A stretch of 64,000 nt of DNA from an uncultured beta proteobacterium (lineage in GTDB: Bacteria > Pseudomonadota > Gammaproteobacteria > Burkholderiales > Gallionellaceae), in contig CAWHYN010000024.1 of NCBI GenBank assembly GCA_963833515.1, forward strand, positions 114,759 through 178,758, written 5' to 3'. Below are positions 1 through 64,000 of the stretch, one piece after another (within the stretch, counting starts at the first letter, position 1; each line of letters opens with the position of its first letter). The translations under genes were made by a program, and so were the position numbers. The notes beneath the pieces are model-generated. The model worked only from the letters and a program-made list of their open reading frames with translations, was not told where the DNA came from and did not search any database.

Positions 1-1435
1 GTGTAAGCACTTTGTCCGCCAGTAAATCGAGATTCTGTCGGAAGGCATCCCGCCTGGATTGTGGCCCATGAATCACAACCACCTCGAAGCGGTTGCGATC
101 AAGATGTCGAATGAGTCCCTGATAGTGTTTGCCAATCGTATGATCGAACAGAAATTCGGACAGGAACCCAACCCTGATGCGTCGACCTGTTTCATTGGGC
201 GCGCGCCAGCCCTGCACATGAGGTGCGTGTACCGTCAATTGCGGCACGCGTGCACGAAACAATTGGCATAACGCTTCCATTATCGGGCGGTCGTTGGCAT
301 TATGGTAGGCCAGATAAAACGATGTCCCTCCAAGTTTGTCACCGGGTTCATCCAAGGTTCCCGGAATGTTCATCAGCTCCGTAATTCCCCTTTGATAACG
401 GTTACGCCAGTCCGCTATGCTAGCCGAACTCTCTGGGATGATCGGCAATAGCAAATGCGCGTAGATAGCATATTGGAGCTCCTGGGGTTGAAGCTCCTGC
501 GCCTGATGGAAGCTCTTCAGGGCCGCGTCGGTTTGGCCGAGGGTCTGCAGGACGGTGCCGAGGTTGTTGTGCGCCTCGGCGTAATCGGGTTTGAGTTCTA
601 TCGCCTTGCGATAGCTGGTCACTGCCTGGTCGAGTTGACCGAGATCCTTGAGAGCGACACCCACATTGTTGTGCGCTTCGGCAAACCCCGGTCTCAGTTC
701 GAGCACCCGACGGTAGCTTGCCAGCGCGGCGTCGGATCGACCCAATTCTTTGAGGGCGGTGCCCAGGTTGTTGTGCGCATCGGCGAAATCGGGTTTGATC
801 TCTATCGCGCGCCGGTAACTGGCCACCGCATCGTCTAGCTGGCCCAGGTCTTTGAGGGCGTTGCCCAGGTTGTAATACGCCAGGGCGAAGTCGGGCTTGA
901 GTGCCGCGGCGCGACGGTAGCTGGCCACTGCCTCGTCGAGCTGGCCCTGGTCTTTGAGCGCAGTGCCCAGGTTGTTGTGCGCATCGGCGAAATCGGGCTT
1001 GATCTTGATCGCGCGCCGGTAACTGGCCACCGCATCGTCGAGCCGACCCAGGTCCTTGAGGGTGTTGCCGAGATTGCCGTGTGCTTCGGCATAATCGGGC
1101 TTGATCTCGATTGCGCGCCGGTAACTGGCCACGGCATCATCGAGCCGACCCAGCCCCTTCAGGACAACGCCGAGGTTAAAATGCGCTTCGGCATCGTCGG
1201 GCACGAGTTCGGCGACTTTCTGGAACGCGGGCAGCGCTTCCTTGCCCTGCTTCTGCAGTATGCCCCCCAATAGCTTCCAGCCAAAGCCAAAGTCCGGATA
1301 TCGTCCCAGCAATGCGCGCGTGTGGCTCTCCGCTTCCGCATAACGACCTGCGTTATACAGCGCGATCAGTGCGTTCACTTCGGCTGCGGTCGGTTCCGTC
1401 TTCCGTTTCATCGGGTCGTGCTTTCCGGGGTTCAT
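1..1435 (-). CDS. TPR-repeat GT41-like (OGT/SPINDLY-type) glycosyltransferase, 3'-partial (runs off window start)
   Basis: Absent from the ORF track because there is no stop in the window. Manual translation from ATG 1435 gives MNPGKHDP..., a run of 34-aa TPRs (AEAHNNLG..LKDLGQLDDAVASYRRAIEIKPDF), then RIRVGFLSEFLFDHTIGKHY. The frame stays open to position 2. Confidence 0.85.
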   Translation of the reverse strand, partial: MNPGKHDPMKRKTEPTAAEVNALIALYNAGRYAEAESHTRALLGRYPDFGFGWKLLGGILQKQGKEALPAFQKVAELVPDDAEAHFNLGVVLKGLGRLDDAVASYRRAIEIKPDYAEAHGNLGNTLKDLGRLDDAVASYRRAIKIKPDFADAHNNLGTALKDQGQLDEAVASYRRAAALKPDFALAYYNLGNALKDLGQLDDAVASYRRAIEIKPDFADAHNNLGTALKELGRSDAALASYRRVLELRPGFAEAHNNVGVALKDLGQLDQAVTSYRKAIELKPDYAEAHNNLGTVLQTLGQTDAALKSFHQAQELQPQELQYAIYAHLLLPIIPESSASIADWRNRYQRGITELMNIPGTLDEPGDKLGGTSFYLAYHNANDRPIMEALCQLFRARVPQLTVHAPHVQGWRAPNETGRRIRVGFLSEFLFDHTIGKHYQGLIRHLDRNRFEVVVIHGPQSRRDAFRQNLDLLADKVLT

Positions 1436-1450
1436 GCCTATTGATTCGTT

Positions 1451-3342
1451 TCAGTTACGCGAAGCAATCAGAGGCTCGGTACGCGTCTGGGAACTGCCTT
1501 GCGTTCGCGCGTTCCACATGCCCCACAGGGCGTCCTCGAAATTCCGCGCAAAGCGCCGGGCGTCGAACAACGGCGATGCGCTCACCCGCTCGCGCAGCCC
1601 TGCGCGCAACGCTGCCAGTTTGGGCAGCTCGTTGGCCAGCCCCACCGCCCTGTCAATGTAATCCGTCACACCGCTGGCGACCCACTCTTCCAGCCCAGCC
1701 GCCGTGAGCAGACTGGCTCCCTGCCTCGACAGCAGCGTCTCTCCTGCCAACGTCAGCGTCGGCACCCCCATCCATAGTGCTTCGCAGGTGGTGGTCCCTC
1801 CCGGATACGGAAACGTATCCAGTATCACATCCACTTCCGCGTGGGCACCCAGGTAAGCCGCACGGGGCACGGCTCCGTACATCGCCACCCGCGAAGGATC
1901 TATGCCATGCTGTTGCACGCGCAGCGCCAGTTGTTTCGCGACGGCCGGGTCCCCGAGCTGCTTGCACTGCCAGCGCAGCTTCGCATCCGGCAAGCCACCA
2001 AGGACCCTGCCCCATGCCCCCAGCACCTCATCGCCGACCTTGGCCAGGTTCTGGAAGCAGCCGAAGGTGATATGACCGTTTTGCAGTGCGGGCAAAGATG
2101 CCACCGGCAGGTCAACCTCGGGCGCCGTGAAACACAGCCGCGTGTCCGGCAGGTACCACACCGTCTCGCTGAAGTTCTTGCGCTGTGCTTCGGGAACACC
2201 CACTTCGTCCGCCAACAGGTAATCCATTTCCGCGACCCCGGTGGTGGCGAAATACCCCAGCCAGCTCGCCTGCACCGGCGCCGGTTTCCAGGCGAATACC
2301 GGCAGGCGGGTCTTGGCGGTATGGCCGGAGAGATCCAGCAGCACGTGCACGCCGTCGGCGTGGATCAGGCGCGCGGCCGCCTCGTCGTTCAGGCCGTACA
2401 AAGGCTTCCATGCCGCAAAGCGCGGTCTGATCCGGGCGGTCAGGTCATCGGCCCGCAGGTCGGTCGGGTAGGCGATCAGCTCGATGCGCGCAGGATCAAC
2501 CTGCCCCAGCAGGCTTTCCAGAAAATAGCCCACCGGATGATTGTGCAGGTCGCCCGACACCATGCCCACCCGCAGGCGCTGCGGCTGCTCCGCGCACTGC
2601 CACGCGGAGAACCTCGACGTCACCTTCTTGCTCACCCTCCGGCCGTATTCGCGAGCCTGGTCCAGGCAGTATTCCGGGAGGTGGGCGGTATAGTTCAGAG
2701 TGAACAGCAGATTGGTCCGCGCCTCGACGAAATCCGGTTTGATCTCCAGTGCGCGTCGATAACTTTCGGCCGCTTCATCGGATCTCCCGAGGTCCTGCAG
2801 TACAATACCCAGGTTATTGTGCGCCTCGGCAAAATCGGGCTTGATCTCCAGCGCACGGCGATAGCTCGCCACCGCGGCGTCGAGCTGCCCCAGCTCTTTC
2901 AGGGCATGCCCAGGTTGTTGTGCGCCTCGGCAAAATTCGGATTGATCTTCAGTGCTCGGCGACAGCTTGCCACCGCACTTTCAAATTGCCCGCGTTCCCG
3001 AAGGGTATTGGCAAGGTTGTTATGCGCAGTGGCATCATCAGGCAAAAGTTCCGCCGTCTTTTGCAAGGCAGGCAGCGCATCCTTGCCTTGCATCTGCAGC
3101 GACAAGCCCAGTCCCATCCAGACAAACCCCGAATTGGGATAGTGCTTCAGCAGCAATAGCGCCCTGCTTTCCAGTTCCGCGTAGCGGCCAGCGTTGAACA
3201 GCGCGATAAGCTGGTTCAACTCATCGGGTGACGGACCACGAAAGCGCGAGTCAGCGGAGCGGGATTCGACCTTCCCCTCGCAACAGTGCTTGTATTTCTT
3301 CCCGCTTCCGCAACTGCACGGTTCGTTTCTTCCCGGCTTCAT
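1451..3342 (-). pseudogene. SEC-C + TPR + GT41 glycosyltransferase, short paralog split by a 1-bp deletion near 2907
   Basis: ORFs 2899..3342 and 1451..2872 join if one base is restored: cagggcatgccc here versus cagggcaatgccc in the intact paralog at about 5711-5723. The restored length is 630 aa. Confidence 0.85.
1499..2698. repeat. Near-identical 1.2-kb direct repeat of 3596..4795 (GT41 catalytic domain)
   Basis: Offset 2097. Only two mismatches noticed by eye (1712/3809 and 2426/4523), both synonymous. Shadow ORFs recur at the same offset. Confidence 0.95.
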
Positions 3343-3356
3343 GCTCTCGTTCCTGT
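2849..3356. repeat. Near-identical 0.5-kb direct repeat of 5660..6168 (RBS, SEC-C, first TPRs)
   Basis: Identical by eye except the 1-bp deletion near 2907. Identity ends 14 nt upstream of both ATGs. Confidence 0.95.
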
Positions 3357-3547
3357 ATCAATCATCAATTCATATTTTAGCAGCATCGAATTTCTAAGGC
3401 GGCTTAGTGGCGACTTGGGTTTTGTTGCTGATCTGGCAGCAATGGTGACTCAACGCGTTTTCACAGGAATCGTATGATCAGTGCCAAGGAAGAAGGATAC
3501 TCCTGCACTTCGAATGCCGGATACACGATCAAGCTGGTTTGTGGGAA

Positions 3548-6154
3548 TCAATCACGCGCGGTCGCCAGCAGATCGCAAACGTCTGTCAAATTGCGTTGCG
3601 TTCGCGCGTTCCACATGCCCCACAGGGCGTCCTCGAAATTCCGCGCAAAGCGCCGGGCGTCGAACAACGGCGATGCGCTCACCCGCTCGCGCAGCCCTGC
3701 GCGCAACGCTGCCAGTTTGGGCAGCTCGTTGGCCAGCCCCACCGCCCTGTCAATGTAATCCGTCACACCGCTGGCGACCCACTCTTCCAGCCCAGCCGCC
3801 GTGAGCAGGCTGGCTCCCTGCCTCGACAGCAGCGTCTCTCCTGCCAACGTCAGCGTCGGCACCCCCATCCATAGTGCTTCGCAGGTGGTGGTCCCTCCCG
3901 GATACGGAAACGTATCCAGTATCACATCCACTTCCGCGTGGGCACCCAGGTAAGCCGCACGGGGCACGGCTCCGTACATCGCCACCCGCGAAGGATCTAT
4001 GCCATGCTGTTGCACGCGCAGCGCCAGTTGTTTCGCGACGGCCGGGTCCCCGAGCTGCTTGCACTGCCAGCGCAGCTTCGCATCCGGCAAGCCACCAAGG
4101 ACCCTGCCCCATGCCCCCAGCACCTCATCGCCGACCTTGGCCAGGTTCTGGAAGCAGCCGAAGGTGATATGACCGTTTTGCAGTGCGGGCAAAGATGCCA
4201 CCGGCAGGTCAACCTCGGGCGCCGTGAAACACAGCCGCGTGTCCGGCAGGTACCACACCGTCTCGCTGAAGTTCTTGCGCTGTGCTTCGGGAACACCCAC
4301 TTCGTCCGCCAACAGGTAATCCATTTCCGCGACCCCGGTGGTGGCGAAATACCCCAGCCAGCTCGCCTGCACCGGCGCCGGTTTCCAGGCGAATACCGGC
4401 AGGCGGGTCTTGGCGGTATGGCCGGAGAGATCCAGCAGCACGTGCACGCCGTCGGCGTGGATCAGGCGCGCGGCCGCCTCGTCGTTCAGGCCGTACAAAG
4501 GCTTCCATGCCGCAAAGCGCGGCCTGATCCGGGCGGTCAGGTCATCGGCCCGCAGGTCGGTCGGGTAGGCGATCAGCTCGATGCGCGCAGGATCAACCTG
4601 CCCCAGCAGGCTTTCCAGAAAATAGCCCACCGGATGATTGTGCAGGTCGCCCGACACCATGCCCACCCGCAGGCGCTGCGGCTGCTCCGCGCACTGCCAC
4701 GCGGAGAACCTCGACGTCACCTTCTTGCTCACCCTCCGGCCGTATTCGCGAGCCTGGTCCAGGCAGTATTCCGGGAGGTGGGCGGTATAGTTCAGGTTGA
4801 ACAACAAATTGCCATGCGCCTCGACGAAATCCGGTTTGATCTCCAGTGCGCGACGGAAGCTTCCCTCAGCGGCTCCAGACTGTCCAAGATCATTCAGAAT
4901 ATTGCCCAAATTGCTATGCGCCTCGGCATAATCCGGTTTGATCTCCAGCGCGCGGCGGTAGCACCCCATGGCAGCGTCAGGTTGCCCCAGATCGCGGAGA
5001 GCAATGCCCAGGTTGTTGTGCGCCTCGGCAGAATCGGGCCTGATCTGCAGCGCGCAACGGTAGCTCGCCACCGCAGCGTCGGGTTGCCCAAGCTCTTCGA
5101 GGGCAATGCCCAGGTTATTGTGCGCGTCGGCGAAATCAGGTTTGATCTCAATCGCGCGGCGATAACTGGTCACTGCATCCTCGAGCTGGCCCAATTCTTT
5201 CTGGACGATGCCCAGGTTGTAATGTGCCAGAGCGAAATCTGCCTTGATTGCCACAGCATGGCGGTAGCTGGCTTCGGCATCATTGAGTCGGTCAAGGCCT
5301 TTGAAGGCGTTGCCAAGATTGTTATGCGCCTCTGCATAATCGGGCTTGATCTGCAATGCCATGCGGTAACTGGCTACCGCAGCATCGATCTGACCGCGTG
5401 CTAGCAGGGCAAGGCCCAGGTTATTGTGCGCCTCCGCAAAATCGGGTTTGATCTTCAGTGCACGAAGGTAGCTGGTCACAGCATCGTCGTATCGACCGAG
5501 TTCGTTAAGAGCGTTACCTAGGTTGGCGTGCGCATCAGCAAAATCAGGCCGTAGTTCCAATGCGCGATGGCAACTGGCCACCGCATCGTCTAACTGCCCT
5601 AGCTCTTTCAGAACATAACCGAGATTGCTATGTGCCTCTGCCAAATCGGGCTTGAGCTGCAGCGCACGGCGATAGCTCGCCACCGCGGCGTCGAGCTGCC
5701 CCAGCTCTTTCAGGGCAATGCCCAGGTTGTTGTGCGCCTCGGCAAAATTCGGATTGATCTTCAGTGCTCGGCGACAGCTTGCCACCGCACTTTCAAATTG
5801 CCCGCGTTCCCGAAGGGTATTGGCAAGGTTGTTATGCGCAGTGGCATCATCAGGCAAAAGTTCCGCCGTCTTTTGCAAGGCAGGCAGCGCATCCTTGCCT
5901 TGCATCTGCAGCGACAAGCCCAGTCCCATCCAGACAAACCCCGAATTGGGATAGTGCTTCAGCAGCAATAGCGCCCTGCTTTCCAGTTCCGCGTAGCGGC
6001 CAGCGTTGAACAGCGCGATAAGCTGGTTCAACTCATCGGGTGACGGACCACGAAAGCGCGAGTCAGCGGAGCGGGATTCGACCTTCCCCTCGCAACAGTG
6101 CTTGTATTTCTTCCCGCTTCCGCAACTGCACGGTTCGTTTCTTCCCGGCTTCAT
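3548..6154 (-). CDS. SEC-C motif + TPR array + GT41 (OGT/SPINDLY-like) glycosyltransferase, 868 aa
   Basis: N-terminal PGRNEPCSCGSGKKYKHCC (SEC-C), 10 canonical 34-aa TPRs, then LRVGMVSGDLHNHPVGYF, DLSGHT, SWLGY, LDTFPYPGGTTTCEALWMGVP. Confidence 0.92.
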   Translation of the reverse strand: MKPGRNEPCSCGSGKKYKHCCEGKVESRSADSRFRGPSPDELNQLIALFNAGRYAELESRALLLLKHYPNSGFVWMGLGLSLQMQGKDALPALQKTAELLPDDATAHNNLANTLRERGQFESAVASCRRALKINPNFAEAHNNLGIALKELGQLDAAVASYRRALQLKPDLAEAHSNLGYVLKELGQLDDAVASCHRALELRPDFADAHANLGNALNELGRYDDAVTSYLRALKIKPDFAEAHNNLGLALLARGQIDAAVASYRMALQIKPDYAEAHNNLGNAFKGLDRLNDAEASYRHAVAIKADFALAHYNLGIVQKELGQLEDAVTSYRRAIEIKPDFADAHNNLGIALEELGQPDAAVASYRCALQIRPDSAEAHNNLGIALRDLGQPDAAMGCYRRALEIKPDYAEAHSNLGNILNDLGQSGAAEGSFRRALEIKPDFVEAHGNLLFNLNYTAHLPEYCLDQAREYGRRVSKKVTSRFSAWQCAEQPQRLRVGMVSGDLHNHPVGYFLESLLGQVDPARIELIAYPTDLRADDLTARIRPRFAAWKPLYGLNDEAAARLIHADGVHVLLDLSGHTAKTRLPVFAWKPAPVQASWLGYFATTGVAEMDYLLADEVGVPEAQRKNFSETVWYLPDTRLCFTAPEVDLPVASLPALQNGHITFGCFQNLAKVGDEVLGAWGRVLGGLPDAKLRWQCKQLGDPAVAKQLALRVQQHGIDPSRVAMYGAVPRAAYLGAHAEVDVILDTFPYPGGTTTCEALWMGVPTLTLAGETLLSRQGASLLTAAGLEEWVASGVTDYIDRAVGLANELPKLAALRAGLRERVSASPLFDARRFARNFEDALWGMWNARTQRNLTDVCDLLATARD

Positions 6155-6267
6155 GCTCTCGTTCCTGTTCTAGTAAGCGCGCAGTGTTCCAGCATTTCAA
6201 GTTACGGTCAATCAAGGATGACAGGCCAGAAGACCTGCCGAATGAAATCCTGTGCAAGCACCAGTTA

Positions 6268-6498
6268 TCAGTGAATCTGGGCCGTCAACCGCTGTACCAA
6301 TCTGCGCACACGCGGCGCAATGAAGAACACGGCGGGAAAGGCAATCGGCCACGCGATGGTGAAGCTGGATATCCAGCCAGAAATGAAATTTTCAAGGCCG
6401 CTATTGATCGCAGTCAGAGCCCCAGACATGATGAAAGCCATGCTCAACGACATGAACAGTGAGAACAATAGATTGGAGTGCCTAGGATGGATGCGCAT
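6268..6498 (-). CDS. DUF2798-like small membrane protein (start uncertain, ORF extends to 6546)
   Basis: LFSLFMSLSMAFIMSG...WISSFTIAWPIAFPAVFFIAPRVRRLV pattern. Confidence 0.75.
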   Translation of the reverse strand: MRIHPRHSNLLFSLFMSLSMAFIMSGALTAINSGLENFISGWISSFTIAWPIAFPAVFFIAPRVRRLVQRLTAQIH

Positions 6499-6973
6499 AT
6501 ATCGACTTAGGAAATTTCGGCCCATGCTGCCCTCATGGGTGAACACAACAAGATTACCTTGTATCAGCAGCGGGACACAGTTCTTTATAAAAGGGGTTTA
6601 AAGCATGCTCAACACGCGGTTGATGAACCCGATTCTCTGCATTGACAAAATCCGCTTTCGCCATGTTCCTTTCAAAAAGCAATCGCGCTTATTGCACTCG
6701 TACTCTAGCAGATAAGCAAGCAGATATCGCAAGAATTGTTTTGCCCAAGTCCACATCAAGGTAATGAGATTTCAGTTGCGCGCTCTTTGCGGTAAGCTAC
6801 ACGCCTTTGATAATTCAATTCCCAGTTTATTTCGAAGGTCAAGCAGAGCAATCACTACGGAACGGCGCGGACAGTATGCCAAGCACCTCCGGGATCAGGT
6901 CACGAATCTAGCGCCGTTTCATGATGAAGTGGGATTGCGTACATCTATCTATCAACTCTGAAGGTAAAATCTA

Positions 6974-8638
6974 ATGGCCCAATATGTAATGTCGATGCTC
7001 CGCGTGAGCAAGATCGTTCCCCCCAAGCGCCAGATCATCAAGGACATCTCCCTCAGCTTCTTTCCAGGCGCCAAAATCGGCCTACTCGGCCTAAACGGCT
7101 CGGGCAAGTCCACCGTGCTGCGCATCATGGCCGGTGCTGACAAGGAATATGATGGCGAGGTGCAACACCAGCCCAATATCAACATCGGCTATTTGCCGCA
7201 GGAACCTCAACTGAACCCCGAGCATACCGTGCGCCAGGCCGTGGAGGAAGGTCTGGGCGAAGTGTTCTCCGCCCAGAAAAAACTCGATGAGGTATATGCG
7301 GCGTATGCCGAGCCGGATGCGGACTTCGATGCACTAGCCGCCGAGCAGGCGCGTCTGGAAGCGGTCATTGCCGCCTCTGGCTCTGACGCCGAACACCAAC
7401 TGGAGATTGCTGCCGATGCGTTGCGCCTGCCCCAGTGGGATGCGGTGATCAAAAATCTTTCCGGCGGCGAAAAGCGCCGCGTCGCTCTATGCAAGCTCCT
7501 GCTGGAAAAGCCAGATATGCTACTACTTGACGAGCCGACCAACCACCTCGACGCCGAATCCGTGGAATGGCTAGAACAATTCCTGGTGCGCTTCCCAGGG
7601 ACTGTAGTAGCTGTCACGCACGATCGCTACTTTCTTGACAACGCCGCCGAATGGATATTGGAACTGGACCGTGGACACGGCATCCCTTGGAAGGGCAACT
7701 ATTCCAGCTGGCTGGAACAAAAGGAGGCACGCCTTGAGCAGGAGAACAAGCAAGTCGATGCTCACATGAAGGCGATGAAGCAGGAACTCGAGTGGGTACG
7801 GCAGAATCCGAAGGGACGCCAGGCCAAATCTAAAGCGCGTATTGCTCGATTCGAAGAGCTCAATTCGCAGGAACACCAAAAGCGCAATGAGACACAGGAA
7901 ATCTTCATCCCCGTCGGCGAACGGCTCGGCAACGAGGTAATCGAATTCAACAACGTTTCCAAGTCGTATGGCGACCGCCTGCTGATCGACAATCTCAGCT
8001 TCAAGGTGCCGCCCGGCGCGATCGTCGGTATCATCGGCCCGAACGGCGCAGGCAAGTCGACGCTATTCAAATTAATCAGTGGCAAGGAGAAACCCGATTC
8101 TGGCGAAGTGAAGATCGGCTCCACCGTCAAGATCGCACACGTAGACCAGGCACGCGACTCGCTGGAGAACGACAAGACCGTATTCGACGCAATCTCGGGC
8201 GGCAACGATATTCTCACAGTCGGAAAATACGAGACCCCGGCGCGCGCATACTTGGGCCGCTTCAACTTCAAGGGCGGCGACCAGGCGAAGATCGTCGGCC
8301 AGCTCTCCGGTGGCGAACGCGGACGCCTGCATCTGGCCAAGACGCTTATCTCCGGAGGAAATGTATTATTGCTCGATGAGCCCTCCAATGATCTAGATGT
8401 GGAAACCCTGCGGGCACTGGAAGATGCGTTGCTTGAGTTTGCCGGCTGCGTGCTGGTAATCTCGCATGACCGCTGGTTTCTTGACCGCATCGCCACCCAC
8501 ATCCTCGCGGCGGAGGGCGATTCGCATTGGGCATTCTTTGACGGCAACTATCAGGAATACGAAGCCGACAAAAGGAAGCGTTTGGGTGAAGAAGGCGCAA
8601 AGCCGAAGCGAATTCGATTTAAGCCGATCAGCCGGTAG
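6974..8638 (+). CDS. ettA: Energy-dependent translational throttle protein EttA (ABC-F)
   Basis: MAQYVMSMLRVSKIVPPKRQIIKDISLSFFPGAKIG start; two Walker A motifs (GLNGSGKS, GPNGAGKS); two LSGGE signatures; 554 aa. Confidence 0.97.
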   Translation: MAQYVMSMLRVSKIVPPKRQIIKDISLSFFPGAKIGLLGLNGSGKSTVLRIMAGADKEYDGEVQHQPNINIGYLPQEPQLNPEHTVRQAVEEGLGEVFSAQKKLDEVYAAYAEPDADFDALAAEQARLEAVIAASGSDAEHQLEIAADALRLPQWDAVIKNLSGGEKRRVALCKLLLEKPDMLLLDEPTNHLDAESVEWLEQFLVRFPGTVVAVTHDRYFLDNAAEWILELDRGHGIPWKGNYSSWLEQKEARLEQENKQVDAHMKAMKQELEWVRQNPKGRQAKSKARIARFEELNSQEHQKRNETQEIFIPVGERLGNEVIEFNNVSKSYGDRLLIDNLSFKVPPGAIVGIIGPNGAGKSTLFKLISGKEKPDSGEVKIGSTVKIAHVDQARDSLENDKTVFDAISGGNDILTVGKYETPARAYLGRFNFKGGDQAKIVGQLSGGERGRLHLAKTLISGGNVLLLDEPSNDLDVETLRALEDALLEFAGCVLVISHDRWFLDRIATHILAAEGDSHWAFFDGNYQEYEADKRKRLGEEGAKPKRIRFKPISR

Positions 8639-8778
8639 CACAGATGGTGTCGTTCGAATGACGCAAGAAGTTCAGTCTCAGCTCAACAATCTGCGCATCG
8701 CTTCCATCGTTCTCCTGATGCCACAGTATCGACTATTGTTCCATCGAGCGCATAAAGTTTTTTGAGTGCTGATCAGCG

Positions 8779-9674
8779 ATGTCAGTCGCGCAGGCCATCA
8801 TCCCGATCTTTTTGCTGACTTTCTTGGGGTCGCCATGCGCCGCTGGTTTGTTCTGCGCGAGGATTTTTGGCCGCAGATGGATCGATTCACATACTACGTG
8901 CTCTTCCCTGCCCTGCTATTCAACAGTCTCTCGCATTTCGAGGTCGACCTGCGGGCTACGAGCCCAATGCCGGTCGCATCCGCGCTGTTTATGTCTGCCG
9001 ATATCGCTTTGGGCTATGCCGTGAAATACCTGTCCCATGCCCCGCCAAAGTGTTCGTGGCAACTTTCCAATCGTCATTTCGCTTCAACAGCTGTGTTGGC
9101 CTCGCCATTGCCTGCGGGATGTATGGCCAGGATGGACCTGCCGCCATCGGTTTGCTGATGGGGTCTATGGAATCTGTCGTCAATGTTGCTTCAGTACTGG
9201 CACTGTCACGCCACAGTGAGAGTCACTGGCTCAAGGAGATCTTGCTCAACCCTCTGATCATCGCCACTGCGTCTGGGATCACGTTCAGCCTTGCCGATCT
9301 TTCATTACCGGCACTGCTCAGTTCCACGCTGGATTTGTTGTCGCAAGCATTGCTTCCAACGGGATTGATCGCCGTCGGCGCCGGGCTTCGCCTGCAAGGC
9401 ACGCGCAGCCATCCGGGCACGCTGTGATATGGTGTGGCGTTAAAGTTACTGGCATTTGTTTGCCATCGCATGGAGTCTGGCCTTGGCGTTCGGGCTCGGC
9501 GGAGTGTATTTCAAGATCGCCGTATTGCTGGCGGCGTTGCCGGTCTACACGGTGGCTTATGTGCTGGCGAAGGGAATGGGCTGTGACGGAGATACAATCG
9601 CCGCGCAAGTAATGCTAAGTACGCTGCTCTCCGCGATGGCCTTGCCACTGTGGCTGCTGCTGGTGGAACTGTGA
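8779..9674 (+). pseudogene. AEC (auxin efflux carrier) family transporter pseudogene
   Basis: Consecutive AEC-like segments lie in different frames (IIPIFLL / YYVLFPALLF / FQSSFRFNS, LLNPLIIA / AALP..AYVLA, LSTLLS). About 3 frameshifts (near 8830, 9045, 9458) and an in-frame TGA at 9425-9427. Confidence 0.85.
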
Positions 9675-9934
9675 TCCGATCATGGAATCAAACAAGTCAT
9701 CCTGTGGCAGTTACGTGACCGTCAAGGACACATTGGCTTCCTCATACGCCCTTTGACACCATCAAAATCTATTCGCTGCGCTTAGGTGCAAGAATTATGG
9801 CTGGAGCACTTGCCCGCAAAGACTGGAGAAGATGGGTACTTGCCGCCGCGACGTCTGGAAGAACATACGGGACGCGCATCACTCGGATTGTCAAACGAAC
9901 CAGACGCCGCTGCCTCCACGCAAGCTAAGACCAG

Positions 9935-10456
9935 TCAGATGGCTTTCAATGCAGCCAGTGCCGCGTCGTAATTCGGTTCGTTCTTGATATCGTTAACCAG
10001 CTCCGTGTAGCGCACGACATTGTCGCTATCCAGCACGATCACGGCACGCGCTGTGAGTCCGGCCAATACTCCATCCGCGATCTTGACGCCATAGTCGCGC
10101 ATGAACTCGCTGCCTCGCATCGTGGAAAGATTGACCACATTGTCCAATCCTTCGCTGCTGCAGAAGCGGGCCATCGCGAAGGGCAGGTCAGCGGAGATGT
10201 TTATCACGACCGTGTTGTTCAGATGGGATGCTTCCTTGTTGAAGCGACGCGCAGAAGCCTGACAGGTAGGCGTATCCAGGCTGGGAACTATGTTGAGCAC
10301 CTTGCGTTTGCCGGAAAATGCAGCCAGCGTGACATCTTGCAAGTCCTTATTGACCAGCGAGAAACCCGGCGCCATTCGACCTACCTGCGGGAATTCGCCA
10401 TACAGTTTTATGGGTGTGCCACCCAGTGCGGTGGTCGGGTTAGGTTGTTTGGTCAT
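9935..10456 (-). CDS. tpx: Thiol peroxidase (atypical 2-Cys peroxiredoxin)
   Basis: [36 protein letters not shown]; RBS AAGGAG before ATG 10456. Confidence 0.95.
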
Positions 10457-10614
10457 GGTGTTCTCCTTTGCTAAAGTGAATATTGCAGTGTCTTCGATTG
10501 ACGAAGTCTGCGCGTTGATCAAGATGTCCAGCTCAAAACATTTCCGGGGTGATGATGATACTCCAGCCGCTGCACCATGCTACAAACATGGTTATAGTAT
10601 TCGCATTGTTCCTC

Positions 10615-11027
10615 TTGAACTGCCGGCGCGATCTGGCGTGCTGGGCGATCACGCTCTGGACGGTGGCAGCTCCAATACAGAGATTCCGTTCTTCGCGGAT
10701 GCCGCGCAATTCCTTATTGAGACCGAACTCGCTTGTTTTGAGGTTGACGTAACCTACTCCAGGAATCGGAACCCACGAGTAGTCACGGGTGATCTCATTG
10801 GCTGCATTCCAAACCTGGTTCACCTCAAGTGCCATTCCGGACAGCACGTTCGCGTGCTTGTCCTTGACGCGTACTCGAGGGGTTTTGGTGTGCGAACTCA
10901 TGTGCCGATTGTAGAAGGACGTTCGTTCTGTTCAAGTTCACATCGTTGCCATTCAATCAAGCAGCATGCCTGCGGCATCCGAGCCTTATATCCTCGCCCT
11001 GAACGGCAGGGACTTACGGCGCAACAG
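10615..11027 (-). mobile_element. tnpB: Truncated tnpB-only IS200/IS605 element (left end plus 5' part of tnpB)
   Basis: Colinear with 48649..49060 (413 versus 412 bp). Left end CTGTTGCGCCGTAA..GCCGTTCAGGGCGAGGATATAAGG. Homology stops at or just beyond an internal TCAA. Confidence 0.9.
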
Positions 11028-11367
11028 ATGAGGAGAATGTGGGCGATATATATATTGCTCTCTGTGGGCGGCGCACACCGTATTGGAAAGCAATAGGCGA
11101 AGCCGTCCATCGTTGCCAGGGATAGGGAAAAGATCATCGGGTCAATCCGTTCGAAATGCTCACGCGTGGTGTTGACCATGCCGAACCAAAGCCGTACCGT
11201 GTTCACGAGGGCCAGCGCTTGCGCAACCCTCATCCTTGAAATCATGCACGATGTATCTCAGGACGAGAGCGCTCGATGGCACGATTCATGTGGTTCGAGA
11301 TCGAGCCAAGCATCGTGAAATCGCCCCCGTCTGGTCAATCGGAGCATCAATAGACTTGGCTCAGATG

Positions 11368-12537
11368 TTAGGGGTGTTTTGCGGCTAATCGCCACAGCGA
11401 CGTGACCTCTGCAGCACGCGCTGCATGCAGCGGGTCTTTGGTATCGAAGATGCGAGGGTGATGCGGATTCACGTCGATTTTGCCCGAGACCTTCAAGCCT
11501 GCCTCATCTATCGTGGCGAGCAATTCTGCGCGCGTGCGCAAGCACAGGTGTTCGGCAAGATCGGACAGGAGAAGCCAGCCCTCGCCACCGATTTCCAGAT
11601 GCGCAGTCAGCCCATCGATGAAACCTCGCAACATGCGGCTGTCCAGATCAAATACCGCTCGCTCAAGCCGCGAGCTCGGCCTCGCCGGAAGCCACGGCGG
11701 GTTGCACACGATCAGCGCGGCGCGTCCTTCGGGAAAAAGATCGGCTTGCATGACTTCAATCTGTGCACCGAAACCCAGCTCGGTCAGGTTTTCGCGAGCG
11801 CAGGCCAGCGCTCGCGGATCCTGGTCTGTAGCGATGATCCGTTTGATGCCGCGGCGCGCCAGCACAGCGGCCAGCACGCCTGTCCCCGTGCCAATATCGA
11901 AGGCGACAGACCTGGTCGCGGTCAGCCGAGGCAATGGGGCCTCATTTACCAGACCGACGTACTCGCTGCGTATTGGCGCGAAGACACCATAATGTGGGTG
12001 GATGCGCGCATTCAGCGCCGGTATGTAGATTCCATTCTTGCGCCATTCGAATGCCCCGATTACGCCCTGCAGTCCGCGCAGCGAGGCAATGTACGGTTCG
12101 CTGTCTCCACCGTAAGCATCTGTACAAGCCCGGCGAACATCAGGGGCGCGCCGCAGGGGAATGATATGGCCGGCATCAAACGGTATCAGCAACATGCCCA
12201 GGGTGCGGGCGCGCTGCGATTGTGCCAGGCGATACGAATGAAAAGCTTCGGCGCGGTCTGCCGTCATCGTCTTGCCTTTGCGTTCGCGCGGCTTCTCATT
12301 TGCGCGCCGCGTCATTGCCTGCAGCAATTGGCGCGCGTTCTGAAAATCGCCGTGCCAAAGCAGCGCGGTGCCCTGACAGGCCAAATGGTATGCCTTGTCG
12401 GCACTCATGCGATCATCGGCAGTCACCACGTCTCTGGGCGGGGACGTGCCGCTCTCCGAGCGCCATCTTGCGGTCCTTTCTTCGCCGCCCTCATTCCAGC
12501 GGATAAAGGGCCAATCATCGATAGAAGGGTCACTCAT
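11368..12537 (-). CDS. Class I SAM-dependent methyltransferase (MTS/HemK-like)
   Basis: AFDIGTGTGVLA motif I and CNPPW motif IV. Confidence 0.85.
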   Translation of the reverse strand: MSDPSIDDWPFIRWNEGGEERTARWRSESGTSPPRDVVTADDRMSADKAYHLACQGTALLWHGDFQNARQLLQAMTRRANEKPRERKGKTMTADRAEAFHSYRLAQSQRARTLGMLLIPFDAGHIIPLRRAPDVRRACTDAYGGDSEPYIASLRGLQGVIGAFEWRKNGIYIPALNARIHPHYGVFAPIRSEYVGLVNEAPLPRLTATRSVAFDIGTGTGVLAAVLARRGIKRIIATDQDPRALACARENLTELGFGAQIEVMQADLFPEGRAALIVCNPPWLPARPSSRLERAVFDLDSRMLRGFIDGLTAHLEIGGEGWLLLSDLAEHLCLRTRAELLATIDEAGLKVSGKIDVNPHHPRIFDTKDPLHAARAAEVTSLWRLAAKHP

Positions 12538-12756
12538 CGCATCGTAAAAACACTGTCAAGGAAACGGGTCGGAGTTATTGCGTGATCAATGATAATTTTT
12601 TCCCGCTGGTGCATCGACATGAAGTTGCAAGCATAAATGGTATAATTTTACTAATGGTTCATCGTTTCATAAAGGTCGATCGGCTAGATCAGGGGGTTGT
12701 GTCAGCGGCAAGGCCAGTTGGCGCGTTAAGCGAATCTATATCAAGAAAGGAACACC

Positions 12757-13161
12757 ATGAAACTACTTCACACATCAGCATTTGCATCCCTTTTGCTCGG
12801 CAGCCTGACTGCCTACGCCGGACAGCCCATTATAAACCTGACGGTGGGCGGTGAAATCAGCCCAGGCGTCTACGGTCAAGTACAGTTCGGCAACGCACCG
12901 CCCCCGCCGGTTGTGTATGCCCAACCGACAATCATTGCCCCCCAACCCCCGAACGTCATAGTAGAGCCAATGTATTTGCATGTGCCACCCGGCCACGCAA
13001 GAAACTGGGCTAGGTATTGCCACAGGTACAACGCCTGCAACCGGCCCGTGTACTTTGTGAAATCCAGGGAATATGAGCCAGGTTATCGGGCGCACAGAGA
13101 CGAAGGCCGCAGGGAAGAGCACAGAGACGAGGGTCGCAGGGGCGACGAACGCAGGGATTAG
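12757..13161 (+). CDS. Secreted proline-rich conserved hypothetical protein
   Basis: Signal peptide ending TAYA, then LHVPPGHARNWARYCHRYNAC and a C-terminal HRDEGRR duplication; RBS AAGGAA. Confidence 0.75.
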   Translation: MKLLHTSAFASLLLGSLTAYAGQPIINLTVGGEISPGVYGQVQFGNAPPPPVVYAQPTIIAPQPPNVIVEPMYLHVPPGHARNWARYCHRYNACNRPVYFVKSREYEPGYRAHRDEGRREEHRDEGRRGDERRD

Positions 13162-13309
13162 CTAACATAGGTGAGCTGTCGCCTCACCAATCCGGATCGA
13201 CGGCCAGATGACATGGCGGCAAAGAGAGCAGACATAACGGTGTCGTCCAAAGCTGTTGCTGAAGCACTTTGGCCTCAGCAACAGCTTCGTGCAGAGGCTG
13301 CATGTCCAC

Positions 13310-13981
13310 CTATTTTTGAGGATTCTTTTTGTTCTTGGTGCATGAAACCGAGGCAATATTGAGAGTCTCTCTGTCAAAAGCGGCGTTGATGGATTTGATC
13401 GTGCATGTCAGGTTCGCTGGCGACGTCTTGATGGCAACGCTATAGTCGCTGCCATCCGGCAGGCGGACAGCCGGGAAGATGAACTTGCCGTTTTTTGCAA
13501 TCGCCAGGTCATTTGCCCCATTGAGCTGAAGCACCAGTCCTTTTCCGGAGACGCCGGAGACCGTGCCCCCGACTGCGAAACTGTAGGTTGTGCAGGTGAC
13601 AGCAACATTATTGATGGGTGCGCCGGTGATGCTGCCACTACCCTGACTGACCGTACAAGTTTGTTTGATAGGCGAGGAAGGTGATGCTTTTACGGTGACC
13701 TCGTAGGCACTGCCTTTGGCTAGCGCTTTAGGGAAACTGAATTTCCCATTGGCGCCAACTGCCAAATCGTTCGCTCCGTTGAGTTGAAGTATCAGTCCGC
13801 TCCCCGACAGCCCAGACGCGGAACCTCCAACGGTGAGACGTGGGGCCGCTGGTTGTGGAGGCGCGGAAGGTTTGGCTACCGGCGCCGCCTTCTCGCTCTC
13901 GCTCTCGCTACAGCCAGCCAATCCAGCAATCACAGTCACTATCAACAATTCAGCGCGCAGCGCCTGAGTCAACTTTGCCAT
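13310..13981 (-). CDS. Predicted lipoprotein with two tandem ~80-aa beta-rich repeats
   Basis: Lipobox LAGC; repeats LTVGGSASGLSGSGLILQLNGANDL...VAVTC and FAVGGTVSGVSGKGLVLQLNGANDL...ASVSC. Confidence 0.8.
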   Translation of the reverse strand: MAKLTQALRAELLIVTVIAGLAGCSESESEKAAPVAKPSAPPQPAAPRLTVGGSASGLSGSGLILQLNGANDLAVGANGKFSFPKALAKGSAYEVTVKASPSSPIKQTCTVSQGSGSITGAPINNVAVTCTTYSFAVGGTVSGVSGKGLVLQLNGANDLAIAKNGKFIFPAVRLPDGSDYSVAIKTSPANLTCTIKSINAAFDRETLNIASVSCTKNKKNPQK

Positions 13982-14075
13982 CTCCCGCTCCTTAGTCGTT
14001 CATTTCACCAAATGCCAATTGATAATTGCCCTTCCCAATGCTCGTTGCGCACCTCCTTGCGAGGCCGGTCACGCA

Positions 14076-14900
14076 CTAAAAATAGAAACGCACTTCAAAG
14101 TCAGCCGCGACTGAACTCATGCCGATGCATACGGCGTTGTCGGGGGCTTCACCGTTTATCGCGCGCGGCGGATCCAGCGTGACTTTCATGCCGCGCACGC
14201 TGAGTTTAGCGCAGCCATTACCCGAGATGATGTTCAACAGTTCGTTCATGGCGTCCAGTGCCAATTCGTTCACTATCCCGCAGTCGATTCGCAAAAAGTG
14301 GTGGCACAGCAGCCGAACCATGCTTTCCGGCAGCGCCAGCACATAGTCAAACTGCTGCTCACCTTTGATCCGTTGGGCAAATGTGTAAGGGTATTGCGCC
14401 GCAGTATGGCTGACCGAGGTTATTTTGACTTGCTCCTTGGCTACACGTAACAAGATCTTCAGCGTCATGTCGAGGAAATCCTCGATCACGTCGTGCCCCG
14501 CCAGCGAACGGAGATCCACAGTCACAAGCTCAGCATTTCGTTGCTGCTCTTGCTTGAACAGCGCGAGTTCAGCCTCGAACTTTTCGCGGCTGATATGTCC
14601 TTGCTGGATCAAGATTTCACCGAGGAATAGCCGCTGTTCCTTTTGTGCCCGCAACAAATCATCTACTTGTTGTGCATTCAACAAACTTCGAGCAACCGCG
14701 ATTTCGCCGAACCGCTTGTCGGTCCGCTGCTGTTCAAGATTGATGGCGTCTGCCTGCGCTAGCGTAAGCAGCCCCTTAGCAACGGCAAGTCCCCCCAATG
14801 TGGGATTGACGCGGGTCTGATGCTCAGTTGCGGCAAGCAGCGCGTCTCGCGTAATCAGGCCCTTTTCCAGCAGGAACTGGCCAATGAATTTTGCCGTCAT
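14076..14900 (-). CDS. CheX-family phosphatase with N-terminal MshEN-like repeats
   Basis: Four GxxLxxxGL(I/L)-type repeats at the N-terminus; C-terminal AMNELLNIISGN carries the CheC/CheX ExxN motif. Confidence 0.75.
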   Translation of the reverse strand: MTAKFIGQFLLEKGLITRDALLAATEHQTRVNPTLGGLAVAKGLLTLAQADAINLEQQRTDKRFGEIAVARSLLNAQQVDDLLRAQKEQRLFLGEILIQQGHISREKFEAELALFKQEQQRNAELVTVDLRSLAGHDVIEDFLDMTLKILLRVAKEQVKITSVSHTAAQYPYTFAQRIKGEQQFDYVLALPESMVRLLCHHFLRIDCGIVNELALDAMNELLNIISGNGCAKLSVRGMKVTLDPPRAINGEAPDNAVCIGMSSVAADFEVRFYF

Positions 14901-14901
14901 A

Positions 14902-15285
14902 TTATTTCCTTAAGAATGAATTAGCGGTGTTGCGCAAAACTGTCAGCAGCGCTTCCTGCTCTATCGGCTTTTGCAAAAAATTCTTTGCCCCGGCCTTGAG
15001 CGCATCCTGCAGTGCATCCTCGGTGCCCATGGAACTGGCCATTATTACTACGGCATTCTTATCAAGAGCGATAATGTGCCCGAGTGCCTCCACTCCGCTA
15101 ATCCCCGGCATGACAATGTCCATCAGTACTAGATCCGGAGCATTGCTCTTGAAGGATTGCACCGCTTCATTGCCGTCCTTGGCCTCCGCCACCACATCGA
15201 ATTCTGAGCCCGCCAGAGAGGCCTTTATTAGCATGCGCATTGCCGCTGAATCATCCACAACTAGAACCTTGTATTTCTTGGACAT
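14902..15285 (-). CDS. Single-domain CheY-like response regulator
   Basis: VLVVDDS, LVLMDIVMPG, FLQKP; 127 aa. Confidence 0.92.
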   Translation of the reverse strand: MSKKYKVLVVDDSAAMRMLIKASLAGSEFDVVAEAKDGNEAVQSFKSNAPDLVLMDIVMPGISGVEALGHIIALDKNAVVIMASSMGTEDALQDALKAGAKNFLQKPIEQEALLTVLRNTANSFLRK

Positions 15286-15694
15286 GGACCCCCCCTTGTT
15301 GAATATTGACAGCGGCTAGGAACGAAATAGAGCCAACTCGGAATTGTTTAACCACAGACTTGCTCTGCCCCTCCGGCCTTTTGAAGAAGTGTATACGATT
15401 TTTGTTTGTTATGAATATTTTTCCGCGAAGCACGTTGCAGCACAATGACGTCGAAATCAGGACAAATGAGGGACGTTTGCGAAGGTGCGGCGCCGCCGAC
15501 GCCGGGACCATCCATCTATGCGTGCATCGGTATGGTATTACGATGTGTTCATTTTCCTTCTGACTTAAGGGTAAACTCCGTGCACCCTGGCAATTTGGAT
15601 GAAAGTGCAGGATCGGGAATTATTTGCATCTCTATCGAATATCAATGACCCGCGCTGAACACGGGGCGGACTGCGCTACATTGAAAAGGTTACT

Positions 15695-16498
15695 TTGATG
15701 GAAAAGAAAAAGTTAAGGATGATTCATAATATGGCGCGCTCCGGGAGCACGCTCATATGCAAATGTCTCGGCTGCATGGAAGGTGTCGTGCTGCTTAGCG
15801 AGCTTCACCCGCTTGCTTCGAGCCTCTTTGATCCCCTCAAACAGGCGGCAGAGTGGTTCGGCTTGCTGAGCCAAAGGGATCTTGCCGACCTTCAGAAGCA
15901 GGGTGCCACAACTTTTTCCAATGCAATCGCGCTCATCGAACAACGCTGCTCAGCGCGTGGGAGTACCCTGGTTCTTCGCGACTGGGGACATCTCGATTAC
16001 ACCGGTTATCCATTCGTGACTGCCCCCGCCTATGGTCCGCTGCTCTATACGGAATTGGCTGATGGCTTTGAGATAATTCGCATTTCGACGACCCGCGATC
16101 CCGTTGCCCAGTGGCAGAGCCTGGTACAGCTGGCTGTAATGCAGGAACCGCTCCGGTCCGGAGCATTCGGCCTTGATCAATTTCTTGCCGGCTACCACAA
16201 ATATGCCGAATTGTGCGTGGAAACGGGTTTTATCCGTTACGAAGATTTTCTTCGAAAGCCTGATCTGGCGATGCGTAGACTTTGCGGGCACCTGGAGATC
16301 AAATTCGATCCGGGGTTCGTCAAAAAGTGGCACAACTACAAAACGATCACCGGGGATATCAACAACCCGCGCAGTTCTGACAAGATCAAGATGCCCCCCA
16401 AGCGGCCGCTGGAACCGGGCCTAAGGAAAGCATTTTTGGCTAACGCCGATTATCACCGTGCGTGCGAGTTACTTGGTTACGCCGTTCTTGAAAAATAG
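15695..16498 (+). CDS. Sulfotransferase-family protein
   Basis: PAPS-binding-like HNMARSGSTL, TRDPVAQWQS, IRYEDF. Confidence 0.75.
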   Translation: MMEKKKLRMIHNMARSGSTLICKCLGCMEGVVLLSELHPLASSLFDPLKQAAEWFGLLSQRDLADLQKQGATTFSNAIALIEQRCSARGSTLVLRDWGHLDYTGYPFVTAPAYGPLLYTELADGFEIIRISTTRDPVAQWQSLVQLAVMQEPLRSGAFGLDQFLAGYHKYAELCVETGFIRYEDFLRKPDLAMRRLCGHLEIKFDPGFVKKWHNYKTITGDINNPRSSDKIKMPPKRPLEPGLRKAFLANADYHRACELLGYAVLEK

Positions 16499-16538
16499 CG
16501 CCGCGGCAGTTACTCCTCAGCAATTCAAGCACCACTGT

Positions 16539-17795
16539 TCATCGCGGCCCCGCGCTAGTGCTTTTGCGCGATGAATATAGCAGCGCCATGGCGTTGAAGA
16601 CTAGGTAAGCGAGATAGCTGACAAAATAGAGCAGGGCCGTCCGTTCCAGCGTCATCCCATCTGCAAACAGCCACAGCAGCAGCGCGTAAAGCGGGAGCGA
16701 CAATATCTCTCCCGCCATGATCATTCCTGTGCGGTGAGCAGAAAAGAGACCGAACAGCAACACCCAGGAGGCAATTCGGATCAAGCTTCCCAGCATCACC
16801 AGCGCAGCGGTTTCATCGCTGACCACGAAGCGTGTGTCATACAGAGTCGCCAGCATGAAGCGCTGGTTGAAGAAGATCAGCAGCAGCAAACACGCCGCCG
16901 GAATCAACACCATCAAACCGGCACGCATAATTTCCCGTTTGAATCGCGTTGAACCGTAAGTGGCGCTAAAACGCGGCAGAAAGATCAATGACAGCACTCC
17001 TGCCGCAGTAGCCGTCACCCACTCGGTGGAACGCCACAACGCCTGCAGGAATCCCACATCGCTCCATGAAAGCGTGCCGGACAATGTGCTTCGCACGAGC
17101 AGCATCGAAACGGGACTCATGATGCCGATTGCCAGTCCCACCGGCACGAACTTCACCAGTTTGCGGAAATATTCCGCACCGTTCTCCTGCCCGTCGTCAA
17201 CTCGCGACACCGTTTGCAAATGGCGCCAAATCATAGTACTGATGATCGCCAGCATGAAGCTTTGCACCCACATCAGGCCGCGCAAATGCAGCCCGAACCA
17301 TGCACTTGTAGCCACCAGCAGCAATATCATGCTGGTCAGGACTGCCAGGCCCAACATCCGTTGCTGCTGATGCTTTCCCAACCAGTAAGCGTTAAGTGTG
17401 GCGGGGACGACCGATACGCAGCCAGTCAATGCTGCGAGCAAAAACAAATCCGCTTCGATTTTCTTCTGCGTGAGCCAAACCGCCAGTTCAGGTGAGGCGA
17501 GTGCGACAATCAGGGCCATGGACAGCGATGTGCCCAAACCCAACTTGAGTGCGCCACGCAGCAGCCTGCGCTCGTCGCGCGGATCGCTCGCTTGGGCAAT
17601 CAGCACTGTCAGTCCCTGCAGCACACCCGCCAAGGCAACGGCGCTGACCAATTCAACCACCGACTGCAGTTGCGCCCAGAGCCCGACCATCGCGGGGCCC
17701 CCGGCCAACGCCAGCACTTTGTCCAATCCCGCCCTGCCCAAGAGATCTATCAGGATGATGGAAAACGCAGCGATTACGCTTTGAATGGAAGTCAA
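16539..17795 (-). CDS. Wzx/WzxE-like oligosaccharide flippase
   Basis: About 12 hydrophobic segments; KVLALAGGPAMVGLWAQLQS, VRSTLSGTLSWSDVGFLQALWR, YFLPRF-like IFLPRFS. Confidence 0.75.
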   Translation of the reverse strand: MTSIQSVIAAFSIILIDLLGRAGLDKVLALAGGPAMVGLWAQLQSVVELVSAVALAGVLQGLTVLIAQASDPRDERRLLRGALKLGLGTSLSMALIVALASPELAVWLTQKKIEADLFLLAALTGCVSVVPATLNAYWLGKHQQQRMLGLAVLTSMILLLVATSAWFGLHLRGLMWVQSFMLAIISTMIWRHLQTVSRVDDGQENGAEYFRKLVKFVPVGLAIGIMSPVSMLLVRSTLSGTLSWSDVGFLQALWRSTEWVTATAAGVLSLIFLPRFSATYGSTRFKREIMRAGLMVLIPAACLLLLIFFNQRFMLATLYDTRFVVSDETAALVMLGSLIRIASWVLLFGLFSAHRTGMIMAGEILSLPLYALLLWLFADGMTLERTALLYFVSYLAYLVFNAMALLYSSRKSTSAGPR

Positions 17796-17910
17796 CGCTA
17801 CCTCTTGGTGTGCGGGTTTCGATCAACTAGCAAAGGCAGTCCTCAATTCTTGGCACAAAAAGACAAGGCCAGCTTAACGCTGGCCTTGTCTTTTGTCACT
17901 TCAGGCGTAA

Positions 17911-18423
17911 CTACATCGATTCCACGGCCTTTTTCGGTTCGATCCTTTTAATGCCATGCAGCAAGGGCATCGCATCAAAGTATTCCTGACGCGTCACCTT
18001 GCCATCCTTGTTGGCATCCACTTCATCAAAGTACTGCGATAGCATCGGCATAGCCTTTGCCTCTTCGCGATCCAAAGCGCCATCATGGTTGGTGTCGGCT
18101 GCATCGAAGCGCTCATCAAGGTGCGTCCTGCCATCTGCATGCCCGATCTGCCGCGTCTGTTCACCTTGCAGTTCATCCAGCGTGAGCTTCCCGTCCTTAT
18201 TGGTATCCAGCTCCTTAAAGTGTTTGTCATTGTAGGCATTGAACTCTTCTCTTGAGATCACACCGTCGCCATTGGTATCCAACTTCTTGAACATCATTTC
18301 ATCCATGCGCCCATAATGCTGGTTGGGCATATGCTTATCGCACGTGTCGCCTTCAGCGTGAACTGGATTGATGCCCATCATAATGCTGGAGACGACAGCC
18401 AAACAACCGATGGCTTTCTTCAT
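17911..18423 (-). CDS. Secreted EF-hand calcium-binding protein
   Basis: Signal peptide plus four loops: DTNGDGVISREE, DTNKDGKLTLDE, DTNHDGALDREE, DANKDGKVTRQE. Confidence 0.9.
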   Translation of the reverse strand: MKKAIGCLAVVSSIMMGINPVHAEGDTCDKHMPNQHYGRMDEMMFKKLDTNGDGVISREEFNAYNDKHFKELDTNKDGKLTLDELQGEQTRQIGHADGRTHLDERFDAADTNHDGALDREEAKAMPMLSQYFDEVDANKDGKVTRQEYFDAMPLLHGIKRIEPKKAVESM

Positions 18424-18575
18424 ATATGAATCCTTTCTCGAGACTGGTTTTGTCGCTGTTTATCAAACTCTATCACGTTGACAGGTGCCTGCGAAGTGAA
18501 GCAACACGACCAGAAGGGGCTTTATGCCCGGGTTTGAGCTCCGGCCTTTGATATTTCGATCTGACGCCAAGCAGA

Positions 18576-19448
18576 CTACCGGCTTGGCGGTTGCGTTGCC
18601 ACATCGCGCATTCCGGGCTTCTCCAAACTGATACGGCCCAGTTTTCCGCTGCGGTAATCCGTTAGCAATATCATCGACGCTTTTTCCAGGTCCGGTTCCC
18701 CGCCCCGGCCTTTAAGCAGGCAACCGCGCTTTTCCGCTATCCCCTCGATCACGCCGGCGCCGTCCATGTGATCCTCCGCAAGGCCATAGCGCGCGGAAAG
18801 CAGTCCCGGATAGAACATGAGCAGCGTCTTGGCAAGATATTCCGCGACTTCCTCATCGATGGTGGCATTACGTCCAATGGCATGAATCGCGGCAAGTTTT
18901 AAGCCATCTTCCGGGTTTTCGATCTTCGGCCACAACAGGCCGGGCGAATCAGTTACCGCCATGCGGTCATTGATATTGTGGCTCTGCTGTGATTTCGTAA
19001 TGGCAGGTTCGTCGCCAACATTGGCAACGCGACGTTTGAGAAGCATATTCATCAACGTGGACTTGCCGACATTGGGGATGCCCATGATCATCATGCGCAG
19101 CGGCTTATGCGTGCTGTTGCGGTGCGGAGCAAGCGTCTGGCAAAGCTTCGGTATCTTTGCGGCGTCGCTCGCGCTCTTGCAACTCAGCGCCACGGCTTTG
19201 ACACCTTCCTGCTTATTGTAGAAATCCAGCCATGCCTGCGTAATGACCGGATCGGCAAGATCGGCCTTGTTGAGTATCTTCAGGCAAGGCCGTTGGCGGT
19301 GTTCGCGCAACTCCTTGATTATAGGATTACAACTCGCCTCGGGAAGGCGCGCATCCAACAACTCGATAACAACATCGATGAACTCCATCGCCTCTGCGGC
19401 TTTTCTCCGCGCGGAGGCCATGTGACCGGGGAACCACTGTATTGACAT
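18576..19448 (-). CDS. ylqF: Ribosome biogenesis GTPase YlqF/RbgA
   Basis: MSIQWFPGHM start, LNKADL, GIPNVGKST, DSPG. Confidence 0.95.
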   Translation of the reverse strand: MSIQWFPGHMASARRKAAEAMEFIDVVIELLDARLPEASCNPIIKELREHRQRPCLKILNKADLADPVITQAWLDFYNKQEGVKAVALSCKSASDAAKIPKLCQTLAPHRNSTHKPLRMMIMGIPNVGKSTLMNMLLKRRVANVGDEPAITKSQQSHNINDRMAVTDSPGLLWPKIENPEDGLKLAAIHAIGRNATIDEEVAEYLAKTLLMFYPGLLSARYGLAEDHMDGAGVIEGIAEKRGCLLKGRGGEPDLEKASMILLTDYRSGKLGRISLEKPGMRDVATQPPSR

Positions 19449-19865
19449 TTGTTGAGCGCAAGCGAGGAAAAACGCGATTTTACCCTCTGCCGTTTGCCAA
19501 ATCATGTTTGCGTGCACTTAATTTGCGGACAGTGGTCTCTTTTGTGGTGGAGAAGGCCTCCAGGATCAACGTATGCTTGATTCTGCAATCGACGGTGCTT
19601 CACTTAAGCTTGGTCCCTGCAGGCCGCTTCGTCAGACTGATACGAACTGCAAGGTTGTCCTGGCCAATCTTGGCACCACTTAAATTGCGCTTGTAAGCCG
19701 CTTACGATGCGCCAGGTATATGGCTTGGCGCTTCACAGAACCAAGCCCGCCGAGCCTAGCCAATTGCCTCCCTTTGGTGCAATATGCATTGCTAGTGCAT
19801 AAAGCGAAATTGAGCCCGTTGGCCACACGTCGGGAAATCAATGGTGATTAAGGAGTGGTGACACG

Positions 19866-20615
19866 ATGACCGTGATGTTCTGGAAGAAGGGAAGCACGCC
19901 GCAGGATGGCGTGGATGACCGGCAGGAGAAGCCAGGCGGCGTGGCTGGATCACCGCAGTCACTTGATCGGGGGTCGCGCAATCACGGAACTTCCCAGGAC
20001 CTTCAGGAAGGGGCTGCTGAAGCCAGTCGCGCAAAATCCGGACGGCGATTGATCATTGGCGCAGTCGTCGGCATGTTGATTTTTGCCCTAAGCGGATTAG
20101 CTGCTTGGAAACTTTTCCCGCATGCTGCAAAACAAAATACCACCGTTGCGGAAACCCCTGCTTTAAGCCAGCCGATACCGCTTCCGGGTAAACCGCTGAT
20201 CAAATTACCTTCAATCGAAATGGCTCCGCTGAGAAAATTCCAAAATAGGGACCCGGAAACGGGCATCGAAACGCTCAGGAAAGATAATAACGAATTGCAA
20301 ACACAAATCGGCGTGCTTCGAGCTCAATTGCCCCAGCTTGAAAGAGCCCAGGCCGAACAAGCCCAGGCCAATATCGATGCTCTTGCAAAGAAGAACAACG
20401 AACTGCAAGCACAAATTGATGCGCTCACGAAGAAGCAGCAGCAACCCTCCGCGCCACCACCACCACAAACGGCTGGCAAGGTTCAGCCTCACCTGCGCGG
20501 GGGCGCCATCGCAATACGCAACGAAGACCCTAAAGCCAGTGCCACGGCCCTGAAGGCAGCCATCGAGGCAATGAATGCAGGCTCTGTTGCCGCCCCTCCA
20601 AGAGCTGCCAAATGA
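19866..20615 (+). CDS. Hypothetical bitopic membrane protein with a coiled coil and Pro-rich linkers
   Basis: One TM segment (LIIGAVVGMLIFALSGLAAW), heptad-rich NNELQ repeats, RBS AAGGAG. Confidence 0.65.
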   Translation: MTVMFWKKGSTPQDGVDDRQEKPGGVAGSPQSLDRGSRNHGTSQDLQEGAAEASRAKSGRRLIIGAVVGMLIFALSGLAAWKLFPHAAKQNTTVAETPALSQPIPLPGKPLIKLPSIEMAPLRKFQNRDPETGIETLRKDNNELQTQIGVLRAQLPQLERAQAEQAQANIDALAKKNNELQAQIDALTKKQQQPSAPPPPQTAGKVQPHLRGGAIAIRNEDPKASATALKAAIEAMNAGSVAAPPRAAK

Positions 20616-20824
20616 GTCGCTGGATTGGGTTGGCTGCGATTTCTTAGATTCTGTTGATTCTTGACTGCTGGGACGATCATGATTGTGTCCCTCAACTCGC
20701 CAAACACGCCAGGTTATTTAGGGCTGACAAGAAGATACAGGCATGGACCCAGTCGGACTTGATCAACTGAAGTTCTCAGGCCATAAATTTGCGTGTAAAA
20801 GTTGAGTCCGCCTAGAATGCGTCC

Positions 20825-22282
20825 ATGGGCCATTTTCTTCCACTTTCCCGCGTTGCCAAACTGGTAGGAACGTCACGCCATGCGCTGCAGGAAATGATAC
20901 GCGACGGTACGCTGGATACGTTTGATGGCATGATCGAGCTGAATGAACTGCTACGCGCCTTTCCTGACGCGAAATGGGATGATGATACCGAAATTCGTCG
21001 CATCACCGAAATCAAGGAGAAGTCCTTTGGCAAGCGCGTGTTCGATCGCGCATTGCCGAACAAGGAGTTGCTGGCGGCACGGCTCTTCGATCTCGGCAAT
21101 GAGTATGCCGCCACGAAAGCGTTGTTGATGCATTACAGTCAGGTGTTGTCATGGCTGGACGAGAAAATTGACCAGATCGGGGAAGACCAGAGCGCGGAGA
21201 CGCGTGGTGCACTGCATGCTGTGCGGGCATTCCTGGCGCGCCATTTGGCGGAAATACCTCCAGATGCCGCAAAAGTGCAGGCTCTGATCGCGAAAGAAAG
21301 GACACTGAAAATCATGTCAGCCCATGTCACGATCCAACCCAGCGGCCACGAATTCCTTGCCGAAAGCAACGACACGCTTCTGGAAGCTGCGCTGCGCGCA
21401 GGCGTGTCGCTTAATTACGGATGTAGCAACGGGAACTGCGGTGAGTGCCAGGCGCGCCTGATCTCAGGGGAAGTCAAGAAGATCCATGCTCATGATTACG
21501 TTCTAAGCCAGGCAGAAAAGGAGTCAGGCGAAATCCTGATGTGCTGCTGCGCAGCGGTGAACGATGTGGTGCTTGAGGCAAGCATAGCCGGTACGCGGGA
21601 TATTCAGCTGCAGCAGCTGATTGCCAAGGTCAAAGCGGTGGACGTATTCAACGCTCGGGTTGCTGCGCTGCATTTGTTGGCGCCACGCAGCCAGCGTCTA
21701 CGCTTCCTCGCGGGGCAGTCGGTCAAAATATCGGCACAGGGCATGAGCGGGCATTACGCCATTTCCAGCTGCCCATGTGAAGATCGGCATATCGAGATTC
21801 AAATATTGCGCACTCAAGACGATGCGTTTTCGGAGCTTGTGTTTGACAGTTTGAAAGCGCATGACAGTATCGAGGTGCAGGGGCCATATGGCGAATTTGT
21901 GCTCGAGGATACGTCAACGCGACCCCTCATTTTTGTCGCATTTGGAGTGGGTTTCTCGCCCATCAAAAGCTTGATGCAACATGCAATGTCACTTGACCTC
22001 GCTGAATCCATCGACTTGCACTGGCTGGCAGACGGGGCGGGACACTATCAGAACAACCTGTGCCGGGCTTGGGCCGATGCGTTCGACAATTTCAGGTACG
22101 TTGCACATCCCCAATCGGCTGATGAGGAAAGCACTGTGGCTGGCATTGTGAACAATTATAACGACCTTTATCGCTACGATGTGTATGCCTCCGGCACCGC
22201 AGCACAGTTGCAGACTGCCAAGCGCTTGTTCCTGAAGGAAGGTCTACCGGAAGGCCACTGGGTATCAAGCCCTTATTATTGA
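20825..22282 (+). CDS. 2Fe-2S ferredoxin / FAD-NAD(P) oxidoreductase with a ~165-aa N-terminal extension
   Basis: YGCSNGNCGEC...MCCC cluster motif, RFLAGQ, GPYGEF, GVGFSPIKS. Confidence 0.85.
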   Translation: MGHFLPLSRVAKLVGTSRHALQEMIRDGTLDTFDGMIELNELLRAFPDAKWDDDTEIRRITEIKEKSFGKRVFDRALPNKELLAARLFDLGNEYAATKALLMHYSQVLSWLDEKIDQIGEDQSAETRGALHAVRAFLARHLAEIPPDAAKVQALIAKERTLKIMSAHVTIQPSGHEFLAESNDTLLEAALRAGVSLNYGCSNGNCGECQARLISGEVKKIHAHDYVLSQAEKESGEILMCCCAAVNDVVLEASIAGTRDIQLQQLIAKVKAVDVFNARVAALHLLAPRSQRLRFLAGQSVKISAQGMSGHYAISSCPCEDRHIEIQILRTQDDAFSELVFDSLKAHDSIEVQGPYGEFVLEDTSTRPLIFVAFGVGFSPIKSLMQHAMSLDLAESIDLHWLADGAGHYQNNLCRAWADAFDNFRYVAHPQSADEESTVAGIVNNYNDLYRYDVYASGTAAQLQTAKRLFLKEGLPEGHWVSSPYY

Positions 22283-22595
22283 AACAACCAGCTAGATCTT
22301 CCTTCCAAATATAACCGCCGCTTAACCTTACTCACGAAATAGCGAACCCCCACCGAACCGCACACTGAGATCGTCGATTTATAGCGCAACGAATTTCACT
22401 GTAACGCGGCCAGCCCTTTCGGTAAGATCTTTCCCCCCAAGGCCTAAGCACTTCGTCGCGTCTGCTGTGGGGCCGAGCACGCTGGCCTTTATCAAGACGG
22501 CAAGCAGACATGCTTCCAATTTGAGCTCTCGCTCTGTGGCAAGAGCGCGTCAAGGCGACGGCGTCCCGAGCAGGATCATGACAATGCCCATCCCA

Positions 22596-23153
22596 TCATT
22601 TCTGAACCGGGCGAAAGTTGCCCTGCAAAACCTCCGGTTCGAGTTCTATCATGCCGCTTTCGCTGATCACCATGACATGGCCTTCTTCAATACTACACTG
22701 CATTTGCATTGTACGGCTGGCCAGCAGGGCAAGTGCCTGGGTTGTTTCGCTAGGCAGCCTTAGTACTGTGAGCTTCTCCAGGCGCTGCAATTTGCTGCGA
22801 TTCTCATTCCACCAGATGTCAGCGGATCGACCGTAGCAGATGACCACGACTTCGCCCGCCCGCCCGCAGGCCTTACGAATGACGCGCTCGTCGGGTAGGC
22901 CCACTTCTATCCAGCGCTCGATTGCGCCCGTGAGGTCCTTGACCCACAAGTCAGGCTCGTCATCACTGCTCAAGCCTTTGCCAAAAGCCAGCCGGGCGTC
23001 CGCATATAGTGCAAAGGCCAGCAGGCGTACCATCATGCGCTCGTCGGTTTCGGACGGATGGCGTACCAATGTCAGTGCATGGTCAGCGTAATAGTGCCGA
23101 TCCATATCAGCAATCTGAAGTGCGGCCTTGAAGACGGTTCCTTTGATGGCCAT
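22596..23153 (-). CDS. yaeQ: YaeQ family protein
   Basis: DMDRHYYADHALTLVRHPSETDERMMVRLLAFAL, DEPDLW, WIEVGLPDE. Confidence 0.92.
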   Translation of the reverse strand: MAIKGTVFKAALQIADMDRHYYADHALTLVRHPSETDERMMVRLLAFALYADARLAFGKGLSSDDEPDLWVKDLTGAIERWIEVGLPDERVIRKACGRAGEVVVICYGRSADIWWNENRSKLQRLEKLTVLRLPSETTQALALLASRTMQMQCSIEEGHVMVISESGMIELEPEVLQGNFRPVQK

Positions 23154-23384
23154 ATGGGCAGCGTTTGAAAGGAGTGTTTGCTGCCACGCATTCTAGCCTG
23201 AATACGCGGCGAAGATCGCGCGCCTCGATGCGCCACGCTTTGATCTGTCCAAATATTTGATCTGCCCAAATTGAGGAAACCTCCGGGCCCGCAAAGTGTC
23301 CGACTTCGCCCGGATGGCATTGCGCTGCCGTTCCGACTATAATCCCCATCAATTTAGAACTCTCTGTTTGACAAATACTTAGAG

Positions 23385-24638
23385 ATGCAGCTATTCACCT
23401 TTGGCATCAATCACCAGACTGCGCCGCTTGCCGTGCGCGAGCAAGTCGCGTTCAATGCCGACGGGATGGAGAATGCCCTGCGCGACCTGGTGCAAAACGG
23501 CGCGGCAAAGGAAGCGGCAATCCTGTCGACTTGCAACCGTATGGAGTTGTATTGCAACTCTCCACACCCGGATCACGCGATCGATTGGTTGGCGCAATAT
23601 CACAACATGTCACGCAAGGATATCGAGCCTTATCTCTATACCCTGCCGCGCGAGAAAGCGGTGAAGCATTCGTTCCGCGTAGCGAGCGGACTGGATTCGA
23701 TGGTCCTGGGCGAACCACAGATTTTAGGACAGATGAAGCAGGCCGTGCGCCAAGCCGAGCAAGCGGGCACGTTGGGATTCCTGCTGCACAAATTGTTTCA
23801 GCGCACTTTCTCGGTGGCTAAAGACGTGCGTACCCAAACCGAGATTGGCGCAAATCTGGTCTCGATGGCTGCCGCCGCGGTGAAGATGGCCGAACGCATT
23901 TACCCGAGCATCTCGGACCAGCGAGTGCTGTTTATCGGCGCAGGCGAAATGATCGAACTTAACGCGGTGCACTTTGCGGCGCGTTCCCCCAGGCATATCA
24001 CGGTCGCGAACCGCACGCTGGAACGCGCGCAAACACTAGCCCGGCGGATCAACGGCACAGCAATCACGCTCACCGATCTGCCTGAACAATTGGCACAGCA
24101 TGACATCATCGTCACCTGTACCGCCAGCCAACTTCCAATCTTGGGCAAAGGGATGGTGGAACGAGCGCTCAAGGCGCGCAAGCATCGCCCGATGTTCATC
24201 GTGGATCTGGCTGTGCCGCGCGACGTGGAGGCGGAAGTCGCCGAACTTGACGATGTGTTTCTGTACTCTGTGGACGACATCGCCGAAGTGGTGAAAGATG
24301 GCCTCGATGCACGCCAGGGTGCGGTCAAGGAAGCCGAGGTCATCATTGATTCCAGCGTGTCTGATTTTCTCCATTGGATGGAATCCCGCGAAGCGGTACC
24401 GACCATACGCGCGTTGCGCGACCACGCCGAGCGGAACCGTCGCCATGAGCTCGAAAAGGCCTTGCGCTTGTTAGCAAGGGGCGATGCACCTGAAAAGGTG
24501 TTGGAGGCGATGAGCAGCGCCCTGACAAACAAATTTTTGCACGCCCCCACCCATGCCCTGAATCAGGCACACAGCGGTGACCGCGAAGCCTTTCTCGAGG
24601 TGATTCATCGCCTGTATCACCTCCATACCGAAGAGTAA
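23385..24638 (+). CDS. hemA: Glutamyl-tRNA reductase
   Basis: [45 protein letters not shown]. Confidence 0.97.
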
Positions 24639-24649
24639 ACTACCGTCGA

Positions 24650-25738
24650 ATGAATCCCAGTATTACCGCCAAGCTCGCTCAATTGAGCGAGCGTCTGTTT
24701 GAAGTCAATCAACTGCTGAGCACCGAAGAAGCAACAAGGAACATGGATACGTTTCGCAGGTTGAATCGCGAACGAGCCGAACTCGAACCGGTAGTAGAGT
24801 TGTATCACGCCTATCAGGCCTGTCAGGCTGACATCGAAGCTGCCCAGGAAATGGCAGGAGATCCTGAGATGCGCGAGTTTGCCGATGCGGAAATCAGGCA
24901 GGGGCACGAACATCTGCTGCAACTCGATACCGAACTGCAAAAGGAGCTGCTGCCGAAGGATCCCAACGATGAACGCAGTGTGTTCTTGGAAATACGCGCC
25001 GGAACCGGGGGAGATGAGGCGGCCTTGTTCGCCGGTGATCTGTTCCGCATGTATTCACGTTTTGCCGAGCGCAAGCACTGGCTGGTGGAGGTGATTTCCG
25101 AAAGTCCCGGCGAAATGGGCGGCTACAAGGAGATCATTGCACGCATCGTCGGACACGGGGCGTATTCGGTCCTGAAATTCGAATCTGGGGCGCATCGCGT
25201 ACAGCGCGTACCGGCCACCGAGACACAGGGCCGCGTGCATACCTCGGCGTGTACCGTGGCGATCATGCCTGAGGTAGATGAGGTCAACGACGTGGTGCTG
25301 AATTCCACAGATTTGCGGATTGACACCTTTCGTGCTTCGGGTGCCGGCGGCCAGCACATCAACAAAACAGATTCTGCGGTACGCATCACCCATCTACCGA
25401 CCGGTGTAGTGGTGGAATGCCAGGACGGACGCTCACAACACCAGAACAAGGCTCAGGCGTTGCGGGTCCTTGCGGCACGCATCAAGGATTCACAAGTGCG
25501 CGAGCAGAACGCCAAGACCGCCGCGACGCGTAAAAGCCTGGTCGGCAGCGGCGACCGCTCCGAACGCATCCGTACCTACAACTATCCGCAGGGGCGGGTC
25601 ACCGACCATCGCATTAATCTTACCCTGTACAAAATGGATGCGATCATGGATGGCGATATCGCCGAATTGACCGGTGCGCTAATGGCCGAACATCAGGCTG
25701 AACAACTCGCCGCAATGGCGGAAGATGTCCTCAATTAG
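24650..25738 (+). CDS. prfA: Peptide chain release factor 1
   Basis: GGQ motif ([15 protein letters not shown]), PAT-containing [14 protein letters not shown], position after hemA. Confidence 0.97.
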
Positions 25739-26594
25739 CATCCAAGGGATACTGCAACACGATGTCAAGCAGCTTGAAGCCGCGCTGAAACTTGATATCA
25801 GCAGTGCGCGAATCGAGGTGCAATGCCTGCTGCAGGCCGTGCTGCAAGTGAATCGAGCCTTTCTGCTTGCCCATCCGGAACAGGCGCTCGACCCGTCCCA
25901 ATATGAGCAATACGCTGCCTTTCTTACTCGCCGCTTGGGAGGCGAGCCGGTCGCCTATTTGCTTGGTGAACGAGAATTCTACGGACTGAAATTCAAGGTT
26001 ACCACGGCTACCCTTATCCCGCGCCCAGAAACAGAACTACTCGTCGAGCTCGCCCTGCAACTCGTCTCGCCGCAGGGCACCGGCCGCATACTGGACTTGG
26101 GAACGGGCTGCGGCGCAATCGCCCTGAGCATCGCTCATGCGCGCCCCACTGCCAACGTGGTGGCGGTGGATGCCTCATCTGCTGCATTGGAAGTAGCGAA
26201 ATTCAACACACGGCGGATGAACCTCCACAATGTCAAATTGTTGCAAAGCGACTGGTTTTCCGCCTTGAATGGTGAGCGTTTCGATATTATCGTTTCCAAC
26301 CCGCCCTACATCGCCGCAAACGATATGCATCTGGCACAGGGAGATGTGCGCTTCGAACCGCGCTCTGCCCTTGTTTCCGGCGCCGACGGGTTGGATGACA
26401 TCCATCGCATCGCCGCACAGGCGAGAGCACATCTCAAAACCGACGGTCGCCTTCTATTGGAGCATGGTTACGGGCAGGCCGCGCTGGTGCGCGCGCTGTT
26501 GAAGCAAACTGGATATGCCGGGGTGTCTTCTGTGCCAGATCTGGCAGGAATCGAACGAGTAAGCGGCGGATCATGGCTACCCCGCAAGAATTAG
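25725..26594 (+). CDS. prmC: Release factor glutamine methyltransferase
   Basis: [21 protein letters not shown]; overlaps the 3' end of prfA. Confidence 0.95.
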
Positions 26595-27159
26595 GCTATT
26601 CCTCCCACCACAAGAAAAGGTGCCGTCACGGCAAAGCGAAAGCGCGAAAGACGCGATTTTTCAGCTGAGCAACATCGGAGTGACCTAGTCGCGCATTGTG
26701 TTTTCATGGAGGCTGGGATCGGAGGAACCCGCGGAACCTATGCAATGGGGGAAAGTATTCGCAGATGCGATAACCGGCCTGTCGCCCTGGACAGCGCGCC
26801 TTTCCAGTTCGCGTGTTCCAATGCATTGGCATCCATCAGAAAGAGCCGGCTCAACATAATGATGCGCAACAAAAAGCTGAGATGGACAGCAGGGAGCGTC
26901 GAGCTAGCCTTTGACCGCGCTGTTTCTTGCTCCGCGATATTTGGCGCGCGGGCGATGCGGTGTTTAGTGTGACGTTAGCAACCGCATCCATTGCCGGACG
27001 CATTGGACAGATTGCCAACCGCCGCCTATCCGTCGTCAACCAGATCGAACACAGGCGCTCCCCATCGGAATCCCCAACCCACATCCGACCATGCGCGCTC
27101 ACCCTGGATACGTCCGCTTCAGGCCCTTGCCCCGGGCAGAATCACGCTCAAACACCATT

Positions 27160-27233
27160 TTGTCGACAATAATGACAAGAACTTGCACATCTTGCCGCCA
27201 TTTCTGGTAATATTTGTATATATTGTCAACAAT
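27160..27233. promoter_or_regulatory. Two palindromic GntR/PrpR-type operators (TTGTCGACAA 27160-27169; ATTGTCAACAAT 27222-27233)
   Basis: A perfect and a near-perfect palindrome upstream of the GntR gene. Both match the ATTGTCGACAAT motif I recall for proteobacterial GntR-type PrpR. Confidence 0.75.
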
Positions 27234-27245
27234 CTGAATTATTCC

Positions 27246-27920
27246 ATGTTAACTAGCACCTCCGAGCAGGGCACCTTGGCTGATATCGCGTCGCACCGCC
27301 TTGCTCACAGCATCGTGACTGGCGAGCTGGCGCAGGGCCAGAAGCTGAACGAGGCCGAACTCGCCGAACGCTTTGGCATGGGGCGGGGGCCGCTACGCGA
27401 AGCGTTGCGTCACTTGGAAGGCATGCGTCTGGTCAAGCGCATACCCAACGCTGGCGCACGCGTGGTCGTGCTGGATCGCAAGACCCTCTCGGACCTCTAT
27501 GCCGTGCGTGAGGCACTGGAAGGCATGGCATGCCGGATCGCCGCGACCCAAATGACCGACGACGAAATCCATCAATTGCGCAAGCTGCTCGACAGCCATG
27601 AAGAGCAGATAAGAAAACAAGGCGGCAAGGTCTACGCGCAGAGCGAGGGCGATCTTGATTTCCATTATCAGATCGTACGCGGCAGCCGCAACGAAATGCT
27701 GATGAATATGCTAGGCGGCGAACAGTATCAATTGTTGCGGATGTGCCGCTATCGCACCAGCCGCAACGCGCAGCGCACCGGCCCGGCCCTGCAGCAGCAC
27801 CGCCAGATCGTCGAGGCATTGGCACAACGCGATGGTGAGCTGGCCGAGATGCTGATGCGCCGCCACATTCAGGGCGCATGGCGCAGCATCAGCGAAATGA
27901 TCGACAAGGAGCAAACATGA
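27246..27920 (+). CDS. GntR/FadR-family regulator of the methylcitrate operon
   Basis: [27 protein letters not shown] and an FCD domain ([18 protein letters not shown]). Confidence 0.92.
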
Positions 27921-28810
27921 AACATCTAGCCAAGACGCCAGGGCAGAAATTTCGCACGGCCGTCGAAGAAAATCATCCGTTGCAGATTGTCGGGGCCGTG
28001 ACTGCCTACTGTGCCATCCTCGCACAAAAGAGCGGGCACAAGGCACTCTACCTTTCCGGCGGTGGCGTGGCCGCCTCCTCGCTCGGCATACCCGATCTTG
28101 GCATCACCACGCTGCATGACGTCTGCGAGGACGCTCGTCGCATCACTGCCGCCAGCGACCTCCCGCTGCTAGTGGACATCGACACGGGCTGGGGCAGCGC
28201 CTTCAACATCGCGCGGGCCACGCGCGAGATCGCTCAAGCGGGTGCGGCTGGCTTTCACATCGAAGACCAAGTAATGCAGAAGCGTTGCGGGCATCGCCCG
28301 AACAAGGCCATCGTCAGCCAGAGCGAGATGACGGATCGCATCAAGGCCGCGGTGGATGCGCGCACCGACGAAAGCTTCGTCATCATGGCCCGCACCGATG
28401 CGCTGGCCGTTGAAGGCATGCAGTCCGCCATAGCACGCGCACAGGCCTTCGTGGAAGCCGGTGCCGACATGATCTTCCCCGAGGCGATGACTACGCTGGA
28501 ACAATATGCAGAATTCACGCAGACGGTACGGGTGCCGGTGCTGGCGAACATAACCGAGTTCGGTGCCACACCGTTATATAGCGTCGACGAATTGGCGAGC
28601 GTCGGCATAAGACTGGTGCTTTATCCGCTCTCTGCTTTCCGCGCGATGAGCAAGGCAGCGCTGGACGTCTATCAACACATCCTTACCGACGGTACACAAC
28701 AGCATGTTTTGCCGCAAATGCAGACACGCATGGAACTTTACGACTATCTCGGCTATCACGCCTACGAGCAGCAGCTCGATCGCCTGTTCGCCGAAAGAGG
28801 CAGTGACTAG
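27917..28810 (+). CDS. prpB: 2-methylisocitrate lyase
   Basis: [34 protein letters not shown]. Confidence 0.96.
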
Positions 28811-28980
28811 GACAACGTCATGGAAAGCTCTAGAAGCCGTGGCGAGCGGTCGGAATGCCAGGTCCCAGGAGCGCGAACGAAAAGACCTATCGTGAAGATA
28901 GGCGTGAAAATGAGCAGAACCCAACGTAGCGGTCCGGCTCGCTTGTAGCTTTGTCGAGGTTCATTCATCAGGAGGAAGAC

Positions 28981-30129
28981 ATGACAGAAGAAGCTGCCCC
29001 ACCCAAACCGAAGAAATCCGTAGCATTGTCGGGAACTGTTGCGGGCAATACCGCCGTCTGCACAGTCGGGCGCACCGGCAACGACCTGCACTATCGCGGT
29101 TATGACATTCTGGATTTCGCCGAACATGCGGAATTCGAGGAGATCGCGCATCTGTTGATCCACGGTACCCTGCCAACCCGTGGGCAATTGGCCACCTACA
29201 AGGCCAAACTGAAATCGCTGCGAGGCTTGCCGCAACCCGTGAAGCAAGCCTTGGAGGCAATCCCCGCAAACGCGCATCCCATGGACGTGATGCGCACCGG
29301 CTGCTCAATGCTTGGCACCTGCGAACCGGAACCGGAAGCGCACAGCGAACCCGCGACACGAGCATTTATCGACCGGCTGCTGGCCAGCTTCGCCTCGATG
29401 CTGTTGTACTGGTATCACTACAGCACCAGCGCCAGACGCATTGAGGTGGAAACCGATGACGACAGCATAGGCGCACACATCCTGCATCTGCTGCATGGCA
29501 AACCCGCCAAGGCATCCTGGGTGCGCGCGATGCATACCTCGCTGATCCTGTATGCCGAGCATGAGTTCAACGCCTCCACCTTCACCGCACGCGTCATTGC
29601 CGGCACCAACTCCGACCTGTACTCTTGCATCACCGGGGCGATTGGTGCGCTGCGCGGGCCCAAACACGGCGGTGCTAACGAGGAAGCCTTTCGCATACAA
29701 AGCCGCTATGCAAATGCCGATGCCGCCGAGGCCGACATCCGCGAGCGCGTGGCGCGCAAGGAAATTGTCATTGGCTTTGGCCATCCGGTCTATACCATCG
29801 CGGACCCGCGGAACGAGGTGATCAAACGTGTCGCACAACAGCTGGCGAAAGAAAAAGGCGAGATGCGTTTGTTCGACATCGCAACTCGTCTGGAAAGCGT
29901 GATGTGGGACTTGAAGAAGATGTTTCCCAACCTCGACTGGTTCTCCGCCGTCTCCTACCACATGATGGGCGTGCCGACGAACATGTTCACGCCGCTGTTC
30001 GTGATCTCACGCGTCACAGGTTGGGGTGCGCATGTAATGGAGCAGCGCGCGGATGGGAAGATCATACGACCTAGCGCAAACTACATCGGTCCGGAGAATC
30101 TGACCTGGGTTCCCATTGAAAAGCGCTAA
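28981..30129 (+). CDS. prpC: 2-methylcitrate synthase
   Basis: [48 protein letters not shown]. Confidence 0.96.
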
Positions 30130-30145
30130 ATCGAGGAAGACGAGA

Positions 30146-31633
30146 ATGAGTGCAAATACAGAACTGAACGCCCGCCCGACACCCGACCAGGTGCTGGTGG
30201 ACATCGCGCAATACGTCTGCCGAATGGAGATCAAATCGACGGAGGCCTACGATACCGCACGCAACTGCCTCATGGATACGCTGGGCTGCGGTTTACTGGC
30301 ATTGCGCTTTCCGGAATGCACCAAACACCTCGGCCCGTTGGTGCCAGGTACCACGGTGCGTAACGGTGCGCGTGTGCCGGGAACCTCGCACGAACTCGAT
30401 CCGGTGAAAGCGGCATGGGACATAGGTGCAATGATCCGCTGGCTGGATTACAACGACACATGGCTGGCGGCGGAATGGGGCCATCCTTCCGACAACCTCG
30501 GAAGCATCCTCGCCGTGGCCGACTACCTGAGTCGATGCCGCATCGCCCGAGGCAACGCGCCTATGACGATACGCGACGTGCTGACCGCGATGATAAAGGC
30601 GCACGAAATACAAGGCGTGCTGGCGCTGGAGAACAGCTTCAACCGCGTCGGCTTGGATCACGTGGTGTTGGTCAAGGTCGCCTCCGCTGCAGTCGTAACG
30701 CGCCTGCTGGGCGGCTCCGAAGCTCAAGTGATCGACGCGCTGTCGCAAGCATTTGTGGACGGCCAGGCCTTGCGAACCTACCGTCACGCGCCGAATGCCG
30801 GTTCGCGAAAATCTTGGGCGGCCGGCGACGCCACGTCGCGCGCGGTGCGTCTGGCGATGATCACGATGGCTGGCGAGATGGGCATTCCTAGCGTGCTGAC
30901 TGCGCCGCAGTGGGGCTTCTACGATGTGCTGTTCAGCAAGACGAACAAGGATCAGCAGATAAAACCTGAAGGACTACGCCGCTTCAGCCTGCCGCAACCT
31001 TATGCCAGCTACGTGATGGAGAATGTTCTGTTCAAGATATCCTTCCCGGCCGAATTCCACTCACAGACTGCCTGCGAAGCAGCGGTGCGCCTTCATCCGC
31101 AGGTGAAGGGCCGTTTGAACGACATCAGCAAGATCATCATTCATACCCACGAGTCGGCAATCCGGATCATCTCCAAGGTCGGTCCGCTGGCGAACCCTGC
31201 AGACCGCGATCATTGCATCCAGTATATAGTCGCCGTGCCGCTAGCGTTTGGCGATCTCGTGGCGGAACATTACGAAGACAGTTTCCATGCGGCCAACCCG
31301 ATAATCGACGCGCTGCGGAATAAGATGGAGATCGTTGAGGAACCACGCTACAGCCGAGAATATCTGGAGCCCGACAAGCGCTCAATCGCCAATGCGATCC
31401 AGGTGTTCTTCGCCGACGGCAGCTGCACAGAGAAGATCGCAGTGGAATATCCAGTCGGTCATCGGCGCCGGCGTGCGGAGGGCATACCGATGCTCGAGAA
31501 GAAGTTCTTGAACAATCTGCGCACGCGCTTTCCCGAACAACGCTGCCAGCAGATCATGGCACTATGTCTGGACAAACCGAAACTGGAAGCGACACCGGTC
31601 AATGAATTTATGGAAATGTTGACCATCAACTGA
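30146..31633 (+). CDS. prpD: 2-methylcitrate dehydratase
   Basis: [48 protein letters not shown]. Confidence 0.96.
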
Positions 31634-31672
31634 ACATCCAAACAGGCGGCAAAAACAGAGGAGTAAATCGAA

Positions 31673-33562
31673 ATGAGCTACCGGACAGAGTATGACCATT
31701 CGATGAATGATCCGATAGGGTTCTGGCGCAAACAGGCCGAGGCACTGGAATGGTTCAAGTTCCCTCGACAAATCTTGTCGCTCGATGACGACGGCCTCGG
31801 TTATTGGTTCGCCGACGGAGAAATGAACACTGCCTATATGGCGCTGGATCATCATGTAAAGGAAGGGCGCGGAGATCAACTCGCGCTAATATACGATTCT
31901 CCCGTGACGAATACCAAGTCACGCTATACCTATTCCGAACTGACCGATGTAGTGGCACGCACCGCTGGGATGCTGGCCGACCTGGGCGTGGCGAAAGGTG
32001 ACCGTGTCATCATTTACATGCCGATGATCCCAGAGGCCGTCATCGCGATGCTGGCGGTGGCACGTCTGGGTGCAATCCATTCCGTCGTCTTTGGCGGTTT
32101 TGCGCCGCCGGAGCTGGCGGTCCGCATTGATGACGCAAAGCCAAAGATCATCCTTACCGCATCCTGTGGTGTCGAGGTCAAGCGCGTGGTGGAATACAAA
32201 CCAATGGTGGATCGCGCGATTGAACTGTCCACACACAAACCCCAAAGCTGCGTCATCTGTCAGCGTCCGCAGGCGACCGCATCAATGATCGACGGCCGTG
32301 ATCACGACTGGAGGAACCTGCTAGCCAAGGCAAAGCCGGTGGGCTGCACGCCGGTCAAGGGCAGTGACCCCCTGTATATACTGTACACGTCTGGCACCAC
32401 CGGAAAACCCAAGGGCGTCTTGCGCGAAAACGGTGGTCATGCAGTGGCTCTCAAGTACAGCATGAAGGCCATCTATGACGCCGATCCGGGCGATGTGTAC
32501 TGGGCATCGTCGGATGTGGGCTGGGTGGTCGGTCACTCTTACATCGTCTATGGCCCGTTGCTTCATGGCTGTACTACCATCGTGTACGAAGGCAAACCTA
32601 TCATGACGCCGGATGCGGGAGCTCTCTGGCGCGTCTGCGCCGAGTATGGCGTGAAGACCCTCTTCACTGCACCCACCGCGTTTCGCGCCGTAAAGAAGGA
32701 AGATCCGCAAGCATCGTTGATGAAGCGGTACGACTTGAGCAAACTTCAAATCATCTTCTCCGCCGGCGAACGACTCGACCCACCGACTGAAGCGTGGCTC
32801 GCAGACAACAGCGGCAAGCCGGTAGTGGATCACTGGTGGCAGACGGAGACCGGCTGGGCAATTACCGCCAATCTGCAAGGTATCGAGCCGATGCCAATCA
32901 AGCCGGGTTCTTCCACCGTGCCGGTCCCGGGCTTCAACTTGCAGATACTGGACGAGAACGGCAAACAGGTTCCGCGCGGCACACAGGGCTTCATCGCACT
33001 CAAGCTGCCGCTGCCGCCATCGTGCCTGAACCATGTGTGGGGCGATACAAACAAATTCCGCGAAAGCTATTTGACCTTCCTCCCAGGTTATTACACCAGC
33101 GGCGATGGGGGGTATATTGACGAGGATGGTTATGTATTTGTGATGGGGCGCGTGGACGATGTAATCAACGTCGCCGGCCATCGGTTATCTACCGGCGAGA
33201 TTGAAGAAGTGATCGCCACCCATCCTGCGGTAGCGGAATGCGCGGTGATCGCACGCGATGATGACCTCAAGGGGCAAGTGCCGATGGGACTCGTGGTGCT
33301 CAAGTCCGGTGTATCCGTCGCCGAGGCAGAACTGCAAAAGCAATTGATTGCCCGCGTACGCGACACCATCGGCGCAATCACATGTTACAAGGACACGGTG
33401 ATCTTGGCCCGACTGCCCAAGACCCGTTCCGGCAAGACTCTGCGCAAGACCTTGGCCAATGTCATCAATGGCAAGGAATACATTGTGCCCTCGACGATCG
33501 ACGATCCAGGCGTGATTCCAGAAATCATCGACCTGCTGCGGAGCAAGAAGTTAATCAAGTAA
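31673..33562 (+). CDS. prpE: Propionate--CoA ligase
   Basis: YTSGTTGKPKG, HSVVFGGFA, DHWWQTETGW, LPKTRSGK; operon context. Confidence 0.88.
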   Translation: MSYRTEYDHSMNDPIGFWRKQAEALEWFKFPRQILSLDDDGLGYWFADGEMNTAYMALDHHVKEGRGDQLALIYDSPVTNTKSRYTYSELTDVVARTAGMLADLGVAKGDRVIIYMPMIPEAVIAMLAVARLGAIHSVVFGGFAPPELAVRIDDAKPKIILTASCGVEVKRVVEYKPMVDRAIELSTHKPQSCVICQRPQATASMIDGRDHDWRNLLAKAKPVGCTPVKGSDPLYILYTSGTTGKPKGVLRENGGHAVALKYSMKAIYDADPGDVYWASSDVGWVVGHSYIVYGPLLHGCTTIVYEGKPIMTPDAGALWRVCAEYGVKTLFTAPTAFRAVKKEDPQASLMKRYDLSKLQIIFSAGERLDPPTEAWLADNSGKPVVDHWWQTETGWAITANLQGIEPMPIKPGSSTVPVPGFNLQILDENGKQVPRGTQGFIALKLPLPPSCLNHVWGDTNKFRESYLTFLPGYYTSGDGGYIDEDGYVFVMGRVDDVINVAGHRLSTGEIEEVIATHPAVAECAVIARDDDLKGQVPMGLVVLKSGVSVAEAELQKQLIARVRDTIGAITCYKDTVILARLPKTRSGKTLRKTLANVINGKEYIVPSTIDDPGVIPEIIDLLRSKKLIK

Positions 33563-34285
33563 TCTAGGAATGGGATTGAGAATGACTTTGTTGGACTCAT
33601 GAAACGCGTTGACTTGTGTGCCGCCAATGCCGGCCACGATGGCGAACAATCGACTATGGCGTCGAGAGGCACATCTTGGGAGGATGAAAGACCGTGCGTT
33701 GGAAATGCTGACGTCGTGGATCGTACCGCAATCGAAGATCGCCGGTCGGCCAATTGGCATTTGGACGCTATCAAGTGATTCAAGAACGTTTCCAAAGGAG
33801 AATTGCAGCACGCGATCCTGCCTTCCACGAAGTTAGTGCCCAAAGAATTGCCAATGACAAGATTGGCATAACTTGATGAGCGCTCGGCAATGACCGCACG
33901 CCTGTAACCCCACAGAAATAGATCTTTAAATTGGTGACTGCGTGAAGCATTCGGCCTACAAACCTGTACAAAGAAGCAGAGAACCCGGTCATTTCTTGCA
34001 GGCATGCCAAACAGAACGTCCTAAGCACGCCCCAACGGGCATAACCCGCTCGGATTTGCGGTTTCATCCATGTTCTTGCGCACTATTTTGGCATGCGAGG
34101 TATCCGGGGTAACACGCGACGGCGCAGCCAAACGAATCTAATGGCGCCTAGGCATTATTCGGCTTTGATCAGCGACCGAGATGCGCCTTGGGTCTCGTGG
34201 TAAATGTGCGTTTAATGGTTGCTGAAACCTGAGGTGCTATGTAAAGTGATTCTTTATGGCCTTTCTCCACCCCATTCACCCATGA

Positions 34286-35674
34286 TTGGTTTTCGCAATG
34301 CTTGAAAAGATATGGCGCTTCTTCGGCTTGGGCACAGCCCAGAGCCATGAAACGCAAAAGGCTTTCGAGCAACTCAATGCTGTCGCACCCTTAAAATATG
34401 TGCAGAAGGTAATTCCGCTAGGGGGTGTGGAGAAGAATTTTTCCTTTGTTTGTCGCGAAGCGGTGCTCAACCGCAGCGAACGTATCGAGGGCTATGAATT
34501 CGCCTTGGAGCGGAAATTGCAAACGCGCATGCTGGAAAGAAGCACGCTGATACAACGTGTGTACGATGATTCGATGTTACGCAACCTCGCGCCGCTGGGT
34601 GTATCGTCTCTGCTGGGTCACCGGCTGGCGTTCATTCACCTTTCGCCAACTTCGCTAAACAATCCACTGTTGGACACATTTTCCCATATGAACGTGGCCA
34701 TCATGATTACGCCCGGCGATGTAACGGCAACAGATCTGTCCGGGGTGCGAACTAGCCTGCGGCGGCTTAGAGAAATGGGCATCAAGCATGGCTGGAAGCT
34801 GAACAAAACTCGGCTTGAAATTGCCGAATTTCTGCCCGATGCTGACTTCATCGAAGTCGAAGCTACCGCGTTTGATGGCATTGAATTGAAGATGATGTAC
34901 CGACACTTTCGCTCGATTCCTGGACGGCCGAAGCTTATCGCGAGCGAACTGCATACTTCTGATGACTTCGATCTTTGCTACCACTGCGGATTTGACTATT
35001 TCAAGGGGTTGTTCGTCTCTAGCCGCAAGAACTGGCAGCCGGCCAAAACCGACATCAATCGGCTGCGGGTCTTTGAGGTGCTCAACATGATCCGCGCGGG
35101 TGCCGAGTTCGACGCCATCGCCAACCGCCTCCGCACGGAACCCCTCCTGACCTTCAAGCTCTTACGCTACATCAATTCACCGGGCGTCGGATTGCTCACA
35201 GAAGTCGATGAGATCTCACATGCGCTTGCGCTTCTCGGCCGGGATCGCTTTTACCGCTGGTTGTCACTGCTACTTTTTGATTTTACTCGAGTAAGCTACC
35301 ACGAGCGCGTCCTGACGGAGCAGGTGTTAGCACGTGCACGCTTTATGGAATTGCTTGCCGGTCAAGGTCGTGTCCCCTCGGACGCAGAGCAACTATTTTT
35401 AACCGGCCTTTTTTCCTTGCTGGATGTGATGATGAGTCAGTCAATCTCGGACATCTTGAAACAGGTTTCACTGCCAGAACCGGTCACCAACGCGCTGCGG
35501 GGTGAAATGGGATCAATGCGCAATGTATTATTGCTAGCCATTGCCATCGAATCGAGCAACCCTGAAGAAATGGCGATGTACGCATCGCAATGCGGTCTCG
35601 ACGCGATGGTCATCAATGGCGCGATGATCGAGGCACTGGCATGGGTTCAGCAGATGAGCGCGGCTGACCAATAG
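34286..35674 (+). CDS. Degenerate EAL + HDOD signal-transduction protein
   Basis: CREAVLNRSERIEGYEFAL, DYFKG, LTFKLLRYINS, LFLTGLFSLLD. Confidence 0.85.
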   Translation: MVFAMLEKIWRFFGLGTAQSHETQKAFEQLNAVAPLKYVQKVIPLGGVEKNFSFVCREAVLNRSERIEGYEFALERKLQTRMLERSTLIQRVYDDSMLRNLAPLGVSSLLGHRLAFIHLSPTSLNNPLLDTFSHMNVAIMITPGDVTATDLSGVRTSLRRLREMGIKHGWKLNKTRLEIAEFLPDADFIEVEATAFDGIELKMMYRHFRSIPGRPKLIASELHTSDDFDLCYHCGFDYFKGLFVSSRKNWQPAKTDINRLRVFEVLNMIRAGAEFDAIANRLRTEPLLTFKLLRYINSPGVGLLTEVDEISHALALLGRDRFYRWLSLLLFDFTRVSYHERVLTEQVLARARFMELLAGQGRVPSDAEQLFLTGLFSLLDVMMSQSISDILKQVSLPEPVTNALRGEMGSMRNVLLLAIAIESSNPEEMAMYASQCGLDAMVINGAMIEALAWVQQMSAADQ

Positions 35675-35756
35675 TCCTCGACACGGCTTCGTTGCCGAAT
35701 GATGCCTGATTGCAAATCCTGAAATGAACCGCTTCTGTTTAGTCCCGGCAATTCAA

Positions 35757-35957
35757 TCATTTTCTGAATATCCAGAATAGAATCGACAGTACCAGAGAAA
35801 TGATGATGCCGGTAGTAATGGGGAAGTAGAAGGTGAATCCTTTACGCTCGATTGAAATGTCTCCTGGAAGATGGCCGATACCTAGTTTGGACAGCCAAGG
35901 CCAAGCCAAACCAACCAGAACGAAAATAATGCCAATAATGACGAGCCCTTTTAGCAT
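35757..35957 (-). CDS. DUF2905-like small membrane protein
   Basis: LGIGHLPGDISIERKGFTFYFPITTGIIISLVLS. Confidence 0.85.
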   Translation of the reverse strand: MLKGLVIIGIIFVLVGLAWPWLSKLGIGHLPGDISIERKGFTFYFPITTGIIISLVLSILFWIFRK

Positions 35958-36191
35958 GGTCGTTAGCCCTGAAATTTGGATCCAGCACGAGCACGGTTTA
36001 GCGCACCGACCATCGAGGCCACACCCAGTTCCTTGACGATCACAATACAAGATAAAACAGCCGGATGACACATTCCGAAGCATGCGCCCGGCCTTAAGCG
36101 CGGGATCAGAGCCACGGCTGGCCAATAAATTTGGCGATCAGGCCAACCCTATTCAGCCGCTCTCATTGCACGCGAACGCTTTTGATGGGCT

Positions 36192-37148
36192 TCACTTAAT
36201 CGGTCTCCGTTCTTCTTTGCCGCTGTCGCTCTGTTTTGCTTGGTCGTATTGCTTCCGCCGCGCGTTCAGCTCATTCATCTTTCGCTTACGGTTGCGCCGC
36301 GCTGCCATGCGACGTTGCCTAGACTGTTCCAGCCGATGTTCGTCACGCGAGTCGTGCTTCACGATCGCCAAGTTCCGCCTTTGCTCAGGCGCCTTGCTGC
36401 CGCCCTGCCGCCCGCCTTCCCTTAGTTGCGCTCCGACAATCGATCCCGGATGATTGATCCGCTCGTCGCGCATTTGCTCTAATCGGCCACGAAAAGATTC
36501 CTTTCGTTGCTGGATCCGTTCCTCGATCTTTAATTTGCGTCTCGCCCAAAAGCGCGGCTGCTGCGGCAGAAGCAGCGGTGCCACAGCCCTTCCTCTTGGA
36601 GCAAATGCAAATTTTCCCGGTGACACTTCGGCCTCGCCCTGCGGCGTTTTCAGCACGGTCGCGCCCTCGTTCACAGTATCGTAGGTTCCAGGCTCGTCAC
36701 CGTCACTTTTGTCAATCACGGTCACCTCGTGGTCAGTACCTCTGATGCCAATGGTGGCGGAAGGCGTGGTGACATGATAAGCCGACGAATTGTGCTTGCC
36801 TACCCAGCCGGTAATAGAACGCATGGCTCCCCTGAGTAGTGACATGAATATCTTGTCTGCGGAATTACCCTCCGCTTTGTATTCATCCACGCGAAACGCC
36901 GTGTCCGGACGCACGGCGATAATGCCGCCATCTTCGGTAATGAGATGCACTTCGCCGTCTGGCCCGGAGCTAATGGTCTGGCCTTCATATATCCTAAGGC
37001 CGACATAGACGGAAGTGGATTCACCCGCTTGATCCGAGACGTAGGCACTGCCGGAAAGTGCGTCGACAGTGCCAAATAATTCCGCCGGAAACGCTGCATG
37101 ACAAACCATCAGCAGTATCGCCGATGCAAGGACGTTTCTCAGTTTCAT
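36192..37148 (-). CDS. Exported FecR-domain protein
   Basis: Signal peptide; GQTISSGPDGEVHL, LLRGAMRSITG, TPSATIGIRGT. Confidence 0.8.
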   Translation of the reverse strand: MKLRNVLASAILLMVCHAAFPAELFGTVDALSGSAYVSDQAGESTSVYVGLRIYEGQTISSGPDGEVHLITEDGGIIAVRPDTAFRVDEYKAEGNSADKIFMSLLRGAMRSITGWVGKHNSSAYHVTTPSATIGIRGTDHEVTVIDKSDGDEPGTYDTVNEGATVLKTPQGEAEVSPGKFAFAPRGRAVAPLLLPQQPRFWARRKLKIEERIQQRKESFRGRLEQMRDERINHPGSIVGAQLREGGRQGGSKAPEQRRNLAIVKHDSRDEHRLEQSRQRRMAARRNRKRKMNELNARRKQYDQAKQSDSGKEERRPIK

Positions 37149-37449
37149 TCCTCCCGAGCCGTGCCTATCCGATTTAACCATTCAGCATCCCATGTAAACG
37201 GACTGGAGTAACAACCAACCCTTGAAATCTCTCGAAGTGCCTTAACGGTGATGATAGCCCAGGTCCGCTCCAACGTCACTTTTTGGTATCCCATTATTTC
37301 TTTCCGTGCTGATGATTTTCGGCGCTGATGATTGCTCCTCCCGGCCACTCGATGCCTGACGCTGCACAGGTGCCTTGAACTCGCCAGCCAACAACGATCC
37401 GACGTTCACGGAATCGGCAGAGAAACACTGCACGGAATGATAAGCGCCC

Positions 37450-38112
37450 TTACGCCAGCAGGACCGCGAGGAGGCCGGTGACAAACACCCCGTCGAAAGT
37501 GCCGGCACCCCCGATGCAAGCGACAGGGGCGGCCATCTTGCGGATATCCTTGAGACGTAACAGGTCCGCGCCAATGAGCACTCCCAATGTACCGCTGATA
37601 TAGGCCAGAGGAGCACGCTGCTGCGGATCAAGGATGGTTGCGATCAGTGCGGCAGCAATCGGTGCGATCAGCATTGGCAAAGCAATGCCGATGCCTGGAA
37701 TAGGCCAACTGATCGTGCGGGCGATGATGGCGACCAAACCCACTGCAGCAGCGATATGCAGCAGGTTCAGCGGGTTATGCGCAATAAGGTATATTGAAAA
37801 TGCAACAGGAACCACGGCGCCGCCCACGTTGGCGGCGACAGTAATCTTGCCGGTGTGAGGCAGTACCCGAAAAAGCCGCCATCGGGCGGGCTGCAGCGCC
37901 ATTTCCGGTCGCGCTTCGCTGTCGACTTTCAGGCTGAAGAGCGGAAGATTGACCCAGCTGCCGAACAGCGTGCAGAGAAGCAGGAGGTAAGCCGACTGCG
38001 ACGAAAGGCCCAGTTTGTCGAAGGCAATGCTGATCAGTCCGACTTGGACGAAACCGATCAAAAGAACCAGGGCCAGAAAAAATAGCAGCAGGCGTAATGG
38101 CGGGGATCGCAT
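37450..38112 (-). CDS. DUF1614-like membrane protein
   Basis: GSWVNLPL, ANVGGAVVP, AYISGTLGVLIGADL, CIGGAGTFDGVF. Confidence 0.85.
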   Translation of the reverse strand: MRSPPLRLLLFFLALVLLIGFVQVGLISIAFDKLGLSSQSAYLLLLCTLFGSWVNLPLFSLKVDSEARPEMALQPARWRLFRVLPHTGKITVAANVGGAVVPVAFSIYLIAHNPLNLLHIAAAVGLVAIIARTISWPIPGIGIALPMLIAPIAAALIATILDPQQRAPLAYISGTLGVLIGADLLRLKDIRKMAAPVACIGGAGTFDGVFVTGLLAVLLA

Positions 38113-38532
38113 CGGTGGATTCTGCCGGCAACGGGTCAACAGGTGAAGTGAAACGGGCCAAGGACTTTGCTATTGGCCTTGGGCGTCTTGCATGCCTCAA
38201 CGGTATCGGCTGCACGCTGCAAAATCATCCGGCAATCGTGAAACTCTAAAAACGCGGCAGCCCCCGCAGACCGTTGTACCTTGCCGGAGCGGGCTGGGTC
38301 CAGTGCGAGTGGGGCGCAGCGCTGCTGGAAGGTGAATTCCGCTTCCCTTCGAAAAACGCGGCGAGAGATGACGCAATTCCGCTCGGAGAGCTTTGTCTCG
38401 CGCTTTGCCGTCACGGCCGCACGGCGCACTCCTTCCCTCAGCGTTCGCCAGAGCAATTCGCGGCGCGGTTCTGCCTCTGGCTTGGGGGGGGTTCCCGGGA
38501 CGTAGAAGATTTGCATTGTCCCCATGGACAGA

Positions 38533-39036
38533 TCAAATATCATTAAGGACGCGCTCTCTCGCCTTTTTAGCTTCTTCTTCGGTGATCAATCCCTTGTTCA
38601 AAAGATCCTTTATCTTGTCCAGCCGTTGTTCTACGGTTTCGCGGACGGCGGGAGCATCCTTGGCGGTCTTGGAGGATGCTGGATTCATATCCGCGCAGTC
38701 GAGCCGCGCGTGTAGTCCGCTGCCGATCAAGTCAGCATTGACCGTCCTGGTGAAATCCGCACATCCTGCCTTCTTGAGGGTGACCCTGCCGTAAAGGGAT
38801 ACCTTTTCCTTGGGGTATATGTTCGGGAAGACATCGCTTTGACTGATTCGCAGCGGCGTGACACCAATCTTTTCCCCCATCGCATAAACCTCAGCCCCCG
38901 ATGGGTCCGATTCGATCTTGATCGGATTGTCGCCAGCAGGCGGAAATAAATTTCCCACGCCACCCGCTGACGAACAACCCGTTACAAGCGAGAAAGTAAA
39001 GAGTGCAATGACCCTTCCTGAAAGTTTCGAGAACAT
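38533..39036 (-). CDS. Lipoprotein with PEGA-like and C-terminal SHOCT domains
   Basis: Lipobox VTGC; IESDPSGAEVY..GVTP; LDKIKDLLNKGLITEEE. Confidence 0.8.
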   Translation of the reverse strand: MFSKLSGRVIALFTFSLVTGCSSAGGVGNLFPPAGDNPIKIESDPSGAEVYAMGEKIGVTPLRISQSDVFPNIYPKEKVSLYGRVTLKKAGCADFTRTVNADLIGSGLHARLDCADMNPASSKTAKDAPAVRETVEQRLDKIKDLLNKGLITEEEAKKARERVLNDI

Positions 39037-39196
39037 GATTCCTCCAATCTATTTGAAACTAGAAAGGGCAGTTTGATTTGTCTTTTCCAAGATATCTCGC
39101 TCCTGCTCCCCAAGCACAGTCACCACCCAAACGCAGCCCTTCAAATTGCGCTAAATTGCGCTGTATGTCGCCAACATGTCCCATCTTAACGAGAAG

Positions 39197-39622
39197 TTAC
39201 GGAAACGTGTTTCTTTTCTCGCTGACTCTTGCCATAAATCTCTCTTTGTTAATGATGAATCGCTCATGAATCCCCTTGGAGATCAAATCTAGTCCATCAT
39301 AAGCCTCTACGGCAAATACGAGTTTTCTGCCCTCGATTGCAACCAGTTCGACTGTTGCTGTAACTTGAAGTCCTGGCGGTGTGGCAGCCTGATGGCTGAC
39401 ATCAATGTGCGTTCCAACAGTTTGCTCCTTTGGCCAGTCTAGATGCGGGTTGACTGCCTTGATGCAGGCCCATTCAAGAAGGCCGACAAGGAAGCCCGTG
39501 GCGAAAACTTCCGGCATGACCGCAAATTCTGCCGCTTCCGGGTAGAGCGCCGGTACGGTTTTCGATTGGGGTACAACGAATTTGTGCTCATATCTGATGC
39601 CAATCATCAATGTTTCCTTCAT
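39197..39622 (-). CDS. Hotdog-fold thioesterase (fluoroacetyl-CoA thioesterase-like)
   Basis: VFATGFLVGLLEWAC, TVGTHIDVSHQAATPPG, GIHERFII. Confidence 0.85.
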   Translation of the reverse strand: MKETLMIGIRYEHKFVVPQSKTVPALYPEAAEFAVMPEVFATGFLVGLLEWACIKAVNPHLDWPKEQTVGTHIDVSHQAATPPGLQVTATVELVAIEGRKLVFAVEAYDGLDLISKGIHERFIINKERFMARVSEKRNTFP

Positions 39623-40503
39623 TTGACCGTCCCGATGTCAGATAAGCAATTTCGAAGTGTCATGCTCGTTTTTAATTGTAGAACGGAAAAGGTGCCAAGG
39701 GGTGCGGTTGTTGACGGATTTCGCTTGGCGCGCTGCCGCTAGTGATTTCAACCGAAGTGAATCCGGGGAATACGCCTCTTTAGTTCCGTAGGTCACCACC
39801 AGGCAACGGGGTTTCCCGCTTTGAGCGCTTTTCTTGCGCGCATGATGCGCCCAACGAGGTGCCTGGCGACTGAGTGCCCTGCGTCACTCGATCAGCACAG
39901 GCACATCAGGCCTCCCCGATGTCCATGCGAATTCGTCTTGTGCATCGCCCTTTTCGAGAACATGGCGGTTCCTCGCCATTGAGGCCCTAGCACCCGGGCT
40001 GTTACCGCCTTTCGAGAAGCCCTATACCAGAAGGCCTCAAGCATATTGCGACTTCCACTGTTGCTGCGGTTCTTTGCGTTCCGGCAGCTTTCCTGAGGGG
40101 CCTTGCACCGACAAAGATGCAAGGTGTTTGCACGATGCACTCCAATGTCAGCCGTTCAGAAATATCTTCGGCATTGGCAATCAAGCACCAAGTTTCATCA
40201 GCAAAGGGTCTGAAGAGAGGTTATGGCATGGAGATTCTCGGATGCATTGAGGAGCGTGCGAAACCGGCCTCAGCATCCATAATAATCACCCAAGTCACGC
40301 AGGCTTGGGGCATCCCGCGTAGTGCCGACATCGCGCCAGGACGCAGGCTCAAAAAGGGGGGAGTGACACCGACAACACTTGCTTTATTGCCGCCCAAGAT
40401 TCCCCATCAACAGGATTCCGGACCGAAGAAAAAAACGAGGGATAGCAAAGGGATGGAATAACCGGCGGCCAAAACAGTTGCCGTCGGAGGCAAACGGGCG
40501 GAG

Positions 40504-40551
40504 CTGTAACGACAGCCTGGCGCCTGTCGTTACAGGCGCCAGGCTGTTGTT
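40504..40551. repeat. Nested inverted repeat (20-bp stem 40508-40551; alternative 12-bp stem 40504-40535); possible terminator
   Basis: aacgacagcctggcgcctgt/acaggcgccaggctgttgtt and ctgtaacgacag/ctgtcgttacag read directly. The U-tracts are poor. Confidence 0.8.
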
Positions 40552-40596
40552 GTCCTTAGTTTGTAGCGGCGTCCTAAAGCGAGCCCGCAAAATCGT

Positions 40597-40719
40597 CTAA
40601 ACGAACATTGCCGGAACAAAATCAACGATCGCAAGTGCCAGGGCTGCAAGCCAGCCCAGTTCGCTAAGGAATTTTAGATCTTCTTTATTCAAGTCAGAAT
40701 GTATCGGTTTCAGGCTCAT
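40597..40719 (-). CDS. Candidate 40-aa small membrane protein
   Basis: AAGGAG 9 nt before ATG; MSLKPIHSDLNKEDLKFLSELGWLAALALAIVDFVPAMFV; upstream promoter and downstream hairpin. Confidence 0.6.
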   Translation of the reverse strand: MSLKPIHSDLNKEDLKFLSELGWLAALALAIVDFVPAMFV

Positions 40720-40818
40720 GGCAGTCATCTCCTTCAGAAAAAACTTTGAACCGGCAGATATCCACCTTCTGAACATTAAATTCGGTTCACTGTCGCCGGA
40801 AGCAGAACCATAAGAAAC

Positions 40819-40846
40819 AGTATACATACCATAGTATTTTTATCAA
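40819..40846 (-). promoter_or_regulatory. Sigma70-like promoter TTGATA-N16-TATACT
   Basis: Read directly on the minus strand, about 100 nt upstream of the small ORF. Confidence 0.55.
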
Positions 40847-41045
40847 GTATTTTGCATCAGTCAATATCGAAGCATTGGAGCGGGATTTGGCGGAATGCAC
40901 GCATGTCCAGGCGGAGATTGCGTTCATCGTTATGCTCTTTGTGCCGCGCTTTGCACGTTTGCCCCTGCCTTTTCTCTCTTTACGCCGGCTTATCGTCAGG
41001 CCCCTGACCGCTTTCACATTCTCTTTAGCTGGACGAAAATAATCC

Positions 41046-41074
41046 TTTACATGCGAATAATTATCATTTACATT
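41046..41074 (+). promoter_or_regulatory. Sigma70 promoter (TTTACA-N17-TACATT) overlapped by a Fur box
   Basis: TGCGAATAATTATCATTTACA (41052-41072) lies between the -35 and -10 elements, upstream of iron-uptake genes. Confidence 0.8.
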
Positions 41075-41110
41075 TCGCTCTACTAACTTGAGGTCATCAG
41101 AGGAAAAATT

Positions 41111-41467
41111 ATGCGGGCTCCATTTTTCGTATCAATGATATTCGCTAGCGCACTTGCAATGAACGGTGTCGCATTGGCAGGAACCGAATCGCCGGCCTTG
41201 TTGGTCATACATAACAAACAGTTTGACCCGAACAAACTTGTAGTTTCAGCGGGAGCCAAGGTGAAGCTGATCATCCGCAACCTGGATGAATTACCGGTCG
41301 AATTTGAAAGCTCCGACCTTTCCCGTGAGGTCATCGTGGCTGGACACGGCGAAGTGACAATCTATATCGGGCCGATGGAGCCGGGGAACTACCAGTTTTT
41401 TAATGATTTTGATCACGAAATGCAGGGCACGATCGAAGCGCGGTCCGCCGCAAACAAGGAGAACTAG
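41111..41467 (+). CDS. Periplasmic cupredoxin-domain protein (EfeO-N/FtrB-like)
   Basis: Signal peptide; PVEFES, LSREVIV, PGNYQFFNDFDH. Confidence 0.85.
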   Translation: MRAPFFVSMIFASALAMNGVALAGTESPALLVIHNKQFDPNKLVVSAGAKVKLIIRNLDELPVEFESSDLSREVIVAGHGEVTIYIGPMEPGNYQFFNDFDHEMQGTIEARSAANKEN

Positions 41468-41468
41468 T

Positions 41469-42305
41469 ATGCTCTCAACAGCCATCATCATGTTTCGCGA
41501 AGTGCTGGAAGCAGCACTTATCATCGCCATTGTGCTCAGCGCAAGCCGCGGAATCGCAGGCCGCGGCCGCTGGGTCGCAGGTGGAATTGGCATTGGATTA
41601 CTCGGCGCATCCATCGTGGCAATCTTGGCCAATGTCGCCTCCTCTGTCTTTTCCGGTAATGGGCAAGCTATGCTCAACGCCGTGATCCTTCTCAGTGCGG
41701 TTGCCATGCTGACTTGGCATAACGTCTGGATGAGTGCGCATGGCCGGCAGCTTTCATCAGAGGTGAAGGCCGTCGGTTTGGATGTTCGGTCCGGTGAACG
41801 CCCGCTGACTGCATTGCTCATCATCACGCTGGCAGCGGTGATGCGCGAGGGATCCGAGGCCGTATTGTTTCTTTGGGCGATTGCCACGAGCGGCGAGCAA
41901 GGCCTCAACATGGTCTTGGGTGGTTTGGGTGGCGTAGTCGCTGGCATCCTAGTCGGCCTGTTGTTGTATCTTGGTCTGCTGCGCATTCCTGTCCGACACT
42001 TCTTTTCGATTACGAGCTGGCTAATCCTGCTCCTGGCCTCTGGACTGGCGGCACAGGCGGCCGGCTTCCTCAACCAAATCGGCCTGGTGCCATCCCTGGG
42101 GAACGCGGTGTGGAATACCTCGACGATCCTCAACCAATCCAGCATGGTCGGGCAGCTGCTGCACATTCTGGTGGGCTACATCGCCCGGCCCTCCGGCATC
42201 GAGGTCGTGTTCTACGTCGGTACGTTCCTGACCATCCTCATCTTGATGCGTACATATGGCAACAGCCTGGGTGTGCCGGTAAAGGCCACAGGAAATCCAG
42301 CTTAA
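41469..42305 (+). CDS. FTR1-family iron permease
   Basis: Two RExxE motifs (FREVLEAA, MREGSEAV) and about 7 TM segments. Confidence 0.92.
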   Translation: MLSTAIIMFREVLEAALIIAIVLSASRGIAGRGRWVAGGIGIGLLGASIVAILANVASSVFSGNGQAMLNAVILLSAVAMLTWHNVWMSAHGRQLSSEVKAVGLDVRSGERPLTALLIITLAAVMREGSEAVLFLWAIATSGEQGLNMVLGGLGGVVAGILVGLLLYLGLLRIPVRHFFSITSWLILLLASGLAAQAAGFLNQIGLVPSLGNAVWNTSTILNQSSMVGQLLHILVGYIARPSGIEVVFYVGTFLTILILMRTYGNSLGVPVKATGNPA

Positions 42306-42393
42306 AAGGCCCTTACTGAAGCAGTTGCAATCAATCCCATGGCAGGGAAGTTCTGTCGCAAGAACTCTAACGAAATCCACAGGAGTAGTATTG

Positions 42394-43137
42394 GTGACAG
42401 CGAACCGAATATTGGTACCCATTGCAGCGCTTACGATCATATTCGGTCTTGCAGCGAAGGTTGCACGTGCAGACAACGACTTCATCGTCTATTCACCCTA
42501 TGTCGTCCAAGGACAAAGTGAAGTTGAAACATATGGGTTCGATTCTGTGGATGGTCGGAGCGCCCTCAATGCGGCGAGTGGCTACAACATTTCAGTTGCG
42601 CATGCCTTCACCAGTTGGTGGAAGACGGAGGTGTATGTCGGTGAGTTCAATCGTGACCCTGGAGGCTCGACACATCCGTCGGGCTATGAATTCGAGAACA
42701 CATTCCAACTTACCGCGCCGGGTGAATACTGGGCCGACGTAGGATTTCTGGCATCCTATGCGTACAATAAACAAGCGGGGTTAGGGAACAGCCTCGAATT
42801 TGGTCCGCTATTGGAGAAGTTGTCCGGACATATTGATCAACGTCTAAATTTTGTCTGGAAAAGACCGATTGGGAGCGGAGATACTGGATCGAATGAGTTC
42901 CGGTCGGCCTACAGCATCAGCTACAAGATCAATGCTGGCCATGCAACATATTCACCTGGTCTAGAAGCCTATTACCGCCCCAATGACAACGCCAACCAAA
43001 TCGGGCCAGTACTTTATGGAGAGCTCCGAACAAATGCGGGAAGCGAACTGGAATATAGCCTAGGTATCGTTTTTGGCATCAATCAGGCTGCTCCCGACAA
43101 GACATTTCTGGCTCGCCTGGAATACGAGTTCTTTTAA
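42394..43137 (+). CDS. Predicted outer-membrane beta-barrel protein
   Basis: RBS AGGAG plus GTG start, signal peptide ending VARA, alternating aromatic strands, C-terminal RLEYEFF. Confidence 0.7.
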   Translation: MTANRILVPIAALTIIFGLAAKVARADNDFIVYSPYVVQGQSEVETYGFDSVDGRSALNAASGYNISVAHAFTSWWKTEVYVGEFNRDPGGSTHPSGYEFENTFQLTAPGEYWADVGFLASYAYNKQAGLGNSLEFGPLLEKLSGHIDQRLNFVWKRPIGSGDTGSNEFRSAYSISYKINAGHATYSPGLEAYYRPNDNANQIGPVLYGELRTNAGSELEYSLGIVFGINQAAPDKTFLARLEYEFF

Positions 43138-43512
43138 CTTGAAAGAACCTGTAGTTGACGTTGCTTCTGCGCGATGCACCAATATTGGAGTATCAATGCC
43201 GCGTCGCATGACTTATTGTACGTCGCCAGCGACACGTGCTCTGCCTCTTGATAATCCAGACCAATACTGTCCGCATGTAGCAGAATTCTGTTGAAAGGCT
43301 ATTTTGGGCAACTCGAAAATCCCTGTCTAAAACATGTCGAACTCGCAGGACGCCCCGCCATGGAAATGCGCGGGCCTTCTAGAGGTTTGACGGTGCCCAA
43401 AACGCTGTCTGAACGACACCAAAAGCGCTCCTCGAAATAATTGACCCTTAGGTGATTGCCGCGGCGTCCGAGAGCGGCTCCTCAAACTTGGAATTAACTG
43501 AGGGTTGAAGGG

Positions 43513-44469
43513 CTAGCATCCCTTGAATTTGTTTGCGATGCATCTTCTGGCGAGTTCCTGCGCTTGGCTGATTTGGTTTGCATTCAATTGTTTTGCAACA
43601 AAGGCTCGTATTTCAGCTGAAAGCTTTTGCACGTTGCCACTTGTTTCATCAGAAGTCGCGATGTATGCCCACATGTATGCCAGGAAATAATCTTGAGGGA
43701 CCCCTTGGCCATTGCCATACAACACCCCCAGATTCAATTGTGCTTTAGCACTACCTTGCTCAGCTGCAAGCCTATACCACTTTGCCGCTTCCTTGTAATC
43801 TTGAGGGACACCATTTCCTTTGGCATACATCAACGCAAGATTGAATTGTGCCTTGGCATTGCCCTGTTCTGCTGCCTGTTTCCACCAGCGCACCGCGGCA
43901 TGGTAATTTTGCGGGGTACCTTGCCCTAAGTAATACATCGCCCCAAGATTGAATTGTGCATTCGCAAGGCCCTGTTCAGCAGCCAGCTGGTGCCACTTCA
44001 TCGCTTCCCGGTAGTCTTGAGCAAGGCCATTTCCTTTGTCATATATGTTCCCAAGGTTATCTTGTGCCTCGGCGATACCCTGTTCTGCCGCCAGCTGATA
44101 CCACTTTGCCGCTTCCTTGTAATCTTGAGGGACGCCATTTCCCAGGTCGTACATCAGCCCAAGGTTGAATTGGGCATTTGCGTTGCCCTGTTCTGCCGCC
44201 AGCCGATGCCACTTCACAGCCTCTTTGTAGTCCCGGGAAACACCATTTCCTGATGCATACATCAATCCGAGTTTGAATTGCGCTTCAGCAAGTCCGTGTT
44301 CCGCCAGCGGTCTGAATAGCCTTGCGGCTTTTTCATAGTCATCTGCTTCGAACGCTCTCTCTGCGTCGAGCACTTTCTCCGAATCAGACGGCGAATCAGC
44401 AACGACCTGTCCGCTTAGCACAAACAAGCAAAAGCCAATCAACAACAACTGCCCTACCGGCTGCTTCAT
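43513..44469 (-). CDS. Exported Sel1-repeat protein
   Basis: About 6 36-aa repeats (AQFNLGLMYDLGNGVPQDYKEAAKWYQLAAEQG). A 36-nt identical DNA block occurs at 43774 and 44098 (offset 3x108). Confidence 0.92.
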   Translation of the reverse strand: MKQPVGQLLLIGFCLFVLSGQVVADSPSDSEKVLDAERAFEADDYEKAARLFRPLAEHGLAEAQFKLGLMYASGNGVSRDYKEAVKWHRLAAEQGNANAQFNLGLMYDLGNGVPQDYKEAAKWYQLAAEQGIAEAQDNLGNIYDKGNGLAQDYREAMKWHQLAAEQGLANAQFNLGAMYYLGQGTPQNYHAAVRWWKQAAEQGNAKAQFNLALMYAKGNGVPQDYKEAAKWYRLAAEQGSAKAQLNLGVLYGNGQGVPQDYFLAYMWAYIATSDETSGNVQKLSAEIRAFVAKQLNANQISQAQELARRCIANKFKGC

Positions 44470-44618
44470 TTTGGTGGCCTAACGGATGCTGTGCAGTATG
44501 TTCTATTGGGTTGGCATTTCGCACCAGAGGTCGGGCACCCTTGTTGATAGCCCACAGGAAAGCGCTCAAATCCTGCCGTGGACGCTTCTGATCCTTTCCT
44601 GAGCAAACCGCCAAACAT

Positions 44619-44969
44619 TTATGTACTGGTTTTCCGAGTGACTGCAATGAACACCCAAACAACGGCCAACGGCACGAGCAGAACAAGAAGGAATGGGAAC
44701 GCAAATCCCGCCAAGATAAGCGCGGCCACGATTACTCCACCCAAGATAAAGATGCCGATTCCGGCCAACACAAAAAGCAGGAAAATTGAGGCACAGAACA
44801 GGGCGGTCAGACCAACGATCAGTCCCGCCGCTCCGATTGTGCCCTTGAACGGCCCCGTAAGTTCATGACCGTTTATGACGATTCTTGTTGATCCCGCTTC
44901 AAAAAACAACCCCCATGCGACGATGGCCAGCATGACGAAAGCCAGTACGATTGCCACCTTCTTGGCCAT
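44619..44969 (-). CDS. Hypothetical membrane protein
   Basis: 116 aa with 3 hydrophobic segments; AAGGAG-like RBS (gaaggagttccat). Confidence 0.65.
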   Translation of the reverse strand: MAKKVAIVLAFVMLAIVAWGLFFEAGSTRIVINGHELTGPFKGTIGAAGLIVGLTALFCASIFLLFVLAGIGIFILGGVIVAALILAGFAFPFLLVLLVPLAVVWVFIAVTRKTST

Positions 44970-45122
44970 ATGGAACTCCTTCAGAGTTTAGAGCTGCCGA
45001 AAAACTGCAAGACATTCTAAGAGGCAAGTCGGGCCATGACCTGATGCTCCAGACTCGGCGCGAGATTCGCAAAAGGGCGATTGCAGCGCCAGGCGTTGGT
45101 TTCATTCGGCAGCAACGAAATA

Positions 45123-45464
45123 TCACCTTTCCCCGCCTCTATTGGCATTGTAAATCTGCCACGTCGCGAGAGCGACGACCGCTGCACCTACCCCGACGGC
45201 AGTGATCGTCGCTTCCTTCTCCATTGCGAAATCAAGCGAATAAGGAGAAAGAATTAGCCAGAGCCCGAGCAGGATATTGAAGATTTCCTGCCCTTCATCC
45301 AGCAGTCTGGCGGCTGCGATGAGGTTAAAGAAGATGAGCGCCGCCCCAAGTCCGCAACTATTTCCCGTGGCGGCCCTGTTGAGCGAATAACCTATTTCCC
45401 ATGGCGAAACAACGAGCACGAAACCCAACAGAACATTCGTCCAATCCTGCCATCGTTTAAACAT
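45123..45464 (-). CDS. SPW-repeat membrane protein (ORF extends to 45527)
   Basis: RWQDWTNVLLGFVLVVSPW and NILLGLWLILSPY. Confidence 0.8.
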   Translation of the reverse strand: MFKRWQDWTNVLLGFVLVVSPWEIGYSLNRAATGNSCGLGAALIFFNLIAAARLLDEGQEIFNILLGLWLILSPYSLDFAMEKEATITAVGVGAAVVALATWQIYNANRGGER

Positions 45465-45573
45465 CACCGAAGCCCTCTGCGTTGCCGTTAGGCCATTATA
45501 GTCTTCTGGACAGGAAACCAAAGCCATCGTAAGCGGAAGATGAACGCAGCTGAGGGGCTCACAATGGCTTATT

Positions 45574-45622
45574 TTGTAACAAATTAAAATTACTGCGTAT
45601 CGTTGCTACAAATTGCTACAAA
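45574..45622. promoter_or_regulatory. Direct-repeat boxes TTG(CT/TA)ACAAA, OmpR/RstA-like site
   Basis: ttgctacaaa tandem at 45603 and 45613 (TACA-N6-TACA) plus ttgtaacaaa at 45574. Confidence 0.5.
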
Positions 45623-45868
45623 ATCGGTTTTGATGGTTTGACAAGGTGTGGGGGATCTTGCGCAAAGACGCCCGACATGGATATTCGGTAGCAGCATGAA
45701 GCGACTATGGGAAGATGCCATTACGCTGCCCGGGTTGTCATTTGCGCTTGCCGTCAGGTCAGTCCTGCAGATTCCGATAGTCACCGGCCAACCGCCTTAG
45801 AGCCACTGCTGTGACTTAAGATTTGCAAAACGGACGCCCGCGGGTTGGGCAATGGGAAATCATTGTGT

Positions 45869-47566
45869 TTAAAACTCTTTCCACTCACCGCTCTCGTCTT
45901 CTTCGGGTTTGGCCAGCCTGCGCTCCTTTACGCGCGGCGCTATCGCAGTCGATAGTTGTGGCGTGGCCTCCCGCTTGGCAGTCGCTTGTGCAGCGCTTGC
46001 CGTCCCGCCATCCAGCTTGAAGATGCTCACTGCCTCCAGGAGGGTGACAGCCTGTTGCTGCATCGCTTCCGCGGCGGCCGAAGCTTCTTCCACAAGCGCG
46101 GCATTCTGCTGTGTCACTTCGTCCATGGCAAGGATCGCCTGATTGACTTGCTCGATGCCCTCGCTCTGTTCGTTGGAGGCCGCAGCTATCTTCGACATGA
46201 TGTCGGTGACACGCGAGACGGCTGCCACGATTTCCTTCATCGTGGCTCCGGCTTGATCTACCTGCTTTGCCCCGACAGCCACTTTGCTTACCGAATCGTC
46301 AATCAGGGTCTTGATCTCCTTGGCCGCTGCAGCCGAGCGTTGTGCCAGGTTGCGCACTTCCGCTGCGACGACCGCGAAGCCGCGTCCCTGTTCGCCGGCA
46401 CGCGCTGCTTCCACAGCGGCATTCAGGGCCAGGATGTTGGTCTGGAACGCGATGCCTTCGATGACCGCAATGATGTCGACGATCTTCTTCGAGCTGGCGC
46501 TGATCGAGGCCATCGTTTCCACCACATCGCCCACCATCTGGCCGCCCGTGACCGCCACGTCCGAAGCCTTGGTCGCCAGCTGGTTCGCTTGCTTCGCGAA
46601 ATCCGCATTTTGCCGGACAGTCACTGTCAGATTTTCCATGTTCGATGCGGTTTCTTCCAGACTGGAGGCTTGCGCTTCGGTGCGCTGTGACAAGTCACTG
46701 TTGCCGGCCGCTATTTGCCTCGATGCAGTAGTAATCATGTCGGTGCTGCTGCGGACCAGTGAGACAATGCCGCCCAGGCTCTGATTCATGTCCTTAAGCG
46801 CCTGCAGCAATTGCCCGGCTTCATCCCTGGAGTGGGATTCAATCGTTGCTGCCAGATCTCCTTCTGCTATACGGCTCGCCGCTTCCACCGCCTCATCCAA
46901 CGGCCGAATGACAATGCGTCGTACCACCCACCTGATAAGGAAAAACAGTATGACTTGCACAACCATCTGTCCGATGACCAACCACAAGATGATCTTATGC
47001 AGCCTATCGAAGTCGGATGTCAGGTCGATATCGATGTCAGATGCGCCGTTGACGCTCCCAACTTCGACTTGATGACAATTCAGGCAATCGGTACCATGGA
47101 AATCATGACTGACCAAATAGGGGGTGACGGCCCGGAATACCTGAACGCCATTCCGATCTTCAAGGAAATAGGACGGGGTTTTTGATTCGATTGCAGCCCG
47201 TTCCACTTCATCCTTTATTTGCTCTTCAGGCAATCCCGCGCCGAATTGCCTGATAACCTGCTCGGCGCGCACAAGTCTCAGTCCAATAATATTCCCGGAA
47301 CTGGAAATCTTCTTTATCAACAGTTTCCTATTCTCGGGCACGCTGATTTCCCCCGTTTCCATCAGCATGTTTGCGCTATCAATGACTTCGTTGCCGATTC
47401 CTTCGGCACGCTGCTTTACCGAATCAAGAATAATTGTTTTGATGGACTGGGAAAGAACAATAGTTGCAAAGGTGAACAGTACCAATATGAACGAATGAAC
47501 CACGACCTGTATCTTGGCCTGCAACCCAAGGTTACCGAACGACGAGAAGCCGGTTGCATTTTTCAT
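45869..47566 (-). CDS. Methyl-accepting chemotaxis protein with a periplasmic CxxCH heme-c motif
   Basis: TM - periplasmic domain with DCLNCH - TM - HAMP - [27 protein letters not shown]; C-terminal EWKEF. Confidence 0.92.
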
Positions 47567-47604
47567 GGCGGAATCGGGTGGTAGTGGCAATAAGCTAATA
47601 TACC

Positions 47605-47631
47605 TCATCGGCGCCGTATTTGACCACTTAA
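47605..47631 (-). promoter_or_regulatory. Sigma28 (FliA)-like promoter TTAAG-N14-GCCGATGA
   Basis: 39 nt upstream of the MCP start; close to the TAAAG/GCCGATAA consensus. Confidence 0.7.
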
Positions 47632-47784
47632 ACGAGCTCAGGAATTACATCCTGCTCTCCACATGTCCCATTTGCGGAAAATACTTGCGCGTAATGACAG
47701 GCCCCGCGGTCTTCCGTAGATCTGCGCTGCGTCGTTGCGCCGCGGTGCCTTAGTAATGTCGAGCGTCAAAGCTTCAAAGCGCGG

Positions 47785-47950
47785 AGGCACGTTTTTTCCT
47801 CTTGACATCCTCCCCGCCCTCAGCCTGCGGCTGCCGCTTGCGCGGTAAGGGCGAGGATTCCTGCAGCCAGCGCTTGATGTCCCAAGCGGAGAATGTTCCT
47901 TGCGGCATTGATGTCGCGATCATGGGTGGCACCGCACTCACAACAGGTCC
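47785..47950 (-). ncRNA. Predicted omegaRNA (right-end scaffold plus flank-derived guide); boundaries approximate
   Basis: Inferred from established TnpB biology. The scaffold overlaps the tnpB 3' end and the guide would begin GAGGAAAAAACGUGCC. Confidence 0.6.
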
Positions 47951-48934
47951 ATTCCCTTATTCCAAGACCCGCTCTACCTTTCGGACTGCCCGCGGAGATG
48001 ACTCCGCAGCTCGAACAAGTCTGGGTGGTGTTCTTCTCGTTCACCTCTAGAAACACAACTGACCGCGCCTTCGCTTTGTATTCCAGTTGAGTCCTGGGCA
48101 TTCCCCATCCCGTATCCAGGACGGATTTTGCCATTTTTGTTCTTGCCAATTTGCTGCTGCTGACATTCCCGACGAAGATCGCCCCATAGTTCCTGACCGT
48201 TCCGGTCGTGAACTTGTGGATCGCATCGTTCCGTTTGTTCTTGATCCTGGCGTGAATCGTCCTGACCAGTCTGGTCTTGTTCACACGCTGTGCCCGGGCC
48301 AGCTTCCCGGCAAATTCCTCCGTGATGCGCCTGCGCTCCAACTTGAAGCCATCCGAGCAGGATGCCGTCGTCTTGAGCCCAAGATCGATGCCAACCGATT
48401 CCAGGCCTTCACCCGGCTTGGCTTCGACCTGTACCGTCGCATTGAAATACCAGCGACCTCTGGCATCCTGAGAGAACGAACCTGTGCCCAGTTCGTACTG
48501 CGACAAATCGTGGCTATCCCAAATGCCGAACAAGTGTCCGCAGAACCGGATCTGTCCGTTCACCCGCTTCACGCCGGTAGCCTTGAACGGGATCCAGCCC
48601 AGTGCACGCTTCGAGCCGCTCGATGCGCGCCACTGCAGCTGGTTCTTCTTGAACTGCCGGCGCGATCTGGCGTGCTGGGCGATCACGCTCTGGACGGTGG
48701 CAGCTCCAATACCGAGATTCCGCTCTTCGCGGATGCCGCGCAATTCCTTATTGAGATCGAACTCGCTTGTCTGGAGGTTGACGTAACCCACTCCGGGATC
48801 GGCACCCACGAGTAGTCACGGGTGATCTCATTGGCTGCATTCCAAACCTGGTTCACCTCATATGCCATTCCGGACAGCACGCTGGCGTGCATGTCCTTGA
48901 CGCGTACCCGAAGGGTCTTGGTGTGCAAACTCAT
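47820..48934 (-). pseudogene. tnpB: TnpB RNA-guided endonuclease, split by a 1-bp deletion near 48795 (371 aa if restored)
   Basis: VGIDLG, CSSC..CCEC zinc finger, HDRDINAARN. The other copy reads ATT CCT GGA where this one reads ATC CC GGA. Confidence 0.9.
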
Positions 48935-48940
48935 GTGCCG

Positions 48941-48968
48941 ATTGTAGCAGAACGTTCGTTCTGTGCAA
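48941..48968 (-). promoter_or_regulatory. tnpB promoter TTGCAC-N16-TACAAT, 6 nt before ATG
   Basis: Conserved in the second copy (TTGAAC-N16-TACAAT-CGGCAC-ATG); no SD. Confidence 0.6.
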
Positions 48969-49321
48969 GTTCACATCGTTGCCATTCAATCAGGCAGGAT
49001 GCCTGCGGCATCCGCGCCTTATATCCTCGCCCTGAACGGCAAGGTTTTACGGCGCAACAGATAAAAAGCAGCGAATCTTCGAGCAAAGCAACAGGATACG
49101 ACCACGCCCAAGGGCCAAGACTCACATGGCGGGTTGCCGGAAACGTGTTTTCTCGCGTTGTTGACGACAGAGTGCATCTGCCCGGTAGGGCCTGCTATTC
49201 CTCTGTGGCGCCATTGAATAATCGTTTGCAATGAATATGCACGGTACGCCAGACACAGTTGTACCCAAGCCTTATTGCCCGCTCTTACTTGCTTTCGATT
49301 GCCAGATCCATCTTTGCCACC

Positions 49322-52300
49322 CTATTCGGCCGGTTTCTTGGTGTCGGTTTTGATCTCGTTGCCGGAACCCTCCGCCAGACGCTCATAAAGCGCGAAGTGC
49401 TTCCGCAGGTCATTCTCGTAGAACGCCTGCACTTCTCCGCCATCATCATCCATCTCCCGCAACAGTCCGCGGAAGCGTGGCTCGTTCTTGATGAACTCAC
49501 GATAGGGTACCGAGGGCCTCTGCGAGTCCAGCAATAGCGGATTCTGACCTTCCTCCTCACGCCGGGGATCGTAGCGGAACAAAGGCCAGTGGCCACTTTT
49601 CACCGCCAACTCCTGCTGTTCATGCTGCTTGCTAAGGTCATAGCCGTGCTCCCCGCATGGGCTATAAGCGATGATGAGGGATGGCCCGTCATATGACTCC
49701 GCTTCAAGGAACGTCCTCAGTGTATGAGTATCCTTCGCGCCGTAGGCCACGTGTGCCACGTAGACGTGGCCATAGCTCATCGCGATTTGCGCCAGATCCT
49801 TCTTGCCAGTGTGCTTGCCGCCGGCCGCGAATTTCGCTATGGCGCCGCGCGGCGTGGCCTTGGACATCTGCCCGCCGGTATTGGAATAAACCTCGGTGTC
49901 GAGCACCAAGATATTGACGTTTCGGCCCGTGGAAATGACATGGTCAAGACCCCCGAAGCCGATGTCGTAAGCCCAGCCATCCCCGCCTATGATCCACACG
50001 CTTTTCTTCACGAGATACTCAGCGAGGCTTTCCAGTTGACGGGCCACTGCCGAATCAATGCCGGCCAGCTTGTTGCGCAATTTCTCCACCCGTTCGCGCT
50101 GCTGGAAGATGCCGGCTTCAGTGGTCTGATCAGCCGTGAGTATGGCGTCCGTTAATTCAGCGCCAACCTCGTCTTTCAGTTGCTCCAGCAACTCGCCACC
50201 ATGTTCGGCATGCTTGTCGATGCTGACGCGGAATCCCAGTCCGAACTCGGCATTGTCCTCGAACAATGAGTTGCTCCAGGCTGGACCACGTCCTTCGGCG
50301 TTCTTGCAATATGGCGTGGTCGGCAGATTGCCGCCGTAGATCGACGAGCAACCCGTTGCGTTGGCCACGATCATTCGGTCGCCGAACAGCTGGGTGGCTA
50401 AGCGTATATAGGACGTTTCGCCGCAACCGACACACGCCGAGGGGAATTCGAACAGCGGCTGCATCATCATCGCACCCTTGATTGTGGTAGTGCGCAACTG
50501 GGTGCGATCGAACTCCGGCAAAGTGAGGAAGAATTCGAAATTCTTGCGTTCCTGCTCACGCAGAGCGGCCGCGGGCCGCATTTCCAACGCCTTGTGGCCG
50601 TCTACCTTGGAAACCGCCGGACAGATATCCACGCACAGCGTGCAACCCGTGCAGTCCTCGGGGGCGACCTGATAACTGATGTGCAAACCCTGCTCGAAGT
50701 CCTTGCCTTTGACCTGAATGTGCTTGAAAGCTGGCGGTGCATCGTTTGCCATGTTGGCCGGAAACAGCTTACTGCGGATTGCGGAATGGGGACACACGAA
50801 TGGGCATTTCCCGCAGTGAATGCACAAGTCTTCGTCCCAGACCGGGATTTCCTGAGCCAGGTTGCGCTTGTCCCACATCGCAGTGCCGCTCGGCCAGGTC
50901 CCGTCATTGGGAAGCGCGCTGACCGGTAGGCGGTCACCGCGCCCAGACATGATTTCGGCGGTGATCTTGCGGACGAATTCCGGCGCAAAAGAAGGCACGG
51001 CATCCGGCATCTCGTGCGTGCTGCTCGCCACTGCCGGCACGAAGACCTTGTGCAAGTTGGCGATCGTCTCATCGATAGCATTCCAGTTGGCTTCGACCAC
51101 CGCACGCCCCTTCTTGATGTAGGACTTCTCGGCAGCACGCTTGATCTTCTCGATCGCCACATCGCGCGGCAGTACGCCAGATATGACAAAGAAGCAGGTC
51201 TGCATGATGGTGTTGATCCGACTGCCCATGGCAGTTTGCCTGGCGATGGCATAGGCATCGATCACGTAGACCTCGATTCCTTTGGCTATGATCTGTTGCT
51301 GCATCTTGCGCGTGAGAACATCCCACACCTTGTCCGGTGCCGTGGGTGTATTGACCAAAAACACCGCGCCCACCGCAGCAGAATCCAGCATTTCATAGCG
51401 ATCCAGGAATATTGGCTGATGGCAGCCGATGAAGTTGGCCTCGTCATTGCCGATCAGATAGGGTGAATGTATCGGCTTGTCCGAGAAGCGCAGATGGGAA
51501 ATGGTCGCGGCTCCGGCCTTCTTCGAATCGTAAACAAAGTAGCCTTGGCCGTACAGGTCGGTTTCCTCACCCATGATCTTGATGGTGTTCTTATTGGCGC
51601 CCACCGTGCCGTCCGAGCCGAGGCCATAGAACATGCAACGCATCACGCCATGATTGGCCTCCGTTCGGAAATTCGCGTCCCATTTCAGGCTGGTGTGACT
51701 CAGGTCATCGTCGATACCGATCGTGAAGTGGTTTTTCGGCTGGTCCTTCTTCAATTCGTCGAATACCCCCTTGATCATTCCTGGCGTAAATTCTTTGGAT
51801 GACAAGCCATAGCGCCCACCCACCACGCGTGGCAAGGAGGCGAACCTGGTTTCGCCGCTGGCAAAAGCTTGGCAAAGTCCCGTCACCACATCTTTGTAGA
51901 GAGGTTCCCCGTCTGCCCCAGGCTCCTTGGTCCGATCCAGCACGGCGACGCGCTTCACCGTGGCAGGAATGACATTGAGCAATTTGTCTGCCGCAAACGG
52001 ACGGAACAGGCGCACCTTCACGACACCCACCTTTTCGTCGTGATGATTGATGTGGTCAACTACCTCCTCTACCGCTTCCGCACCCGAACCCATCAAGATG
52101 ATCACACGCTCTGCATCCCGCGCACCGGCATATTCGTAAAGGTGGTACTGGCGTCCGGTCAGGCCGGCGAATTTGTCCATGGCTCTCTGAATAATTTCAG
52201 GCATGCGCTGGTAGAACGGGTTGACAGATTCGCGGGCTTGGAAATAGACGTCAGGGTTTTGCGAAGTGCCGCGTATGAAGGGATGATCCGGCGTCATGGC

Positions 52301-52921
52301 GCGGGCGCGATGAGCGAATACCAATTTGTCGTCTATCATTTCACGCACCACTTCAACGGGCACCTGTTCGACCTTGGCCACTTCGTGAGAAGTTCGGAAA
52401 CCGTCAAAAAAATGCACGATCGGCAGGCGCGCCTCCAGCGTCGCTGCCTGGGCGATAAGCGCCAGGTCCATTGCCTCCTGCACGGAATTGGAGGCAAGAA
52501 AGGCAAAGCCGGTCGAACGCGCCGACATCACGTCACTGTGGTCACCGAAGATCGACAGGCCTTGTGCTGCCAGCGAACGCGACGCCACATGCATAACGAA
52601 CGGCGTGAGTTCGCCGGCAATCTTATACATATTGGGGATCATCAGCAGCAAGCCCTGAGATGCCGTAAACGTAGTCGCCAGGGAACCTGTTTGCAAAGCG
52701 CCGTGAATCGTCCCGGCTGCTCCACCCTCGCTCTGCATCTCGACAATTTCGGGAATGGTACCCCAAAGATTCTTGAGGCCCTGGGAAGACCATGTTTCGG
52801 AATACTCACCCATGGGCGAAGAAGGAGTGATCGGATAAATCGCAATCACCTCATTGGTCATGTGGGCGATATAGGCAACGGCCTCGTTACCGTCGATAGT
52901 TACCATCTGAGCATTAGCCAT
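49322..52921 (-). CDS. nifJ: Pyruvate:ferredoxin (flavodoxin) oxidoreductase
   Basis: DGNEAVA, YPITPSS, MQSEGGAAG, 2x[4Fe-4S] motifs CIHCGKCPFVCP and CTGCTLCVDICP, GGDGWAYDIG; 1199 aa. Confidence 0.96.
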   Translation of the reverse strand: MANAQMVTIDGNEAVAYIAHMTNEVIAIYPITPSSPMGEYSETWSSQGLKNLWGTIPEIVEMQSEGGAAGTIHGALQTGSLATTFTASQGLLLMIPNMYKIAGELTPFVMHVASRSLAAQGLSIFGDHSDVMSARSTGFAFLASNSVQEAMDLALIAQAATLEARLPIVHFFDGFRTSHEVAKVEQVPVEVVREMIDDKLVFAHRARAMTPDHPFIRGTSQNPDVYFQARESVNPFYQRMPEIIQRAMDKFAGLTGRQYHLYEYAGARDAERVIILMGSGAEAVEEVVDHINHHDEKVGVVKVRLFRPFAADKLLNVIPATVKRVAVLDRTKEPGADGEPLYKDVVTGLCQAFASGETRFASLPRVVGGRYGLSSKEFTPGMIKGVFDELKKDQPKNHFTIGIDDDLSHTSLKWDANFRTEANHGVMRCMFYGLGSDGTVGANKNTIKIMGEETDLYGQGYFVYDSKKAGAATISHLRFSDKPIHSPYLIGNDEANFIGCHQPIFLDRYEMLDSAAVGAVFLVNTPTAPDKVWDVLTRKMQQQIIAKGIEVYVIDAYAIARQTAMGSRINTIMQTCFFVISGVLPRDVAIEKIKRAAEKSYIKKGRAVVEANWNAIDETIANLHKVFVPAVASSTHEMPDAVPSFAPEFVRKITAEIMSGRGDRLPVSALPNDGTWPSGTAMWDKRNLAQEIPVWDEDLCIHCGKCPFVCPHSAIRSKLFPANMANDAPPAFKHIQVKGKDFEQGLHISYQVAPEDCTGCTLCVDICPAVSKVDGHKALEMRPAAALREQERKNFEFFLTLPEFDRTQLRTTTIKGAMMMQPLFEFPSACVGCGETSYIRLATQLFGDRMIVANATGCSSIYGGNLPTTPYCKNAEGRGPAWSNSLFEDNAEFGLGFRVSIDKHAEHGGELLEQLKDEVGAELTDAILTADQTTEAGIFQQRERVEKLRNKLAGIDSAVARQLESLAEYLVKKSVWIIGGDGWAYDIGFGGLDHVISTGRNVNILVLDTEVYSNTGGQMSKATPRGAIAKFAAGGKHTGKKDLAQIAMSYGHVYVAHVAYGAKDTHTLRTFLEAESYDGPSLIIAYSPCGEHGYDLSKQHEQQELAVKSGHWPLFRYDPRREEEGQNPLLLDSQRPSVPYREFIKNEPRFRGLLREMDDDGGEVQAFYENDLRKHFALYERLAEGSGNEIKTDTKKPAE

Positions 52922-53501
52922 CGAACACCTCCGACATAATTCAATCTAGAAGTCAACATTAACAGCATATACCTATTCGAATTTCCATGCTCGCACAAGC
53001 ACCGCACATTCGAAGCCGGCTGTTCAGTCTCAATTGGACCGCAACAGCTGATAAGATGATCGCTGTCTTCTATTGGGACCGCGCTGAAATGCAGTCATTT
53101 CAATAAGGCTCGAAAAAGTACCGGAGATGGGTGATACGTGAACAAGTACCCACGCGGGTCTGGAAACGCTCTAAGGCCTTCAATTTGTCAAGAAATGCTC
53201 CATTTAGATCAATCTTTCACCACAGCCATGCTCGCGATAGGAGATCTCGCCACCATTTTTCTCACGCTTAAATAGTGTTTGAAGCAGAGGCTTGGCGGGC
53301 GGGAATGGGTCGGTTTGAACGATTCGACTGACGTCGAACATCAGTTTGCCGGCCTCGATTTTGCGGTTAGTGTCGGACAGTGGCCGAGGTAGGCGCCGAC
53401 CCCTTTCAAACGGTCAGAAGGTGCTGCGCATCCCGTCGCGTTGGAGCACTTCTGATAAGATGTATCAACATGAAACGGAAGCCATGTTCATTGGCATGCC
53501 T

Positions 53502-53858
53502 ATGAGCGATGCATTTTCCTGTGACGTAGAAGAGGCAAGTTTCGACGATATAGTCGTCGCTCGTTCCCATGTGTTACCGGTCTTGCTGGACATTGGTGCC
53601 GATTGGTGTGCTCCTTGCAACGCGCTTACTCCTAAGCTTGAAAGACTTGCACGGGAATATGGGGGAAGGTTCTTGTTGGCCAAACTGGATGCCGACGACA
53701 ACATGCGCATCGCCGGACGCCACCATGTGCGCGGCTTCCCGACCGTTATCGCCTATAGTCACGGACGAGAAATAGATCGTTTTCAGGGGGCGCAGCCAGA
53801 TAGCTTCCTGCGTAAGCTGATTAACAGATTAATAGAACATCATCAATCCGCGGCATGA
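53502..53858 (+). CDS. Thioredoxin
   Basis: ADWCAPC, VRGFPT; start chosen at MSDAF. Confidence 0.88.
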   Translation: MSDAFSCDVEEASFDDIVVARSHVLPVLLDIGADWCAPCNALTPKLERLAREYGGRFLLAKLDADDNMRIAGRHHVRGFPTVIAYSHGREIDRFQGAQPDSFLRKLINRLIEHHQSAA

Positions 53859-53929
53859 GTGGATCTGTGCGCATCGCAAAAAGCGGTTACACGATATCGT
53901 TCGGCTCGCCAGGTTCTGGTGGTGGTTGT

Positions 53930-54403
53930 CTAGCAGGTTGATTTTGGTTTTCGCTGCTCCGGTCGCAGTCGCGGCGCAAGCAACACATCCCCCGTATCCG
54001 GATCAATCGCCTCTCCGTGCGCATTCGTCAAGGGTTGCTCATAATCGTTCCAGCCACGCACTCCGGTTTTAAGCGAAACTACATTGGTAAACCCCATCCG
54101 CAACAACGTGTCAGCTGCCAGCACCGAGCGCTTTCCCGACCTGCAGATGACCACGATCTCCTGCGTTCTCCCACTAGCCAGTTCAGGCACGGTCTCGTCG
54201 TAATCCCATTCGCAAGCTTGCTCCAGTACCCCGCGCGGAACGTTGATTGAGTGGGGGATGCAAAGCATCGCAAACTCAACGGCTTCACGCACATCGAGGA
54301 GGATCGGCTCGTTTCCGGCAGCTAACGAGCGGCTCAAATCCCACGGCATGATCTCTTTCACGCGTGTAAGTGATTCGGCAAGCAAGTCCTCGTAGCGTTC
54401 CAT
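53930..54403 (-). CDS. Rhodanese-like domain protein
   Basis: LLDVRE, SINVPRGVLE, VICRSGKRS active-site loop. Confidence 0.9.
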   Translation of the reverse strand: MERYEDLLAESLTRVKEIMPWDLSRSLAAGNEPILLDVREAVEFAMLCIPHSINVPRGVLEQACEWDYDETVPELASGRTQEIVVICRSGKRSVLAADTLLRMGFTNVVSLKTGVRGWNDYEQPLTNAHGEAIDPDTGDVLLAPRLRPEQRKPKSTC

Positions 54404-54726
54404 TTTCTATAGTCCCCTCTTAGCTTGAAGTTATGGCGTATGCCCAGAAGTGGCAATGCACGAACGAGCTATCCAGCTACCCCTCTCTCAGCCTGACACA
54501 TGACACCGCTATGTTGGACCGATGATGCGGCTGCGGCTTTAAATAGGGCATTGTGGGTCTTCTGGCAGTCAATGCCGCTCAATACTGCATTTCGCGAAGG
54601 GGCGTTCTCAAACACCTGGTCGTTCTCGAGGAAGACATTATTTGGAGTGAAAAAGCCAGCCTTGAAGATCATCGACCTTGCCTCGTCACAGATATGCAAA
54701 ATGCCCTTACAATAAAGCGATCGACA

Positions 54727-55767
54727 TCAGCGGGCCGCGGCCTTGGCCAGAGCTTCCAAATTTGTTTCGGCGTTGACAGGATTCTCACTCCATGTCGCGA
54801 GCAAGCGCTGGGCAGTGCTTAACCAGTGCGCGCTTCCCGCATTGACAGTGTCCTCTAACAGGTCCCAATCGCCGCTCTTTAGCCAGCCCTCATAGGCATC
54901 TGTCAAGCTTGGAAAGAGACTCCGCCGCAGGCCGTCAAAATTGGCAAAGTAAAAGTGCAGCGAGCACGTTTTTCGGCGCACAATTAGTTCAGGAAGTGTG
55001 GAAAGGCAATCCGCAAGGTTGTCCCGAACTGCGCGCGCCAGCGCTTCGTGGCGCCTCAGCCTGAATGATGACAACATTTCACGCCAAGCGTTACCGAGTA
55101 AAGGTTCAGCCATTGCCTCGCCCAGTTCGTGCAGGATCAGCGTCTGGCTCTCCTGTTGTGCGATGACATCCAGTCTTTCCTCAGCGCTTTCCGCGGCACC
55201 GTAGCAATCCAGCGCGGCCTTGAGGGCACCATCGGTCTTGCTCAAACCCCAAATCTCGATTTTCTCCCACAGCCAGCGCCGCATGGCCTCCATACGCAGG
55301 AAAACCGTGTTGCGGGTCATTGCTGCCGGTGGGGCCGCCATATCGCGCGCATACTCCTGCCCGGATACTAGTATTGCAAGACCGGAACGGTCTTCACTGC
55401 GGACCAATTGCGCAAGAAAGAAATGTGGTTTACCCCAGCGGCCATAGCCGCTGCCGTAGACCAAACCATGTTCCTTAAGCGCGTGGTTGATGCCTGCGGT
55501 ATCGAAAGGATCATATTCGACTCCATCGACCGTGATTGAACGGTAATCATTTGCCTCTATTTCATTCCATTTCCCCTCGCGCTTGGACAACCATGGACCA
55601 ATCTCCGTCTTTTTCAAGGCCTGTGCAAAAGGTATCTGTTGCTCCCACCGGTAAAAGTCGCGCATGGCCAGCAGGTAGCTGCACATGTTCATCTGCCGGG
55701 CGTGACGCGCATCGGAAATATCACAGTTTGTTTGCACTGCCGCTATGGTAAGTTGAAGATTGAACAT
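54727..55767 (-). CDS. Conserved hypothetical protein (Sfum_1244-like family, by recall)
   Basis: VQTNCDISDARHA..CSYLLAMRDFYRWE, GKPHFFLA, LILHELGE, LHFYFANFDGLR. Confidence 0.7.
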   Translation of the reverse strand: MFNLQLTIAAVQTNCDISDARHARQMNMCSYLLAMRDFYRWEQQIPFAQALKKTEIGPWLSKREGKWNEIEANDYRSITVDGVEYDPFDTAGINHALKEHGLVYGSGYGRWGKPHFFLAQLVRSEDRSGLAILVSGQEYARDMAAPPAAMTRNTVFLRMEAMRRWLWEKIEIWGLSKTDGALKAALDCYGAAESAEERLDVIAQQESQTLILHELGEAMAEPLLGNAWREMLSSFRLRRHEALARAVRDNLADCLSTLPELIVRRKTCSLHFYFANFDGLRRSLFPSLTDAYEGWLKSGDWDLLEDTVNAGSAHWLSTAQRLLATWSENPVNAETNLEALAKAAAR

Positions 55768-55774
55768 GCTCTAT

Positions 55775-55800
55775 TTTCCGTAACGCCTTTCCGTAACGCC
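55775..55800. repeat. Perfect 13-bp tandem duplication (tttccgtaacgcc x2)
   Basis: Read directly; ends 8 nt upstream of the ATG at 55767 (minus strand). Confidence 0.9.
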
Positions 55801-56894
55801 GTTTGCGAATTTTGAAGGACGCCATTGATTACACAATTTGCGAATCGGGAAGTCTTTCGAGATTATCGAACTTTCGGTCGGCTGCATCAACGAGGTTGAA
55901 CATATCAGAAATCCGCTGCTCGGTATGCATCCGGGGTTAGTTTCGAGGTTCAGTCATTGCTCCAACCTTTTCACGTTCAGCTACTGTGGATCCGCTTCCG
56001 GCATCAAGCGGGCTAGCCCTGGCGTCCATCCGCTCCCGGCCGCGATGTACGTGGCACCACCATGTTCCGAAATTTTCATACGCGATATACTGATTCATCA
56101 TGTGCGATTTGACGTTCAAATTGGATGGTAACCATGAAGATTAGTCAAGTCCCAAAGGGATTTTTGGCCGACCGCAGGCAATTCCGATAGAGGCCTGAGA
56201 TGCGTGAACCGGCAAATCTGCCCACAAAAAGGCGAAGGACTTGCAAGGACGCCAGGATCCGTCTATGGAAGGTGGTGCTGGCCCTTTCACCACGACTCTT
56301 GCTTTAGCAGGTCCGCCAGATCGTTCCGGCTAGGAACAAGAGATGAAGTCGTACAAATATTTCGATAAACGGGCAAATAATCACTAATTGGAATGGCCGC
56401 AACATCCTGGAAGCCGAGACTTGATTCGCGGGATGCCTGCCAATTCTCAGAGGAAAGCCATGATTTTTCCGATTTGCGCCTAAGTTCCTGGATCCGAGTT
56501 ATGGAAATTATTGCATTTCAGGCTGCATGTTTCGGCAATTAATGCACTAGAATCAACAAAACCCGCAGACTTTTTTCATTTGCCCCGTCTGCGCAACCGA
56601 TAGGAAACGTGACTTGGAACTCCGTGCCGGTGGTTGCCGATCACCTGGCAGTCCATTTCGTAGATATATGACGATCACGGAAAACAAAGGCCGTCGGGCA
56701 GGTGTAAAACCTGAGGAGACGAAGCGGGCGCGGACGTTCGGTGCGAGCGACCAAGGATGGCAAACATCTAACAGACTTGAGCGCCTTGGACGAGCCCATG
56801 AAAATTCCAGGAACCGTCGAACGCTTGATGACCCGCCGCGATACAGGATTGGTGGAAAGGCCACAGCAGAAATTAACAGGGGGAGCCTCAAATC

Positions 56895-59066
56895 ATGAAA
56901 ATCAATTTACCCGTTACCAATACGGAGTACGTTCTCAAGGATACGGATTCCATCGTTTCCATGACCGATGACAAAGGGATCATCACCCATGTCAACGAGA
57001 ATTTCCTTCGCGTCAGCGGCTTTACCCGGAACGAATTGATTGGTACCTCGCATAATATTGTACGCCATCCCGATATGCCGCCGGAAGCATTCGCGGATCT
57101 GTGGAACTCGATGAAAGCGGGTCGTCCATGGACCGGGATTGTAAAGAATCGCCGCAAGAATGGCGATTTCTACTGGGTGCATGCGAATGTGACACCAACC
57201 ATGAAAAACGGAAAACTGGTTAGCTGCATGTCTGTCCGCACCAAGCCCAGCCGTGCACAGATTCAAGCCGCTGACGCGGCGTACCGGTTGTTCCGCGAAG
57301 GCAAAGCCGGAAAACTGAAATTCAAGGATGGAAAGATTGTCAATTCCGCCGTTAGTTCTATTTTAAAGGCAGATGGAAACATGTCACTGGCTAACATGAA
57401 AGTGTGGATGCGTCTGTTCCTCGGATTCGGAACCACAATTATTTTGACGGCTATTGTTGCCTTCATCGGCTTTAACGCGACACAACGACTTTCCGCCAGT
57501 ATCGAGACCATAAACGGAAACGGCGTGCGGGCATTGCAGAGCCTGGCAGAAGTGCAGAACGCCTTGTGGGAACTGCGCTATGGTGTTTCTCAGTACATCG
57601 CTGTTCCAACGCCGGAATCACGGCAGAAGATCATCGCGGATAGCCCAAAGTTGTTCGATGCGCTGGATCATGGCTTGCAACAATTTGGCTCGAGTGACAT
57701 GACACCAGCGTCATTGGCTGCATTGGCTGCATTCAAGGATGCGTATTCCGAATACAAGGCCAAACGGCCCGGGTGGTTCGATCTAATGGAAGCTGGCAAA
57801 TTCGATGAAGCGGCTGAGTATCGTGCCAAGACAATCCTCGTTTCGGGTGCCGCTACGGTGCGGACACTGCGTACGTTGGTCGATGTCCAAACACGCGCCA
57901 TCGCAGACATTGAGAAGTCGGCCCGCGCAACTGTGGCGAGCGCTGCCGCGTGGATTGCCGGCGTGACGATCATTTCACTGCTGTTGGCGGTCCTGGCCGG
58001 TGTGTGGATCACCCTCTCAATTACCCGTCCCCTGCAACAAGCCGTCACAATGGTAAGTGCGGTTGCGCACGGCGACCTCAGCTCCAAAGTCGAGGTGAAA
58101 TCCAAGGATGAGATCGGACTTTTGCTGCGAGTCCTGAAAGACATGAACGACAATCTCGCCAGTATCGTTGGCGACGTGCGCAGTTCCAGTGAGACCATCA
58201 CCTCGGCTGCCAAACAGATTGCGGCGGGCAGCATCGATTTGTCGCAGCGGACTTCGGAACAAGCCTCCAGCCTGGAGGAAACTGCCTCCAGCATGGAAGG
58301 GTTGACTTCAACTGTGAAACGGAACGCTGAGAACGCGAAACAGGCTAACCACTTGGCGGTCAACGCTTCTGACGTCGCAGTCAAGGGCGGTCATGCCGTG
58401 AATGTGGTAGTGCAGACAATGGCTTCGATCAGCACAAGCGCAAAGAAGATCGTTGACATCATCAGCGTCATCGAAGGCATCGCATTCCAGACCAACATTC
58501 TGGCGCTTAACGCCGCAGTCGAAGCGGCGCGTGCTGGCGAACAGGGACGCGGCTTTGCCGTGGTAGCCGCCGAGGTTCGGAATCTCGCGCAGCGCTCTGC
58601 CGCAGCAGCCAAGGAAATCAAAACCCTGATTGACGACTCCGTAAACAAAGTGGACATCGGCGCCAAGCAAGTCGATGAGGCTGGGGCGACCATGGATGAG
58701 ATTGTTACTGCGGTAAGGAGGGTCACGGACATTATGTCTGAAATCGCAGCCGCATCCAACGAGCAGAGTGCAGGCATCGAACAGGTCAACAGGGCAATTA
58801 CCCAGATGGATGAAGTGACGCAGCAGAACGCGGCATTGGTGGAAGAGGCGGCTGCCGCCGCCGGGTCAATGCAGGAACAAGCCAGTTCCCTAACAGACGC
58901 AGTGAGCGTATTCAATTTGGGCGCTCGTCGCGGAGACACGCGAACACCCGCCGCTATACCCGTCGCTACGGTCCCCGTCGCCCATCGCGCGCCGGCACCG
59001 TTCACGCAAGTGCGCAAGCTGCCCAAAGCCAAAGAAGACGCCGGCGATGACTGGAAGGAATTCTAG
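56895..59066 (+). CDS. Chemoreceptor: Aer-type PAS + TM/periplasmic four-helix sensor + HAMP + MCP signal domain
   Basis: [28 protein letters not shown]; two TM segments; [18 protein letters not shown]; C-terminal DWKEF. Confidence 0.92.
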
Positions 59067-59785
59067 ATGGATTCGGCAGCTGCCGCCTAACCCGTGTGCA
59101 TGCGAGTCTGGAATCTCGAGTGACCCATATGACGCATTCCGAGATATATCCTTCGTCGGCAAGACGAGGGAGCGGCTGCAGTCTCTTTTCGGATGATTTT
59201 GCAGACCGAAGGTCTGTCTGTGGAGCATGGTGGAATCCGCTAAAGACTGTCTCGTGCCCTTTTCGCGCTTAAAGCGCTGGTCCTGAATCAGGTTTTGGTT
59301 CGTGCGGTCCTACCTGTTTTGCCGTCACACGGACTTCCCAAGCTGGGCGACTTGCATGTCGGTCCACCCTTCTTCATTGGTCTTCCTCGTCATGCTGGCA
59401 CTATGCCTACACCAGCCCTTTTTGTCGCTGACGATGGTCCGAACGGACCTCCCGCGCAGTGCGTAGCATCGGCTAGGCCGGGGCAAAAATAGCCATGTTC
59501 GTTGGTCGTTCATGAAGCAGCGCTTTGCTCCATCCACCCGTGTCGTTGGCCTTGAACATCACCTTCCTGGTTCCATGGACCGGCAAGATGCGCAGGTGCT
59601 GGAAAACTCATCGCGTCGTAAGCGCAGCTGGCGCATCTGCGCGACCCGGAACCTGACCGGGCATCGGCGGATTCGGCACAGCGCCGGCCGATGGAAATGC
59701 AGACAAAGGATTTCAAGTTGTTTAGCGGACGGGGTGGCACCGGGACCTACCATTTCAGGTGGACTGGTAGCGTTTACATTAGGCC

Positions 59786-59814
59786 AAAAAAAACGGCTTG
59801 CGGGGCGCACGCCG
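59786..59814 (-). terminator. Intrinsic terminator CGGCGTGCGCCCCGCAAGCCG-T8
   Basis: 8 of 9 stem positions pair, followed by 8 T on the minus strand. Confidence 0.75.
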
Positions 59815-59840
59815 AGGAGGGAACAAGTTAAATATCTATT
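59786..59840 (-). ncRNA. Candidate ~55-nt small RNA with an anti-SD seed
   Basis: Lies between a consensus-like promoter and a terminator, has no ORF, and contains UUGUUCCCUCCU. Confidence 0.45.
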
Positions 59841-59846
59841 GATATA

Positions 59847-59874
59847 ATAATATACTAATATTTCGGGGTGTCAA
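59847..59874 (-). promoter_or_regulatory. Sigma70-like promoter TTGACA-N16-TATTAT
   Basis: Perfect -35 and 5/6 -10 in an AT-rich patch. Confidence 0.6.
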
Positions 59875-60025
59875 GCTGTAATTTTGCTACTCAGGGCGCT
59901 TTGCAAACCCGGGGACCTTGAAGATACTTTTGGATACTCGACTTGATGGAGTTCTCGTTTGTGCGGCCGGTTCTTGGGACCGCCGCAGAGGGCATGTCTG
60001 CGGATCTTGTAATGTTTGGCAAGCT

Positions 60026-63000
60026 TTATGGTGATTTGCCAAGTGATTGCTCAAACTGATCCAATGGTACTGGCCTGCCAAACAAATACCCCTGGAAGGC
60101 ATGACAACCGCGCATTTCGAGAAACTCCTGTTGCGCCTCTGTTTCAACCCCTTCCGCAATAACATTTAATCCCAAGGTTTCGGTCATCGCGATAATGGTT
60201 TGAACGATGGAAGCGTCGTTGGGGTCAGTGGCTATATCGCGCACAAAGGATCGATCGATTTTAATCAGGTCCAGCGGTAGCCGCTTCAGGTATTGCAAGG
60301 AAGAGTAGCCAGTTCCGAAGTCATCCATAGAGAAGCTGACACCCAATGCTTTTATGTCACGCATTTTGCTGATGGTGTCCTCGACATTTTCCAGCACGGT
60401 GCTTTCGGTCAATTCCAGCTTGAGGCGCGAGGGCTTCGCGCCACTTTCCAGCAATACGCGCTGCACTTGGCCGACGAAGTCAGCCTGACGGAATTGTCTG
60501 GCACTGACATTCACTGCCAGCGTGAGGTCTCGGGTGAGCGCGTCATTCTGCCATTCCCTAAGTTGCATGCAGGCGGATTGCAATACCCATAAACCGATCG
60601 GCACAATCAGCCCGGTTTCTTCGGCTAACGGAATAAATTTCATCGGAAGAATGAGACCGTGCTCGGGATGATCCCAGCGCAACAGCACCTCCCCGCCTAG
60701 CGGGCGCCGCTGGCTATCCACCTGGACCTGGTAATACAGGAGGAACTGTTGATCTTTGAGTGCATGTCGAAGATCCGCTTCCAATGCGGCACGCGCTTCC
60801 AACGCCGTTTGCATCTGCGGATCAAAGAAGCGAATCGCATTGCGCCCTGATGCCTTGGACTGGTACATGGCAACATCGGCATGCATGAGCAAATCATCCG
60901 CGCTTTTCAGGTGGCCGCGAAACAGGGTAATCCCGATGCTAACCGTGTATAGTCCTTCGTAATCATGCAACCTGTAAGGTTGGCCAAGCTCGCTGCGAAT
61001 TTTTTCTGCGACCAGCTCGGTTTGGCTGGCTGCCTCGTCGGCATTGGCGCTCAGGTCTTCCAATACCACTACAAATTCGTCACCGCCCAGCCTGGCTACG
61101 CTATCACCCTCACGCACACAAGTCTGCAAGCGCCGTGCTGCCTCAATCAACAGCTGATCGCCCATTGCATGGCCTTGCGTGTCATTGATCGTCTTGAAGT
61201 GATCCAAATCGAGAAACAGCAGAGCGCCATGCCGGCCATTGCGCATGCCGACCGCCATCGCTTGCTGCAAGCGATCCATCAATAACCGGCGGTTCGGCAG
61301 CGTGGTCAGCGAATCGTAGAAGGCCAGCTGATTGATCTCCTGTTCCGACTGCTTGCGATTGCTGATGTCGCGGAACACAGCGACATAGTGTGTCATCCTA
61401 TGATTGTCATCGTAAACAGCCGTGATGGTCATCAACTTCGGATAGATACTGCCATCTTTGCGCCTATCCCAGACTTCTCCAGACCATTTCCCGGTATTGA
61501 GTAGCGCTGACCACATGGCTTGGTAGAACGCCAAATCGTGCCGACCAGACTGGAAGATTCGCGGATTTTGCCCAACGACCTCGGCCGCACTGTAGCCTGT
61601 TATATTCTGGAAGGCCTGATTTACACGCAATATTCTCGCATCAGGACTAGTAATCAGAATGGCTTCCTGAGTTTCGAACGTAACAGCTGCTATACGCATC
61701 GCATCTTCGGCTTGTTTGCGCTCACCCAAGAGCGCGAATCGTGTTAGCGCATAAGAAATGTCGGTCGCCATGCCTTCCAGCAAGTTACGTGCGGCTTCAT
61801 CAAAGGCCTCGGTCGCGAAGGCATGCAGCACGAGAGCTCCGATGACCTCGCCATTGCTGTGCAGCGGCAGGGAAGCAACACTAGCCCATCCATAACGTCC
61901 GCCGCGCTCGTGGTAAGGGGCGAGACGCGGTTCCTTCTGAAAATCCTGGATCCACACTGGCCGGTCCTCGAGAATAGCCACCCCGGTTGTCCCACGCCTG
62001 GAATGGTCGTCTGGATTCACCGAAATTTGAATGTCCTCCAGATAATCCGTGCCAATGCCATAACAAGCGGTCGGCTTAACCATGCGATTTGCTTGATCCA
62101 CCAAACCTATCCATGCCATCTTGAATCCGCCAAACTTGACCGCATCGTGGCAGACTTGTTCGAACAACTCGGCATCGCCGTTGCAGCGCAAGATAGCCTG
62201 ATTGCATTTGTTCAGCGCGGAATAAAGATTGATCAATCGCTGAATCTTGGTCTCGCCGGCCTTGCGTTCGGTGATGTCACGAAAATTGCCCAAAAGATAA
62301 TCCACGCCGCCAAAATTGACGTGCGCAGACTTAACATCGGCATAGAAGACAGAGCCATCCTTGCGCTTGACCGGTATGTCCGTTGCAAGTTGAATTTCGC
62401 CGTGGAAAATCTTGCCAAACGTTTCAATGACATGGGACAGATCCTGCTCCCGGTGAAAATCCCGCACGCCAAGCTGGGTGAGTTCCTCTGGGCTGTACCC
62501 GATCATGCTAGAGAACGCCGGATTGCTGGTGACATGCCGCATTGTCTTTGCGTTCACCAACACGATTCCGTCCAGCGTTCCCTCATAAATGCCACGGAGT
62601 GTTGCTTCCGACTCGTGCAACAGCGCTTCCGTGCGCTTGCGCTCTGTTATGTCGGTCAGCACGATGCGCATCTCCGGTGCCTTGCCTTTTTTTGACAGCA
62701 GAAGACAATCCAATTGCGCATTGAAGATCGAACCGTCTCCGCTCTTGAACGCCAGTTCGCAACTTTGCTTGTTATCACGTCTAAATATGTCGACGAAATA
62801 ATGGTGCCAGCGGTCGCTGTCTCGTGGCACGACGAAGCGCGCGAGACGCTGCCGTAGCAGTTCAGCCCGTTCCATTCCAAGCAGGGCGGCACCCGTGAGG
62901 TTGATTTCGGAGATCAGTCCCTTGTCGGTGAGGGTGAGATAACCGACAGGGGCGAAGTCATAGAAATCGATATATTGATCACGCGACTTTTCAAGGGATA

Positions 63001-63190
63001 ATTGGGTCTGCCGCAACGTCTCGTTCTGCGCCTCCAACTCGGCCTGCTGGGCTCGGAGGTCCTGCCGAAGTTTCTCGGCCCCGTGGGGCGATCCTTCCGA
63101 AGTCGAAACCTGAGCAAGTTCTCGAACCTTTTTCTTGCGCAGAGAGGTTTGAGCATTCGGCTTTTTAGCCTGATCTGCCTTATTGCTCAC
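60026..63190 (-). CDS. PAS/PAS/GAF/PAS-GGDEF-EAL diguanylate cyclase/phosphodiesterase
   Basis: REGD I-site, RLGGDEF, EVLLRW, DDFGTGYSSL, AEGVET; 1054 aa. Confidence 0.95.
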   Translation of the reverse strand: MSNKADQAKKPNAQTSLRKKKVRELAQVSTSEGSPHGAEKLRQDLRAQQAELEAQNETLRQTQLSLEKSRDQYIDFYDFAPVGYLTLTDKGLISEINLTGAALLGMERAELLRQRLARFVVPRDSDRWHHYFVDIFRRDNKQSCELAFKSGDGSIFNAQLDCLLLSKKGKAPEMRIVLTDITERKRTEALLHESEATLRGIYEGTLDGIVLVNAKTMRHVTSNPAFSSMIGYSPEELTQLGVRDFHREQDLSHVIETFGKIFHGEIQLATDIPVKRKDGSVFYADVKSAHVNFGGVDYLLGNFRDITERKAGETKIQRLINLYSALNKCNQAILRCNGDAELFEQVCHDAVKFGGFKMAWIGLVDQANRMVKPTACYGIGTDYLEDIQISVNPDDHSRRGTTGVAILEDRPVWIQDFQKEPRLAPYHERGGRYGWASVASLPLHSNGEVIGALVLHAFATEAFDEAARNLLEGMATDISYALTRFALLGERKQAEDAMRIAAVTFETQEAILITSPDARILRVNQAFQNITGYSAAEVVGQNPRIFQSGRHDLAFYQAMWSALLNTGKWSGEVWDRRKDGSIYPKLMTITAVYDDNHRMTHYVAVFRDISNRKQSEQEINQLAFYDSLTTLPNRRLLMDRLQQAMAVGMRNGRHGALLFLDLDHFKTINDTQGHAMGDQLLIEAARRLQTCVREGDSVARLGGDEFVVVLEDLSANADEAASQTELVAEKIRSELGQPYRLHDYEGLYTVSIGITLFRGHLKSADDLLMHADVAMYQSKASGRNAIRFFDPQMQTALEARAALEADLRHALKDQQFLLYYQVQVDSQRRPLGGEVLLRWDHPEHGLILPMKFIPLAEETGLIVPIGLWVLQSACMQLREWQNDALTRDLTLAVNVSARQFRQADFVGQVQRVLLESGAKPSRLKLELTESTVLENVEDTISKMRDIKALGVSFSMDDFGTGYSSLQYLKRLPLDLIKIDRSFVRDIATDPNDASIVQTIIAMTETLGLNVIAEGVETEAQQEFLEMRGCHAFQGYLFGRPVPLDQFEQSLGKSP

Positions 63191-63622
63191 GATGACTCCA
63201 TCAATAGGTCATTACGGCACATGCTTGATTACCATATTGACCTTGATCCATTGGTCTTGCAGATTACATTAAATGGCTAAGCGGCCTCGGATATGCCGTT
63301 GCGAATAGCATATTATCAATGATGCCACCAAACACAATTTCTGCGCAATGCCTTTGATTGTCCGTCGCCATCGTTTCAACACCAATCGCTTTATCCTCTG
63401 AATTGAGATTTTGGGCACGAACCGAATCCCCACGGTATCGAGCTTGACGCGGGGAAACTGACCGTCGTCACACAGCGAAGATGGCTGACTGAAGACTATG
63501 AAATGAGCACTAAACACGTTAAATCGCAAGTTGCTGGGGTTTTTGGCAATACGGTGCCGCCGATTCCCTGAGTGAGGGGATTCGGGGTCGCTCGTTCTAT
63601 TCCGCCAATTCTCGAATAATTC

Positions 63623-64000
63623 CTAACCCTTCTCGATGAACTGCTCAAGATGCGCAAGAAAGGCGCGTGTCTTGGCGGGAAGATAACGGCGCATTGGCAT
63701 CACCGCCCAAGCGGGGATGGGGGGCAAGCACCATTCGGGCAATACCCGGACCAAGCGCTTGAGGCGAACATCTTCCAAGACGAAGCGATCGGGAAGGGCG
63801 CCGATACCAGCGCCGTCCAGCAATAGCTGCTGCATTACGTCTAGTGAATTCAGCGTGAGTCGGCCGGGTGGAACACCTTCCCACACAGCCTTACCGCGAG
63901 CTAGCTTCCATGGAATCGCACTTCCGCGTGCCGACAGCAAGCGAAGCGCCGCATGATGCTCCAGATCATGGGGATGTTTCGGCGGAGCATGAAGTGCGAG
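63623..64000 (-). CDS. LysR-family regulator, C-terminal part (5'-partial)
   Basis: PKHPHDLEHH, LDGAGIGALP, LVRVLPEW, YLPAKTRAFLAHL; the frame is open to the window end. Confidence 0.88.
   Translation of the reverse strand, partial: LALHAPPKHPHDLEHHAALRLLSARGSAIPWKLARGKAVWEGVPPGRLTLNSLDVMQQLLLDGAGIGALPDRFVLEDVRLKRLVRVLPEWCLPPIPAWAVMPMRRYLPAKTRAFLAHLEQFIEKG

Follow-up and report, generated by a model that had tools for sequence, protein, structure and literature searches.

A cupredoxin-FTR1 gene pair with a predicted 12-stranded outer-membrane barrel as a candidate three-component iron importer in a Gallionellaceae genome

The window analyzed here, a 64,000-nt stretch of DNA from an uncultured member of the Gallionellaceae, carries between positions 41046 and 43137 a promoter followed by genes for a cupredoxin, an FTR1-family permease, and a predicted outer-membrane barrel, in agreement with the original prediction of three co-oriented genes. 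The trio is flanked by genes for a Sel1-repeat protein, an SPW-repeat protein, and an FlK thioesterase, as well as by unnamed small ORFs. The following features were assigned:

41046..41074, plus strand: sigma-70-like promoter TTTACA-17-TACATT, found by consensus scan (9/12 hexamer matches)
41053..41071, no strand assigned: Fur-type box (minus-strand sequence GTAAATGATAATTATTCGC) that overlaps the promoter spacer and -10 hexamer (14/19 match to the Fur consensus)
41111..41467, plus strand: periplasmic FtrB-like cupredoxin of 118 aa, with a signal peptide ending in VALA before G (PF13473, E 4e-22)
41469..42305, plus strand: FTR1-family permease (FtrC/EfeU-like) of 278 aa (PF03239, E 8e-31)
42306..42393, plus strand: 88-nt spacer, read from the sequence; it contains AGGAG (42381-42385), the ribosome-binding site of the barrel gene
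42394..42471, plus strand: 26-aa signal peptide of the third protein, cleaved between ARA and D, without a lipobox (from the translation; the model places its helix 7-18 outside the barrel and at low pLDDT)
42472..43137, plus strand: mature part of the third protein, a predicted outer-membrane beta-barrel of 12 strands that belongs to an unnamed family and has the C-terminus LEYEFF (AlphaFold2, pLDDT 93.4)

The ATG of the cupredoxin gene is located 37 nt past the end of the promoter. Compared with GATAATGATAATCATTATC, the Fur-type box agrees at 14 of 19 positions when read on the minus strand and at 13 when read on the plus strand. The box is positioned between the -35 and -10 hexamers and is kept in orthologous promoters, which bears out the earlier claim of a Fur box inside the promoter. 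Of 30 loci examined first, 15 have an equivalent box ahead of the cupredoxin gene, and boxes of the type GCNAATGATAATCGTTCTC were found upstream of this gene in 50 of 72 named loci, whereas a Fur match of at least 14 bases occurred in only about 1% of random 230-nt windows of the genome. Given this recurrence upstream of orthologues and the low background, the match at 41053-41071 represents more than chance. The whole genome contains one fur gene (G000:C12:219430-219789), which adjoins the paralogous cupredoxin-FTR1 locus in divergent orientation; a 14/19 box separates the two. With a Fur box overlapping its promoter and a Fur protein encoded in the genome, the trio is a predicted member of the Fur regulon.

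The first gene product matched the Brucella FtrB structure 8VUK with an E value of 1e-9. The FtrB iron triad E84/E86/E93 has its counterparts in E64, E66 (E or D), and E73 of this protein, which are invariant or nearly so among 30 orthologues. By contrast, the FtrB copper ligands D118 and H121 are replaced by N98 and D101 in the window cupredoxin and are not conserved among the 30 orthologues; these two residues are also known to vary between FtrB clusters (PMC11966278). The cupredoxin sequence contains neither a cysteine nor a heme-binding motif. Since the copper ligands are not conserved, a pure metallochaperone role appears at least as likely for this protein as a ferroxidase role, and, judged from the alignment, the lack of conservation of the Brucella FtrB copper site weakens the analogy with an oxidase-permease pair.

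The FTR1 gene follows the cupredoxin gene after 1 nt and encodes both REXXE motifs, REVLE at residue 10 and REGSE at residue 126, in a protein with about seven hydrophobic segments. Against the EfeU equivalog model NF041756 it scored 141.5 bits, under the cut-off of 255. The barrel gene begins after the 88-nt spacer, with AGGAG 8 nt 5' of its GTG initiation codon. No terminator-like site was detected in the spacer at 42306-42393, and its RNA fold was no better than that of shuffled sequence (z 0.43). A regulatory RNA or terminator in this spacer, considered as a candidate, was therefore rejected on the basis of the site scan and the fold test. The three genes are probably co-transcribed across the spacer.

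The third ORF extends from 42394 (GTG) to 43137 and encodes 247 aa. Structure prediction, which had been proposed as a check on the barrel assignment, returned an AlphaFold2 model with 12 strands, a mean pLDDT of 93.4, and a pTM of 0.84, upholding that assignment. The predicted protein combines the 12 strands of known 12-stranded outer-membrane barrels with a Sec signal peptide and the C-terminal aromatic beta-signal EYEFF. Its closest structural neighbors according to VIA-align were NalP (Z 21.2), FapF (20.9), the COG4313 channel (20.4), and KdgM (18.3), and Foldseek matched the model to FapF, NanC, Tsx, and OmpG. Overall, the comparison with 12-stranded outer-membrane barrels gave Z values of 16-21 and rmsd values of 2.4-3.0 A over 170-216 residues at 7-13% identity.

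At the sequence level, the window protein had no Pfam match at E values up to 1 and no NCBIfam family, and it remained below the gathering thresholds of KdgM PF06178, OMP_b-brl PF13505, Phenol_MetA_deg PF13557, DUF481, and BcsS. When 94 members of the barrel family were compared with Pfam, sub-threshold matches to OMP_b-brl were obtained for seven, and to Phenol_MetA_deg and DUF481 for one each, while a family profile search of the PDB sequences gave no match. The label "BcsS" from the Atlas was rejected as an automatic name without Pfam support. A lipoprotein reading, suggested by the UniRef name of one relative, was also rejected, as the protein has no cysteine and its signal peptide ends at ARA before D; a heme-binding motif is likewise absent from the barrel protein. 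The barrel loops are very short on both faces, and the N-terminal segment VYSPxVxxGE is conserved. Among the 94 sequences, positions E43, E45, E79, E101, D115, E191, E243, and E245 are each acidic in 80-96%. These positions alternate with hydrophobic ones along the strands, and on the strength of this alternation they were assigned to the barrel lumen.

The gene order is not a peculiarity of this locus. The operon synteny survey recovered the order cupredoxin-FTR1-barrel in 8 of 11 loci of relatives, in 17 of 20 loci that represent different families within the class, and in 64 of 80 named loci, with the cupredoxin-barrel pair in 8 more. Two unpublished genomes, G336 and G079, bear on none of the claims made here. 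Carriers among the named loci include Gallionella, Sideroxydans, Rhodanobacter, and Dyella, and the closest relatives are Gallionella and Sideroxydans genomes. In a class-wide sample counted by hand, the barrel lay beside the short FTR1 in about 18 of 27 genomes with a full-length short FTR1. In this class, short FTR1 permeases appear to occur most often in such a setting. Many fusion proteins of 510-526 aa were also found, in which an internal signal peptide containing an AxA site links an N-terminal FTR1 part to the barrel. These fusions occurred in five sampled genomes and in several lineages, and were confirmed at the DNA level in two independent assemblies.

The barrel family matched 589 clusters at 50% identity with E values of 1e-3 or better. 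About one third of the sampled genomes carrying the barrel had no detectable FTR1, so the role of the barrel may be broader than serving this permease. The cupredoxin-barrel pair is retained together even where FTR1 is located elsewhere. In one genome, an Nramp gene follows the pair in the same orientation at a distance of 760 nt; this link was absent in four related genomes and was treated as an anecdote. The three-gene module is thus a widespread architecture, and apparently an undescribed one: a literature search, which mostly covered sources outside subscription journals and is not proof of absence, returned no description of a cupredoxin-FTR1-barrel module.

No gene resembling EfeB, P19, or FtrD adjoins the trio, as had been noted before, and the observation could be extended, since P19 (PF10634), DyP (PF04261), and M75 (PF09375) gave no hits anywhere in the genome (96% complete). 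For the FtrD polyferredoxin, the absence refers to the locus, to which the search was confined, as NapH-like ferredoxins are unspecific genome-wide.

A complex of the cupredoxin with the barrel was predicted with an ipSAE of 0.85 (0.86, 0.85, and 0.83 in three runs), a value that expresses the model's own confidence and is distinct from binding in cells, whereas the best control reached 0.01. Of 80 solved complexes, 58 attained this ipSAE mark, as did 2 of 110 mismatched pairs; because our own alignments were used here, these counts apply only roughly. The runs shared at least 96% of contacts, with a pLDDT of at least 87 for the partner. On the barrel side, the predicted interface consists only of the N-terminal segment, the C-terminus, and turns 74, 108-111, 143-146, 178-182, and 212-216, which, according to outer-membrane-protein topology, are all periplasmic in the model. 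The barrel N-terminal residues 36-41 were placed at the interface and outside the lumen. On the cupredoxin side, residues 61-86 and 99-102 are involved, including E64 and E73. The iron-binding face of the cupredoxin is thereby predicted to dock on the periplasmic mouth of the barrel.

Among characterized systems, FtrABCD of Bordetella, Brucella, and Burkholderia and FtrAPBCD of Rubrivivax gelatinosus (PMC11966278, PMC5681537) resemble the trio in having the periplasmic Cup-II cupredoxin FtrB, with its gene directly upstream of that for an FTR1 protein (FtrC) with two REXXE motifs. The Ftr systems are iron-regulated, as the trio would be according to its predicted Fur box. The trio differs in that FtrA is absent genome-wide, FtrD is absent from the locus, and the D118/H121 copper ligands are not conserved. 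It also differs by the addition of the 12-stranded outer-membrane barrel, a predicted cupredoxin binder that is fused to FTR1 in some lineages, whereas the Ftr systems have been described without an outer-membrane component (PMC11966278, PMC5681537). EfeUOB of Escherichia coli and Bacillus subtilis and EfeUOB/M of Pseudomonas syringae (PMC9174327, PMC3577903) share the FTR1-family permease, the EfeO N-terminus is a cupredoxin domain of the same kind as the trio's cupredoxin, and the EfeUOB operon is Fur-regulated. Unlike EfeUOB, the trio has a permease that scores under the EfeU cut-off, its genome contains neither M75 (imelysin) nor a DyP peroxidase, and its barrel has no counterpart in EfeUOB.

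The barrel itself shares its fold, size, signal peptide, and C-terminal aromatic residue with NalP (1uyn), EspP, FapF (5o65), the COG4313 channel (4rl8), and KdgM/NanC (4pr7, 2wjq). In contrast to these solved 12-stranded barrels, it has no passenger domain or coiled coil, and it combines a conserved acidic lumen cluster with metal-uptake genes as partners. A functional analogy, and only that, may be drawn with MnoP, the Mn(II) channel of Bradyrhizobium japonicum, a small metal-regulated outer-membrane protein that feeds free divalent metal to a high-affinity inner-membrane importer; it differs in its substrate and regulator (Mn and Mur) and is not known to have a periplasmic partner protein (cited in PMC9334652). 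The prevailing view is that Fe(II) enters the periplasm through general porins, so a dedicated Fe(II) channel is not obviously needed (PMC5681537).

Taken together, we read the trio, with a probability of roughly 0.6, as an Ftr-type iron importer that spans the envelope with three components and is repressed by Fur. At low iron, Fur would leave the box overlapping the promoter and the three genes would be transcribed together. In the outer membrane, the barrel would pass Fe(II), a hydrated divalent cation, along its Glu/Asp lumen cluster, which is denser towards the periplasmic end. The FtrB-like cupredoxin, seated at the periplasmic mouth with its E-x-E...E site towards the exit, would take over the ion and hand it to FTR1, whose two REXXE motifs would carry it over the inner membrane. 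P19 (FtrA), FtrD, EfeO-M75, and EfeB would stand outside this three-component version. Within the scheme, we infer iron as the substrate, its passage through the barrel, the direction of the hand-off, and any oxidation of Fe(II) en route. The original prediction of an Fe(II) uptake variant in three parts, one of them a dedicated barrel, is supported by results obtained computationally, namely the gene identities and barrel fold, the synteny with its fusions, the conserved Fur box, the absent partners, and the predicted interface, while its proposal that iron passes through the barrel is suggested by the conserved lumen-facing acidic residues and the gene context.

A more specific version, to which we give a little less than even odds, holds that the barrel and cupredoxin form a dedicated outer-membrane Fe(II) gate, in which an acidic channel would lead to the iron site of the docked cupredoxin and on to FTR1, providing a complete route without TonB or general porins. 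The fused genes would then encode a polyprotein that is cut at the internal signal peptide and supplies both membranes. If this is true, a missing first step would be added to ferrous-iron uptake, given that the characterized Ftr and Efe systems have no outer-membrane part. It would also provide a function for a sizeable unnamed family (the 589 clusters) and recast the debated FtrB-type cupredoxins as metal receivers at the outer membrane. The module is open to testing, being present both in cultured soil bacteria (Rhodanobacter, Dyella) and in iron oxidizers, and its fused forms raise the separate question of a single gene product bound for two membranes.

Because our strongest new result, the predicted cupredoxin-barrel interface, speaks for binding and not for conduction, a barrel with a closed lumen must also be weighed. 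It would act as an outer-membrane anchor or docking platform, with the cupredoxin capturing or oxidizing Fe(II) that had entered through porins and relaying it to FTR1. We regard this as unlikely, even though the cupredoxin-barrel pair stays together where FTR1 is elsewhere. Autotransporter and FapF barrels, the nearest folds, are plugged in their resting state. This applies to NalP, EspP, and FapF, but the open 12-stranded channels COG4313, KdgM, and NanC scored nearly as high. The conserved VYSPxVxxGE, within the segment of residues 27-41, could fill the lumen, yet residues 36-41 were modeled at the interface. Moreover, a ring of lumen-assigned residues that are acidic in 80-96% of 94 sequences would be hard to explain if the barrel were no more than an anchor. 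It is improbable that the module handles another divalent metal (Mn, Zn, Cu, or Pb) or that the barrel brings copper to the cupredoxin. The FTR1 superfamily does include PbrT-type lead transporters (PMC11647595), Mn(II) is bound in FtrB crystals as a stand-in for Fe(II) (PMC11966278), and with MnoP a metal-specific channel of the outer membrane has a precedent for Mn (PMC9334652). The Nramp gene near one cupredoxin-barrel pair points the same way, but this neighborhood was not repeated in relatives. Against these points stand the Fur-type box conserved upstream in most loci, the fur gene adjoining the paralogous locus, and the intact FTR1 REXXE iron motifs and FtrB iron triad. Copper delivery in particular fits poorly with a cupredoxin that lacks cysteine and does not conserve the FtrB copper ligands.

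As the nearest relatives are Gallionella and Sideroxydans genomes and the cupredoxin, which has a redox-type fold, is predicted to bind an outer-membrane barrel, a role in energy metabolism or iron detoxification of a Gallionellaceae-like iron oxidizer could be imagined. The module would then oxidize Fe(II) as a porin-cupredoxin in the manner of Cyc2, or serve as an outlet preventing Fe(III) precipitation in the periplasm. Cyc2 is a fused cytochrome-porin. The cupredoxin and barrel contain neither a heme-binding motif nor a cysteine, and the copper site is not conserved. The module is also common in heterotrophs such as Rhodanobacter and Dyella, carries the Fur box that is a signature of iron-repressed uptake genes, and is genetically fused to the importer FTR1, so we consider this role very unlikely. 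Finally, the 88-nt gap before the barrel gene and the lack of a named family might suggest an unrelated outer-membrane protein that is merely encoded downstream, an explanation we find scarcely credible. The gap contains no terminator, and the barrel gene shows synteny across many families, a specific predicted interface with the cupredoxin, and recurrent in-frame fusions to FTR1.

The iron operon lies on contig C24 of a 3.69-Mb, 96% complete genome, and its closest relatives at this locus were Gallionella, Gallionellaceae and Sideroxydans assemblies. As originally predicted, three co-oriented genes were located at 41046-43137, all on the plus strand behind one promoter-like site:

41046-41074, plus strand, sigma-70-like promoter TTTACA-17-TACATT (promoter scan)
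41111-41467, plus strand, Cupredoxin_1 protein of 118 aa with a signal peptide (PF13473, E 4e-22)
41469-42305, plus strand, FTR1 permease of 278 aa (PF03239, E 8e-31)
42394-43137, plus strand, unnamed barrel protein of 247 aa with a GTG start (open reading frame with a signal peptide)

The cupredoxin and FTR1 genes were 1 base apart, and an 88-nt spacer, carrying AGGAG 8 nt 5′ of the GTG, separated FTR1 from the barrel gene. No terminator-like site was found in this spacer, and its RNA fold was not better than that of shuffled sequence. The flanking genes are unrelated to the operon, those upstream encoding an FlK-type thioesterase, a PEGA/SHOCT protein, a DUF1614 protein and a FecR-like protein. 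A perfect 20-bp GC-rich inverted repeat with a T-rich tail (40506-40553), 3′ of an unnamed 114-aa ORF (40117-40461), is probably a strong intrinsic terminator shielding the operon from upstream transcription. No link to the operon was seen for three minus-strand genes, encoding a six-repeat Sel1 protein (43513-44469, convergent downstream on the barrel gene), an SPW-repeat membrane protein (45123-45527) and a FecR-domain protein (36192-37181).

The third protein has a signal peptide (ARA|D), lacks Cys, ends in EYEFF and matched no family in Pfam or NCBIfam. From an alignment of 94 homologues, AlphaFold2 produced a model (mean pLDDT 93.4, pTM 0.84) in which the signal peptide is followed by twelve strands and the loops and turns on both faces are short. 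Foldseek matched this model to FapF, NanC, Tsx and OmpG, and the VIA-align Z values were 21.2 for the NalP translocator, 20.9 for FapF, 20.4 for the COG4313 channel, 18.3 for KdgM and 16.4 for NanC, all five of which are 12-stranded outer-membrane barrels. The protein is thus a predicted outer-membrane-type barrel, as had been proposed. Since the family profile matched no sequence of a solved chain, and only 7 of the 94 members gave sub-threshold matches to the generic OMP_b-brl model, the family is left unnamed. With the lumen assigned to whichever face of a strand was more polar, the conserved lumen positions proved strikingly acidic: at E43, E45, E79, E101, D115, E191, E243 and E245, 80-96% of sequences had an acidic residue. 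Conservation there extended to N152 and Q105. Judging from strand direction and topology rather than coordinates, most of these residues would lie in the half of the barrel nearer the periplasm.

The barrel gene proved to be tied to its two neighbors. By tblastn, the order cupredoxin-FTR1-barrel was found in 8 of 11 loci from relatives and in 17 of 20 loci sampled across different families within the class. Among 80 named loci, 64 had this order, eight had cupredoxin-barrel, three FTR1-barrel and five the barrel only; variant orders were cupredoxin-barrel-FTR1 (locus L010) and FTR1-cupredoxin-barrel (L040). A class-wide sample of 300 genomes was searched for both the barrel and PF03239, and the results were combined by hand count: of the 27 genomes that had a short FTR1 of full length, about 18 carried the barrel beside it, so the barrel-linked form is the majority among the short FTR1 genes of this sample. 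Within the module, cupredoxin and barrel seem to form the most tightly linked pair. In genome G048, which had no PF03239 match, such a pair (locus L031 on C13, 1935-5455, minus strand) is followed after 760 nt by an Nramp (MntH-like) gene in the same orientation; this layout was absent from four related genomes, one of which had FTR1-cupredoxin-barrel.

An exhaustive search of 1.8 billion representatives returned 589 barrel relatives, many of them 510-526 aa long and composed of a complete FTR1, a hydrophobic stretch that includes an AxA site, and then the barrel. One-ORF examples of 514-526 aa (relatives P0135, P0154, P0168 and P0182, and L016:4649-6199) kept the AxA cleavage site. Fusions were present in five sampled genomes and were confirmed on DNA in two independent assemblies, with the cupredoxin gene again before the fusion. 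Given the established topology of the family, FTR1 permeases are expected to end in the cytoplasm; the internal signal peptide that comes next would carry the barrel domain across the inner membrane, to be freed by cleavage. The fusion would then be a polyprotein for two membranes, and these fusions are strong evidence of joint function of both proteins. In genome G189, two identical FTR1-barrel copies (C2, 150424-152100 and 170676-172352) lie 20 kb apart, and the barrel match of each contains one TAG, which could reflect duplication of a segment that holds a pseudogene, or read-through.

The mature barrel (residues 27-247) and mature cupredoxin (residues 24-118) were submitted together to complex prediction with their alignments. 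The ipSAE was 0.85 (runs 0.86, 0.85 and 0.83) versus 0.01 for the best control; among solved complexes 58 of 80 reached this mark, as did 2 of 110 mismatched pairs, counts that apply only roughly here because our own alignments were used. The runs had at least 96% of contacts in common, with partner pLDDT of at least 87. To our knowledge, no cupredoxin-barrel complex of this kind has been solved, and the prediction is therefore unlikely to reproduce a known structure. The binding is a predicted interface, reflecting a model's confidence rather than a measurement. On the barrel it comprises residues 36-41 (part of the conserved N-terminal segment), the C-terminus and the turns that follow strands 2, 4, 6, 8 and 10, and in the model this is exactly the periplasmic face expected from outer-membrane protein topology. 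On the cupredoxin it comprises residues 61-86 and 99-102, including the metal-site residues E64 and E73. The cupredoxin is thus predicted to cap the periplasmic mouth, with its metal site toward the exit, beside the acidic cluster.

The cupredoxin is homologous to FtrB of Brucella (8VUK, E 1e-9), in which E84, E86 and E93 bind an Fe(II) mimic (PMC11966278). These residues correspond to E64, E66 and E73, which are part of the motif EFES..L.RE and are (nearly) invariant across 30 orthologues. At the positions of the FtrB copper ligands D118 and H121 the alignment has N98 and D101, and both sites vary among orthologues; copper ligands also differ between FtrB clusters, and the Rubrivivax protein did not bind copper (PMC11966278). 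Consequently, a metallochaperone role would be at least as plausible as a ferroxidase role. The permease has about seven hydrophobic segments and carries the motifs REVLE (residue 10) and REGSE (residue 126); it scored 141.5 bits against the EfeU equivalog model, under the cut-off of 255.

The Fur box claimed inside the promoter was recovered at 41053-41071 between both hexamers, with 14 of 19 bases matching GATAATGATAATCATTATC on the minus strand. Taken alone it is weak evidence, because 114 such 14/19 matches occur in the genome, and a score of at least 14 is found in 1% of random 230-nt windows. In the 220 nt preceding the cupredoxin gene, boxes of type GCNAATGATAATCGTTCTC scored at least 14 in 15 of 30 loci (relatives and other families), and in the named loci at least 14 in 50 of 72 and at least 13 in 63 of 72. 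This conservation upstream of orthologous genes makes the assignment as a putative Fur site convincing.

The usual partners were missing, as had been noted: PF10634 (P19/FtrA), PF04261 (DyP/EfeB) and PF09375 (M75/EfeO) had no match in the whole genome, and no FtrD-type polyferredoxin was found at the locus. The module resembles FtrABCD in having FtrB and FtrC counterparts but differs in lacking FtrA (genome) and FtrD (locus) and in not conserving the FtrB copper ligands; its overlap with EfeUOB is confined to the permease family and the fold of the cupredoxin. In agreement with the original prediction, Ftr and Efe systems are described without an outer-membrane component, Fe(II) being said to cross via porins (PMC11966278, PMC5681537, PMC9174327). 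A conceptual precedent is MnoP of Bradyrhizobium, a channel dedicated to a free metal ion (PMC9334652). No published description of the module or of an FTR1-barrel fusion was found in the literature searched, which covered few subscription journals.

The proposed three-part Fe(II) uptake variant, a Fur-repressed trans-envelope importer of barrel, cupredoxin and FTR1, is the best-supported reading, given the synteny, the fusions, the Fur-box conservation and the predicted cupredoxin-barrel interface. We put the probability that the three proteins form one functional module, outer-membrane barrel included, at about 0.9. A conduit for metal is the somewhat favored role of the barrel itself; its main rival, a docking platform with a closed lumen, appears unlikely. 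That the substrate is a metal other than iron is quite improbable, as the Fur box and iron motifs speak against it. A role in the energy metabolism of an iron oxidizer is disfavored by the occurrence of the module in Rhodanobacter and Dyella, by the Fur control and by the lack of Cys and of a heme motif.

On contig C12, the only Fur-family gene of the genome is divergent from an adjacent second cupredoxin-FTR1 locus, and a 14/19 box lies in the intergenic region they share. This locus (218707-222465), outside the window, is a decaying module copy: its cupredoxin ORF looks N-terminally degenerate, its FTR1 is intact (274 aa), and the barrel sequence behind FTR1 is reduced to a remnant that has an in-frame TGA.
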